The notes below the pieces were generated by a model. It searched no databases. It was not told where the DNA came from and saw only the letters and a program-made list of their open reading frames with translations. From positions 14,435 to 78,434 of the forward strand of contig CANQZC010000001.1 in NCBI GenBank assembly GCA_947628235.1: a DNA stretch of 64,000 nt, given 5' to 3'. Position 1 is the stretch's first letter. Each line of letters opens with the position of its first letter. Positions 1 through 64,000 of the stretch are shown here, piece by piece. The stretch is from an uncultured Bacilli bacterium. GTDB taxonomy: Bacteria > Bacillota_I > Bacilli_A > RF39 > UBA660. The position numbers and the translations under genes were made by a program.

Positions 1-1400
1 TCTTCGATGTTAGGATCCACAATTCCATAAATGGTATCTGGGAAAGGAATTCCAATAGACTCATAGCAGTTCCACTTTCCAGCTGCATAAGTTCCACCAC
101 CACAGTATTCACTCATACCGTGACCTTTTTCTACTTCTGAAGAACTACCATGACTACGAAGCCATTCATGCAATTCTATCTCTTCATTTCTACTCATGGA
201 ATCTCCTCCATAAATAGCTCTCTTAATACATGATAAATTTGTTTTTTTCAAGTAAGAACATTTAGGAAGTGAAGATAACCAAGAAGGTGTTCCTAAAAAG
301 ACATTTGGTTTGTATTTCTTTATTAAATATCCAAACTCATTAATTTCAAACTCTGGTACATCAAATAAATTTGCCCCACTAGCCATATCAATTAAGAAGT
401 TATTGTTAGAACCAAGAGGTGAAAAGAATGGTAATTCGTGAATAACTCTATCACCAACTCCTACATTTACCCCTGCTTTGAAAACTTGTTCTGTCGCAAA
501 AATCTGATTTTTATTAGTTAATGGGATAGGCTTTGGTCTTGCTCCACTCGTTCCTGAAGTGTGTCCAATATAACTAACTAAATTTTCATCTTTAATTTCA
601 GCAAAAGGAACATTTTGACATTCTTTTACCAAATCTTGATAACGGATAATTTCTATTGGAGAAGAAGCTATTGCCTCGTTTAAAGCTACTTTATCTTGCT
701 TCATTCCTTGTATTTTCATAAGTAAAGCCTGATAAAATCTTAACTTTTTAGTCGCATCAGCAGCCATTCTCGCATTTCGTAATTGATTATATTTAATAAC
801 ATCGATTAAATAGTCGATAATTCCCCGAATAGTCATAGAGTCGCTAGCAGAAACGACAATAATATTTTGAATTCCAAAATCTTTTAACTCATTTTCTATT
901 GGTTTTAACATAGCAGTATAGCAGCGATCTAACGCTACAATGTAATTTGCTTGTTCAAACCGAATCATCTCTAAAACTTTTTTCGCATTTGCTAATAAAT
1001 CCATGCTATCTGGTCTAGGATCTGCAAAATCCACAATCGCACCAATTTGAGATGCCCCTAACCAAATATTTCCACTTTCTGGAATATTAGGCATCAAAGT
1101 AAATAAAATATCCCCTTGTTTTACTCCTAACCCCGTAAGAGCACGAGAAGCACTATCTACTCTACTAAATGTTTCTTCAAAAGAAATCTTCCTTGTATAA
1201 TAGGTTTCAGCTGTCATCTTTTCTAATCCGACCGTTTTTTGTCTAAGGTAGTCGGCTATATTTGTATTTGGTAAAAACATTTTGTAAGTTCTATCTGCAT
1301 AGTAAGTCATCCAAGGCTTTGTTTGATGAACGCCTAATGATTCCATCTTAGATTGATTTACCTCTAAATTTTTAATCATTTCTATTTCCCCCTTTGTCAT
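1..1400 (-). CDS. adenylate-forming enzyme, phenylacetate-CoA ligase (PaaK/CapK)-like; C-terminus runs off window
   Basis: Open minus-strand frame from ATG at 1400 (MTKGEIEMIKNLEV...). It carries the AMP-binding signature SYIGHTSGTSGARPKP. It is absent from the ORF track because it is truncated at the window edge. Confidence 0.5.
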   Translation of the reverse strand, partial: MTKGEIEMIKNLEVNQSKMESLGVHQTKPWMTYYADRTYKMFLPNTNIADYLRQKTVGLEKMTAETYYTRKISFEETFSRVDSASRALTGLGVKQGDILFTLMPNIPESGNIWLGASQIGAIVDFADPRPDSMDLLANAKKVLEMIRFEQANYIVALDRCYTAMLKPIENELKDFGIQNIIVVSASDSMTIRGIIDYLIDVIKYNQLRNARMAADATKKLRFYQALLMKIQGMKQDKVALNEAIASSPIEIIRYQDLVKECQNVPFAEIKDENLVSYIGHTSGTSGARPKPIPLTNKNQIFATEQVFKAGVNVGVGDRVIHELPFFSPLGSNNNFLIDMASGANLFDVPEFEINEFGYLIKKYKPNVFLGTPSWLSSLPKCSYLKKTNLSCIKRAIYGGDSMSRNEEIELHEWLRSHGSSSEVEKGHGMSEYCGGGTYAAGKWNCYESIGIPFPDTIYGIVDPNIE

Positions 1401-1530
1401 TCCTGTATTCTAACATATATTTTTTGAAGTTGCAACTTTTTTTCTGTAAAGCAAAAGTATTTTTTATCAAAAATATAGATTTCAAACAAGTTTTTTGTTA
1501 TAATCTTACTAGAATTGAAGGAGGATGTTC

Positions 1531-1810
1531 GATGGGACTTTTTGATCGAGTAGTTAACAATGTCGTAGGAAGTATGAGTCGTTCTGCTGGACAAGCAATT
1601 GGAAACGCTGTTGGAAATGCCGTTGGAAATATGGCTGGTGAAGGGGTTAATTCTATCACTACCGATATGAAAATCAAAAATGAAGAAAAATTAATGGATT
1701 TAGCAGAAAGACAAAAAGAAGAAAATCTTCCACCTCATTGTCCACATTGTAATGCACCTACAAATAAAAAACTTGTTTGTGAATACTGTGGTTGTAAAAT
1801 CGTAGAATAA
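1531..1810 (+). CDS. small Gly-rich protein with C-terminal CPHC...CEYC zinc ribbon
   Basis: RBS GGAGGAtgttcg sits just upstream of ATG 1531. Upstream is an extended -10 TGtTATAAT (~1495-1503). The C-terminus is C-x2-C ... C-x2-C. The longer track ORF from 1394 covers the promoter. Confidence 0.5.
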
Positions 1811-1840
1811 AAGATGCCAAATTGGCATCTTTTTTTTATA
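1811..1840 (+). terminator. rho-independent terminator
   Basis: Hairpin ATGCCAaattTGGCAT followed by T8. Confidence 0.7.
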
Positions 1841-2753
1841 CAATTATTTTTCTTTTCTCTGGTTGTTGATATTGCTGGTTTGCTTGTTTTACTCTCCTAC
1901 TTTTCCAAGTATCGTCCCAAGGTCGTACATAAAAGAGAGTATGTTCATAATACCGTGTTAAATTTTGATAAGAAGTAACAATTTCTTCACTAGGAATTCC
2001 TCTTGTATACCCAAGCATATCATTACTTAAATAAGAATCGTGACTCTCTACAAATTTTACCATCTTCGAAGGATTACTACCATCATAGTTTCCTAATACA
2101 TTCATATAATTACAATATTCATCTATGACATTGCGGTTTTCCTCAAAGATAACTTCCCCATAAAGGAATAGACCATACATTTTTAATCGATAGATAAGAT
2201 TTGGCCAGAAGCGGTATCCTTCACTTGGAAGTCCAATAGACTTTGCCGCATCAAAGCGAAATCCAGTTACTCCACAATCGATAAGTTCATTTAAGAAAGT
2301 AACAATATGATCTTCAATCTCCTGATGATAAACATTTAAGCCTGGTAAATTCATACAATTATGAATGACTTCTCTTCTATCTTTCCAATTGTATACTCTT
2401 CTTTTTGGTCTCCAAAACTCCTCACGAGAGCGTAGAACTGGATTAACCTTAGGATGGGGAGTTAAATCATCAGAAACAGAAGCTCCCATATGATTAATAA
2501 CGACATCGGCAAAAATTCTAACTCCTATTTGATTTGCCTGCTCACATAACTTTTGTAAATCTTCTTTCGTTCCAAAATAATTTCCAATTGCAAAATCGAT
2601 TGGTTGATAAGACATCCACCATTCTCTTAATCCATCCTCTTTTAAAGGTTGAATGGGATTAATCTGAATCGCGTCAAAGCCTTGTTCTTTGACCTCACTT
2701 AAAGTAGGGATAATATCTAGTAGTCGCCAATTAAAAAAATGAATTATTCTCAT
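1836..2753 (-). CDS. GH13 alpha-amylase family glycoside hydrolase (short, catalytic domain only)
   Basis: Motifs GFRFDAAKSI, GEV and FVESHD match GH13 regions II-IV. Start is taken at MRIIHFF, which has RBS AGGAGAA. Confidence 0.6.
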   Translation of the reverse strand: MRIIHFFNWRLLDIIPTLSEVKEQGFDAIQINPIQPLKEDGLREWWMSYQPIDFAIGNYFGTKEDLQKLCEQANQIGVRIFADVVINHMGASVSDDLTPHPKVNPVLRSREEFWRPKRRVYNWKDRREVIHNCMNLPGLNVYHQEIEDHIVTFLNELIDCGVTGFRFDAAKSIGLPSEGYRFWPNLIYRLKMYGLFLYGEVIFEENRNVIDEYCNYMNVLGNYDGSNPSKMVKFVESHDSYLSNDMLGYTRGIPSEEIVTSYQNLTRYYEHTLFYVRPWDDTWKSRRVKQANQQYQQPEKRKIIV

Positions 2754-2828
2754 AGCATCTATTCTCCTACTTTCATTATAACAAAAGGAATTCAAAAACA
2801 AAAGAAAAAAAGTTCTTTTCAAACTTTT

Positions 2829-3395
2829 TTACTCTGAAATTTCTAATTTTTGGAAATCTTTTTCTAATCTTTCCTCTTCTAACTCTAAAAGAGTTTCCCT
2901 CTTTTCAATATCTCTTTCTTGTTTTAAGAAGTCTTTCTTTTTCATGTTCTCTTGAAAATAACTTTGTTCTAACTCTTCTAATTCTTGATCTAATTCTTTT
3001 TCTTGAAGTTCGATATCTGCTTCTTTTTGATAAATCGTCTTTAAACGATTACTAAGATTCGTCTTTCTATGAAGTTTTATTTTCTCTAAATCCATATCCT
3101 CTTGAATGTTATATTCTTCTTTTAATGTTGTTCTTCCTGCCATTTCTTCTTGATAATTCGTACGCAATGTTTGAACTTTCTCTTGAAGTTCTTTTTTTGT
3201 TATCTTTTCTTCCTCAAAATCTTGATAGAGACCTTTTAATTCTTGATAAAAATCTGCTCTTTTTGTAAAATAGGTCCTATTCTCTTGATGATAAGATACA
3301 TAATCGATTCTTGGAACATTTTGATAAGCACTATAAATGGCTACTCCAATCACAACCAATATGATAAATACTATGAATCCATATGCCTTTTTCAT
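2829..3395 (-). CDS. hypothetical membrane-anchored coiled-coil protein
   Basis: N-terminal TM segment followed by a Glu/Lys-rich coiled coil; long ORF. Confidence 0.45.
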   Translation of the reverse strand: MKKAYGFIVFIILVVIGVAIYSAYQNVPRIDYVSYHQENRTYFTKRADFYQELKGLYQDFEEEKITKKELQEKVQTLRTNYQEEMAGRTTLKEEYNIQEDMDLEKIKLHRKTNLSNRLKTIYQKEADIELQEKELDQELEELEQSYFQENMKKKDFLKQERDIEKRETLLELEEERLEKDFQKLEISE

Positions 3396-3442
3396 ATACT
3401 ACCCTCATTTCCCCTTAAGTATATACCAAATAAAATATTTTT

Positions 3443-3696
3443 TCAATCTAATTTCATAATACTAGTATCTTCGCCAGGACTCCACATTTTAAAATACCCT
3501 TTTCTTTTCTCTATCGTTTTCATAATAGTAACTCGATATCCTAATCCAAAATATTCTACATGGTTAGAGTTCTTTTCGACAGGAATCGAAAAAATAGGTC
3601 GAATCGCCAGTTTTGATAATGTATAATCCGTTACAAAAACAATTCCATATAGTACAATTCCTACTAACAATACGATTTTCCACTTTTTCTTTTTCA
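3443..3696 (-). CDS. hypothetical small membrane protein
   Basis: Start at MKKKKWKIVLL with RBS AAAGAGGTG; single TM segment. Confidence 0.4.
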
Positions 3697-3772
3697 TCCT
3701 ACACCTCTTTTTTATTATAGTAAAAAGTCCTTGAAATTTCAACTAATTTTAAAAGGTTATAGGAAAGAAAAT

Positions 3773-4843
3773 TTATTTTGTATATCGCGAGATATTTAAA
3801 ACAATTCCCATACTAGCAAGCGTAATTAGAAGACTAGATCCACCGTAAGAAAGAAATGGTAAAGTAACCCCCGTAACCGGGATTAATCCAACTACTACCA
3901 TGAGGTTCATAAGAGTTTGAAACGAAAAACAAAATAAAATTCCAAAACAGAGATATTTTCCAAAAGGATCTTCCATTTTTAAAGCGATTTTCATTCCTGT
4001 TACGATAATTAGCAAAAAGAAGAAGGTAACAAGTAAGATGCCTACAAATCCAAATTCTTCACTGATAATAGAGAAAATAAAATCTGTTTGAGGTTCTGGT
4101 AGATAAAAATGTTTTTGAATAGAATTTCCAAAACCCAATCCGAAAAGTCCTCCTGGTCCAATCGCATAAAGAGACTGAATCATTTGAAAGCCACTTCCTA
4201 ATGGATCTTTCCACGGATCTAGAAAAGATAAGATACGCGCTAAACGATAAGGAGCTACCGCAATTAATCCTACTACTCCCCCTACTCCTAAAATTCCTAA
4301 TTTGAAAAGAAAAGAAAAATTCATTCCTGCCACAAAAAGAATTCCTAAAATAGACATGACAAGAATAGTTCCTGTTCCAAAATCTGGTTGTAGCATAATG
4401 AGTCCAAAAAGAAACAATGTAAAAAGTAAAATGGGAAGAATTCGTTTATGATTGGTTAAATATTTGGAAGTAAAAATAATGAGTCCTAACTTAGTAAATT
4501 CACTCGGTTGAATTCCTAAAGAACCAATCCCAAACCAACTTCTACTTCCATTTCGTACGGTTCCAATTCCTGGAATTAATACCAAAACTAAAAGAAGAAG
4601 GCAAATTCCAATAATGGTATTCGCATATCGATAATAGAAACGATATGGTACTTTACTTAAAAGAGCCATTAAGAAAAAACCGATAAGAAGAAAAATTCCT
4701 TGGTTTTTCACATAGTAAAAAGCATCTTGATATTTATATTCTGCCCAAATAGAGGAAGCAGAATAGATCATAACTAGTCCAAAAAGAGATAAGAAAAAAA
4801 TACTAATCACTAATAGCCACTCTACTTTTCCTTTCATATCCAC
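3773..4843 (-). CDS. ftsW: SEDS-family peptidoglycan glycosyltransferase (FtsW/RodA/SpoVE)
   Basis: Polytopic 356 aa protein with SEDS-like motifs (GxxGxxF, SYGGSS at the C-terminus). It overlaps the mraY stop, consistent with dcw order. Confidence 0.75.
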   Translation of the reverse strand: MDMKGKVEWLLVISIFFLSLFGLVMIYSASSIWAEYKYQDAFYYVKNQGIFLLIGFFLMALLSKVPYRFYYRYANTIIGICLLLLVLVLIPGIGTVRNGSRSWFGIGSLGIQPSEFTKLGLIIFTSKYLTNHKRILPILLFTLFLFGLIMLQPDFGTGTILVMSILGILFVAGMNFSFLFKLGILGVGGVVGLIAVAPYRLARILSFLDPWKDPLGSGFQMIQSLYAIGPGGLFGLGFGNSIQKHFYLPEPQTDFIFSIISEEFGFVGILLVTFFFLLIIVTGMKIALKMEDPFGKYLCFGILFCFSFQTLMNLMVVVGLIPVTGVTLPFLSYGGSSLLITLASMGIVLNISRYTK

Positions 4844-5868
4844 ACTCCAAAGACAAGGGATATTAAACTAGCAAATAATCCGATAATCCAAAAGATTTTG
4901 ACAACTTCTCTTTCCGGTAAGATTCTTTCCAAGGTATGATGAATAGGAGTGATTGGAAAAAGTCTTTTATGGGTCCATTTATAGTAAGTTCGTTGAAGAA
5001 GACAAGTGATTGTTTCTATTACAAATACAATTCCTATCAAAATGAATAAAACTTCATGACGAGTTAAAATTGCTACTATCCCTAGAGTAGCGCCTAACGC
5101 TAAGGAACCTGTATCCCCCATAAATATTTTGGCGGGATAACTATTAAAGAATAAAAATCCTACTAAAGATCCTACTAAAGTAAAAATAAAAATAGAAATT
5201 TCTTGATATCCTTCTAACCACCCTGTCATCATAGTAATAACCCCAAAGGTAAAAAGAGCAATGATAGAAAGACCGGCAGCTAAACCATCTAAGCCATCGG
5301 TAATATTCACAGCATTACTACTACTGACTAGTACTAATAAAATAAAAAGGCCATAGAAAAATCCAATATTCCATTTCATATGAAGAGTATGAATCCAAAG
5401 TAAAGGTTCGTTTCCTGCTTTCATAAAAAAATAAAAAAGAAAGATAGCCATCACTACTTGCCAAAACAATTTTGTAGTCTCTGATAATCCTTTATTATTT
5501 TTTCGATAAATGATTAAGTAATCATCAACAAGGCCAATGAAAGCATATCCCACAAAAGCAAAAAGTACCATAAATAAATGATAACTCATCGTTATTTTAT
5601 GAAGAAAAACTAAAGATGCAATATAAACGATGGTCGGTAAAATAAAAAAGAGACCTCCCATCGTCGGAGTAGAACTTTTCAACTTATGTTTTTCTTCTAA
5701 ATAGATACTTAGTCTTTGATTCCAATTTTTTTCATGTAAAATAGGTAATAGTAAAAATCCTGTGAGAAGTGATAATAGTAATCCAATCATCATAGAAAGA
5801 ATACATTTTATTCCCAGTAGCATGAAATCACCTACTCTACTATATTCGGAATTCTCTTTAAAATACAC
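4834..5868 (-). CDS. mraY: phospho-N-acetylmuramoyl-pentapeptide transferase
   Basis: Motifs NAVNITDGLDGLA and MGDTGSLALG. The true start may be the internal MLLGIK (~5823). Confidence 0.85.
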   Translation of the reverse strand: MYFKENSEYSRVGDFMLLGIKCILSMMIGLLLSLLTGFLLLPILHEKNWNQRLSIYLEEKHKLKSSTPTMGGLFFILPTIVYIASLVFLHKITMSYHLFMVLFAFVGYAFIGLVDDYLIIYRKNNKGLSETTKLFWQVVMAIFLFYFFMKAGNEPLLWIHTLHMKWNIGFFYGLFILLVLVSSSNAVNITDGLDGLAAGLSIIALFTFGVITMMTGWLEGYQEISIFIFTLVGSLVGFLFFNSYPAKIFMGDTGSLALGATLGIVAILTRHEVLFILIGIVFVIETITCLLQRTYYKWTHKRLFPITPIHHTLERILPEREVVKIFWIIGLFASLISLVFGVWI

Positions 5869-5879
5869 AAAAAAAGAGT

Positions 5880-6356
5880 TTATTCACTCTTTTTCTTACG
5901 ACTTTTTCGAGGAGTCTCTTTTTCTTTCTCTGGGGTATTCTCTTCTACCTTTTCTTCTGTCTCTTCTTTTTCTACTTCAATGGTTTCGATTTGAACAGGT
6001 TCTTCTTCTAAGAAAGTGGAAGGAGAAGTTTTTACCACCACATAATGGGTATTTTGAAATACCATAACAATGAGTAATCCAACGATGAGAATTCCTAATA
6101 ATACATAGTCAAAGAAGTCTCTTGTATCCTTTAAAACTAATCGATAGTAGAATTCTTCAAAGAGATTTCTCTTTTCTACTTTTTCTTCCGTTTGAGAAGA
6201 AGTAAGTAGTTGTTGAGGTGTACTCGCCTCGACTGGTATTACTACCATATTCATACATAAAAAGATTCCTACAAATACATACATTAATTTCTTCATAACC
6301 AATACACTCCCTAATACCCTATATACATTATACAAAATTTTATTTTCCTTTTTCAA
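5880..6356 (-). CDS. hypothetical membrane protein with acidic C-terminus
   Basis: ORF with signal/TM segment; no recognisable motif. Confidence 0.4.
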   Translation of the reverse strand: MKKENKILYNVYRVLGSVLVMKKLMYVFVGIFLCMNMVVIPVEASTPQQLLTSSQTEEKVEKRNLFEEFYYRLVLKDTRDFFDYVLLGILIVGLLIVMVFQNTHYVVVKTSPSTFLEEEPVQIETIEVEKEETEEKVEENTPEKEKETPRKSRKKKSE

Positions 6357-6385
6357 GTCTTTTCTATTTATTTTTCAAGTTTCTA

Positions 6386-7387
6386 TCATTTCTCTTGATC
6401 ATATTCATCAAAGACATTTCCAATGACCTCTTCAATAATATCTTCTAAAGTAACAATTCCTATCCAAGTATCATTAGACATCACTTTAGCCATCGGTTCA
6501 TATTTTTGATTTAAAAGAAGAAAAGCATCATCAATAATCATCTCTTTCGAAATCGCTAAACAAGGACGAATATAACGAGATAATGAAAAGTTCTCTTCCC
6601 TTTTTAACATCAAAAGATCTTTTACATTTAAAATGCCAACAATCTCTCCATGATCAGTCACTGGAAAACGAGTATATCTTGTCTCTCTAATGATTCGAAG
6701 TAATTCTTCCTTTCCGGCTGAAAGTGGTAAGGTAATGGCTTCCTCTTTGGGAGTCATGACTTTCTCAACAGTCGTATCATTAAATTCAAAGACACGAAGC
6801 AACATCTTTTTTTCTAATTCTTCTAAATTAGCGTCCACAATAGAATTTTTGACATCTTCCTCTTCTTCTTTTTGTTTCTTATGAACTCCTGCAAGTTTTA
6901 AAATTCCTTTCGTAGAAGCATCTAAAATATAGATAAATGGTTTAAAGAAGACAAGGACAAAATAGATGACATTAACCATACGAAAAGCAATTTGTTTAGA
7001 ATAAGTAAGTCCTAATTCTTTAGGAACAAGTTCTCCAAATACCAAAGTAAAATAAGAAAGAATAATCGTAATTATAACTACTAAGAGATTGGTAAGAACT
7101 TCTACACTTACCCAGGAAAGGGAAAGAGAACTAGCAATCTCACTAGCAAAACTTTCCGTCGCAAACGCACTCGCTAAAAAACCAGATAAGGTAATCACAA
7201 TTTGAATGGCTGATAAAAAAGTACTAGAATTTTCCATCAATTTTAAAATACGATAGGCTTTTTTATTCTTCTTTTTTAATTCCTTGCTTAATTCATATTT
7301 GTTAAATGATAAAAAAGCCATCTCGGTTGCCGAAAAAACGCCATTGATAAAGATTAAAAGCAGTAATATAGCTATTTTTAAAATCAT
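6386..7387 (-). CDS. CNNM/TlyC-type transporter-associated protein (DUF21 + CBS pair)
   Basis: N-terminal 4-TM DUF21-like region followed by a CBS-pair-like region (PVTDHGEIVGILNVKDLL). Confidence 0.6.
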   Translation of the reverse strand: MILKIAILLLLIFINGVFSATEMAFLSFNKYELSKELKKKNKKAYRILKLMENSSTFLSAIQIVITLSGFLASAFATESFASEIASSLSLSWVSVEVLTNLLVVIITIILSYFTLVFGELVPKELGLTYSKQIAFRMVNVIYFVLVFFKPFIYILDASTKGILKLAGVHKKQKEEEEDVKNSIVDANLEELEKKMLLRVFEFNDTTVEKVMTPKEEAITLPLSAGKEELLRIIRETRYTRFPVTDHGEIVGILNVKDLLMLKREENFSLSRYIRPCLAISKEMIIDDAFLLLNQKYEPMAKVMSNDTWIGIVTLEDIIEEVIGNVFDEYDQEK

Positions 7388-7442
7388 AAGTCTCCTACTT
7401 TCTTTTTTCCATTATAACATAAAAAGAAAGAGGACAAAAGAA

Positions 7443-8468
7443 TTATCCTAGATAAAGGCGAACAATTTCGCCATCTGCTAATTTCGTCCCTGCTTTGGGA
7501 GATTGATAACGAACGATTCCTTCTCCTTCGTACTCTACTTTAAAAGGTTTTAAATTCTTTACTGCTTCTTTTAATTCTTGACCTATCACGGATGGTACTT
7601 CACTATAAGTTTTATCTAAATAGACGAATTCTTTTTCAATTTCATCTTTCTGTTCAGGAATTTCTAAAATAGGAATAGCGGATAAGAGAAAGTTTTTAGC
7701 AATCGGTGCTGCTACTGTTCCTCCATATTGACTTACTCCTTTGGCGTTATCGACAGCGATATAAACAATAATTTCAGGATGATTCGCTGGAAGAAAGCCG
7801 ATAAAAGAAGTGATATAATTTCCTTGTAAATACTTTCCATTGACAGCCTTTTGAGCCGTTCCTGTCTTTCCCCCTACCCGATATCCAGGAATATAGGCAT
7901 TATGTCCAGTTCCTCGCGCAACGACACTTTCTAAGGCATATCTTACTTTTTCACTAGTATCTTCACTAATGACTTTGCGCACAATCTTCTCTTGATGGGA
8001 ACTGATAACTTGATTGGTCTCTGGGTCATTTAGACTTTCTACAAGATAAGGTTGATATAAAATTCCACCGTTAATAGCCGCACTTACGGCTGTAATCTGT
8101 TGTAGCGCGGTTACCGATACGCCCTGTCCAAATGCTGTGGTTGCGACCTCTAAGTCACCAATTTTATCTTCCTCAAATAGAATGCCACTCGATTCTCCCG
8201 AAAGTTCAATTCCCGTCTTGGTTCCAAATCCAAAGTTTTTAATATACGAAAATAGTTTCTCTTTCCCAAGGCGAAGTCCTAAATTGACAAACCCCGTATT
8301 ACAAGAATTCTCGACAACTTCTAAATAGGTTTCTAATCCATGTCCCCCATGTTTCCAACAATGTAGTTTTGCGCCTTCGACTGTAATAACCCCCGTATCT
8401 TGATGCGTATCTTTTAAAAGGTCTACGGTCTTTTCTTCTAAAGATGCTGCTAAGGTAATGATTTTAAA
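7443..8468 (-). CDS. spoVD: spoVD-like class B PBP, C-terminal fragment (transpeptidase distal part + one PASTA); gene interrupted by intervening element
   Basis: Resumes at ..GTFKIITLAASLEE.. with KTG(T) motif and a PASTA domain. Reading frame continues from the N-terminal fragment at 12038-12920 across TTTAAA. Confidence 0.8.
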   Translation of the reverse strand, partial: FKIITLAASLEEKTVDLLKDTHQDTGVITVEGAKLHCWKHGGHGLETYLEVVENSCNTGFVNLGLRLGKEKLFSYIKNFGFGTKTGIELSGESSGILFEEDKIGDLEVATTAFGQGVSVTALQQITAVSAAINGGILYQPYLVESLNDPETNQVISSHQEKIVRKVISEDTSEKVRYALESVVARGTGHNAYIPGYRVGGKTGTAQKAVNGKYLQGNYITSFIGFLPANHPEIIVYIAVDNAKGVSQYGGTVAAPIAKNFLLSAIPILEIPEQKDEIEKEFVYLDKTYSEVPSVIGQELKEAVKNLKPFKVEYEGEGIVRYQSPKAGTKLADGEIVRLYLG

Positions 8469-8605
8469 TGTACCTACCATTTTGGCACATAAAAGGATAA
8501 GCACTATCTACTTATCCTCTAATTCAAAATTTAACATTTCCATTCATCCCTTCAAGTTTCAAGTACATATTTATTTCACCATAAAGTAATAAAAAAATAA
8601 GCCTA

Positions 8606-10345
8606 CTACAATGATTCAACATAAACATTGTAAGTAAACTTATTTAATTTTCTATCTATTCTTAAAGTTTCTGTACTAACATATTCCTGATCTAATAAAT
8701 AAAGAGCATCGTTATCTATTGGACCATCTATATGTCTAGCACCTTTCCTTTTAGGTAATTCCTTGCCGAGTAAGTTAAGGTATATATCTAATTTGATATG
8801 ATATCTATCATCCTCTATTTTGTATACCATTATCTCATCCACAAACTTTCTTATAAAATCTTCTAAGGAATCACCATCTAGTTCCTCTTGAATAGAATTC
8901 GTTATCTTTTCAATATTGTTTTTACTTTGACTGAATATATTCCTTTGTTCTAATATTTTTTCACGCTTTTTCGTTAAATTTTGAATGTCTTTTTCAAATT
9001 GTTCAAATTGAAATTTCAATTCCTCTCTTCTTAGTTCGCCTGTAAATACCAAATCTAAAGCCATCATCTTTTTACTTTCCACCCGTTTTAACTGTTCATC
9101 AATATCGTGAAGTAGAGAGTCATATTGATTAGTCTGATCTATACTTTGATATAATTTAAGCATACTATCTATCATTTTATTTTCCTCAGGCATAATACTA
9201 CTCATTATCTGCTTAAATATGTTGTATAAATCAGATTCTGCCATAATGGGAGATGCACAAGCACCCAGTCTATATTGTAAATAAAGACCACAACTCCAAG
9301 TAGGTCGATTTTTTCTTCTACTTCCATGTGACCTTTGAAAATTTGTATGATGTTCCCCACAATATATCTTTGATGAAAAAGGATATTTAACACTACCAGA
9401 CCAATAATGATTGTTTTGGTAACTCTTTCTTCTAGCATCTAAAATCTCATTGGCCTTATCCCATAATTCCTCTGATACGATGGCTGGAACACTACCATCC
9501 TCACACCTATATAGCACTTGCTCCTCTTTTTCATTTTTCTTTCTTTTCTTTGTCCTATAATCCAATATCTCATATGTTCTTGCCCGATAAAATCCTTTAT
9601 ACTTTGGATTTTGTATCATTCTTTTAAGAGAATCTTTATCATATAATCTTCCCTTTTTATTAAGATATCCCTCATCAGATAATTTCTTAGCTAGTTTATA
9701 AAAACCATATTTACCAGTGGCATATAGTTCAAATAACTTTCTTATCATCTTTGCTTCTTCTTCTACAATCACTAGTTTGCAATTCTCTTTTTGATAACCC
9801 GTTATATTGGAGGAACCAAGTACATGGCCTTGACTGATTGCTTTACGATATCCAAATTTCACACTTGCTGAAATCTTTTTGGATTCTTCTTGGGCAATAT
9901 TAAACAAGATATTCAGTGTTAATTCAGAGTTTGGATCAAAGGTATTCAGAGATTGGTTTTCGAAGAATATACCAACACCACATTCTTTTAATTTTCGAAT
10001 GTAGTGAATACTATCTTCTAAATCACGAGCAAATCTTGATACATCCTTTGTAATAATCAAATCAAACTTATTTAATTTCGCATCGCTAATCATTTTCATA
10101 AATGATGGGCGTTTATCTGCTCTTGTACCAGTAACACCTTCCTCAACATAGCCATCAACAAAAGTCCATTCTTTTTTACTTTTGATGTAGTTATCATAAT
10201 AATCTAGTTGATTGTCTAAGGAATTCAGTTGAACATCACTATCTGTTGATACACGACAATAATAAGTAACGCGTAATGGAAGATGATATATTTTTTCACC
10301 ACGACTTATTGCACTTACAACATCGTAATAATTCATAATATTCAC
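8606..10345 (-). CDS. large serine recombinase (SpoIVCA/SprA-like)
   Basis: Resolvase catalytic region YYCRVSTDSDVQ. Also has a recombinase domain, a Cys-rich zinc ribbon (CGEHH...WSCG) and a C-terminal coiled coil. Total length 579 aa. Confidence 0.85.
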   Translation of the reverse strand: MNIMNYYDVVSAISRGEKIYHLPLRVTYYCRVSTDSDVQLNSLDNQLDYYDNYIKSKKEWTFVDGYVEEGVTGTRADKRPSFMKMISDAKLNKFDLIITKDVSRFARDLEDSIHYIRKLKECGVGIFFENQSLNTFDPNSELTLNILFNIAQEESKKISASVKFGYRKAISQGHVLGSSNITGYQKENCKLVIVEEEAKMIRKLFELYATGKYGFYKLAKKLSDEGYLNKKGRLYDKDSLKRMIQNPKYKGFYRARTYEILDYRTKKRKKNEKEEQVLYRCEDGSVPAIVSEELWDKANEILDARRKSYQNNHYWSGSVKYPFSSKIYCGEHHTNFQRSHGSRRKNRPTWSCGLYLQYRLGACASPIMAESDLYNIFKQIMSSIMPEENKMIDSMLKLYQSIDQTNQYDSLLHDIDEQLKRVESKKMMALDLVFTGELRREELKFQFEQFEKDIQNLTKKREKILEQRNIFSQSKNNIEKITNSIQEELDGDSLEDFIRKFVDEIMVYKIEDDRYHIKLDIYLNLLGKELPKRKGARHIDGPIDNDALYLLDQEYVSTETLRIDRKLNKFTYNVYVESL

Positions 10346-10364
10346 CGCCTTAGTTACAATTCTT

Positions 10365-10517
10365 TATGCTGCTTGTAATGTTTTCATCATCTTCAATAGT
10401 TTTTCATTGGCTTTGGTAAATGTATTCTCGTCAATAACATTTCTTTTATATAAGTTATGGTTAATGATAATTTGGACTTGTAATTCTGTTATAGTATTTA
10501 TTTTCATTTGATTCATC
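10365..10517 (-). CDS. small basic protein (50 aa) immediately upstream of recombinase; candidate recombination directionality factor
   Basis: MNQMKINTITELQVQIIINHNLYKRNVIDENTFTKANEKLLKMMKTLQAA with RBS AAAGGA. It is below the track's size cutoff. Confidence 0.3.
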
Positions 10518-10701
10518 CTTTCTTTTCTTCAACATCGCTTAATCGTATGTTTTAAACCATTAGAATATGATAAGTTGACAATCGAAGGCATAATAAAACA
10601 AAGATATATTTCACTCTTTGTTCATCCTTATAATTACTAATCATATGGTATCTACATTTTCAAACGGTACGCCTCTATTTAGAAAAAAAGAGGAAATTGC
10701 T

Positions 10702-19882: not shown

Positions 19883-22069
19883 CTATTTTTTCTCTTTCTT
19901 TTCCTCAGTATTTTCTTCTTTTTTAGCATCAATATCATATTTATTGCTTAGTTCTACTTCTAGAGTTTCAATCTCTTCTATCTTGGTAGACGCTTTCACA
20001 CTTTGTTTGGTTACAAAACCATATCCATTCATCGTATATGGAAGTTCTAATAAACTCATATAAGTCGTAAAATCATTCTTAGACCATCCTACTACCTTTT
20101 CTAATGTTCTATTACTTCCATTCGTTACTAAGAAAACTTTATCTCCGGTAACAACGGTTCTTCCAGATTCTGGATATTGTTTTACAATGGTATCGCCATC
20201 TCCTATCGTGATGACAGATAATCCTGCTTCTTTTAATTCTTTTTCTACCGTAGCCGTTTTATTATTGACATAAGATGGTAATACTTTTCGTTTTACATCG
20301 GTAGTAATTTCTACTTCATTATAAATATTTTTGTATTTAGCAATATTTTGAATGACAGATTTTACAGCGGGCGCTAAAGAAGAAGCATACCAAGAAGATG
20401 GCTTTTTCATGGCCGCATAAATAATAATCTCTGGATCATCTTGTGGATACATTCCTGCAAAAGAAATTAAATAGTTTCCATTTCCTTCTAGATAATGTCC
20501 ATTTTCAAAGATTTGAGCTGTTCCTGTTTTACCAATAATATCGAATCCTTCGACAGCATAAGTATGTCCAGGAGCCCAAGTATTATTAATCGCACCATAC
20601 ATTAATTTCTTCATTTTCGCAACGGTTTCTTTCTTCACGATTTGTCCTGTCTTTTCCACTTTAGTTTCCGTTACTTCGCCTGTATTAGTGTTGACAATCT
20701 TCTTAATAATATGTGGTTTTACCATCACACCATCATTGGCAATAATCGTTAAGGCTTGAAGTTGTTGAATCGCAGTAGTAGATACTCCTTGTCCAAAACT
20801 AACCGTTAACCAGTCAATCTCTATTTTTCCATTAAAATCGATAGAACCTGGAAGTTCTCCAGAAAGTTCAATTCCGGTCTTTTCTCCAAATCCATAACTA
20901 TGTAGGCATTCTCTCAAAATGGTTGGACTTAAATATTCCTTCGCTACCGTCATGCTACCAACATTACTAGAATATTGATATCCTTTATCATAAGTAATGT
21001 ATCCCCAACCTTGCGTTCGCCAGTCATGGACAGTTGCTGGTCCTACTTTATAAGAACCTGATTTATACTTCTTACTTCCATCATACTTTCCCGTATCCAT
21101 CGCACATAGATAAGTATAAGTTTTCATAACAGACCCTGGTTCATATCCGTAAGAAATTAAAGGATTTTGATAACTCATATCAGGAGATAAGTTGTTAGGA
21201 TCAAAACTAGGACTTGTCGCACTTCCTAAAATTTCTCCCGTCTTCGCATCCATCGCTGCTAAAATCATCCATTCTGGTTTATATTTCTTAACCGTATCTT
21301 TGACAGCTGTCTCTAGAAATCTTTGAATATTCGAATCGATGGTTAGATAAATATCATTTCCATCAATCGCTTCTACTTTCGTTTCCGGCGTATCTGGAAT
21401 TTGATACCCAGAAATATCTTTTTGATAAGTTAAACTTCCATTCGTACCTTTTAAAAGGTCATTATATCCTGCTTCTACCCCTAGTTCTCCTTTAATTTCT
21501 CCATCCTCTAACATCTTGGCATAACCAACAATGTAAGACGCAAAAGAACCATTCGGATAAAATCTCTTCGTCGATTCGATAAAGTCAATTCCAGGAAGTT
21601 CTAAGTCTTCAATTTGTAATTTGGTAAGTTCCGTTAATTTTGATCCATAAGAACCAAATTCTACTTGATAGACTCCCTCTTTTTGAAGTCGTTCTAACAT
21701 ATAGTCGTAGGGAGCATCTAAGACTTCCGCTAAAGCCTTGGCTGTTTTCTCTTTATCTACTACATGTCTAGGATTTGATTCATCGGTTGTCCGACTAGGA
21801 CTTAAATACGCAATTAAGGTATAAGAAGCTACATTCTGCGCTAATACATCTCCTTCGGAACTATAAATAGTTCCCCGTTTAGCAAGTAGTTCTTTATCTA
21901 CCGTAATTCGATCTTTCGCAAATTTCTTCAAGTCATCTCCGTAGACTTTATTAGAAAGAGAAAGATACGCAAATTGTCCCATTAAGGCCAAAAGGAAAAA
22001 GAGAAAAATAAGTAATACATATTTTGGCTGACGCCAACTTTTTACAACGATATCGTTTTCTCTTTTCAT
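19883..22069 (-). CDS. pbpB: class B penicillin-binding protein with two C-terminal PASTA domains (PBP2B/FtsI-like)
   Basis: Contains SxxK (GSVMK), SSN and KTGT motifs plus two PASTA repeats. Its position after ftsL fits this assignment. Confidence 0.85.
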   Translation of the reverse strand: MKRENDIVVKSWRQPKYVLLIFLFFLLALMGQFAYLSLSNKVYGDDLKKFAKDRITVDKELLAKRGTIYSSEGDVLAQNVASYTLIAYLSPSRTTDESNPRHVVDKEKTAKALAEVLDAPYDYMLERLQKEGVYQVEFGSYGSKLTELTKLQIEDLELPGIDFIESTKRFYPNGSFASYIVGYAKMLEDGEIKGELGVEAGYNDLLKGTNGSLTYQKDISGYQIPDTPETKVEAIDGNDIYLTIDSNIQRFLETAVKDTVKKYKPEWMILAAMDAKTGEILGSATSPSFDPNNLSPDMSYQNPLISYGYEPGSVMKTYTYLCAMDTGKYDGSKKYKSGSYKVGPATVHDWRTQGWGYITYDKGYQYSSNVGSMTVAKEYLSPTILRECLHSYGFGEKTGIELSGELPGSIDFNGKIEIDWLTVSFGQGVSTTAIQQLQALTIIANDGVMVKPHIIKKIVNTNTGEVTETKVEKTGQIVKKETVAKMKKLMYGAINNTWAPGHTYAVEGFDIIGKTGTAQIFENGHYLEGNGNYLISFAGMYPQDDPEIIIYAAMKKPSSWYASSLAPAVKSVIQNIAKYKNIYNEVEITTDVKRKVLPSYVNNKTATVEKELKEAGLSVITIGDGDTIVKQYPESGRTVVTGDKVFLVTNGSNRTLEKVVGWSKNDFTTYMSLLELPYTMNGYGFVTKQSVKASTKIEEIETLEVELSNKYDIDAKKEENTEEKKEKK

Positions 22070-22280
22070 ATCATCACCATATATATTATATCATACTTTA
22101 TTTATTTTGTAGGAGATTCAGCAATAAATATTTTCTGATTGTCATCATCCACCGTGATTCCTCCTCCAAAAAGGAATACTACTGGCAAAGAAAACATACT
22201 ACCATAATACCTTTAATAACATGAATATTCCTGAAGTTCCTAAATTTCTTAAATATGATAAAAGGATATCTATAATTTAG

Positions 22281-22309
22281 TTGCATGTTTCATTATTTTT
22301 TTGTATAAT
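22281..22309 (+). promoter_or_regulatory. sigma-A-type promoter
   Basis: TTGCAT, a 17 nt spacer, then TGtTATAAT. Confidence 0.55.
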
Positions 22310-22335
22310 AAGAAACCATTGAAGGTGAAATATTA

Positions 22336-22458
22336 TGGAAGATATGAACTTAGAAAATTTAAACAGTGAAACACTAATGGATTTAGTTTCTCTTTTAGAG
22401 GGAATGGATGATATCTTAAAAGAAGAATTAGAGAGTGATACGAATGCAAAAAATTGAT
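22336..22458 (+). CDS. small acidic protein (40 aa)
   Basis: MEDMNLENLNSETLMDLVSLLEGMDDILKEELESDTNAKN with RBS GAAGGTGA. It overlaps the start of the next gene. Confidence 0.35.
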
Positions 22459-23544
22459 GAACGGATAAAAAAGATGGATAAAGAGCATGAAGAACTTTTA
22501 AAAAGAGTGAAGGATAGTTTACTTCAAAATCGTGATCTTTTAGATGATGAAATCAACCATTTAAAAGAAGTTTTAAAAATGGAAGAGAACAATATCAAAC
22601 AATATCATGCTATTATTCAAGCTCAAAATTTAATTGTCAGTTTAACAGAAGAAATTTTAGCTTGTAATTCTGTTGATGATATTATAAATATCCGCAAAAA
22701 ATTAAATTATTATATTAACAAAATAAAAACCATTCTCGCTAAAAGAAATATAAGTGAAAATACTATTACAGATTATCAAGAAAAAGTTAGTGGTTTAAGA
22801 AAAGAGATTTCTAGATATGTAAGATATTTAAAACGCGATAAGAATCTATCCATGATTCATAAATTACGTGATAAAGGGGATAAGATGACTCTTGAAGAAC
22901 TGCGTACTTTAAAAAAAGCGATTACGAAAGAAATTGCTTATCATAAAAGAAATTTAGGTAAGAAGGAAGAAACAAAATCATTCTTACCTGTTCCTCTTAC
23001 TTTTCCTAATCTAACAGAAAAAAGTACGATAGAACAACCTATAAAATTTAACTTTTGGCCGAAAAAACCAGAAGAGATTAATCCTCAAGCCTTTCGTATT
23101 AAACTTCCTGCAGAAAAAGAAAGAAGCATGAGTACTCATCCGTTAACTATCGATGATAAAATTCATTTCTTTGAATGTAGCGCTCATAAATTTACGGAAC
23201 AATATCATGTTATCCCAACTCAGGATTATCAAACAACTAAAATAGGAAGAAATATTGTTACTTTCTTTCAAAACTTACCACGCTATTTTCATAATAAAAA
23301 ACTACTTAAAGTGATTCAAAAAGATTATATGATATATTACCGAGGATGTGACTTAGCAAGTTATATAGAATATATAAGACAAAGAAATTCGATTAAACAT
23401 GGCTTAAAATGTATCTTTGATCAATCTTATTTATCTTCTGAAGAAGTAGCTCGTTTAAATAGTCATGAACAATGTTCTTCTTGGTTATTAAATTTCTGTA
23501 ATGAAAGGCATCTAGATTTACCAATTCAATATTATAAAGCATAA
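22435..23544 (+). CDS. hypothetical protein with N-terminal coiled coil
   Basis: 369 aa ORF; no recognisable motif. Confidence 0.5.
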   Translation: MIRMQKIDERIKKMDKEHEELLKRVKDSLLQNRDLLDDEINHLKEVLKMEENNIKQYHAIIQAQNLIVSLTEEILACNSVDDIINIRKKLNYYINKIKTILAKRNISENTITDYQEKVSGLRKEISRYVRYLKRDKNLSMIHKLRDKGDKMTLEELRTLKKAITKEIAYHKRNLGKKEETKSFLPVPLTFPNLTEKSTIEQPIKFNFWPKKPEEINPQAFRIKLPAEKERSMSTHPLTIDDKIHFFECSAHKFTEQYHVIPTQDYQTTKIGRNIVTFFQNLPRYFHNKKLLKVIQKDYMIYYRGCDLASYIEYIRQRNSIKHGLKCIFDQSYLSSEEVARLNSHEQCSSWLLNFCNERHLDLPIQYYKA

Positions 23545-23569
23545 AAAAGCCTATTTAAAGGCTTTTTTA
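23543..23569. terminator. bidirectional rho-independent terminator
   Basis: A6-AGCCTatttaAAGGCT-T6 between convergent genes. Confidence 0.65.
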
Positions 23570-25186
23570 TATTAACTTATATACTTTTGGATTATCTATC
23601 GTCTCGCTTGTTACAATTAATTTTGTATATTTAGATTGTGTTGTTTGTAACATAAATTTAGAATGCGTTAAGCTTTCATTAACAACAATATTCATACCAC
23701 GGAAACCACTTTTCTTTTTAAAAGCATCATCACATAAACGATCAATATAATCCTCACTAAAAACAATCTCAACACCATAATTTCTTTTAAATTTATTATT
23801 TTGAATAACAAATGGAGATAATAATCCTTTTAAAAGAGCTTCCCGCATCATTTCTTTGGTAACTTTATTATATTGAACAAAAAGGTTCCATCGTCCAATA
23901 AATTCATCCGCTAAACCATATTGCTGTAAATCATCGATAGATACCCCTTTTTCCTCCTCTTCTTCCATATTATGTATTCCAATACGATGACTTTTTTTCT
24001 TAAAAATATCTTCAAAAGCTCCTCCACAAGCAACTGTCATCATACTAGTATCAATAATAACAGAATTACCTAACTTATCAATTTCAACATTAAATTTACT
24101 TCCTTCAATAAATTTAAGTAAGGCTTGCTGCGCTCCAATATCACTAACGGCATTTCCACGACTTGCTAACTTATCTACTTCATCAAAGAACACAATAGCT
24201 CTTTCGGTCTTATCAATATTTTTACCACATAACATATATAAATCATTTAAAACATTTAAGACACTTTTACCATGATATCCTTCTTGTACAATCGTATTAC
24301 AATCTACAGTAATAACAGGAACATCCAGTATTTGACCTAATAGTTTAAATAATAAACTTTTACCACATCCTGTTTGTCCTATCACAAAAGGCTTAACAAT
24401 CTCTTCAGGAGTAGTAGCATACATATTATCAAATACTGCACTAACAATCATTTCAACAGCATGATCTTGTCCGATAATACGATTTTTTATATATGCTGTA
24501 GCGCTACTGACATCTATTACGGTAGGCTTTGGACTTTCTTCTACTTTAGGTAAAATTTTTGGTATTTTCACTTCTTTATCATGGACCGTTACCGCTAATA
24601 TTTCTGTACCATCAGGAGAAGTCTTAATCTCACTTACATCCTTGTCTTTTTTTAATCTTTCAATAGCCGATGTTCGGCGAAATAAATTGCCTAATAATTG
24701 TCTTAACTCTTTAGGATTAGATATTTCTAACATTCTTTTTAATTGCCCTTTAGTTAAAGTAACATACCCTTCCCCATCATCAATACGATAAGTAGGTAAA
24801 TGAGTTAAGGATTGAATCTGTAATTTATTCAAGGATATAACATTTATTTGCTTACTTTTTTTATCTATATACCCTAATAAGATAACATCTTTTATCTCAT
24901 CATAAAAGTGTGATAAAGCTTCATAAGTATTTGGTATTTGATATCTATTTTGTAAATCACGCGCTGTAATATCAAAATAATAGGATAAGTCATGACCTGA
25001 TGTAAAACATTCAAAATCTTTACAACTATAAAAAGTATGTCCTGAGTGATCTATAAAATGTCCATCACTTCTATCGATGATTCCCTCTGAATAATTACAA
25101 GGCATAAATAAATATAAATCATCACATATTAACTGTTTTTTATAAATAACAGCAAATACTTCATTAGGTGTACGCATAATCATCAC
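23567..25186 (-). CDS. ClpX-like AAA+ ATPase with novel ~240 aa N-terminal domain replacing the zinc-binding domain
   Basis: Walker A GQTGCGKS, Walker B VFFDEVDKL, and ClpX-like blocks QQALLKFIEGS, ACGGAF, EFIGRW, GFRGMN. The pore loop reads GYHG instead of GYVG. An IGI sequence sits at the IGF-loop position. Confidence 0.65.
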   Translation of the reverse strand: MMIMRTPNEVFAVIYKKQLICDDLYLFMPCNYSEGIIDRSDGHFIDHSGHTFYSCKDFECFTSGHDLSYYFDITARDLQNRYQIPNTYEALSHFYDEIKDVILLGYIDKKSKQINVISLNKLQIQSLTHLPTYRIDDGEGYVTLTKGQLKRMLEISNPKELRQLLGNLFRRTSAIERLKKDKDVSEIKTSPDGTEILAVTVHDKEVKIPKILPKVEESPKPTVIDVSSATAYIKNRIIGQDHAVEMIVSAVFDNMYATTPEEIVKPFVIGQTGCGKSLLFKLLGQILDVPVITVDCNTIVQEGYHGKSVLNVLNDLYMLCGKNIDKTERAIVFFDEVDKLASRGNAVSDIGAQQALLKFIEGSKFNVEIDKLGNSVIIDTSMMTVACGGAFEDIFKKKSHRIGIHNMEEEEEKGVSIDDLQQYGLADEFIGRWNLFVQYNKVTKEMMREALLKGLLSPFVIQNNKFKRNYGVEIVFSEDYIDRLCDDAFKKKSGFRGMNIVVNESLTHSKFMLQTTQSKYTKLIVTSETIDNPKVYKLI

Positions 25187-25248
25187 TCCACAGTTTTTTA
25201 TTATATAACAGAAACCATTATTTCACAATAAAAAATAGACTTTTACGT

Positions 25249-25542
25249 CTATTTATTTATTACCACAATATTCTCATTATTATAGGCGAGGCCTAACTCT
25301 TTAATTACCCCACTTACATTTTCATAGGAAGTAAGTTCATTGACTTGCATCGTTAAAGATTCATTCTTCTTTTCTTGATTTTCAATCTCATAATTCATCT
25401 TTTCAATGTTCATCTTCATATTACTAATTTGCGCTCCAAAGAAAATCTTCGTCGCAAAAAGTGCGGTGATAGAAAGAAGTCCTACCGTATAAACTAATTT
25501 TTCCTTCTTTGTAAATTTTGCTTTTCTCTTTTTTTGTTTCAT
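25249..25542 (-). CDS. ftsL: cell division protein FtsL-like
   Basis: Small bitopic coiled-coil protein located between rsmH and pbpB. Confidence 0.6.
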   Translation of the reverse strand: MKQKKRKAKFTKKEKLVYTVGLLSITALFATKIFFGAQISNMKMNIEKMNYEIENQEKKNESLTMQVNELTSYENVSGVIKELGLAYNNENIVVINK

Positions 25543-25546
25543 ATAA

Positions 25547-26455
25547 TCAACCTATTCTTTCTATTACTCTTAATTTCGCACTTCGTGCACGGGGGTTTTC
25601 TAAAATTTCTTCTTCCGTTGGTGTCAAAGTTTTTACTACTCGATACTTAGGGAGGTACTCTAGGGGAACAACAGGTAAAGACTTTAGTTCTTCTTTTAGT
25701 TCTGTTACTCCCCTAAAGGTTTCTTTGACAATTCTATCTTCTAAGGAATGGAAGGTAATCACACAGATTCTTCCTCCTGGAGAAAGTAAATCTAACGCTT
25801 GTTTTAAGCTTTCTTCTAGTACTTCTAATTCATTGTTTACTTCAATACGAATGGCTTGAAAAACTTTTCTAGCAGGATGTTTTTCACGACGATATTTTTC
25901 AGGAACATGTCTTTTAATAGCTTCTACTAGTTCTAATGTTGTCTCGATAGGACGCTCTTCGACAATTCCTCTAGCGATACTAGCTGCATATTTTTCTTCC
26001 CCATAACGATGAAAGATATCTGCTAAAGTATCATAATCATAATGATTTACAACTTCATAAGCTGTCAAGAATTGTTTCTTATCCATTCTCATATCTAAAG
26101 TCGCATCTTGATGAAAACTAAATCCTCTTTCTTTTTCATCTAATTGTGGACTAGATACTCCTAAATCATAAAGAATCCCATCGACAGAAGAAATTCCTTT
26201 CTTCTCTAGTTCTTCTTTTAAATGACAAAAATTAGAAGAGATAATACAATAATTATCGGCAATCTTCTTTAGCCGTTCTTGACTAGATAAGATTGCTTCT
26301 TCATCTTGATCAAAGGCGAATAGATATCCCCTTTTTATTCTTTTTAAAATTTCGCTACTGTGTCCACCATACCCTAAAGTACAGTCTACGATTTTACTAT
26401 CCTCTTTTAAATTTAAATATTGAATACATTCTTCTAGTAAAACACTCTTATGCAT
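25547..26455 (-). CDS. rsmH: 16S rRNA (cytosine1402-N4)-methyltransferase
   Basis: MHKSVLLEECIQYL...DCTLGYGGHS is typical of MraW. Confidence 0.9.
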   Translation of the reverse strand: MHKSVLLEECIQYLNLKEDSKIVDCTLGYGGHSSEILKRIKRGYLFAFDQDEEAILSSQERLKKIADNYCIISSNFCHLKEELEKKGISSVDGILYDLGVSSPQLDEKERGFSFHQDATLDMRMDKKQFLTAYEVVNHYDYDTLADIFHRYGEEKYAASIARGIVEERPIETTLELVEAIKRHVPEKYRREKHPARKVFQAIRIEVNNELEVLEESLKQALDLLSPGGRICVITFHSLEDRIVKETFRGVTELKEELKSLPVVPLEYLPKYRVVKTLTPTEEEILENPRARSAKLRVIERIG

Positions 26456-26463
26456 AAACTCTC

Positions 26464-26898
26464 CTATAGGGGAAGATTGGTAGCAAACAAATTATCAGCA
26501 ATCTCAGATAAATTTTCTTCATTGGTAGAGATAAATTGATCCCAACGATCTTTACTCCAAACCTCTAATCTTTCATCCACTCCGATAATGATACAATCTT
26601 TTTCTAAAGCAGCATATTCAACGAGTGGAACAGGGATATTTACTCTTCCCTGCTTATCTAATTCACAGACAGTAGCGCCGGATAAAAATATTCTCATGAA
26701 GTAACGGCGGTCTTTGGTATCAGGTAATTGTTTATATTTTTGAATGATGATATTCCATTCCGGTTTTGGGTAGATAAATAAGCAACCTTCTAACCCACGA
26801 GTTACGATAAACTCCTCTCCTAAGTCCTCACGAACTTTGGAAGGAATGATAAGTCTACCCTTCGTATCTATGGCGTGATGATATTCCCCCATAAACAT
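26464..26898 (-). CDS. mraZ: transcriptional regulator MraZ
   Basis: MFMGEYHHAIDTKGRLIIPSK and a second DUF division-domain repeat. Confidence 0.9.
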   Translation of the reverse strand: MFMGEYHHAIDTKGRLIIPSKVREDLGEEFIVTRGLEGCLFIYPKPEWNIIIQKYKQLPDTKDRRYFMRIFLSGATVCELDKQGRVNIPVPLVEYAALEKDCIIIGVDERLEVWSKDRWDQFISTNEENLSEIADNLFATNLPL

Positions 26899-26904
26899 AA
26901 AAAT

Positions 26905-26972
26905 CACCCACCTTTAACCACTTCTATCCACTCTGTACCACCATTATACCCCACAACAAACCACTTTGTAAA
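26905..26972 (-). promoter_or_regulatory. mraZ promoter (-35 TTTACA / -10 TATAAT) followed by MraZ operator array of four GTGG[TAG] repeats at 10-nt phasing
   Basis: Minus-strand sequence tttacaaagtggtttgttgtggggTATAATggtgGTGGTacagaGTGGAtagaaGTGGTtaaagGTGGGtga. Confidence 0.6.
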
Positions 26973-27013
26973 TAGGTTTTCTTAGATTTTATGAAATTTT
27001 GACAAGAAATTTT

Positions 27014-27040
27014 GTCAAAAAAAAGAGGCTTCCCTCTTTT
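27014..27040 (-). terminator. rho-independent terminator
   Basis: On the minus strand the hairpin aaaAGAGGgaagCCTCTttttttt. Confidence 0.6.
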
Positions 27041-27173
27041 ATAGTAAATAAGACCCAATAATAATCGCGAGTAAGATATAAAGTACGATTAAAATGACAT
27101 ATCCATTCCCAGAATGGCAATTATTTTTGGGAGTCTCTCTTACTTCTTTGTTGCATGAATCTCCACAAGCCAT
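27039..27173 (-). CDS. YjcZ-like small sporulation protein (44 aa)
   Basis: MACGDSCNKEVRETPKNNCHSGNGYVILIVLYILLAIIIGSYLL with strong RBS AAGGAGG. Cys-rich N-terminus followed by an ILL-rich TM segment. Confidence 0.5.
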   Translation of the reverse strand: MACGDSCNKEVRETPKNNCHSGNGYVILIVLYILLAIIIGSYLL

Positions 27174-27183
27174 AAAAACCTCC

Positions 27184-27270
27184 TTAAATCCAAGCTCCAA
27201 GTATAATAATTAAAAGAATAAATAATACTAAGACGATTGCCGCAGAAGATACTCCAGAATTACAACACAT
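27184..27270 (-). CDS. YjcZ-like small sporulation protein (28 aa)
   Basis: MCCNSGVSSAAIVLVLFILLIIILGAWI with RBS AAAGGAGGA. Confidence 0.5.
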   Translation of the reverse strand: MCCNSGVSSAAIVLVLFILLIIILGAWI

Positions 27271-27417
27271 AAAATCATTCCTCCTTTTTTGTCTTTTCAC
27301 AGTTATTTTATGAATATTTTATGAAGATGTGAAAGAAATCGTTGAATTTTAGACTAGGATTTGATATCATAGACATGTACATTGAAATCATGCGTACTAG
27401 AGGAGGAATTAGAAAAT

Positions 27418-28407
27418 ATGAAGAAAAAGATTTTAATGGTCGTTTGCTCTATTGCCCTTGTTTTAACAACAGCTTGTGGCAATCCAAAGTTAAAAAATGG
27501 AGAGGAAGTAGTCGTTTCTGTCAAAGGAAAAGAAGTATCTGCTAATGAACTTTATGAAGAATTAAAAGCATCTTATGGATACTCTGCTGCTCTTGATTTA
27601 ATCGATGCTTATATTGCTGATCAAGAAGTAGAAACTACCGATGAAATCAAAGAACAAGCACAAGCAACAGTAGATCAAATCGTTCAAATTGCTGCAATGT
27701 ATGGAGTAGAATTAAAAGAATACTTAGCTGCTTATGGAATTAACGCTACTACCGAAGAAGAGTTCTTAGATTATATGATTCGTAACCAAAAAGTTACAGT
27801 TATGATTGAAAACTGGGTAAAAGAAAATTTAACCGATAAAGAAATCGAAGAGTACTACAAAGAAAACTATACAGAACAACTTACTGTTCGTCATATTCTT
27901 ATCGAACCAGCAGACAGTGATAAAGATGGAAAAGAAGCGAAAGAAAAAGCTGAAAAATTAATTAAAGAATTAGGAAAAGTTGACAAAGATAAAGTAGAAG
28001 AGAAATTTACAGAGCTTGCCAAAGATAACTCTGATGATGGAGGAACTTATGCGAATGGTGGATTACTTGAAAAATTCATGGCTAGCACAGTTCCTGAAGA
28101 GTTCTGGGAAGCAGCTAGTAAATTAAAAGATGGCGAATATACAAAGAGTCCCGTAAAATCAGACGAAGGTTACCACATCATCTTAAGAATTTCTTCTAGC
28201 GAAAAACCAAGTCTTGAAGATTCTAAAGAAGAAATTGAAAATGCTCTTGTCGAAGAAAAATTAAATGAAGATGCTAATCTTCAATATGACGCTATCACTG
28301 CTTTAAGAAAGAAATATAATCTTAAGTTCTATGATAAAGACCTAGAAAATTCTTACAATGATTTCCTTAAACAATTAGAGGAAGCAAAAGCAAGTAGTGA
28401 AGAATAA
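27418..28407 (+). CDS. prsA: foldase lipoprotein PrsA (parvulin-type PPIase)
   Basis: Lipobox LTTAC. Parvulin block VRHILIEP ... GGLLEKFM ... GYHIILR. Confidence 0.75.
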   Translation: MKKKILMVVCSIALVLTTACGNPKLKNGEEVVVSVKGKEVSANELYEELKASYGYSAALDLIDAYIADQEVETTDEIKEQAQATVDQIVQIAAMYGVELKEYLAAYGINATTEEEFLDYMIRNQKVTVMIENWVKENLTDKEIEEYYKENYTEQLTVRHILIEPADSDKDGKEAKEKAEKLIKELGKVDKDKVEEKFTELAKDNSDDGGTYANGGLLEKFMASTVPEEFWEAASKLKDGEYTKSPVKSDEGYHIILRISSSEKPSLEDSKEEIENALVEEKLNEDANLQYDAITALRKKYNLKFYDKDLENSYNDFLKQLEEAKASSEE

Positions 28408-28436
28408 AAAAAATCAGAAATCCTGATTTTTTTTGT
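28408..28436. terminator. bidirectional terminator
   Basis: A8-TCAGgaaatCCTGA-T8. Confidence 0.65.
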
Positions 28437-29190
28437 CTAAAAAATTTTCAATGTCATGGATATCAAATCCTTTACTATATAGTTTTTCCTTTATTTTATA
28501 AGAAAGTTCTGGTTCTTCCCATTTCTTAGAAAGTTTTTGATAAATCCTTTCATATTCTTTTTCTAGTTTTTCATCATCTTCAAAAGTTTGGGTAGATAAA
28601 ATCTCTAAAATCATGTCTTTACTATATCCTAATTGAACCATATCCATCACAATTTTTTGTTGCAATTGATAATTGGAATGTTTCTTATCTCTTGCAATTC
28701 TTTTTAAAATTAATTTGGTAAGTTTCTCTTTTACATAAGACATATCTATTTTCGCAAATTCCTCTTCAATAATAGTTTCGTCAATCTCTTGCGCTAATAG
28801 ATAATTTTCTATCTTATTTGGTCCATCATTGCTTAAATATAAACTATCCGAAATATACGCCTTCGCATAAGCAAGATCCGATAAAAGTCCTAAATCAGAA
28901 AGTCTCTTTTTGATTTTTTCTTTTTCTGATTCAGCAATCTCAAACTGTTCTAAATATTCATCTATCTCTTTCCGAGAACGAACTCTCCGTAAAAGATAGT
29001 TGAGAGTCTTATGATAGATTTCGGCATAGGCATTATCAATCCCTATCTGTTTTAAGTCTTCCCTACTAATCTCTTTTTGAAATAAAAGACGATTCTTCAA
29101 GATAACATCATCATAGGTAGTAATACTTTCCCCATCAATCATCACTTTATATTTTCCTGATTTTAGTTTCTTGATTTCTCCTACTTTCAT
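28414..29190 (-). CDS. recX: recombination regulator RecX
   Basis: 258 aa helical-repeat protein carrying YLLRRVRSRKEI. Confidence 0.6.
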   Translation of the reverse strand: MKVGEIKKLKSGKYKVMIDGESITTYDDVILKNRLLFQKEISREDLKQIGIDNAYAEIYHKTLNYLLRRVRSRKEIDEYLEQFEIAESEKEKIKKRLSDLGLLSDLAYAKAYISDSLYLSNDGPNKIENYLLAQEIDETIIEEEFAKIDMSYVKEKLTKLILKRIARDKKHSNYQLQQKIVMDMVQLGYSKDMILEILSTQTFEDDEKLEKEYERIYQKLSKKWEEPELSYKIKEKLYSKGFDIHDIENFLDKKNQDF

Positions 29191-29230
29191 GCTACCACCA
29201 ATTTCATTATAGCAAACAAAAGTTCGTTTA

Positions 29231-29455
29231 TCAAGAGTTTTCTATCGTTTCTTGATTCTTTTTTCTTTCTTGATACTCCTCTTCTAACATTTCTTCTATC
29301 TTTAAGCATTTTTCAAAATAAGCTTGTTCATATTTTTCTAATAGTTCTTGATACTCCATTTTATGTTCTCCATAGACCATTCTACGAAGTTCATTTCTGG
29401 GGACTTCAATGAGTTCATGAACCATTTTAGTATATTCTTCTATTGGATTATACAT
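29231..29455 (-). CDS. hypothetical small protein
   Basis: Start taken at MYNPIEEY. Confidence 0.35.
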   Translation of the reverse strand: MYNPIEEYTKMVHELIEVPRNELRRMVYGEHKMEYQELLEKYEQAYFEKCLKIEEMLEEEYQERKKNQETIENS

Positions 29456-29550
29456 ATTGCTCCTTCCTACTATATTCACTATTATAATGGTTATATAGCC
29501 AATAGTCAAGCGAACACTAAACTTGCTATGATAATTCTAGAGGGATTGTT

Positions 29551-29790
29551 ATGGTCAAAGTAGATGTGGAAAACGGATACTACCTTTTTAAGTTAGATGA
29601 TTTATTAAATCGTGGTTGTATCAGTAAAAATCAATTGATGCGAGATACCAATACAGATTTTAAAGTACTGCAACGAATTATTCGTGGAGATCTATCGAAA
29701 ATCGATGTTACGGTATTTGCTCGTCTATGTGACTATTTTGATTGTTCTCTAGATTCTATTGTAGAATATGTACCTAATGACACACATTAG
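29551..29790 (+). CDS. small XRE/YozG-like HTH transcriptional regulator
   Basis: Sequence ISKNQLMRDTNTDFKVLQRIIRGDLSKIDVTVFARLCDYFDCSLDSIV. Confidence 0.6.
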   Translation: MVKVDVENGYYLFKLDDLLNRGCISKNQLMRDTNTDFKVLQRIIRGDLSKIDVTVFARLCDYFDCSLDSIVEYVPNDTH

Positions 29791-29823
29791 GTATTTTTCA
29801 TAAAAAAGCAGTAAAAAATTTTT

Positions 29824-31869
29824 TTACTGCTTTTCTTCTTCTACCATTGCTTCTTTATTGGTTCTCATATCGAGTGTCGCTTCATTAACCGCGTCATCAA
29901 TTGTTTTAATAGCATCATTGATAACACTGTATCCAGTAGCGGCTCCAAAGCCATGGCTTAATTCTTTTAACTCTTTATTTAACTTGCGAATGTAAGAAAC
30001 AGCTTGTTTCTCTTCATATTCTACGAGATAAATCAAGAACTCATTTCCATCCGTACGGATGATTTCAGAACGAGGCATCTGGGTTTGAATTAAAATATTA
30101 GCTGCCTCAGTGATAACTTTATCCCCTTCTTCATGACCAAAGTTATCATTAATATACGCAATATTATTTAAGTCAACGATAATAATAATCTGTGGATATA
30201 CTTCCGAATTGTCCCATTTTTCAATATTATCATTTAAATAAGCACGATTCTTTAAAGAAGTTAAAGAGTCAATATAACGAATCTTTTCATCTTTCGTTAA
30301 GTTTTTCTTTCTTCTCTTCTTAAAGAATGCGAATACTCTTTTAGCGTTATGTAAGAACTGAACTACTACGATAAACGCTAATACGGCAATCGTTACTAAG
30401 TAATAAACTTCTTTTCGTTCTACTGTAAAAATCTGACTGTAACTTTCATTTACCATGGATTGAATTGGCATATATTCTAGATAAAAATCAAACAGTTGCG
30501 CAAATAATTTATCTTCTTCTTGAACCATATATCCATAATTACTATCTAAGGTAAATAGATAACTAATCTTATAAGAAGCAAATTGATTCGTCTTATAATA
30601 TTCGTAGTTCTCTAAATCGGTTGCAATCAAAGTATCTTTAGAAGCATGTTTTAACATTTCTGTTACAGAATCATAAACTTCTGGCGTAATCCCATGATCT
30701 AATAGGTATTTCTCAATCTTTGTACCACGAACTGCTAGTACCTTCTCTGCTTGTAAAGATGCTAAAGTAGAAATACTCTTGGCTTGTTCTACTGGGGATA
30801 AGATAACCGTATTAGAACGAATTGGTTCTACGGTTGCATACCCTTTTTCTACCGTTCCAGAATAAGGATTGAAGAAGAAATCAACCTTTCCTTCTTGGAA
30901 AGCAGTAAGGAGTGCTTCTTTTCCACTATATCCTTTTTGATATTCCATATCGATATTAGCGAACTCCGCAAATCCTTTAATTAAAGAATAGTTAATTCCC
31001 ATCAATTCTTTATTGGTAATCTTATCATAAGCTCCACTTTCTACGAAGGCATAAATATAAGATTTCTCACGAAGCGTTGTTCTTTCTTTTTCAGTTACAT
31101 TTTTGAAATTAAAATAAGTATCTAAGATATTTTCATAGTAAGATTCTTTAAATTTATCTTTATACCAATTTTGATAGGTTTTTGAAATAATACTATTTAA
31201 AGTATCTTCTCCACGAAGAGATAATACATACGTCTTAGATAACTCCAAAAGATGATAAGCGATATGATAGTCATGCGTTAAAATTTGATCATAAGATAAT
31301 GTCTTTAGACCAATCACTCCTGTAAGAGTACTATCTTGGGCTTGAAATGCTTCCCATAAACTATCCTTTGTCTCATAGGCAACATAGGTAATTTGTGGAA
31401 CAGATAAATATTTTTGAATATTTTCTTGATCAGATTTTAAAATACCTACCGTCATCGTTGGAAATTCTTCCGGAGAAGTATAAACTTTCTTCTCCTTCGT
31501 AATCAATACATAATTATCATTTAAAATGGCAATTTGATTTTCTGCCACTTCATCTACTAATTCAATAGCGTATTCTTTAGAACTTACATCACTGAAAGTC
31601 TCATAGGCAACTTCTTGAAAATTAAGATTGGTCTTTCTTTCTAAAGAAGTTAAAAAATCAAAGAACATTCCCTCTCCCATATAGGTAAGAGAAGCAATAT
31701 CTCTTGGAAGATAGATATCAACGACATTATTTTTATTGGATTCTAGCCATTGTTCTTCCTTAGAATTAAAGGAATTACTGCCGTTCCTTGAAAAATAGAA
31801 ATATCCTCCAACAAGAGCCCCTATCAAAAGAACCAGGACAAGGAGAATCAAAAACTTTTTCTTTTTCAT
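29824..31869 (-). CDS. membrane sensor with large extracytoplasmic domain and degenerate GGDEF domain (RTDGNEF)
   Basis: The C-terminal domain aligns to a GGDEF domain, but the signature reads DGNEF. One TM segment lies after a ~480 aa N-terminal domain. Confidence 0.6.
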   Translation of the reverse strand: MKKKKFLILLVLVLLIGALVGGYFYFSRNGSNSFNSKEEQWLESNKNNVVDIYLPRDIASLTYMGEGMFFDFLTSLERKTNLNFQEVAYETFSDVSSKEYAIELVDEVAENQIAILNDNYVLITKEKKVYTSPEEFPTMTVGILKSDQENIQKYLSVPQITYVAYETKDSLWEAFQAQDSTLTGVIGLKTLSYDQILTHDYHIAYHLLELSKTYVLSLRGEDTLNSIISKTYQNWYKDKFKESYYENILDTYFNFKNVTEKERTTLREKSYIYAFVESGAYDKITNKELMGINYSLIKGFAEFANIDMEYQKGYSGKEALLTAFQEGKVDFFFNPYSGTVEKGYATVEPIRSNTVILSPVEQAKSISTLASLQAEKVLAVRGTKIEKYLLDHGITPEVYDSVTEMLKHASKDTLIATDLENYEYYKTNQFASYKISYLFTLDSNYGYMVQEEDKLFAQLFDFYLEYMPIQSMVNESYSQIFTVERKEVYYLVTIAVLAFIVVVQFLHNAKRVFAFFKKRRKKNLTKDEKIRYIDSLTSLKNRAYLNDNIEKWDNSEVYPQIIIIVDLNNIAYINDNFGHEEGDKVITEAANILIQTQMPRSEIIRTDGNEFLIYLVEYEEKQAVSYIRKLNKELKELSHGFGAATGYSVINDAIKTIDDAVNEATLDMRTNKEAMVEEEKQ

Positions 31870-31877
31870 AACTACTC

Positions 31878-32360
31878 CTAACTCCAAACAAAATGGGCAT
31901 TACTTGTTCCATTCATCATTTTATGTTTGGTACCCATTATTGGATAATTTTCACTTTCTTCTACACCACTATCTGCCATGATTTCTAAATCATAGTACTT
32001 TAGTTCTTCTTCTGTAAAGGCTTTGATAATATCATCAGACATTGTCTTTACTTTCGAAGGAGATACGGAATCATCTACCGTAATAACAATATCAATTAGA
32101 TTGCATTTGATATCGATATCTTCTAGTTTCATATTCTCATTGGCTTCGACAACTTCTTTGATAGTTTTCTTTCTCTCTTCACTAATCATAATACTTTCTG
32201 TAAGATCACATCTATCTCCATAAACCCCTTGTTTTTCATTAGGAGATAACCGCTGATAGATTTTTACTAACATAAATCCTAATAGAAAAAGGATTACTAA
32301 AACGACCCCTAAAATAATTAATTTTTTCTTATGTTTTTTTAAAAAGGATTGAACTTTCAT
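31878..32360 (-). CDS. hypothetical membrane-anchored protein
   Basis: ORF with N-terminal TM segment. Confidence 0.45.
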   Translation of the reverse strand: MKVQSFLKKHKKKLIILGVVLVILFLLGFMLVKIYQRLSPNEKQGVYGDRCDLTESIMISEERKKTIKEVVEANENMKLEDIDIKCNLIDIVITVDDSVSPSKVKTMSDDIIKAFTEEELKYYDLEIMADSGVEESENYPIMGTKHKMMNGTSNAHFVWS

Positions 32361-32457
32361 TCTTTCACCTCAGTATCCATTATACTATAAAATCCCCTTT
32401 TAGTAAATAACAGTTTCTCGATACTAGACATTTCTAAAAGAGAAAAGAAAAAGAGGA

Positions 32458-32889
32458 TTACTCCTCTACTACAGTTTCTTTTTCTTTCGTTTTTAATTTT
32501 TCTAATACTTCTTTAGAAACATCATTTGCTTTATCACGAATAGCAGATGCAGTCTTCTCCATGACAGGAGTTCCCTTCTCTACTACATAGTCAAATAATT
32601 CTTGACACATCTCTTGAAGTTTCTTTGCTTTTGCTTTAGCAATAGCGAAAACTTTCTCTTTGTCTAAGTCTTCGATGCTCTCTTTAATTTCCGCAATCTT
32701 CATTTCGATGTTTTCTTTTACATCTTCCATATTTAATTCTTTGGCTTTGCGATAAAGTTCTTCTAATTTTGCCTTTAATTCGGCTCTTGTTTCGCTTCCT
32801 TTTTTAGGCGCAAATAAAACTCCTAATCCTGCTCCAATCGCAAGTCCTGCAACAAACTTTCCAAATCCACTTTTTTCCTTTTTACTCAT
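32458..32889 (-). CDS. YtxH-like protein
   Basis: MSKKEKSGFGKFVAGLAIGAGLGVLFAPKKGSETRAELKAKLEEL. Confidence 0.6.
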   Translation of the reverse strand: MSKKEKSGFGKFVAGLAIGAGLGVLFAPKKGSETRAELKAKLEELYRKAKELNMEDVKENIEMKIAEIKESIEDLDKEKVFAIAKAKAKKLQEMCQELFDYVVEKGTPVMEKTASAIRDKANDVSKEVLEKLKTKEKETVVEE

Positions 32890-33175
32890 CGTTTCTACTT
32901 CCTTTCTTTTTTCTTTTTCCAACAATGAAATGAATGGCATTGGTAATTCCACTAACTACCTTATCACTAATACTTGCTGCATAATCGGTTACTTTATCAA
33001 TCATGTCAAATAGACCATCAACTTTCACCATCTTTTGATTGACATCATCTAGTACTTGATCTACTTTTCCTAATGTCTTAATTAATCTTATGACTAGTAC
33101 AATAAGCGCTATGACAAAAATGATTAAAACAATATACAATATAATTGGTAATAATACTTCTAAATTGACCGTCAC
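32882..33175 (-). CDS. DUF948/YtxG-like membrane protein
   Basis: N-terminal TM segment followed by a helical region, adjacent to the ytxH-like gene. Confidence 0.5.
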   Translation of the reverse strand: MTVNLEVLLPIILYIVLIIFVIALIVLVIRLIKTLGKVDQVLDDVNQKMVKVDGLFDMIDKVTDYAASISDKVVSGITNAIHFIVGKRKKKGSRNDE

Positions 33176-34053
33176 TATTCTTCTTCCCCTTCCTCATACA
33201 TGGAATCAATTAAATTGAATAAGTCACTAGAAGAAATCTCTTCTTCCTTCTTCTTTTTCTTTCCTTTATCTTTTTCCTTTTCTTTTTCAGGAGTTTCTGT
33301 AGGAACAAGTTTTTTATCTTTCTCCTTTTTTAAGAGAAGATTATCCAATTCTTTTGTAAGATCTACGGTAGCTTCCTCTAATTCTCGAATATTATTCTCT
33401 TTTTCGGTAATCGTATTTTCTTGTTCTTTTTCTTCTAATTCATCAAAAAGGTCCATACCATTATCGATAGGTTGTTCAACTTTAGGTTGTGGTGTCATCG
33501 CATCCTGTAAATCATCTTCTAAAGTTCCATAAGCTTTATTACGAATACTATCAACACTAAGTCCGTCCATGGAAGTATAACTTTCTTGCGAAGAAGGTTC
33601 TTTTCGGTCAATAATATCTTCTTTATGATAGTTCTTATCAAGAACTCCATAGACCGGAGAAATGATTGGTGTTGGTTTAAAATTTTGTTTCTCTTGACGA
33701 ACGATAGAAGTACTGCTGTAGGCTCCTCCGTATGGTTTTGGAGTCTCTTCTCTTTTTGGTTCTTCAGGAACTATCTTTTCTGGTTGTTTTCTTTCTTCCC
33801 TCGTTCTCTTTGGCGCTACTAAATCTTCAAAATCTCTATCCGTAAAGAAGATTGGTGTCTTTGACTCTACTGATTGTGAAACACTATTTTCTACTTCCTC
33901 TATCTCTTCTTTTTCTGGTACTTTTTCTACACTAGGGCTTTCGATAGGAACACTTCTTACTTCCTTTTTAATTTGTTCTACCTTAACTTCCTCTTCTTCC
34001 TCATCTTCTACTTCTTCCGTAAAGATGCTTTTTATTTTATCTACTAATCCCAT
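33175..34053 (-). CDS. highly acidic, low-complexity protein (E/K-rich)
   Basis: 292 aa ORF with EEEEE and KEKEK tracts. Confidence 0.45.
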   Translation of the reverse strand: MGLVDKIKSIFTEEVEDEEEEEVKVEQIKKEVRSVPIESPSVEKVPEKEEIEEVENSVSQSVESKTPIFFTDRDFEDLVAPKRTREERKQPEKIVPEEPKREETPKPYGGAYSSTSIVRQEKQNFKPTPIISPVYGVLDKNYHKEDIIDRKEPSSQESYTSMDGLSVDSIRNKAYGTLEDDLQDAMTPQPKVEQPIDNGMDLFDELEEKEQENTITEKENNIRELEEATVDLTKELDNLLLKKEKDKKLVPTETPEKEKEKDKGKKKKKEEEISSSDLFNLIDSMYEEGEEE

Positions 34054-34078
34054 AATTCACCTTTTCCTTTTTTATATC

Positions 34079-34678
34079 CTAATCTGTCAATTGGTAACGG
34101 TCTTCTTGTGATTCATCTCTTTCAAAGACATCGTATGCTTCTTCGCGATTGGTAAAATATTCTTTATCCAACATCAAACTAATTACCTCCGAATTAAATT
34201 GAATCGTGGATAGAATGTAGGCGGAATTCAAAATGGCATCCTTTAAATCTGCCTCTGTTACTGCGGTTTCTATCTTCGCATGATTATAGACGAATTCCAC
34301 ATAATAGATTTGATCTTTCTTGGTAATCTCTAAATACCCTGCTTCTTCAAATCCATCCTCTTTCGATATTTTCCTAGAATAATAAACATCGTCTTTCTCT
34401 TGATAATCTACAATCTTTTGATTGTAATATCCAATGACATCCACATATAGATAGTAGTAATTTCCATTCGAATACAGTTTATCATTCAAATCATCAGTAT
34501 CGATATAGGTAACTCCTCTTGGTACATAGTATTTATACCCTTTCCCTACTCGATTATAAAGGGTATTTTCTTTCGATAATACCACGCTCACAATCGTATC
34601 TAGATTAGAAGTATCAATTCTAACCACGGTACAACCGCTAACCAAGAAGATGAGCAGAAAGGTTAATATTCTTTTCAT
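34079..34678 (-). CDS. hypothetical lipoprotein
   Basis: Lipobox LVSGCT. Confidence 0.5.
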   Translation of the reverse strand: MKRILTFLLIFLVSGCTVVRIDTSNLDTIVSVVLSKENTLYNRVGKGYKYYVPRGVTYIDTDDLNDKLYSNGNYYYLYVDVIGYYNQKIVDYQEKDDVYYSRKISKEDGFEEAGYLEITKKDQIYYVEFVYNHAKIETAVTEADLKDAILNSAYILSTIQFNSEVISLMLDKEYFTNREEAYDVFERDESQEDRYQLTD

Positions 34679-34732
34679 ACCCCACCTCTATATTTCATTA
34701 TATCAAAAACTATCTAGAATTTCTAGCATTTT

Positions 34733-35368
34733 CTATTTTTCTTTCCATACTTCTACTCGGTAGATAGGAAATCCCTTCTCATGAAACTTTTTTTCATATT
34801 CTGTAGGGACATTATTTTCTAATTCTTCTTGATAAATATCTAAACATAAATCGACGATTCGATATCCATAATCCGTCAATTCTTTGATAGAAAATTCAAA
34901 AAGATGACGATTGTCAGTCTTCATGAGAATTCTTTTATCTTTTTGAAAAAGAGAATCGTATTTCTTCAAAAAGTTTTGACTAGTTAATCTTCTGTTTGCA
35001 TGCCTCTTTTTAGGCCAAGGATCCGAAAAATTTAAATAGATAGTATTGATTTCTTTTTCAAAGACTTCCTCAATCTTATCTGCATCCATACGAATAAAGA
35101 ATAGATTAGGAAGTTCTTCTCCCTCTACTTTTTCTAAGGCACGAACGAGGACACTATCAAATTTTTCAATCCCAATAAAATTGATTTCAGGATATCGTTT
35201 GGCCATCTCGATTAAAAAAGAACCTTTTCCCATTCCAATCTCAATATGGATAGGATTAGAATTTCCAAACTTTCTAGCGAAGTTTCCCTTCCAAGAACTA
35301 GGGTCTAATATCATGTAGTTTGAATTTTCTATTTTTTCACTAGCTCCTTTGACATTTCTAAGACGCAT
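34733..35368 (-). CDS. trmB: tRNA (guanine46-N7)-methyltransferase
   Basis: Sequence HIEIGMGKGSFLIEMAKRYPEINFIGIE. Confidence 0.8.
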   Translation of the reverse strand: MRLRNVKGASEKIENSNYMILDPSSWKGNFARKFGNSNPIHIEIGMGKGSFLIEMAKRYPEINFIGIEKFDSVLVRALEKVEGEELPNLFFIRMDADKIEEVFEKEINTIYLNFSDPWPKKRHANRRLTSQNFLKKYDSLFQKDKRILMKTDNRHLFEFSIKELTDYGYRIVDLCLDIYQEELENNVPTEYEKKFHEKGFPIYRVEVWKEK

Positions 35369-35438
35369 ATCATCACCAATCTCATTATATCACATTTTCT
35401 ATCGACAAACATATAATGAATTAGACTAGGAGGAAATT

Positions 35439-35699
35439 ATGAGAAAAGATAGAAATTGTGGAATGCAGATACCTATGGTTCAAATGGGGGTACCACCTAT
35501 GATGGTTCCACCTGTAGCGCCAACTAGTTATTCCACACCACAGACCAGTCCTTATGTAACAACTTACAATAATGTCGAACAACAAATCAACAATTTAGAA
35601 CAGCAAGTTACGATGTTAGAAAACCGTGTTAGTAAATTAGAAAGTAAAGCCGGTAACTATACGAATAAATACAGTGATTCAAACTATTACATGTTATAA
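35439..35699 (+). CDS. hypothetical small Pro/Met-rich protein with C-terminal coiled coil
   Basis: ORF with RBS GGAGGA. Confidence 0.4.
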   Translation: MRKDRNCGMQIPMVQMGVPPMMVPPVAPTSYSTPQTSPYVTTYNNVEQQINNLEQQVTMLENRVSKLESKAGNYTNKYSDSNYYML

Positions 35700-35742
35700 T
35701 TCATCCCATTTTTCGCATACTATTCATAGAAAGGATAAAAAT

Positions 35743-35949
35743 ATGAATATAGATATTAGAAAAAGTATTGAAGCGAACTTTCAAAACTCTACGGAAAAAG
35801 AAATTGAAGAATCTATCGAGGAAGCTATCCAAGGAAAAGAGGAAGTGATTCTTCCTGGATTTGGAGTATTTTTTGAAATATTATGGGAGAATAGTACCAA
35901 AGAAGAACAAGATAGGATGTTGAAAATATTAAAAGAGAATCTAAGTTAG
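35743..35949 (+). CDS. sspI: small acid-soluble spore protein SspI-like
   Basis: MNIDIRKSIEANFQNSTEKEIEESIEEAIQGKEEVILPGFGVFFEILWENS matches the SspI pattern as I recall it. Confidence 0.5.
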   Translation: MNIDIRKSIEANFQNSTEKEIEESIEEAIQGKEEVILPGFGVFFEILWENSTKEEQDRMLKILKENLS

Positions 35950-35962
35950 ATTCTCTTTCTTT

Positions 35963-37333
35963 TTATAATTCAATTTTAGAAGCAATGTAAGCAGGTAACT
36001 CTTCTAGAGAAACAACTTCTTGTTCCATCGTATCTCTATCTCTTACCGTTACAGTTTGATGATTTAGCGTCTCATCATCGATAGTAACACAGAATGGTGT
36101 TCCCGCAATATCTTGTCTACGATACCGTTTTCCAATAGATGCTGTTTCATCATACATCGTCATAAACTTCTTACTTAACATCTCATATACTTCTTCCGCC
36201 TTTTCCCCATGATACTTCTTATTTAAAGGCAATACCGCTACTTTATAAGGCGCTAAAGCAGGATGAATCTTCATCACTTCTCTCGTTTCCCCATTTTCTA
36301 ATGTTTCTTCTTGATAAGCATTATCTAAAATAGCAAGAACTAAACGATCACAACCTACCGTAGATTCAATAATATAAGGAATGTATTTTTCATTATCGGT
36401 TGGATCTAAATATTCTTGAGATACCGTAGAATATTCTTGATGACGACTTAAGTCATAATTCGTACGATTATGAGTACCATTAATTTCTCCCCAACCAAAA
36501 CAGAATTCATATTCAATATCACAAGCAGATTTTGCATAGTGAGCAAGTTTTTCATGATCATGATATCTTAACTTTTCCGCTGGAATTCCTAAATCCATAA
36601 AGAATTTTTTAGCGTATTCTTTAAAATAGTCATATAATTCACTATCCATTCCCTCTTTACAGAATGTTTGATATTCCATCTGTTCAAATTCGATGGTACG
36701 GAAAGTAAAGTTTCCAGGCGTAATCTCATTTCGGAAAGCCTTTCCTACTTGACCTATACTAAATGGTAATTTAGCTCTCATAGAACGTTGAACACTTAAG
36801 AAGTTCACATATTCTCCTTGGGCATTTTCTGGTCGTAAATAAACTTTGTTCTTTCCATCTTCTGTAACTCCACGATGCGTTTCAAACATTAAATTGAATT
36901 GACGGATGTCTGTAAAATCACTTTTTCCACAATTTGGACATGGTATTTTATGATCTTTAATATATTGAACCATCTCATCTTGTGTCATTCCATCCGCATG
37001 AGCATTCTCATCAAAATCATTGATTAAGTTATCTGCTCTGTGACGCACTTTACAGTGTTTACAATCAATTAATGGGTCAGAGAAAGAAGCAACATGTCCA
37101 GATGCTTCCCAAACTCTAGGATGCATCAAAATAGCAGCATCTACCTCATAAGCATTGGCTCTTTCTTGAATAAAGCGCTTTCTCCAAGCATCTTTAATAT
37201 TATTTTTTAAACGACTTCCTAAAGGACCATAATCCCAAGTATTGGCAAGTCCTCCATAAATCTCACTTCCTTGAAAAATAAATCCATATGTCTTACATAC
37301 ATTGACTAATTTTTCCATTGTTAATTTTTCCAT
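35963..37333 (-). CDS. glyQS: glycine--tRNA ligase (alpha2 homodimeric type)
   Basis: MEKLTMEKLVNVCKTYGFIFQGSEIYGG...; RBS GGGAGG. Confidence 0.9.
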   Translation of the reverse strand: MEKLTMEKLVNVCKTYGFIFQGSEIYGGLANTWDYGPLGSRLKNNIKDAWRKRFIQERANAYEVDAAILMHPRVWEASGHVASFSDPLIDCKHCKVRHRADNLINDFDENAHADGMTQDEMVQYIKDHKIPCPNCGKSDFTDIRQFNLMFETHRGVTEDGKNKVYLRPENAQGEYVNFLSVQRSMRAKLPFSIGQVGKAFRNEITPGNFTFRTIEFEQMEYQTFCKEGMDSELYDYFKEYAKKFFMDLGIPAEKLRYHDHEKLAHYAKSACDIEYEFCFGWGEINGTHNRTNYDLSRHQEYSTVSQEYLDPTDNEKYIPYIIESTVGCDRLVLAILDNAYQEETLENGETREVMKIHPALAPYKVAVLPLNKKYHGEKAEEVYEMLSKKFMTMYDETASIGKRYRRQDIAGTPFCVTIDDETLNHQTVTVRDRDTMEQEVVSLEELPAYIASKIEL

Positions 37334-37349
37334 ATATTTCCTCCCTTTT

Positions 37350-38168
37350 CTATTTTTCTTCTCCACTCGTTGGTAGAGTAAACATCTCATTATTTCGTTT
37401 CATATAACGATAAATTTTTTCTTTTAATTGTGGTGCTTTATCAATTCCCGTTACATAGATGCTCCCTCGATTGTAAGCAACACATTCTTTATCATTCCAT
37501 CTCATGGAAGAAAAGCCTCCATTTTGTTGTGCAAATAAAGATATGATATCCTCCATATTCGCAATTTCTTCTGGATGGATAGTACCATCTTCGTTTTCAT
37601 CGGTATGATAGTAAGCGGTATATCTTGGACTATCGAGAAGGGAATCTCCTCCTTCATATCGAACACTTCTTCCTCTTCGAAAAGAAGAACTATCAAAGAT
37701 TCCTAACGATAGATTGATAACTTTTCCTTGCGCTAATTTCTTCGTTACAAAATGATATCCATCATCTAAACTTCTTCGTTCTAACTTCCCTATCGTATCT
37801 TGAAATTTTAGAATGGCAAAATCGGTAAAGTAAATATCTAATCCTTCCGTTTCTACTTCTACACATTGCTCATAAAAGTGGCGAAATCTAGGTGGTAATA
37901 ACAAATTGTTTCCGCGATAGAATCCGGTAATGAATCTACCTTCTAATTCAGCATCGATTAATTCTCTTGCGAATGTTTTGGTATTTTCTCTACTAATCGC
38001 TTTCAATACTTCCTGTCTTTGTAAAGAGATATGCGATGGTAAATTTAAAAACTGTGCTTTAAAATCAATTCTAACGCATGGTTTTCCTTTTTTACTCATA
38101 TCTTTACAAGCAATGATTAATTCTCTTTTTTCCTGTTTTACAAAATCTTCTACTGCAACATTTTTCAT
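37350..38168 (-). CDS. hypothetical 272 aa protein, first gene of T-box-led glyQS operon
   Basis: Strong RBS AGGAGGAttt-ATG directly downstream of the T-box leader; no recognisable motif. Confidence 0.55.
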   Translation of the reverse strand: MKNVAVEDFVKQEKRELIIACKDMSKKGKPCVRIDFKAQFLNLPSHISLQRQEVLKAISRENTKTFARELIDAELEGRFITGFYRGNNLLLPPRFRHFYEQCVEVETEGLDIYFTDFAILKFQDTIGKLERRSLDDGYHFVTKKLAQGKVINLSLGIFDSSSFRRGRSVRYEGGDSLLDSPRYTAYYHTDENEDGTIHPEEIANMEDIISLFAQQNGGFSSMRWNDKECVAYNRGSIYVTGIDKAPQLKEKIYRYMKRNNEMFTLPTSGEEK

Positions 38169-38169
38169 A

Positions 38170-38330
38170 AATCCTCCTGAAAATAAAAAAACTCCCAGAA
38201 TTGATAGGGACGAATAATCTCCGCGGTTCCACCCTATTTATTCTAGAAGAATCTCTCTTAAATATATTGCTCGAGGTTGCCAAGCCCGTCATCACATTGA
38301 TATTTCTTATTTTAATACAAACTATCTAGA
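38170..38330 (-). promoter_or_regulatory. T-box leader (conserved T-box motif AAUAGGGUGGAACCGCGG, then U7)
   Basis: Exact match to the T-box core motif at 38211-38225 (minus strand). A 4-bp UCCC/GGGA stem plus U-run lies at 38184-38210; the terminator helix is only weakly resolved. Confidence 0.55.
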
Positions 38331-38333
38331 TTG

Positions 38334-39071
38334 TCAAGCCAGTTTGGCGAGTTCGCGAATGAAGTTTTTGCTCTTTAAATAAAGACCTGTATAGCGATCA
38401 TAATAGTGATCTAAAAACTCATTAATCTCTTTTTTGACTTGCTCTCCTACTTCTAGATGTTCAATTTTTGCAACATCCACATAGTAATACATACGAATCA
38501 GTTGAATAGCTTTCTTAGAAATGATAGGTTCGGTCGTTCGACAATGTGAACAAAGATATCCTCCCTTATCACTAGAAAGCGTTATGATGTTGTTCTTCCT
38601 TCCACAGAGAGAACAAGCATCCAAGACTGGTAATACCCCTAAATAATCTAGGTATTTTAATTCTATCATATTCATGATGACGAGGGCATCGAATCCTTCT
38701 TCAATCTTAATTAAACTCGTAATGAGAAGTTCATAAACTTCCTCTTTGGATACCGTTTGTTTCGCTACTTGTTCGGATAAATCCATTAAAAAGGAAGCAT
38801 AACTTAATTTTTCAATATCTTTTTTGATATTTTTAAAAGGATTTAAAATACTTACTTCGGAAAGAATCGATAATTTATCTTTTTTATAATGAATCGTAAA
38901 ATGTCCATAACTAAATTTTTCCGTCACACTACGAAGAGGGCTCTTTAATGTACGACATCCATGAACCATCATTCCTATCATGCCATATTCCTTCGTAAAT
39001 ACTTGAATAATCTTACTTGTCTCCCCATAAGGCTTTTCATTTAAGACAATTCCTTCGACAATTTCATTCAT
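38334..39071 (-). CDS. recO: DNA repair protein RecO
   Basis: N-terminal OB fold and a Cys4 zinc motif (CSLCG...CSHC). Confidence 0.8.
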   Translation of the reverse strand: MNEIVEGIVLNEKPYGETSKIIQVFTKEYGMIGMMVHGCRTLKSPLRSVTEKFSYGHFTIHYKKDKLSILSEVSILNPFKNIKKDIEKLSYASFLMDLSEQVAKQTVSKEEVYELLITSLIKIEEGFDALVIMNMIELKYLDYLGVLPVLDACSLCGRKNNIITLSSDKGGYLCSHCRTTEPIISKKAIQLIRMYYYVDVAKIEHLEVGEQVKKEINEFLDHYYDRYTGLYLKSKNFIRELAKLA

Positions 39072-39074
39072 ACT

Positions 39075-39338
39075 TCACCTAAAATATACTTGATCATCTA
39101 CTTGTTCAAAACGGTATTCTTGAACACAATCCGGATTTTTCTTTTTATCTACTTTCTCTTGAAAATGTTCTAAAGAACGAACCCATATGGTTCGATCATT
39201 TCCTAAAGATTCATAGACAACCATCTCTTCTGGCTCTTCTTGATTCTTTCCTTCGGAAGACTTAGCTAGACAAATTACCCGATAATAATTTCCACTAATG
39301 TGTCTATAAATCTTTCCGACGATAATATTCCTTTCCAT
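39075..39338 (-). CDS. DUF1653-like small protein
   Basis: Sequence YRHISGNYYRV...VVYESL...WVRSLEHF. Confidence 0.45.
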   Translation of the reverse strand: MERNIIVGKIYRHISGNYYRVICLAKSSEGKNQEEPEEMVVYESLGNDRTIWVRSLEHFQEKVDKKKNPDCVQEYRFEQVDDQVYFR

Positions 39339-39471
39339 TTAACTCTCTCCTAACTTCTTCTTTATAGCGAAGATAGTATTCAATTTTTCCTGTCGTTACA
39401 AATAAGCTCCATAATAAATTTTTCATACCATCACCATTACCATGATGTGTCAAAAAAATCTATTTTATACA

Positions 39472-40359
39472 TTATTCTTCAAAATCATGAAATCCATATT
39501 CTTCTAAATACTTCTCTTTATCACGCCAATCTTTGACCGTTTTTACACGGAGTTCTAGATAGACATTTTTCTTTAATAATTCTTCTAACTCTTTGCGAGA
39601 ACGAATTCCAATCTCTTTGATTTTGGTACCCTTCGCGCCAATAATAATCTTTTTTAGAGAATCTCTATCTACAATGATATCGATATAGATAGTATAACTA
39701 GTCTTTCCTACCTCTACGGCATTCGTAATACAAGTAAGCGAATGAGGAACTTCTTCTTCTGTCATATCCATGACTTTTTCCCTGACAATTTCTGCCATCA
39801 TAAATTCTAAAGAACGATTCGTTACTTCATTTTCTCCATAGTATCGAAAAGTATCGGGAAGATATCCCTTCAAGGTCGATAAAAGCTCCTGAATATTTTT
39901 CTTTTGGGAAGCAGAAACCGGAATAATCTCTTGAAAAGAAAAGACATCCTTATACTCTAAAATCTTCTTCATAATCTCTTCTTTGGTCAATTTATCAATT
40001 TTATTTAACACTAAAAAGACTGGTTTAGAAATGCCTTTTAATTTTTCTAAGACGAAAAGATCTCCTTTTCCGAATGGGACAGAAGCATCTACTAAGAAGA
40101 GAATCACATCTGCATCCTCGATACTATAGTATGCCTGTTTATTTAAAACTTCTCCTAATTTATGATTTGGTTTATGAATTCCAGGTGTATCTAAAAAGAC
40201 AATCTGGGTATCTTCATCATTATAGATTCCTTGAATAATATTTCTAGTTGTCTGTGGTTTAGAAGTAGTAATCGCTACTTTCTTTCCTACCATACTATTG
40301 ATGAGAGTACTTTTCCCAACATTCGGTCTTCCAATTAAACTAACAAATCCACTACGCAT
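39472..40359 (-). CDS. era: GTPase Era
   Basis: G1 GRPNVGKST, G3 DTPG, G4 NKID and a C-terminal KH domain. Confidence 0.9.
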   Translation of the reverse strand: MRSGFVSLIGRPNVGKSTLINSMVGKKVAITTSKPQTTRNIIQGIYNDEDTQIVFLDTPGIHKPNHKLGEVLNKQAYYSIEDADVILFLVDASVPFGKGDLFVLEKLKGISKPVFLVLNKIDKLTKEEIMKKILEYKDVFSFQEIIPVSASQKKNIQELLSTLKGYLPDTFRYYGENEVTNRSLEFMMAEIVREKVMDMTEEEVPHSLTCITNAVEVGKTSYTIYIDIIVDRDSLKKIIIGAKGTKIKEIGIRSRKELEELLKKNVYLELRVKTVKDWRDKEKYLEEYGFHDFEE

Positions 40360-40745
40360 TATTCTAAATCCTCTTTAGAAAATGGATAAGGGCAAAGTTC
40401 CGCTACAGTATGAATTTCTTCCTCGCCTTTTGGATTCATACAAACCACTTTACGATCTGGCTCAAAGAACTCTGTAATGACCATTCGACAGATAAAACAT
40501 GGCATACCAATTTTATCATTATCACACATCACATAAAGAGTATCAAAGTCATTAGGACGATATCCTTTCGATACGGCACTTAAAATCGCACTTCTCTCCG
40601 CACAGATAGTAGCGCCATAAGAAGCATTCTCCACATTGACCCCTTCAAAAGAGGTTCCATCTTTCATTACCACAATCGCTGCTACCCGAAAGTGAGAATA
40701 TGGACTATAACTATTTTCTAATAATTGTACTAATCTTTCCTTCAT
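40359..40745 (-). CDS. cdd: cytidine deaminase
   Basis: CAERSA ... PCFICR zinc motif. Confidence 0.85.
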   Translation of the reverse strand: MKERLVQLLENSYSPYSHFRVAAIVVMKDGTSFEGVNVENASYGATICAERSAILSAVSKGYRPNDFDTLYVMCDNDKIGMPCFICRMVITEFFEPDRKVVCMNPKGEEEIHTVAELCPYPFSKEDLE

Positions 40746-40752
40746 AATTCAC

Positions 40753-41169
40753 CTACCACAATTTTTGTACTAATTCTACGATTTTAGGGACATACATAGC
40801 TAGTCCTAAAAAGAATCCTAATAAAGAAAGAACAAAAGTAGCCGCACTTCCACAATCTTTTGCCACTTTCACTAAAGGATGATATTCTGGACTGACTAAG
40901 TCACAAACCGCTTCTATCGCTGTATTAATTAATTCTGTCGAAAGAATAGATACCAAAAGCACAATGATAACTAACCATTCCATCGGACTCATATGTAACA
41001 TCCATGCTCCTAGAATACCTAAAACAGCGCATATTAAATGTACTAAAGCACTTCTCTCATAGCGGTAAAAGTAAACGAGTCCTTCTATCGAGTACTTCAT
41101 TACCTGCATCATACTTTTCCAACCTAAATCTTTTTTTTTCTTTTTATTCCCGTCTGATTCCAAACCCAT
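40753..41169 (-). CDS. dgkA: diacylglycerol/undecaprenol kinase
   Basis: Small 3-TM protein positioned between ybeY and cdd. Confidence 0.65.
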   Translation of the reverse strand: MGLESDGNKKKKKDLGWKSMMQVMKYSIEGLVYFYRYERSALVHLICAVLGILGAWMLHMSPMEWLVIIVLLVSILSTELINTAIEAVCDLVSPEYHPLVKVAKDCGSAATFVLSLLGFFLGLAMYVPKIVELVQKLW

Positions 41170-41653
41170 CTAAAATCAACTCCTGCAATCCAAACATCTT
41201 TTCTTCGTCTTCTTTCGTCATATGATCATATCCTAAAAGATGAAGAAGCCCATGTATTGTTAAAAAAGAAACTTCTCTTTGAAGACTATGTCCATAAGAA
41301 ACAGCTTGTTCTTTCGCCTTCTCATAACAAATATAGATATCTCCTAATACTCTTACTTCCGTTTTGACAAAAGTATCATCATCTTCTAACGCGAAAGAGA
41401 TGACATCCGTTTCTCTATCGACTCCTCGATATTCTTTGTTGATTCTATGAATCTCTTCTCTCGTTACAAAAATAATATTGAATAAAACATTTTGTAAATG
41501 AAGGTAAGATAAGGCATATTCTAAAAGTTTGGGAAGGTCTTCTGCTTCTTTGACTTCTTCTTCCGCATTGTTAATAATTTCATAAGAATTCAAGTTATCG
41601 TCTCCCTCTTTCATAACTACTCTTATTATATCTAAATATTTCCTATTTGACAA
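41144..41653 (-). CDS. ybeY: rRNA maturation RNase YbeY
   Basis: Motif HGLLHLLGYDH. Confidence 0.85.
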   Translation of the reverse strand: MSNRKYLDIIRVVMKEGDDNLNSYEIINNAEEEVKEAEDLPKLLEYALSYLHLQNVLFNIIFVTREEIHRINKEYRGVDRETDVISFALEDDDTFVKTEVRVLGDIYICYEKAKEQAVSYGHSLQREVSFLTIHGLLHLLGYDHMTKEDEEKMFGLQELILDGFGIRRE

Positions 41654-41666
41654 GGAAAAGAAGAGG

Positions 41667-42227
41667 TTATTCCTCTCCCTTCTTCTTCGTAAATAAAGTA
41701 CCTAAATAGGCAAAAATCCGGTAGAGAACATATCCTATCAATCCCCCTACTAAATTTAAAATCACATCATCGACATCAAAAACTCTTCCTATCTGAGACT
41801 GAGTAAACTCTATCGTAAGAGATAGAACTAATGTCAAAAAGAGATTGACAAAAATATTCTTCTCTTTTAAGAAATAAGAAGTAAAGAATCCATACGGAAC
41901 AAACATTAACATATTTCCTAACACATTTTTAATAAATAAACGACTTCCAAAAGTATAACGAAACATCTCTTGAAAAGGAGTAAAATTCGCCGTTCCAAAG
42001 GTTCCATCAATATCTTGGAATGTTACCGCATAGAAAAGACAGATAATATAGACGATAAAAGAAAGAGAGAGTAACTCTTGGAAAAAATGAAACTTCTTTC
42101 GATATTTTAATAAATAGACCACTCTTAAAGTAACCGCAATCACAGAAGAAATGATTACTGTCGGTAAGGTTCCCGAAAGAATATTAAGAAATGTTTTGCC
42201 CATCTTTTTCCTCCCTAGATGGCTCAA
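41667..42227 (-). CDS. VanZ-family membrane protein
   Basis: 4-TM protein with a VanZ-like TIEFTQ ... DVDDVILNLVGGLIG pattern. Confidence 0.5.
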   Translation of the reverse strand: MSHLGRKKMGKTFLNILSGTLPTVIISSVIAVTLRVVYLLKYRKKFHFFQELLSLSFIVYIICLFYAVTFQDIDGTFGTANFTPFQEMFRYTFGSRLFIKNVLGNMLMFVPYGFFTSYFLKEKNIFVNLFLTLVLSLTIEFTQSQIGRVFDVDDVILNLVGGLIGYVLYRIFAYLGTLFTKKKGEE

Positions 42228-43383
42228 TCTCTAAATAGTCTGTAATCTCTTCATAGACACTAAAGAAAATCTTAAGACGAACGCCATCTTTCTCTATCTT
42301 TTTTTGAATGATTTGATAGTCTAGAATCTTTTCTTCCCCTTCTAGTGTGCCTTCTATTTTAGTAATCGCTAAAGAAATGGCTGCTGATGCCGTTTCCTCC
42401 TCGGTTTGAATATACGAAGTAATTTCTACTTCTTTTTGATTTAGTTCAAGAAAGCGGAAAGGGATTCCTCTTTTTTCTAGAATTACTTTTCTAGTTTCTA
42501 TTTTATCATAAAAAGGATGAAAATTGAAGAGTTCAATGCGATGGGATAAAAACTCAAAAGCATAAACTTTCTTTTTCCTACCTGTTTGTTTCTTTTCATA
42601 GTATCCAAAAGGATAAAAAATATCTACCTCATACCAAGTTTCCCCATAAGCATGTCCTGTCGCACTGACCGTATTTTCAATCTGATCATTTAAAAAGAGA
42701 TACCCACTAACAATAATGTCCCCTTTTTTTACATATTCATTCAAAGTTTTCATAACCTGTCCCTTAGAACTTTCTACTTTTTTTAAGATAGCATTTTTAG
42801 AAGCAATCAAGTGTCTAGGAACAGTAGAATCCTCTTTCGTCTCTTCAATTCGCGGTTCAAAACGAACGCGATAAGTCGTTCCTATCGTCTCAATTTCTAT
42901 CCATTCTAAAGTATCTTTGTGTGTATTTAAAATCTCTTCTTTAATCTTTTCTAAGGTATCATAATTCTTTTTCCACTTCCCTTTCGTAATACCATAAGAT
43001 TTTAATTCCTCTAAAAGTTCTATTCTCATCTTTTCATCATTAGTAATAATTTCAATATGAAAGATTAGATGAGAAAAGAAAAATAAGAAAAGAAGTCCTA
43101 AAAGAAGAAAGAAAAAAAGAAAACGATTCTTCCAAAACAGTTTCTTTTGTTTTAAAAATCCACCATATTCTACTAGATGGATATCATAGATGGTATTTTG
43201 TTTTTGAACGAATTCATAGTCCTTAAAATAGATGATGATAAAAACTTCTTCTTTACTTTTCTTTTGAACTTCTAAAATCGGAATATGGGCGTGATGAAGG
43301 CGAAGAAGAAAGCGAGAAACATTCTTTCCTCGAATTAAAAGTTTTACTTTACTCTTCCATGCTTCGATACTTTCATTTTTCAT
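42184..43383 (-). CDS. yqfD: sporulation protein YqfD
   Basis: ~400 aa with a central TM segment, located immediately after the yqfC-like gene. Confidence 0.65.
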   Translation of the reverse strand: MKNESIEAWKSKVKLLIRGKNVSRFLLRLHHAHIPILEVQKKSKEEVFIIIYFKDYEFVQKQNTIYDIHLVEYGGFLKQKKLFWKNRFLFFFLLLGLLFLFFFSHLIFHIEIITNDEKMRIELLEELKSYGITKGKWKKNYDTLEKIKEEILNTHKDTLEWIEIETIGTTYRVRFEPRIEETKEDSTVPRHLIASKNAILKKVESSKGQVMKTLNEYVKKGDIIVSGYLFLNDQIENTVSATGHAYGETWYEVDIFYPFGYYEKKQTGRKKKVYAFEFLSHRIELFNFHPFYDKIETRKVILEKRGIPFRFLELNQKEVEITSYIQTEEETASAAISLAITKIEGTLEGEEKILDYQIIQKKIEKDGVRLKIFFSVYEEITDYLEIEPSREEKDGQNIS

Positions 43384-43386
43384 ATT

Positions 43387-43614
43387 TCACCTAAACTCTA
43401 TCTTTTCTACTTGACCGCGAATTAAAACTTCTTCTTCTAATAATTTACAGATTGATAAATCCTTCCCAGTAATGACTACCTCTCCTTCTTTCGAAGCAAT
43501 TTTGATTTTGGTTTCTTCAAAGGATTCAATCTCTTGATAATTCGTAATGTCTATTTGATTTGGAAGATAAATCATTTTAAAATCATCCTCCAAAAAGTAG
43601 GAACGAATAGACAT
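43387..43614 (-). CDS. yqfC: sporulation protein YqfC
   Basis: 75 aa; MSIRSYFLED...KIASKEGEVVITGKDL. Confidence 0.65.
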   Translation of the reverse strand: MSIRSYFLEDDFKMIYLPNQIDITNYQEIESFEETKIKIASKEGEVVITGKDLSICKLLEEEVLIRGQVEKIEFR

Positions 43615-43663
43615 AACATCACCTAGTTTATTGTATTTAAAAAAAAGAAAAAAAGACTAAAAA

Positions 43664-44014
43664 CTAGTCTTTTGGATGAAACACCAGCGCAAAGGTAAAA
43701 GAAAAGATAATAGCCGCAACAATTCCTGAGGAAGTAAGGTCAAACATTCCAGTAAAAAGACCCATTACACCAAAGTTTTCTACCGTATCCATCGCTCCAT
43801 GAATTAAAAGATGTCCAAAACTAGTAATCGGTACTAAAGCACCTCCCCCTGCCCATAATACAAAAGTATCATAGATATCAAAGACATCTAAAAAAGCTCC
43901 TACCACGACAAAAATACTTGTGATATGTCCTGGCGTTAACTTCGTATTATCTAGAAGAATTTGTCCTAGAAGACAAACCGTTCCCGCAAATAGAAAAGCA
44001 TTAAGATAAATCAT
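43664..44014 (-). CDS. spoVAEb: stage V sporulation protein AEb
   Basis: Small polytopic protein following spoVAD. Confidence 0.7.
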   Translation of the reverse strand: MIYLNAFLFAGTVCLLGQILLDNTKLTPGHITSIFVVVGAFLDVFDIYDTFVLWAGGGALVPITSFGHLLIHGAMDTVENFGVMGLFTGMFDLTSSGIVAAIIFSFTFALVFHPKD

Positions 44015-44999
44015 CTTGAACCTCCAAACTAATCGCATGAGAAATACTTGGAATCGATAACTTTTGATTCGTCATCGTCGGTGATAAAAGCGCTCCAGTA
44101 GCGACCAATAAGACTTTTTTTATTTCTTTCTTACGCATCTTATCTAGCAGATAACTATAGACAACTAGAGGAAGACAAGCTGGTCCTGATCCTCCCGCAT
44201 AGACAGGTTGATTCTCTAAATCATAAATCATACAAGCAGAATCATCATAATTTTTTAAATCGATATGGTATTCTACTCGCATGTACTCTTTTAAAATCTT
44301 CTTTCCATAGATTCCTAAATCTCCTGTTAAAACTAAATCATAATAAGAAATATCTCGATTCATCTCTTCTAAATGTTGAAAGATGGTAGATGCCGCAGAA
44401 GGCGCCATTGCTGCTCCCATATGATAAGGATCTTTGATCCCTAAATCGACTACTTTTCCAATCGTCGCACTTTCTATTTTAATAGGAGATTGTTCCCTAC
44501 TTAAATAAGCACTAGCGGCGCCTGTTACTGTAAAAGTAGCTGTTTTTCGTTTTGGTCCTCCATACTCTACAGGTTGACGAAATTGTTTTTCACTTCCATT
44601 ATTATGAGAAGAAACACTAACAACACAATTTTTAATTTGATCAGAATCAATCATATTACTTCCTAGAATAAGTCCTAAAACACTCGTAGAACAAGCGGAA
44701 TAGATACCAATTAACGGAATTCCTAATGTCTTAGAGGCATAGTTTGTAGAAACAATTTGATTGAGTAAATCCCCTGAAATATGAAGATCAATTTCATCTT
44801 TGATTTTTTTCTTTTTCGCTAATAAAATATCGACACTTTCAACTAACATTTTACTTTCTGCTTGTTCCCAGGTTTTGGTTCCACAATAAAAATTATCATA
44901 ACTTTTATCATAGAGTTTATTGAATGGTCCTTTTGCTTCATAAGGGCCCGTAATGGTACTAGTCGCATTTAAATAGACTTGATTATATTTAAAGGTCAT
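44001..44999 (-). CDS. spoVAD: stage V sporulation protein AD
   Basis: Thiolase-like fold, 332 aa, sitting between spoVAC and spoVAEb. Confidence 0.8.
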   Translation of the reverse strand: MTFKYNQVYLNATSTITGPYEAKGPFNKLYDKSYDNFYCGTKTWEQAESKMLVESVDILLAKKKKIKDEIDLHISGDLLNQIVSTNYASKTLGIPLIGIYSACSTSVLGLILGSNMIDSDQIKNCVVSVSSHNNGSEKQFRQPVEYGGPKRKTATFTVTGAASAYLSREQSPIKIESATIGKVVDLGIKDPYHMGAAMAPSAASTIFQHLEEMNRDISYYDLVLTGDLGIYGKKILKEYMRVEYHIDLKNYDDSACMIYDLENQPVYAGGSGPACLPLVVYSYLLDKMRKKEIKKVLLVATGALLSPTMTNQKLSIPSISHAISLEVQDDLS

Positions 45000-45000
45000 C

Positions 45001-45441
45001 TTATCCCCCCATCACAAAATAACGTAAGAGTCCAAAGAAATAAGCACTTACGACGCCAAACATAATAACTGTTCCCGCTAATTTAAAAATATTCGCGCCA
45101 ATTCCTGTTACTAATCCTTCTTTTCGATATTCTAACGCTGCACTCATCATCGAATGAGCAAACCCTGTAATCGGAATAATAAGTCCACAACGCGCAAAAG
45201 AAACCATCTTATCAAAGAACCCTAATCCTGTTAAAAAGCATCCTAAAAAGACTAAGGTAATAATCATAAATACACTAGCGTCTTTCGTAGGAATACTAAA
45301 ATAAAAGGAATAAAAAGAAATTAAAAACTGTCCTAACACTCCCATCAACCCACCGATTAAAAAAGCCAGTAATCCATGATAAAGTCGATTCTCTTTCGGA
45401 GTATATTTTTGAACTAACATTTGATACTTATTTTTATCCAT
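45001..45441 (-). CDS. spoVAC: stage V sporulation protein AC
   Basis: 4-TM protein with GFAHSMMSAALEY. Confidence 0.8.
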   Translation of the reverse strand: MDKNKYQMLVQKYTPKENRLYHGLLAFLIGGLMGVLGQFLISFYSFYFSIPTKDASVFMIITLVFLGCFLTGLGFFDKMVSFARCGLIIPITGFAHSMMSAALEYRKEGLVTGIGANIFKLAGTVIMFGVVSAYFFGLLRYFVMGG

Positions 45442-45482
45442 AAAAAAACCTCCTATTCCTAGTATGGAATAGAAGATTCTTT

Positions 45483-46808
45483 TTATTCATAAAGTGATTT
45501 ACAATACTCTATATTTTCATCATAGAGTGGTGTACCTTCCTCTAATAAATTGTAATCCCATTGATTTGTTGTAGCATTATAAGACATCATAACATAAGTA
45601 CCTGCTGCTTTTCCAGATGCTAAATCGATATCTTTTCTATTTAGATAACCATCTTGATAAAGTTGATCAATAGAAACACAAGTCTGTGTTACTTTTGCCC
45701 CTTGAACAACTTCAGAAGCAATACTTGAAAAGACTGTCTTTAACTCATCGGCAGAGAAATCATTTACATAAGCAGCGGTTGGATAATAACTGTATTCTCC
45801 TTCTTTAATAAAGTATTGACTTAAAGCAGTATCAATATAATGAGTAGAATCTTTAACTGCTTGTAATCTCTCCTCGGATGGATCTAGCATGAAGGCTGCA
45901 TATTTTGTAGTAATTCCTAAACCAATCGTATAGAAGAATGGTGGTTGATGGAACTCTTGTTGTAATAGATATTTTTCATTCATAGCTTGTTGAATCGTGT
46001 ACCAAACAGCCTCAACTCTACCATCAACTTTCTCATCTACATTAGGTTTTCCAGCAATAGTACTACTACTATGGCGATTATCTTTTACATCTTGATATGT
46101 ACTAGCATCATAAGCAGTAGAATAATAGTAAGATTCACCATCTGTTAAGAAGATAAGAACAGGAATTGTACTAGCCTTTTTAGCATCTAATAATAAGTCA
46201 ACTCCTTTGGCCATTCCACCTTGTGCGAAAGTACCACTTTCCATCTTAATCGTTTTACCATTAATTTCAAAATATTCCGGTTTATAACAGTCAGCACCTT
46301 CTCCTTTTTCAGGATGTCTCAAACAGTTATGTTCATCCCAAGCATCATCAAAAACATTAAAATGCATATCTGTATCTGGATAAACCGTTTGAAGTGGAAT
46401 AAAATCGGTTACCTTACTTGCATAGAAAACAAATCCGATACTTACATTTCCTGTACTAGATGCTTTAAAAACATCAATAGCGCCATTTAAGGCATCTGCC
46501 GCTGCTTTATATCTTTCTGTCTTACTACCTTTAACATATTCTGTCATAGAAGTAGAAACATCGACTACAAAGACAATATCCAAATTGACGGCACCTACTT
46601 TGGCTTCTTGATCATCAAACGCATCGGAATTATTTACTGCCCATTTTTCAGCCGCATTTAAAATACTTTTTTGTTGTGTTTCAGTAATTTCCTTTTTCGC
46701 CGTCTCTACATTTTTAACCATTAATCTTGCTACTAAAAGCGCTAATAAACCTAAGATAACTAATACACACATTAGTTCTACTAAGGTAAATCCTTTTTTC
46801 TTTTTCAT
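45483..46808 (-). CDS. type IV prepilin-like protein with von Willebrand factor A (MIDAS) domain
   Basis: Class III signal KKG|FTLVELMCVLVILGLLA. The vWA domain has MIDAS motif DVSTSM. Confidence 0.65.
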   Translation of the reverse strand: MKKKKGFTLVELMCVLVILGLLALLVARLMVKNVETAKKEITETQQKSILNAAEKWAVNNSDAFDDQEAKVGAVNLDIVFVVDVSTSMTEYVKGSKTERYKAAADALNGAIDVFKASSTGNVSIGFVFYASKVTDFIPLQTVYPDTDMHFNVFDDAWDEHNCLRHPEKGEGADCYKPEYFEINGKTIKMESGTFAQGGMAKGVDLLLDAKKASTIPVLIFLTDGESYYYSTAYDASTYQDVKDNRHSSSTIAGKPNVDEKVDGRVEAVWYTIQQAMNEKYLLQQEFHQPPFFYTIGLGITTKYAAFMLDPSEERLQAVKDSTHYIDTALSQYFIKEGEYSYYPTAAYVNDFSADELKTVFSSIASEVVQGAKVTQTCVSIDQLYQDGYLNRKDIDLASGKAAGTYVMMSYNATTNQWDYNLLEEGTPLYDENIEYCKSLYE

Positions 46809-46809
46809 A

Positions 46810-47289
46810 TTACACCTCAATCTCTATTTTTTTGTGATGTTTTTCATATTGTTCATAACGAATACCAGCCATATCTAATAACTTCTTAGAAGCAATTACG
46901 CCATCGGTATCTGCATATTTATCACTATCATAGACAACTCTTTTAATTCCTGATTGAATAATTAATTTCGTACATTCATTACAAGGAAATAAAGTTACAT
47001 AAATCGTCGCTCCGCGAAGATCTCTTCCACCACTATTCATAATAGCATTTAATTCTCCGTGACAAACATATAAATATTTGGTTTCTAAAGGGTTTCCTTC
47101 TCTAGCCCAAGGAAAATCTTTATCATCAATTCCATTAGGAGTTCCATTATACCCAATGGAAATAATTCGATTATCTTTATCTACAATACAAGCCCCTACT
47201 TGTGTAGAAGGGTCTTTACTTCTCTCTTTAGATAAATGAGCAATTCCCATAAAATACTCATCCCAAGTAATATAATCTTCTCGTTTCAC
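46810..47289 (-). CDS. comEB: dCMP deaminase (ComEB-like)
   Basis: Motifs HGELNAI ... PCNECTKLI. Confidence 0.85.
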   Translation of the reverse strand: MKREDYITWDEYFMGIAHLSKERSKDPSTQVGACIVDKDNRIISIGYNGTPNGIDDKDFPWAREGNPLETKYLYVCHGELNAIMNSGGRDLRGATIYVTLFPCNECTKLIIQSGIKRVVYDSDKYADTDGVIASKKLLDMAGIRYEQYEKHHKKIEIEV

Positions 47290-47493
47290 CTTACCACCTC
47301 TATTATCATTATAGCATAGAAAAAAATTTTTCCAAAGAAATTTTCAAGAACTTTCCCTTTCTTAACAAAAAAATGTCTATTTTTCTTTGAAATAGACTTT
47401 ATTTCCTGAGAAAATTTTTAAAAATTTTTATTTTTAGGTTTCTTTTTTAACAGTTTTATGCTATACTCAATGAGTAAGTCATTTTGATGATTT

Positions 47494-47569
47494 GTCTCCT
47501 TAGCTCAGTTGGTAGAGCAACAGACTCTTAATCTGTGGGTCTAGGGTTCGAGCCCCTAAGGGGACACCA
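47494..47569 (+). tRNA. tRNA-Lys (anticodon CUU), CCA encoded
   Basis: Cloverleaf: acceptor GTCTCCT/AGGGGAC, anticodon loop cuCUUaa, T-arm GGTTCGAGCCC. Confidence 0.85.
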
Positions 47570-47577
47570 GATAGTAT

Positions 47578-47606
47578 AAAAAGCCTGAAATCAGGCTTTT
47601 TTTATT
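47578..47606. terminator. bidirectional terminator
   Basis: Hairpin AAGCCTGAaaTCAGGCTT followed by T7. Confidence 0.7.
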
Positions 47607-48246
47607 TTCTTGGATATCCATTTAATCCTTTTTCTTTCATAATTTTAGAATAGTTCTTATAAGCGTAGTCTTTATCACAATCTACTCCAGCGATAGGAGA
47701 AGATTTTCCTCCAGAAAATTGCCACATACCATAAGTTAATCCCGTAGGGCGAAATCTTTCCCAATAAGCAACCCATTTATCATAAGCTTGTAATCTTCTT
47801 AATTCCATTTCATGGAAGAACCAATTTAAAGAAGCATAAATAATCACATAATAATTTTTTTCTTCTAAGTATTCTGCAAATCCGATAATCGCATCAGTAA
47901 CCCTTTTCTTACCTGCTTTTCTTTGATAAATATTATCTTCTACATCGATTGCGATAGGATACTCAAAGGTCTTTCCTTTTAAACAATGTTCATATAAAAA
48001 CTTTGCTTCTTCCCTACCTTCTTCATAAGAAGTAGCCCTAGAATACCAATAAGTACCTACCTCTATTTTTTCCTCTTTAGCGCGTCGATAGTTCTCTTCA
48101 AAACGTGGGTCTATCGTTTTAGAAAATCCATTTCTACGATCGGTAAATCCAGCTCGAATCATCGCAAAAGTAACAGAATCTTTCTTTGCCTCTCGCCAAG
48201 AAAAATCGCCTTGAAAAGAAGAGACATCAATTCCAAATTTTTGCAT
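47602..48246 (-). CDS. GH25 lysozyme (muramidase) endolysin
   Basis: N-terminal MQKFGIDVSSFQG...FAMIRAG matches the GH25 signature. Confidence 0.75.
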   Translation of the reverse strand: MQKFGIDVSSFQGDFSWREAKKDSVTFAMIRAGFTDRRNGFSKTIDPRFEENYRRAKEEKIEVGTYWYSRATSYEEGREEAKFLYEHCLKGKTFEYPIAIDVEDNIYQRKAGKKRVTDAIIGFAEYLEEKNYYVIIYASLNWFFHEMELRRLQAYDKWVAYWERFRPTGLTYGMWQFSGGKSSPIAGVDCDKDYAYKNYSKIMKEKGLNGYPRK

Positions 48247-48389
48247 ATTACCTCCTTTCCTTATATGGTATTCCATCCGTAAGAAAAGGAAAGTTTTATC
48301 ACACAAACAACTTTTACCTCTCGAAAGATTTCTTGCTATTTCGATTAGATTATGATATATTGTCGTGCTTTTTTCTTATATTCAAAAAA

Positions 48390-48446
48390 GGCAAAATAAA
48401 AACCCTTTATTTTAAATGTTTTGTCACTAAAAGTGACCCGTACGAG
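48390..48446. repeat. copy 1 of ~57-nt multi-hairpin repeat
   Basis: GGCAAAATAAAAACCCTTTA...TGTCACTAAAAGTGACCCGTACGAG. Confidence 0.6.
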
Positions 48447-48505
48447 ATAAAGAATTATTATTAAATTTGTTTACTTAGTGAATCATTAGTGATTGAGCCA
48501 AGTTC

Positions 48506-48889
48506 TCAGTTGATAACATATTTATTATAGGCAGCTTTTGTCTTTTTATTTTCATACTTTTGATCTGGTATTGGGAACACCGTTTTTATCTTTAATTCAT
48601 TTGAATTTTCTACTTTAACACGAACAGTAATATTACTATTAATCTTTTTATAATACTCTAATGAATTATTCTTTTCGTTATATAAGAGAAAATCATACTC
48701 ATTTATAATATAATCTAGGTTTTTCATGATAAAAGCAAACTCTTTAGGATTGCTAAAATCACTATAATGCCTATTATAACAATGCTTTCTGTCATTTTCA
48801 TATATAACAATCTCTTTGCCAATTAGCTCTGGTCTTTTGCACTCACTAGCCATATCAGATGTCACTTTAGCAATTCGCTCTTTATTCAT
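48506..48889 (-). CDS. hypothetical phage protein
   Basis: 127 aa ORF. Confidence 0.45.
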   Translation of the reverse strand: MNKERIAKVTSDMASECKRPELIGKEIVIYENDRKHCYNRHYSDFSNPKEFAFIMKNLDYIINEYDFLLYNEKNNSLEYYKKINSNITVRVKVENSNELKIKTVFPIPDQKYENKKTKAAYNKYVIN

Positions 48890-48910
48890 TCAATTCACCT
48901 AGTTTCTTAC

Positions 48911-49060
48911 AAAAAAAATCCATACTCCGAAGAGTATGGAAGTTGAGATATTAGGCTAATGCACCACTCTAGCATCTCATCAGACTTTACATCCTACACT
49001 TAAGAAATTGGCTATAGCCAATTTCCGCGATAGTTAGTGACTTTCTACCTCTAATATCTC
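48911..49060 (-). ncRNA. candidate structured small RNA (10-bp closing helix + intrinsic terminator)
   Basis: GAGATATTAG (48945-48954) pairs with CTAATATCTC (49051-49060). On the minus strand a terminator TCCATACTCttcgGAGTATGGA followed by T8 lies at 48911-48940. The whole ~580 nt stretch has no ORF. Confidence 0.3.
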
Positions 49061-49277
49061 TTCAATAAAATAACAAGAAAATGAGAAGATATATGTCGAA
49101 TCTCTATTCTTGTAATTACAATTTATCACATAATTGGAGCTTTTGCAAATTTAAACTTATTTAACCAATACCTCCGTGACAAATTTCTGTATAGTATAGC
49201 AGTAAAAAAAGTTTATGTCAAGTCAAAAAAAGTATAATCATAAACATTATAAAAATAGAAATAATTATAAATTAAAA

Positions 49278-49335
49278 GGCAAAATAAAAACCCTTTAAAT
49301 AAAGGGTTTGTCACTAAATTGGTGACCCGTACGGG
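49278..49335. repeat. copy 2 of ~57-nt multi-hairpin repeat
   Basis: GGCAAAATAAAAACCCTTTAAATAAAGGGTTTGTCACTAAATTGGTGACCCGTACGGG, containing three consecutive palindromes. Confidence 0.6.
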
Positions 49336-49468
49336 AATGATTTGACAGAATTATTGCAGCACACTTATTCATTAATACCAATAAAAATAAGCAAAATTAT
49401 ACTATAAAATTTATTAAAAATTTATTACTTTTAGTTTTTTAGTACCTAAATAGTACCTAAAATTTAAT

Positions 49469-49798
49469 ATGAAATCAAAAAGAAGTAAAGCTACAGATAT
49501 CCCTAAAAAAGTGAAAGATAAAGTATGGGAAAGAGATCATCATAGATGCGTAGTATGTGGAAATGACTACAATGTTATGCCTAACGCACACATACTGTCC
49601 CGTGCTAAAGGTGGATTGGGAATTGAAACTAATATAGTAACAATGTGTACTAATCTAACCCCTAATAAATGTCATGAAAAATATGATAATGGTACGAAAG
49701 AACAGCACGATGCTATATTTAAAATTATAGAGAGATACATGAAATCTATCTATGGCAATGATTGGAATATAGATAATCAAAGATATAAAAAGTTTTGA
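49469..49798 (+). CDS. HNH endonuclease
   Basis: ERDHHRCVVCGN...NAHILSRAKGG...CH looks like an HNH/zinc-finger motif. Confidence 0.55.
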   Translation: MKSKRSKATDIPKKVKDKVWERDHHRCVVCGNDYNVMPNAHILSRAKGGLGIETNIVTMCTNLTPNKCHEKYDNGTKEQHDAIFKIIERYMKSIYGNDWNIDNQRYKKF

Positions 49799-49883
49799 TT
49801 AAAAACTTTTACAAATTTTCAAAAAGTCATTGACTGACTGACCGACTTATGGTAAAATTATAGACAGAAAGAAGGAAAAAAGT

Positions 49884-50114
49884 ATGAATAAAATTTTAGA
49901 TGAAAGACTAGAAGAACTTCTAAAAAATGATGACGGCAAAACCATCGCAGGTGCAAGGAGCATAGTTCTTGAACAAGCAAAAAAGGAAGGTTTGATTGAT
50001 GATTTCAAGGGATTGAAAGGCAACACCTTTAGAGAAACTCCAAAATATATTTGGGGAAGTTTCGCCGGATTTGATAACAGATATGCGTTAAAAATTGATG
50101 GCAAATGGTACTAG
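49884..50114 (+). CDS. hypothetical phage protein
   Basis: 76 aa ORF with RBS GAAGGAAAAAAG. Confidence 0.4.
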   Translation: MNKILDERLEELLKNDDGKTIAGARSIVLEQAKKEGLIDDFKGLKGNTFRETPKYIWGSFAGFDNRYALKIDGKWY

Positions 50115-50133
50115 GAAGAAAGAAGGAAACATT

Positions 50134-50568
50134 ATGAAAAATAAAGAATGGCTAAAAAAGATGCGTGCTAAATTCAATATTACTCAAAAACAGTTGAGTG
50201 ATGAATCTGGAGTTAATAAACTTACTATAGAGAATTTAGAACAAGGGAAAAGAAAAGGTTCCGAAGAGACTTGGAAATTAATAGAAGATTATTTTGAAAA
50301 AAGAGAAAAAGGAATTATTGATATTTCAATGGATTCCGAAGATTTAATTCAAGAGTTGCAGGAAGATATTGAAGAATTTGGAGAAGATCATCCATGTATT
50401 TTAGTTTATAAATACAAAAATGGAATCTTCTTATTTACAAATTACGATTTTATAACAGATGAAATGCCATTCAATCCAGATAAAGAATTGAGGGAAGGTG
50501 AGTATTATATCGAGACCACGTTTAAATATGCTTTAGAGGTTTTCGAAAAACAAAATAAAATAATTTAG
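50134..50568 (+). CDS. XRE-family HTH protein
   Basis: MKNKEWLKKMRAKFNITQKQLSDESGVNKLTIENLEQGKR. Confidence 0.6.
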   Translation: MKNKEWLKKMRAKFNITQKQLSDESGVNKLTIENLEQGKRKGSEETWKLIEDYFEKREKGIIDISMDSEDLIQELQEDIEEFGEDHPCILVYKYKNGIFLFTNYDFITDEMPFNPDKELREGEYYIETTFKYALEVFEKQNKII

Positions 50569-50572
50569 GGCA

Positions 50573-50610
50573 TAAAAAAAAAGACATAGCCGTCAGGCTA
50601 TGCCTTTTTT
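50573..50610. terminator. bidirectional terminator
   Basis: A10-CATAGCCgtcaGGCTATG-T6. Confidence 0.7.
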
Positions 50611-51272
50611 AATTTTCCTTGTTTTAACAAATTTAACATTTGAGTATTTTGACTAGAAGTTCCCTTGTAACCATTAATTCCATTAGCTTTCGCTATCTTC
50701 TCGCGATGAGAATAAGAACTATCTACTTTAATACTCTTAAGTCCATCTACAATAGAATTGCCTTTGTATGAACATTTCGGATAATAACTTGTTGTGTCAA
50801 CTTTAGGAGATGTTGTTGCTGGTTTATTTTCTTCTTTTTTTTCATCCACGTAGATTTTAGGTCTTAATACTCCTAAAATACCATCAGAACTAAAGTTGGC
50901 ATAAGTGAATTCGTGTTTTCCATTTTGATTTTGACCAAAACACTTTACTGTAGAACTATTTACCTTTGATATAAACATTGAAACATGACTCGCTGAACTA
51001 CACTTACTTCCTTTGTTCCATACAATCCAGTCTCCTTTTTTTGCCTCGGAATAAGGCTTTTGAATAAAATACTTGGATACTCCATTTGTTTTGAAGTTAG
51101 TCCACAATCCATAAGCCCAACCATTTCCACAGGTAAATTTACTTTCCCCGTAAATCATATTCACAAATTTTTTGATTCCATCAACGCATTGAATACCATA
51201 TGCACCATCAATGTCAAAACCTTTTCCCTCAACTTGTTTAATAAAGTCATCTGGACTAATATATTTTTCCAT
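50598..51272 (-). CDS. CHAP-domain endolysin with C-terminal cell-wall-binding domain
   Basis: Cys in GIQCVDG and His in SHVSMF. It lies immediately downstream of the holin. Confidence 0.65.
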   Translation of the reverse strand: MEKYISPDDFIKQVEGKGFDIDGAYGIQCVDGIKKFVNMIYGESKFTCGNGWAYGLWTNFKTNGVSKYFIQKPYSEAKKGDWIVWNKGSKCSSASHVSMFISKVNSSTVKCFGQNQNGKHEFTYANFSSDGILGVLRPKIYVDEKKEENKPATTSPKVDTTSYYPKCSYKGNSIVDGLKSIKVDSSYSHREKIAKANGINGYKGTSSQNTQMLNLLKQGKLKKA

Positions 51273-51281
51273 ATTATCACC

Positions 51282-51671
51282 TCACATATTCTCGTTTTTT
51301 AATTGTTCTAGTACATCAATTAATTTTTGTGGCAATGGCACTCCAATAGCACCTAAATTTTCGAGTATTGAAATACCGTCGTTTGCAACAAAAAAGTAAA
51401 TTACAAGATTTCTAATAACCCCATCAGTCCCAGTAATTTTATCGACTACTACTGATAACGCGACAACGAGTAAATATCCACACTTTTTGATAATTCCCCA
51501 GAGTCCCGTAGAACTATTGAGTTCTTTATGTTTTATCGCTTTTAAAACGCCACTGACGTAATCAATTACTAGTACAATAAGCAATACTTGGATGGCTAAA
51601 TCCCATCCTCCAAAAAAATAAGTGGAAGCAGTTATGATTCCACTCACAATTAAATTAATAAAATTTTTCAT
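51282..51671 (-). CDS. phage holin
   Basis: 129 aa, 3 TM segments, sequence typical of the phage_holin_4 / TcdE-like family. Confidence 0.7.
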   Translation of the reverse strand: MKNFINLIVSGIITASTYFFGGWDLAIQVLLIVLVIDYVSGVLKAIKHKELNSSTGLWGIIKKCGYLLVVALSVVVDKITGTDGVIRNLVIYFFVANDGISILENLGAIGVPLPQKLIDVLEQLKNENM

Positions 51672-51692
51672 TTTTTTCCCTCTTTTCTTTTT

Positions 51693-53864
51693 TTAATTAG
51701 TCCTTTTAAAATAAAATTTATTGCAGAAACTATCTAGCATTTTTTCATACAAAACTGAAACCTCTAAACCAAAGTAAGCATTATTAGCACTCATAGAAGT
51801 AGCAGTACCTTTAGGAACAACATCAATGGTTTGAAGAACTCCTTCTCGTGTTAATTGTCCCATAATAATTGCGTTACCAGCATCGCTGAAAATTGGAAAG
51901 ACTAGTGAACCTTCAAAGAGCTCTTCAACACCAATCTTGTCATAATTAAAAGTTCCTAACTGGATAGCAGAATCTGATATAGAAACTTTTGGAGTTAAAT
52001 TACTCAAATGAAGATTAACTGAATGTCCGGATAAATGAATGAATCCTGAAAGGTCAGCACTAGTATTAGTATTAGTTGTGTTAGCCGTAAACGCATCCTT
52101 TAAATTAACTACTTTTGAAGCAAATTCTTTATCGATTAATTCCCATGTTCCCCCAAAAATACTAGATGGATTCTCATTAGTCGTCATAATCGTGACTGAG
52201 CCAATTGGATGCTCATCGTCTAATAAGTTTAATTTTAAATGATTTCCATTGAAGTCAAGTAATTCAGCACGCTCATTAATGTCACTATCTTTTTCTTTCT
52301 TATAACTTGGAACCAATTCATCGTTATTACATAACATTCCATTTACATTTGCATACCCATCACAAAGGGCGAATGTGTACATTGATACCGTAGCAGAAGT
52401 CTTCTGCTTATCCTCTTTTTTTGCTTCGTCAGTAACCTTGAACTCAACCTCAATAGACGCGGTTGTTGGCACAGGATCAGGAATATTTCCGCTAAAGCTA
52501 AACTTGTTACCACTAAAAGTAGGATTAATTGGCTTAATTGGTACCCATTGTGAAGAAGTACTCAATTTATAACTAATCTCTAATGTAATAGAATTTGTTT
52601 TAGATCCAAATGATTGATTCCAATATGTTCCCTCAACAGAAAATTTTACGGAAGTAGATAATGGTTCATAATTTCCAGATGAACCAACTCTTTGGACTGT
52701 CATTTTTGTAATTTTTGGAGTTACATAGTCAATCAACGAATACTTTTTTTCGTAAACAAAGTTCCCAATGTCACCCAATGCATAAAATTTGGTTATCGAA
52801 GAAAACCCTCTATCATCCTCACAGCTAACATCAAAAAGGTCTTCGCTAGCCGGATTTGGAAATGTATAACTATTTGTTGTTTTTTCAACAGATTCTTGAG
52901 ATGATGCACTTCCGAAGAAATATTTAGTTATTTTTGAATTCAAAGAATTTATCGTTTCAGCAACTTTAGCGGTTACGGTAGATACACCTTTAATAAATAC
53001 ATCTGGCTTTCCTGTTAAATCTTGTGAAAATTTTTCTGCCTCTAGTGAAAAAGTAGGTGCTTTACCAAAACCGGTAATACTGAATTTACAAGAAATAGTA
53101 CTGGTGCCAATAACACTACCATTCTCGTCGAGTGTTGTTAAGGTAAATTTCATAACAGAAGGATTCCTTGCTGCAATTGATCCAACATTGTTACCAGGAA
53201 TAGTAAATTTATTTTTAAAATCCGAACTATTCCATTTCGTTGAATCAAGGAAAATAACTAGGTAAGATGTAGATTCTTTAACTAATTTTTCCCCTTTAAA
53301 AATTTCAATTGGCTCTCCACTATCAAGATTAACCGTTAAATTGTGAGAATAATTTTCATCGCGAATATTTAACGCGATTTTAAAAAATTCTGGCACAGCT
53401 CCATAATAATCTTCATCTCTTGTCTCACTATACGAAGTCATCATGGTTGCTTTAGATAAAGGAGTTAATGCTGTGTTATTAGTTGATATGCTTGTACTGT
53501 TTGGCCCGTACCCGTTGTCGGTATAAGTGCATTTTGCATAGCCACTTAATGTTCCATCGTCTTTATGGGCGATTGTTTTCGTTGCACTAACAGAAACTGT
53601 TGCATTAGCAGATAATGATTTAAATGATTTAGAAGTTATTAAGGTATCTTTATTGCTCTTGTTATCATGCCAATAAATTTTAATAGATGCAGACGATGAA
53701 CCACTAAAATTTCCACCATTTGACGATAAACTCGCCTCAAATTTTAATGTTGATGAATAGGTACTATAATCAACCTTTGTTTCTTCAAAATTCACTGATA
53801 GCGAAAAACTTCCACCGTATTTACCTGTAATATTTTTTGATGCACCACTAGCGATATTTGCCAT
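51693..53864 (-). CDS. phage tail fibre / receptor-binding protein
   Basis: 723 aa, Ser/Thr/Asn-rich, located between the tail tip gene and the holin. Confidence 0.5.
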   Translation of the reverse strand: MANIASGASKNITGKYGGSFSLSVNFEETKVDYSTYSSTLKFEASLSSNGGNFSGSSSASIKIYWHDNKSNKDTLITSKSFKSLSANATVSVSATKTIAHKDDGTLSGYAKCTYTDNGYGPNSTSISTNNTALTPLSKATMMTSYSETRDEDYYGAVPEFFKIALNIRDENYSHNLTVNLDSGEPIEIFKGEKLVKESTSYLVIFLDSTKWNSSDFKNKFTIPGNNVGSIAARNPSVMKFTLTTLDENGSVIGTSTISCKFSITGFGKAPTFSLEAEKFSQDLTGKPDVFIKGVSTVTAKVAETINSLNSKITKYFFGSASSQESVEKTTNSYTFPNPASEDLFDVSCEDDRGFSSITKFYALGDIGNFVYEKKYSLIDYVTPKITKMTVQRVGSSGNYEPLSTSVKFSVEGTYWNQSFGSKTNSITLEISYKLSTSSQWVPIKPINPTFSGNKFSFSGNIPDPVPTTASIEVEFKVTDEAKKEDKQKTSATVSMYTFALCDGYANVNGMLCNNDELVPSYKKEKDSDINERAELLDFNGNHLKLNLLDDEHPIGSVTIMTTNENPSSIFGGTWELIDKEFASKVVNLKDAFTANTTNTNTSADLSGFIHLSGHSVNLHLSNLTPKVSISDSAIQLGTFNYDKIGVEELFEGSLVFPIFSDAGNAIIMGQLTREGVLQTIDVVPKGTATSMSANNAYFGLEVSVLYEKMLDSFCNKFYFKRTN

Positions 53865-53865
53865 A

Positions 53866-56370
53866 TTAATCCTCCTCCAAATCTTCCAAAGTTTCGATTA
53901 AGTCGCTGATTGCGTAGAATGCCCATCCAGGTTTTGAGCCTGTAAAATGTTTAGACTTAATATCTTCTGGATTGATTTTGATATGTTGCATTTGAAAAGA
54001 TTCTGTTACAATCGCCTTTCGGAAGCCAGATCCGTTTTTGTTGTAAATGGCTTCTAATTTATCTTTGCTGTAAATACGAGTACCTTTGTTATCAAATAAT
54101 GAATGGTTATCACTTTCATTTGTTCCAATTTCCATTCCCTTAGTGCTAAAATTAACTTTTAATTGTTCATAAGTTTTATTTAACGCATCACAATCTTTTC
54201 TTAAACCGTCAGCACTTTCTTTTAATTTTTCAATTTCTTCACTAGTTCCTGCCAAGTCATCTAATTTTTCATTAGCTTTGGTAAATTCAAGAGTAAATTC
54301 AGCAGATGTCTGTTCAACCCTAGAAACCCGTTCTTCTAATTCGTTCCCTGTTTCGATGCTTTCTTCTACAGTAGCAGTTATGTTATCTAGTCCAAGTTCC
54401 AAGTTAGTTACATTGGTCTTAACCTCTTCTACAATTTCATTAACCACGATAGCCGTATCTACCCACTTATAATCGTCAAAGTTATCACTATCGTTAGGGT
54501 TATTATCAGAATAAGTTCCTTGCCACCTCGCTGGGGTCTTTCCGTTGTCTTCGCTAAAAGTTTCTCCGTCTTTTGACCACTTAATGTGAATGTAACTGCT
54601 TGTCCCATCTTTACCTGGAGTTCCGTTCGTACCAGGTATACCATCGTTTCCCTTGATTTTTGACCATTTATAAGCTGATGGGCTTGTTGGTGCAGTTGCA
54701 GAAGTTGTAATTGCAATTCCGATATAAACGGCATTAGTTGCTTCTGTAGTCATGCCATCACCATTAGCGTTTTGACTATATCGGATGTGGGTATAACTGC
54801 TTGTTCCATTCTTTCCGTTTTCTCCATCTTTTCCTGGAGCACCATCGTCTCCCTTATCGCCTTTCAAACCATCTTTTCCAGGAGTTCCTGCAAGTGCTAG
54901 GGAAACAGTTAATTTCTTGTTAGATGTGTATTTTGTGTTTCCATCCATGTACAAAATTTCAACGGAATAATCGTTATTTGTGTTAGCGATTACGGTACTT
55001 GAATCCACATCAATTACTATCTTTCCAGTTTCGACTTTAGCGATAATTCCTTCGTTGTTTCCAATGATACTAACGGATGGGCTTACCAATTCTCCTTTAA
55101 AATAAGATTCAACTACTATCTCGTAATTTTTAGTTTCTAATGGTTTTTTGGTTGAGTCAGTAGAAATAATCAAGCTCTCTTGAGATAGGTACGCATTAAA
55201 TAGGCTTACTGATTTTTCAAGTTCGTTTACTGATTTTGTATTTTTTTCTATACTCTCAGCATGCGCCTGAATTTGTTTATTAATGTGATCAACGCTTAAT
55301 TTGATATCGTTATAGTTTGATTTGTTACTACCCGCCAAAGTATAGTCTGTTTTATTTTCTGTTTGCGTTGCTGCAGAAACTTTAGATTTTATCCTGCTTG
55401 TTGACTCATAACTTAAAAGAATCGTCTTGAATGTATTTCCATTTTTATCAACAATCGTAATTTCGTCATTTAAGTCAAATAAAAATCCATCTACGAAATC
55501 TTCTAGTTCGAATGGGATGATGGACTTTCCAATAAAATTGGTTGAAAGTTCTTCAATCATTTCTTGCCGATATAGATCTACAAATGGATTATCAAAAATT
55601 TTCCACTCTTTTCTTTCAGAACTGATAGTTTCTGGATAAACGATATCGTCATCCATCCCCTCTTTTCCTAAAACAAGGGTATTAATTATAAATTCTTTTT
55701 CTTTGGTTAAATTGGTATATCTTTTTCGAGGAATAATTTGATTAGTAGAAACAGAAGTCCTAATCGCTAACTTGCCTTCCCTATTTAAAAAGGCAATACT
55801 ACCAGCGATTTCAGCGAATGAACTTACGACTTGTCGATTAGTAATGGATTCATTAAAATTTGGTTGCTTAAAACTATAATCCGCTAAATTAAATGCTGTA
55901 CTTTCCAATTCAACTCCTAATTTATCACACATTTCTTGTATAATTTCTAATCCAGTATGCTCAACGCTCCAATCCAAAGAAGACTCATATTTAGAATCAA
56001 AAAGTTGTGTCTTATCCTGGATATCTTTGAAAGAAACTGTCTTTTTGCTTATGTTGGTTGTTATTTTATCTTCTGTAGCAATAAAAATTCCTTGTGGAAC
56101 CCATTCTATTTCTTCATCAATAACAAGTCCTCTATAAACTGCAATCTCTTTGTTAACAAAATCGAGTTCATTATTCAAATCATAAATTTCGAAGCTACAT
56201 GTCTTAGTTGGGAATCCGCCAAACATTGAATCATTTTGATGATTAAATTTTGGGGTTTCTTTAATAAATTTGCCATCATAAGTAACTCCATCAACTATAA
56301 TTTTTGATTTTGGAGAAAGACCAAAAGAATTCTCTAAAAAATCCTTATATTTTTCACTTACCTTATACAT
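53866..56370 (-). CDS. phage tail-associated protein with collagen-like G-x-y repeats
   Basis: GTPGKDGLKGDKGDDGAPGKDGENGKNG and a second block GIPGTNGTPGKDG. Total 834 aa. Confidence 0.55.
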   Translation of the reverse strand: MYKVSEKYKDFLENSFGLSPKSKIIVDGVTYDGKFIKETPKFNHQNDSMFGGFPTKTCSFEIYDLNNELDFVNKEIAVYRGLVIDEEIEWVPQGIFIATEDKITTNISKKTVSFKDIQDKTQLFDSKYESSLDWSVEHTGLEIIQEMCDKLGVELESTAFNLADYSFKQPNFNESITNRQVVSSFAEIAGSIAFLNREGKLAIRTSVSTNQIIPRKRYTNLTKEKEFIINTLVLGKEGMDDDIVYPETISSERKEWKIFDNPFVDLYRQEMIEELSTNFIGKSIIPFELEDFVDGFLFDLNDEITIVDKNGNTFKTILLSYESTSRIKSKVSAATQTENKTDYTLAGSNKSNYNDIKLSVDHINKQIQAHAESIEKNTKSVNELEKSVSLFNAYLSQESLIISTDSTKKPLETKNYEIVVESYFKGELVSPSVSIIGNNEGIIAKVETGKIVIDVDSSTVIANTNNDYSVEILYMDGNTKYTSNKKLTVSLALAGTPGKDGLKGDKGDDGAPGKDGENGKNGTSSYTHIRYSQNANGDGMTTEATNAVYIGIAITTSATAPTSPSAYKWSKIKGNDGIPGTNGTPGKDGTSSYIHIKWSKDGETFSEDNGKTPARWQGTYSDNNPNDSDNFDDYKWVDTAIVVNEIVEEVKTNVTNLELGLDNITATVEESIETGNELEERVSRVEQTSAEFTLEFTKANEKLDDLAGTSEEIEKLKESADGLRKDCDALNKTYEQLKVNFSTKGMEIGTNESDNHSLFDNKGTRIYSKDKLEAIYNKNGSGFRKAIVTESFQMQHIKINPEDIKSKHFTGSKPGWAFYAISDLIETLEDLEED

Positions 56371-56375
56371 TTAAA

Positions 56376-56753
56376 TCACCCAAGATCATCTGTATCCATT
56401 TGAATGAACCTAATTTGGAAAGGCTCGCAAGTTCTTTGGTCTCCTATTTTTTTTAATTTCACAGCATCTCCAACTATATACATATTTTTTTTGATAAAAT
56501 TCATTTCTTTTAAATCATAATATTTTAAAGTGCAACTTGTCTTTTCAAGCAATTTTAAAATATTAGAAATTTCTTTTTCTCCTCTAAAATCAATAAAATC
56601 GTAAGAAACTTTATTAGTAAGTCCAATAACATCTCTATACATTGTTCCGTCTTCGCTTCTTCCAGAATTGTCTCCATCGAGTTGAGCATATTCCCAACTA
56701 ATTCCATCCGCTGAGAATATGATTCCGTCAACTTCAAAATCACTATCCTTCAT
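56376..56753 (-). CDS. putative distal tail protein (Dit-like)
   Basis: Assigned by position after the TMP. Start at MKDSDF with RBS AAAGGAG. Confidence 0.35.
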   Translation of the reverse strand: MKDSDFEVDGIIFSADGISWEYAQLDGDNSGRSEDGTMYRDVIGLTNKVSYDFIDFRGEKEISNILKLLEKTSCTLKYYDLKEMNFIKKNMYIVGDAVKLKKIGDQRTCEPFQIRFIQMDTDDLG

Positions 56754-56789
56754 ATTTTTCACTCCTTTCATAGAAAAAAAGAAATATTG

Positions 56790-59030
56790 CTAAACTAATA
56801 GCAATATTTCTCCTGCTTCTATCTCGGCTTGATTAATCTTTTTAATAATCTTTCTACCATCTTCATATTTAACATTAATTGTAAATTCAAATTCTTGCTT
56901 TCCTGTGCCACCGTTATCTTTAATTGCCTTATCAACCTGATCATAAATTTTGCTCTCTGGAGTCACGATTTCTCCTTCACGTGTGTTATCTCCAATTATT
57001 GCTAATCTTGGATTGTTGCGTTCAACATATCCACCTCTGTATAATTCAGGTATTTCAGGAATATCAAATTTTTTTATCCAACTGAATGGTTTGATTCCAA
57101 CAATTTCTATTGATTTAATTTTTGACAAAACACCATTAATTGCGTTAAAAGGAACCGCAATTACCTTGTTAATTCCGCCAATAATCTTGTTAACAATTCC
57201 TGTAAAGACTTTGGCAATTCCATCTTTAATTCCATCAAAAATTTTTCCTCCAACAGAAAAGACTTTTTTTACACCTTCCCATGCATTTGAGAAAATATTT
57301 TTAAAGAAGCTTGCAACGCTACCGAAAACATTCTTGATTCCTTCCCATGCATTCGAAGCACCATTTTTAAGCCCATCCCACATGCCTGAAAAGAAATTTT
57401 TTACTGGCTGAATAATGTTTTCGTCAAACCAAGTAGCTACTTTATCCCATACTCCTTTTATCCAGTCCCAACATTTTGATGCTGCCTCTTTAACATCATC
57501 CCAATGTTTTACCAATAATGTGATAACTGCTATTAATGCCACTATTGCTGCAACAACCAATGTAATTGGACTAGTTAATACAGCCATAATTCCACTAAAA
57601 ATACCAGTTACAGTATTGCATACTGCCATTGCGACATTATAAACACCTATCGCTGTTGCAATTATACCTATAGCTATTCCAATATTTTCTAGGATAGCTA
57701 CACAATCTTCATTTTCTCCAATCCAACTTAATGCATCTCCTATTGCTTGTAAAGTTGTATCAATAACACTACCTGTAAACTCTGCTATAGGCGATATAAA
57801 ATTATTCCATAACCAATCTCCAAATGCTTGAAATCCAGAAATAATTGGAGTTAAGATGGACAAAGCGCCTCCTAGTATATTAAGAAAATCAGGCAAAGCA
57901 GTTCCTATCGTCCATGATGCTAGTGGTGCAAGTATGTTTTTATAAAAATCTAGCAGTCCTTTACCTATTGTTTTTGCAAATGGTTCTAACGCTTTCCATA
58001 AATCATCAAATGATTTATTTATCGCTTTAAAATCTATATTGTCAATTTCTTCGGCTGTAGTATTTAAAAAATCAGGCAAAGCAGTTCCTATCGTCCATGA
58101 TGCTAGTGGTGCAAGTATGTTTTTATAAAAATCTAGCAGTCCTTTACCTATTGTTTTTGCAAATGGTTCTAACGCTTTCCATAAATCATCAAATGATTTA
58201 TTTATCGCTTTAAAATCTATATTGTCAATTTCTTCGGCTGTAGTATTTAAAAAATCAGGCAAAGCAGTTCCTATCGTCCATGATGCTAGTGGTACTAATA
58301 AATCAAAATAGAAGTCACTCAATCCTTGTCCTATCGCTTGTCCAAACGGTTGTAATGAATCCCATAAATTGCTAAATGCGTTTATCAAATTATCAAAATT
58401 AATATTTTGCAATGGTTCAATAAACTTTTTAATTTTATCAACCGTCGCTTGCACAGCACTACTAACCACACTATCTTCTGGAGTTTTAGGAACAATTGAT
58501 ACTGAGGCGTTTCCTCCGGATTCATTATTAGTGTTGCTATCACTATTTTTTGAAGTATTTAAAGTATTAATTTCATCCATTGGAGCAAATGCTTTAGTTA
58601 TTTTTTTTGCTGCTTTAGTCGCTTCCTTTGCTGCATTTTTGGAATTATCTCCAATATCAGCAATATTAGAACTTGCTTTTGATACAACTTTTGGCATTTC
58701 TAGTCCAAATAATTTTAAAATATCTTGCATTTGTGTGAAAAAGTTTGTAAGTGCAGAAATTGCACTATTAATTACAGGTATGAATAATTGTGCAATTGGC
58801 GTAACTACACTTCCAACTGCTACCATCAATTGATTAAAATTAAATTTTAATTGCTGAATTTGACCATCAAATGTTTTTGTGTAAGCTGTTGCATCACCAA
58901 CTTGAAACTTAGTTTCTTGCATGATACCGTTATACTCAGCCTCAATTTTTTGAGCTTGTGTCATTGCTGAGGTAGTTGTATCATGGGCTTTGGCATAATC
59001 TTCCCACATTTTCGCAACATTTTTTGTAAC
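56790..59030 (-). CDS. tail tape measure protein, downstream exon/fragment
   Basis: Open frame with no RBS or start at its 5' end. It contains a tandem 61-aa repeat and a C-terminal TMP-like region. Confidence 0.6.
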   Translation of the reverse strand, partial: VTKNVAKMWEDYAKAHDTTTSAMTQAQKIEAEYNGIMQETKFQVGDATAYTKTFDGQIQQLKFNFNQLMVAVGSVVTPIAQLFIPVINSAISALTNFFTQMQDILKLFGLEMPKVVSKASSNIADIGDNSKNAAKEATKAAKKITKAFAPMDEINTLNTSKNSDSNTNNESGGNASVSIVPKTPEDSVVSSAVQATVDKIKKFIEPLQNINFDNLINAFSNLWDSLQPFGQAIGQGLSDFYFDLLVPLASWTIGTALPDFLNTTAEEIDNIDFKAINKSFDDLWKALEPFAKTIGKGLLDFYKNILAPLASWTIGTALPDFLNTTAEEIDNIDFKAINKSFDDLWKALEPFAKTIGKGLLDFYKNILAPLASWTIGTALPDFLNILGGALSILTPIISGFQAFGDWLWNNFISPIAEFTGSVIDTTLQAIGDALSWIGENEDCVAILENIGIAIGIIATAIGVYNVAMAVCNTVTGIFSGIMAVLTSPITLVVAAIVALIAVITLLVKHWDDVKEAASKCWDWIKGVWDKVATWFDENIIQPVKNFFSGMWDGLKNGASNAWEGIKNVFGSVASFFKNIFSNAWEGVKKVFSVGGKIFDGIKDGIAKVFTGIVNKIIGGINKVIAVPFNAINGVLSKIKSIEIVGIKPFSWIKKFDIPEIPELYRGGYVERNNPRLAIIGDNTREGEIVTPESKIYDQVDKAIKDNGGTGKQEFEFTINVKYEDGRKIIKKINQAEIEAGEILLLV
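57888..58300. repeat. 183-nt tandem repeat (~2.2 copies) inside TMP gene
   Basis: Exact copies start at 57888, 58071 and 58254. Confidence 0.85.
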
Positions 59031-59988
59031 ACCAGCATTATCACATTTTGTTGCTTTTTATATTTTCATATAAAAAGGCATAGTCATTTCTGCTATGCTC
59101 TCATATTTCTTTTTTAGATTATAGTATGAGTTCGGACTGTATATCAAACTTATTATTTTTTAGAATGTTCTTTTGCATGGCATTTAGAACATAAAGTTAA
59201 ACCATTATCTACATCAAATGTTAATTCGGGATAATGTACTACATCTTTTTTATGATGTGCATGTAATAAATCCGTTTTATTTCCACATTTTTGGCAAGTA
59301 TAATTATCTCTTTTTAATACTTGTTCTCTCCAATTTTTGTATTCTCTTTTTGCCATCATAGAAGATTTCCAATTAGTTTTGCCACCATGCCAGTTATAAT
59401 GTTTATATCCTAACATCATTTGTGATTGCCAATCATTTCTACATTCTTTTGAACAAAACCTTACTTTGTTTCTAGTAGAATAATAAGATTTAAATAATTT
59501 TCCACATTGTTCACAACTTACTTCTACTTGTGAATATCTAGGACTATTTTCTCCTGATACTTCCTTAGAATGTAATTTATAATATTCTATCTGACAATTT
59601 CTATTACAAAAATTTTTATTCCATTTATCTATATGTTGTTTTTCTTTTAGGGTTTCTTTACCACAGTAATCACATATAGTTTTTACTTTAGTTCTATTAC
59701 CATTTTTATAATTGCAAGCATTTTCACCAACTAAATATTTACTTCTATATTCGTATGTACATTCACGACTACAAAAATTTTGCTTACTTTTTCTTGCATT
59801 ATATTCTTTATTACAATTCTTACATATTTTAAGCATTTTATGATCACCTATTAATATTTTACTATATAGGACTATAAAATGCAAATGCTATTTATTAAAT
59901 AATAAGTTCCCCTTGTCAGTCTCTAGCACGCATTAATTAATTGGCGTGTCGGTCTTGTCCATCTCTGGGTTTTAACCGATATTCGGGT
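59031..59988 (-). mobile_element. putative group I intron (or split-gene HEG insert) carrying HNH homing endonuclease, interrupting TMP
   Basis: A GC-richer hairpin-rich segment lies at 59890-60000. The downstream TMP segment lacks an RBS. HNH ORF inside. Boundaries are approximate. Confidence 0.45.
59153..59836 (-). CDS. HNH homing endonuclease with multiple zinc-ribbon repeats
   Basis: Five CxxC...C pairs. C-terminal HNH region CQKCGNKTDLLHAHHKKDV...NGLTLCSKCHAKEH. RBS AGGTGA. Confidence 0.7.
   Translation of the reverse strand: MLKICKNCNKEYNARKSKQNFCSRECTYEYRSKYLVGENACNYKNGNRTKVKTICDYCGKETLKEKQHIDKWNKNFCNRNCQIEYYKLHSKEVSGENSPRYSQVEVSCEQCGKLFKSYYSTRNKVRFCSKECRNDWQSQMMLGYKHYNWHGGKTNWKSSMMAKREYKNWREQVLKRDNYTCQKCGNKTDLLHAHHKKDVVHYPELTFDVDNGLTLCSKCHAKEHSKK

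Positions 59989-64000: not shown

What the first reader, a model, noticed from the sequence alone, without database searches (positions are those of the whole stretch)
23567..25186. ClpX paralog with replaced N-domain and altered pore loop embedded in the dcw cluster
The C-terminal 300 aa carry the full ClpX-type AAA+ module, including an IGF-like (IGI) loop and a sensor-2 region. The zinc-binding N-domain is replaced by a ~240 aa domain of unknown type, and the pore-1 loop reads GYHG rather than GYVG. The gene sits between ftsL and pbpB, convergent with an unknown 369 aa gene, which is an unusual insertion into a normally compact dcw cluster.
Basis: partly seen in the sequence, partly recalled or inferred. 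Interest (0 to 1): 0.55.

Follow-up and report, generated by a model that had tools for sequence, protein, structure and literature searches.

The report
ClpX-derived unfoldase cassette inside dcw cluster
This gene encodes an intact protein-unfolding motor derived from ClpX that carries a new, unclassifiable front domain; it belongs to an undescribed family in uncultured gut Bacilli and reached the cell-division cluster only recently, as part of a 3 kb inserted gene cassette.

Summary
Window 23567-25177(-) encodes a 536-aa protein (539 aa from the upstream GTG). It has a ClpX-type AAA+ module with a GYHG pore-1 loop, an IGI tripeptide in place of IGF, no zinc-binding domain and no RKH loop. 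Its ~200-aa N-terminal domain matches nothing in Pfam, PDB or BFVD.

It is one member of an unnamed family: 170 clusters at 50% identity, and all genome hits are uncultured gut Bacilli MAGs. Most members keep GYVG and [ILMV]GF, so GYHG and IGI are late changes in a small subclade.

The dcw position is not conserved. The family's usual locus in this clade is cysS - Zn_peptidase_2 - clpX-like - sufCDS. In the window, a self-contained 3.1-kb cassette (clpX-like plus orf40/orf369, with its own promoter and terminator) sits in what is a 28-bp ftsL-pbp2B spacer in the nearest relative. It is flanked by a 10-bp direct repeat, and four independent assemblies confirm the ftsL-side junction. The cassette is 90% nt identical to an L008-type locus, against 73-76% for the flanks (dS 0.40 vs 1.2-2.3). 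That points to recent lateral acquisition. The gene is under purifying selection (omega 0.07).

Whether a canonical ClpX or ClpP coexists could not be tested, so "paralog" remains unproven.

The parts
23567..25177 (-). ClpX-derived AAA+ unfoldase gene (536 aa from the ATG at 25177; the mechanical ORF extends to a GTG at 25186, 539 aa; residue numbers in this report use the 539-aa numbering)
24566..25165 (-). N-terminal domain (residues 8-207): beta-rich subdomain, helices and a small beta-sheet; no known family or fold match
   Evidence: pLDDT 86-91; no Pfam or PHROG hit; Foldseek PDB/BFVD best E 0.1, TM <= 0.2; PDB profile search nothing below E 0.19; family profile hit E 1.6e-77
24497..24565 (-). 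Variable, disordered linker (residues ~208-230) between the N-domain and the motor
   Evidence: pLDDT below 50 at 209-222; length-variable alignment columns
23570..24496 (-). ClpX-type AAA+ module (large and small domains), residues 231-539
24356..24379 (-). Walker A, GQTGCGKS
   Evidence: core residues invariant in the family
24269..24280 (-). Pore-1 loop GYHG (Tyr invariant in the window clade; His replaces the canonical Val)
24170..24196 (-). Walker B, IVFFDEVDK
23975..23983 (-). IGI tripeptide at the IGF-loop position (Gly invariant in the window clade; Phe replaced by Ile)
   Evidence: the loop is disordered in the model (residues 400-410)
25200..25228 (-). Promoter-like site TTGTGA-17-TATAAT carried inside the cassette, upstream of the ClpX-like gene
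   Evidence: conserved in the L008 donor-type locus
23540..23571 (.). 13-bp-stem hairpin between the two convergent genes, acting as a bidirectional terminator
22435..23544 (+). orf369, an uncharacterized protein that travelled with the ClpX-like gene in the cassette
22335..22457 (+). Acidic 40-aa ORF overlapping the start of orf369; the same arrangement is seen at orf369 homologs elsewhere
22108..25249 (.). Inserted cassette relative to the empty ftsL-pbp2B site in L057; positions 22257-25262 are 90% nt identical to the L008-type cysS-suf locus
22097..22106 (+). Right copy of the 10-bp direct repeat TTTATTTATT flanking the insert
25252..25261 (+). Left copy of the 10-bp direct repeat TTTATTTATT (within the 3' end of ftsL)
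25249..25542 (-). ftsL (DivIC family), upstream flank of the insertion
19883..22069 (-). pbp2B (PBP_dimer, Transpeptidase, PASTA), downstream flank of the insertion

Best explanation
The gene encodes an active, selection-maintained, single-ring AAA+ protein unfoldase that descends from ClpX. It belongs to a distinct, unnamed family found so far only in uncultured gut Bacilli.

In this family the ClpX zinc-binding domain is replaced by a ~200-aa domain of no recognisable fold. That domain is tethered by a flexible linker to a ClpX-type motor that has lost the RKH loops.

Shown: the architecture, the intact ATPase motifs, the family's extent, purifying selection, and the history of the locus.

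Inferred: the protein forms a hexamer. The N-domain selects substrates or adaptors. Substrate is pulled through the pore by the invariant Tyr. In most family members the substrate is handed to ClpP through [ILMV]GF loops.

In the window's small subclade the loop reads IGI and the pore loop GYHG. ClpP docking and substrate grip are therefore probably weakened or retuned rather than canonical.

The gene lies in the dcw cluster because a self-contained 3.1-kb cassette was inserted there recently. The cassette holds the ClpX-like gene with its own promoter, a shared bidirectional terminator, and orf40/orf369. It was copied from an L008-like cysS - Zn_peptidase_2 - clpX-like - orf369 - sufC locus. 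It landed in the 28-bp ftsL-pbp2B spacer, most likely by lateral transfer, and left a 10-bp flanking direct repeat. The dcw position is therefore an accident of insertion and not a conserved functional link.
For: ClpX derivation:
- NCBIfam ClpX is the best hit (160 bits).
- PDB ClpX E 4.8e-33.
- The Foldseek top 50 hits are all ClpX.
- Walker A/B, Arg finger and sensor-2 are invariant.

Family:
- 23 full-length homologs.
- The N-domain profile finds 170 clusters, always at the N-terminus and always with an AAA+ module.
- Genome hits are all uncultured Bacilli gut MAGs.
- Across the family GYVG is 52 of 112, [ILMV]GF is near-universal and RKH is absent.

New N-domain: no Pfam, PHROG, PDB or BFVD match, despite pLDDT 87.

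Selection: omega 0.07 against the L008 copy.

Relocation:
- The ancestral locus is conserved in L001-L013, L053-L056, L058 and L059.
- L057 shows the empty site.
- The 3.0-kb block is 90% nt identical to L008, with no other similarity between the window and L008.
- The ftsL junction is present in four independent contigs.
- The 10-bp repeat occurs only 4 times in 64 kb, and two of those copies sit at the insert edges.
- The cassette carries its own promoter and terminator.

Recent transfer:
- Cassette dS is 0.40, against 1.2-2.3 for flanking genes versus the nearest relative.
- The best PBP2B in the database is 78% identical.
- Sister loci with SufC 78-84% identity have a ClpX-like protein only 54-59% identical to L008's, whereas the window's is 94.6%.
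Against: - No ClpP gene was located. None lies in the window or in any fetched locus, so the ClpP partnership is inferred only from the loop motif.
- In E. coli ClpX, F270L, I268L and V274A cause severe ClpP-binding defects (PMC7112951). The window's IGI may therefore not dock ClpP at all.
- The family evolves very fast for a housekeeping unfoldase: 36-48% identity where CysS is 75-85%. This fits poorly with a conserved core role.
- That the donor lineage (L008 type) is as distant from the window organism as L057 is inferred indirectly. The inference rests on finding no closer PBP2B and on GTDB representative hits. The database did not return the window's own PBP2B, so it is incomplete.
- The pbp2B-side junction has no independent assembly support.
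- The function of the N-domain is unknown.
Confidence: 0.65

Rival explanations
1. It is the lineage's only ClpX: the functional ortholog, whose zinc-binding domain was swapped for another recognition domain, doing ordinary ClpXP housekeeping proteolysis.
For: - One copy per locus in a conserved housekeeping neighbourhood (cysS, suf, mutL, frr) across the clade.
- The IGF-type motif is retained across the family.
- Strong purifying selection.
- No second ClpX-like gene in the window or the loci.
Against: - Canonical ClpX proteins are 56-74% identical to each other, while this family is about 30% identical to them and to its own subclades.
- All members score 155-208 bits against a cutoff of 359.
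- The RKH loop, described in PMC7112951 as unique to ClpX-family enzymes and critical for substrate recognition, is absent.
- The gene moves as a cassette between lineages.
- The window and loci cover only a small part of any genome, so absence of a second ClpX there proves little.
Confidence: 0.3
2. In the window's subclade the protein is a ClpP-independent remodelling chaperone: it unfolds or disassembles targets chosen by the N-domain without degrading them.
For: - The Phe of the IGF tripeptide is lost only in the window, L008-type, P0002 and P0003 proteins (IGI/IGL).
- F270L in E. coli ClpX gives a severe ClpP-binding defect (PMC7112951).
- The hydrophobic residue four positions after the tripeptide is also missing.
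- The ClpI family sets a precedent for subclasses with and without LGF motifs (PMC10149685).
Against: - Ile or Leu at that position is still hydrophobic.
- The Gly is invariant in the window clade and the loop is kept at similar length.
- The rest of the family keeps [ILMV]GF.
- There is no biochemical evidence either way.
Confidence: 0.25
3. The dcw position reflects function: the protein regulates divisome or cell-wall proteins (as ClpX acts on FtsZ in other bacteria), and selection favoured co-location with ftsL and pbp2B.
For: - It sits between ftsL and pbp2B on the same strand.
- In the distant loci L014, L015 and L019 the gene has the same upstream ORF pattern, and in L019 the ORF immediately upstream is a MurD-like ligase gene.
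- ClpX has documented roles in cell division in S. aureus (bioRxiv 10.1101/2023.08.22.554348, title and abstract).
Against: - The dcw position is seen only for this sequence type. The nearest relative has an empty 28-bp spacer, and all other clade members use the cysS-suf locus.
- The cassette brings its own promoter and terminator and an unrelated convergent gene.
Confidence: 0.07
4. The cassette is a selfish or defence-type mobile module in which the AAA+ ATPase works together with orf369.
For: - The two genes moved together.
- The insert is flanked by a direct repeat like a target-site duplication.
- GC drops to 0.277 over 22-24 kb.
- orf369 homologs sit at variable loci.
- There are weak PADLOC hits to IetA and DruC.
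Against: - PADLOC and IteA scores are negligible (20.8 bits against a cutoff of 510).
- There are no viral-contig relatives.
- No transposase, integrase or terminal inverted repeats are present.
- orf369 is adjacent to the ClpX-like gene only in the L008/window lineage; its homologs elsewhere have no such neighbour, and sister loci lack it.
- The family's normal context is housekeeping genes.
Confidence: 0.08
5. Assembly chimera or decaying pseudogene.
For: The source is a MAG; the block has lower GC and a different origin from its flanks.
Against: - Four independent contigs from different samples span rsmH-ftsL-clpX-like at 97-99.8% identity.
- The reading frame is intact, with omega 0.07.
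Confidence: 0.02

Closest known systems
ClpX (E. coli / B. subtilis type; NCBIfam NF003745, TIGR00382)
   Same: - Single-ring HCLR-clade AAA+ module with the ClpX large- and small-domain fold.
- Walker A/B, Arg finger and sensor-2 present.
- Tyr-bearing pore-1 loop.
- A surface loop with a hydrophobic-Gly-hydrophobic tripeptide at the IGF position.
   Different: - No C4 zinc-binding domain; a ~200-aa unrelated domain takes its place.
- No RKH loop.
- Pore-1 is GYHG rather than GYVG.
- The tripeptide is IGI rather than IGF, in a shorter loop.
- It scores less than half the equivalog cutoff.
- Only about 30% identity to canonical ClpX, and it evolves fast.
ClpI of Actinomycetota (PMC10149685)
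   Same: A lineage-restricted class of Clp unfoldase recognised bioinformatically. It has intact motors, a variable N-terminal domain, and subclasses that keep or lose the ClpP-docking LGF motif.
   Different: ClpI is a double-ring ClpB/ClpC-like enzyme in Actinomycetota. This family is single-ring, ClpX-derived, and found in gut Bacilli.
KYR-type pore-1 loops of the D1 rings of ClpA/ClpB-class enzymes (PMC8666677)
   Same: The pore-loop Tyr is followed by a polar or charged residue rather than Val. In ClpA such loops are critical for substrate engagement.
   Different: Those loops sit in the D1 ring of double-ring enzymes, backed by a GYVG D2 ring. Here GY[HEKQD]G is the only pore-1 loop of a single ring.
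HslU
   Same: Sister HCLR AAA+ unfoldase; it is the second-best family hit.
   Different: 50 bits against a cutoff of 362; there is no I-domain insertion, and the small domain and loops align with ClpX rather than HslU.
SpoVK/CbbX/EccA-type AAA+ proteins that carry the same N-domain (P0088, P0095, P0101)
   Same: They share the first ~120 residues of the N-domain at the extreme N-terminus (E about 1e-9 to 1e-11).
   Different: Their motor belongs to a different AAA+ clade (GNPGTGKT; TIGR02881 184-202 bits). This shows the N-domain is a portable module.

Membership tests
ClpX (NCBIfam equivalog NF003745 / TIGR00382) | Whole-protein score at or above the curated cutoff | tested here: not met
   160.2 bits vs 359 and 140.3 vs 370.75. 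Other family members score 155-208 bits.
ClpX | N-terminal C4 zinc-binding domain (PF06689) | tested here: not met
   No Pfam hit in residues 1-260. Only two partly conserved Cys columns and no Cys4 set. The modelled fold is a ~200-aa alpha/beta domain.
ClpX | ClpX-type AAA+ large and small domains with Walker A/B, Arg finger and sensor-2 | tested here: met
   PDB ClpX E 4.8e-33 over residues 207-532. Foldseek top 50 all ClpX, target TM 0.67-0.84. Motifs invariant.
ClpX | GYVG pore-1 loop | tested here: not met
   GYHG in the window. The Tyr is retained. The family majority is GYVG, 52 of 112.
ClpX | RKH loop | tested here: not met
   The aligned segment reads EIDKLGNS, and no family member has RKH, whereas all canonical controls have GGRKHP. 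PMC7112951 describes the loop as unique to ClpX-family enzymes.
ClpX | IGF-loop tripeptide that docks into ClpP clefts | tested here: inconclusive
   IGI at the aligned position; the Gly is invariant in the window clade and the Phe is lost. F270L is severely defective in E. coli. The rest of the family keeps [ILMV]GF.
ClpX | Physical assembly with ClpP and ATP-dependent degradation | not testable with these tools
   No ClpP gene in the window or the loci.
Unnamed N-domain/ClpX-like family of gut Bacilli (defined here) | N-terminal ~190-aa domain matching profile A2, followed by a linker and a ClpX-type AAA_2 module | tested here: met
   Window hit E 1.6e-77 over profile positions 3-190. 170 clusters with the same layout.
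HslU (TIGR00390) | Score at or above the cutoff, with the I-domain | tested here: not met
   50.3 bits vs 362.45.
Anti-phage AAA+ ATPases (IteA/IetA, DolB; PADLOC, NCBIfam NF042959) | Significant match and a defence-system partner gene | tested here: not met
   20.8 bits vs 510. PADLOC hits are at most 25.5 bits and cover only the P-loop region. No IetS-like protease neighbour.
Transposon or insertion sequence | Transposase or integrase gene and terminal inverted repeats | tested here: not met
   Only three ORFs lie in the insert, none with a Pfam hit to such enzymes. No terminal inverted repeats.
Transposon or insertion sequence | Target-site duplication | tested here: met
   The 10-bp TTTATTTATT lies at both edges of the insert. 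The single-copy sequence in L057 aligns to both edges. This is also compatible with microhomology-mediated recombination.

The most novel reading that the evidence does not exclude
A whole lineage of uncultured gut Bacilli may have replaced canonical ClpX with this fast-evolving unfoldase, which lacks the RKH loop and carries a swapped N-domain. That N-domain would then be a new, portable AAA+ substrate-recognition module, since it is also fused to SpoVK-type motors. The window's subclade (GYHG, IGI) would be in the process of leaving ClpP and becoming a stand-alone remodeller that spreads between species as a small gene cassette.
Probability: 0.2. Interest if true: 0.75.

Novelty: new variant of a known kind. 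Interest (0 to 1): 0.52.

Why it matters
ClpX is among the best-understood AAA+ unfoldases, and its zinc-binding domain, RKH loops, GYVG pore loops and IGF loops are treated as hallmarks. This family keeps the motor but discards two of those hallmarks, and in the window's subclade it alters the other two.

- It offers a natural experiment on which ClpX features are needed for substrate choice, grip and ClpP docking.
- Its ~200-aa N-domain has no match in any domain or structure library searched here (Pfam, PHROGs, PDB, BFVD) and pairs with two different AAA+ clades. It is a candidate new recognition module whose targets are unknown.
- The locus is a clean, datable example of a small promoter-carrying cassette inserting into the core of a division cluster without a recognisable mobility gene.

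The practical impact is modest, because the hosts are uncultured.

Tried and rejected
1. Divergent zinc-binding domain: rejected. There is no PF06689 hit and no conserved Cys4 set, and the predicted fold is different.
2. Known fold for the N-domain: Foldseek against PDB and BFVD and a profile search of PDB sequences gave nothing (best E about 0.1, TM <= 0.2). The weak PCNA and proteasome-beta hits are noise.
3. Phage origin: no viral-contig relatives. PHROG hits cover only the AAA+ part, and the N-domain has none.
4. Defence system: PADLOC and IteA hits are negligible.
5. orf369 as a conserved partner: rejected. Its homologs sit in unrelated contexts, sister loci lack it, and it is not related to the 445-aa neighbour in L002-L004.
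6. Misassembly: rejected for the ftsL junction.
7. Looking up the window's own ClpX-like protein and orf369 by exact sequence failed; they are not on record.
8. Searching for ClpP or a canonical ClpX in the window and 736 kb of fetched loci found none. This is uninformative about whole genomes.
9. Zn_peptidase_2 as an obligatory proteolytic partner: considered because of conserved adjacency. However, the cassette moved without it, it is fragmented in L002, and it is not adjacent in the distant clade.
10. Family monophyly against canonical ClpX could not be settled with a midpoint-rooted NJ tree.
11. The literature search found no description of this family.
Full report
**1. The observation**

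The ORF at 23567-25186(-) is real (539 aa). A GGAG sits 8 nt before the ATG at 25177, and the database protein P0001 is 536 aa, so the true start is probably that ATG. Residue numbers below use the 539-aa ORF.

Pfam sees only AAA_2 and AAA at residues 263-433 and nothing in the first 260 residues. NCBIfam's best hits are the two ClpX equivalogs, but far below cutoff: 160 bits against 359 and 140 against 371. HslU scores 50 against 362. The best solved-structure match is E. coli ClpX (8e91_A, E 4.8e-33, residues 207-532).

Translation of exact coordinates confirms every reported motif: Walker A GQTGCGKS, pore-1 GYHG, Walker B IVFFDEVDK, IGI at the IGF position, Arg finger EFIGRW and sensor-2 SGFRGM.

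The neighbours are as described: mraZ, rsmH and ftsL (DivIC family) upstream, pbp2B (PBP_dimer, Transpeptidase, PASTA) downstream, and a convergent 369-aa ORF with no Pfam hit.

**2. A family, not a one-off**

A homolog search returned P0001 (100%) and 22 further full-length proteins of 534-570 aa at 35-59% identity. None is named by its source, and all show the same layout.

A profile of the N-terminal 195 residues was searched against 1.84 billion representatives. It found 170 clusters at E <= 1e-3 and 33 at E <= 1e-10. The match is always at the extreme N-terminus of proteins of about 480-790 aa, apart from fragments. All ten proteins sampled carry an AAA_2/AAA module, and the longer ones simply have longer linkers.

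The genome collection places every full-length relative in uncultured Bacilli (or Bacillales/Firmicutes) MAGs from rabbit, goat, sheep and deer gut; the one record titled Roseburia sp. is also a binned metagenome genome and may be mislabelled.

All members tested score 155-208 bits on the ClpX equivalog. L020, a Clostridia protein with a ClpX-type N-terminal Cys motif, scores 320. Canonical ClpX motors are 56-74% identical to each other. This family is about 30% identical to them, and about 30% between its own subclades.

**3. Motifs across the family**

In the window's clade, Walker A/B, Arg finger R432, sensor-2 R496, pore-loop Y304 and G403 of the IGF-like tripeptide are all invariant.

Across 112 full-length members the pore-1 loop is GYVG in 52, GYEG in 15, GYKG in 7, GYIG in 6, GYQG in 5 and GYHG in only 2.

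An alignment with E. coli and other canonical ClpX shows an [ILMV]GF tripeptide in nearly all ClpX-type members. L014, L015, L017 and L019 have IGF, in L014, L015 and L017 as IGFG with a hydrophobic residue four positions after the Phe, as in E. coli. Only the window/L008 type, P0002 and P0003 have lost the Phe (IGI, IGL, IGI). No member has the RKH motif that all canonical controls carry.

GYHG and IGI are therefore late changes in a small subclade of a family that began with canonical pore and docking loops.

[quoted passage not shown] It also describes the RKH loop as unique to ClpX-family enzymes and important for substrate recognition. PMC8666677 shows that polar residues after the pore Tyr are normal in KYR-type D1 loops, which are critical for substrate engagement.

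**4. The N-domain**

AlphaFold models are confident: pLDDT 83.8 for the full protein and 87.2 for the domain alone. They show:
- a long beta-hairpin (residues 8-38);
- further strands and helices to about residue 127;
- a second small beta/alpha unit;
- a long helix (158-182);
- a three-stranded sheet ending near residue 207;
- a disordered linker (209-222).

The IGF-like loop (400-410) is also disordered, as expected for a docking loop.

Foldseek found nothing for the N-domain in PDB or BFVD (best E about 0.1, TM <= 0.2). A profile search of PDB sequences found nothing below E 0.19. PHROGs gave no hit for the domain. There is no conserved Cys4 set, so it is not a divergent zinc-binding domain.

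About ten profile hits attach the first ~120 residues of the domain to a different motor, of SpoVK/CbbX/EccA type (GNPGTGKT; TIGR02881 184-202 bits). The domain is therefore a portable module that recurrently pairs with AAA+ engines. This is the main reason to read it as a substrate- or adaptor-recognition domain, which is an inference. The full-length model's C-terminal part matches only ClpX chains.

**5. The locus**

In every other member of the window's clade the gene lies in the order cysS - Zn_peptidase_2 - (sometimes an unknown 445-aa gene) - clpX-like - (HIT gene, orf369 or nothing) - sufC-sufD-sufS - ... - mutL - frr. The one exception is L005-L007, where truB and other genes rather than suf follow the clpX-like gene.

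The closest relative, L008, has a protein 94% identical to the window's (94.6% against P0001) and the same order. Only a 3,013-bp block is shared: L008 7926-10935 against window 25262-22257, at 90% nt identity. There is no other similarity between L008 and the 64-kb window.

The block begins at the stop codon of the upstream gene. It carries a small hairpin, a TTGTGA-17-TATAAT promoter, the clpX-like gene, a 13-bp-stem bidirectional terminator, orf369, the acidic 40-aa ORF that overlaps orf369's start, and about 190 bp upstream of orf369.

L057 (GCA_947626275.1) is the nearest relative by PBP2B (78% aa, the best hit in the database). It is collinear with the window from the GGDEF gene through recX, prsA, mraZ, rsmH, ftsL, pbp2B, the LysM hydrolase and beyond. 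There, ftsL and pbp2B are 28 bp apart. The window's insert is therefore about 22108-25249.

The single L057 sequence at the junction aligns to both edges of the insert. The 10-mer TTTATTTATT occurs only four times in the window, and two of those copies, on the same strand, lie exactly at the edges (22097-22106 and 25252-25261). The insert has no transposase and no terminal inverted repeats.

Four independent contigs (Logan DRR848987, DRR848734 and SRR29273032; ENA ERZ27249068) reproduce rsmH-ftsL-clpX-like at 97-99.8% identity. The ftsL-side junction is therefore not an assembly artefact.

**6. Age and direction of the move**

Database proteins fall into two discrete types. The window type is seen only in the dcw context. 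The L008 type, about 94.7% identical, is seen only in the cysS-suf context.

Between the two types the clpX-like gene has dN 0.028, dS 0.40 and omega 0.07. orf369 has omega 0.23 and dS 0.37. The flanking rsmH, mraZ, ftsL and pbp2B have dS 1.2-2.3 against L057, and the flanks are only 73-76% nt identical.

Within the clade this gene is normally the fastest-evolving one: 36-48% identity where CysS is 75-85% and SufS 78-84%. The sister loci L058 and L059 (SufC 78-84%, CysS 77% to L008) have a clpX-like protein only 54-59% identical to L008's, and they lack orf369.

A 94.6% match that includes orf369 and the intergenic DNA therefore indicates a recent copy taken from an L008-like locus that already held orf369. 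Lateral transfer is the most likely route.

The caveat is that the link between L057 and the L008 organism is indirect. It rests on finding no closer PBP2B in the database and no intermediate hit among the GTDB representatives. The database also failed to return the window's own PBP2B.

**7. What could not be settled**

No ClpP and no second ClpX-like gene lie in the window or in the 736 kb of fetched loci.

So "paralog" versus "sole ClpX" is open, as is whether the window organism still has a native copy at its own cysS-suf locus.

**8. Verdict**

The finding is real and more interesting at the family level than at the locus level. It is a new variant of a known kind: a ClpX-derived unfoldase family with an unclassifiable, portable N-domain, no RKH loop, and, in this subclade, a non-canonical pore loop and docking tripeptide.

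The dcw embedding is a recent cassette insertion with no conserved functional meaning.

The literature searches found no description of this family. The nearest analogue in kind is ClpI of Actinomycetota (PMC10149685).

Noticed in passing
L015:7791-8147(-), L016:9709-10083(-), L017:9164-9505(-), L018:9734-10084(-), L019:9032-9433(-): In the distant clade of the family, a small ORF (113-133 aa) lies convergent to the ClpX-like gene, abutting or slightly overlapping its 3' end, in all five loci. It has a basic KEFKxLKK...KK C-terminal tail and no Pfam hit. It is homologous across the loci (26-81% identity) even though the upstream neighbours differ. It is a candidate partner, adaptor or substrate. 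It is absent from the window and the window's clade.
   Followed up: partly
proteins P0088, P0095, P0101: The first ~120 residues of the N-domain also occur at the N-terminus of SpoVK/CbbX/EccA-type AAA+ ATPases. The domain therefore pairs with two different AAA+ clades.
   Followed up: partly
window 22335-22457 (+): A highly acidic 40-aa ORF overlaps the start of orf369 by 23 nt. The same small overlapping ORF (37-40 aa) precedes orf369 homologs in L053, L060 and L061, which suggests a conserved two-gene unit.
   Followed up: partly
window 22435-23544 (+): orf369 belongs to a small uncharacterized family (about 22 clusters, 34-44% identity, no Pfam hit) that sits in unrelated genomic contexts. 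Residues 89-170 weakly resemble the archaeal plasmid-partition protein AspA (E 0.003).
   Followed up: partly
window 22108-22256: About 150 bp at the pbp2B-side end of the insert is homologous neither to the L008-type donor locus nor to the empty site in L057. Its origin is unknown.
   Followed up: no
window 22070-22107 (-) and L057:7257-7286: An extended -10-like element (TGATATAAT in the window, TGTTATAAT in L057) lies just upstream of the pbp2B ribosome-binding site and is preserved on the pbp2B side of the insertion. pbp2B may therefore keep its own promoter despite the terminator-bearing insert.
   Followed up: no
L002:3834-4550 vs L003/L004:3885-4550: The Zn_peptidase_2 gene upstream of the ClpX-like gene is split into 160-aa and 66-aa fragments in one assembly (L002) but is an intact 221-aa gene in two others with the same ClpX-like protein.
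   Followed up: no
L008:4174-5796 and counterparts in L002, L005, L009, L010, L012, L013: An unknown gene of 540-562 aa with no Pfam hit is conserved immediately upstream of cysS throughout the clade (38-53% identity). It evolves as fast as the ClpX-like gene.
   Followed up: no
window 47494-47566 (+): A single tRNA gene lies on the + strand in a window where nearly all long ORFs are on the - strand. It is the only Rfam hit in the 64 kb.
   Followed up: no
window 18891-19874 (-) and 12956-14959 (-): Beyond pbp2B this lineage's 'dcw' region continues with a LysM/cell-wall hydrolase, a CDP-alcohol phosphatidyltransferase, acyltransferases and an AMP-binding enzyme, judged from the Pfam labels on the collinear L057 genes. 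The usual murE-mraY-murD-ftsW genes are not there, so the conserved dcw core here is only mraZ-rsmH-ftsL-pbp2B.
   Followed up: partly
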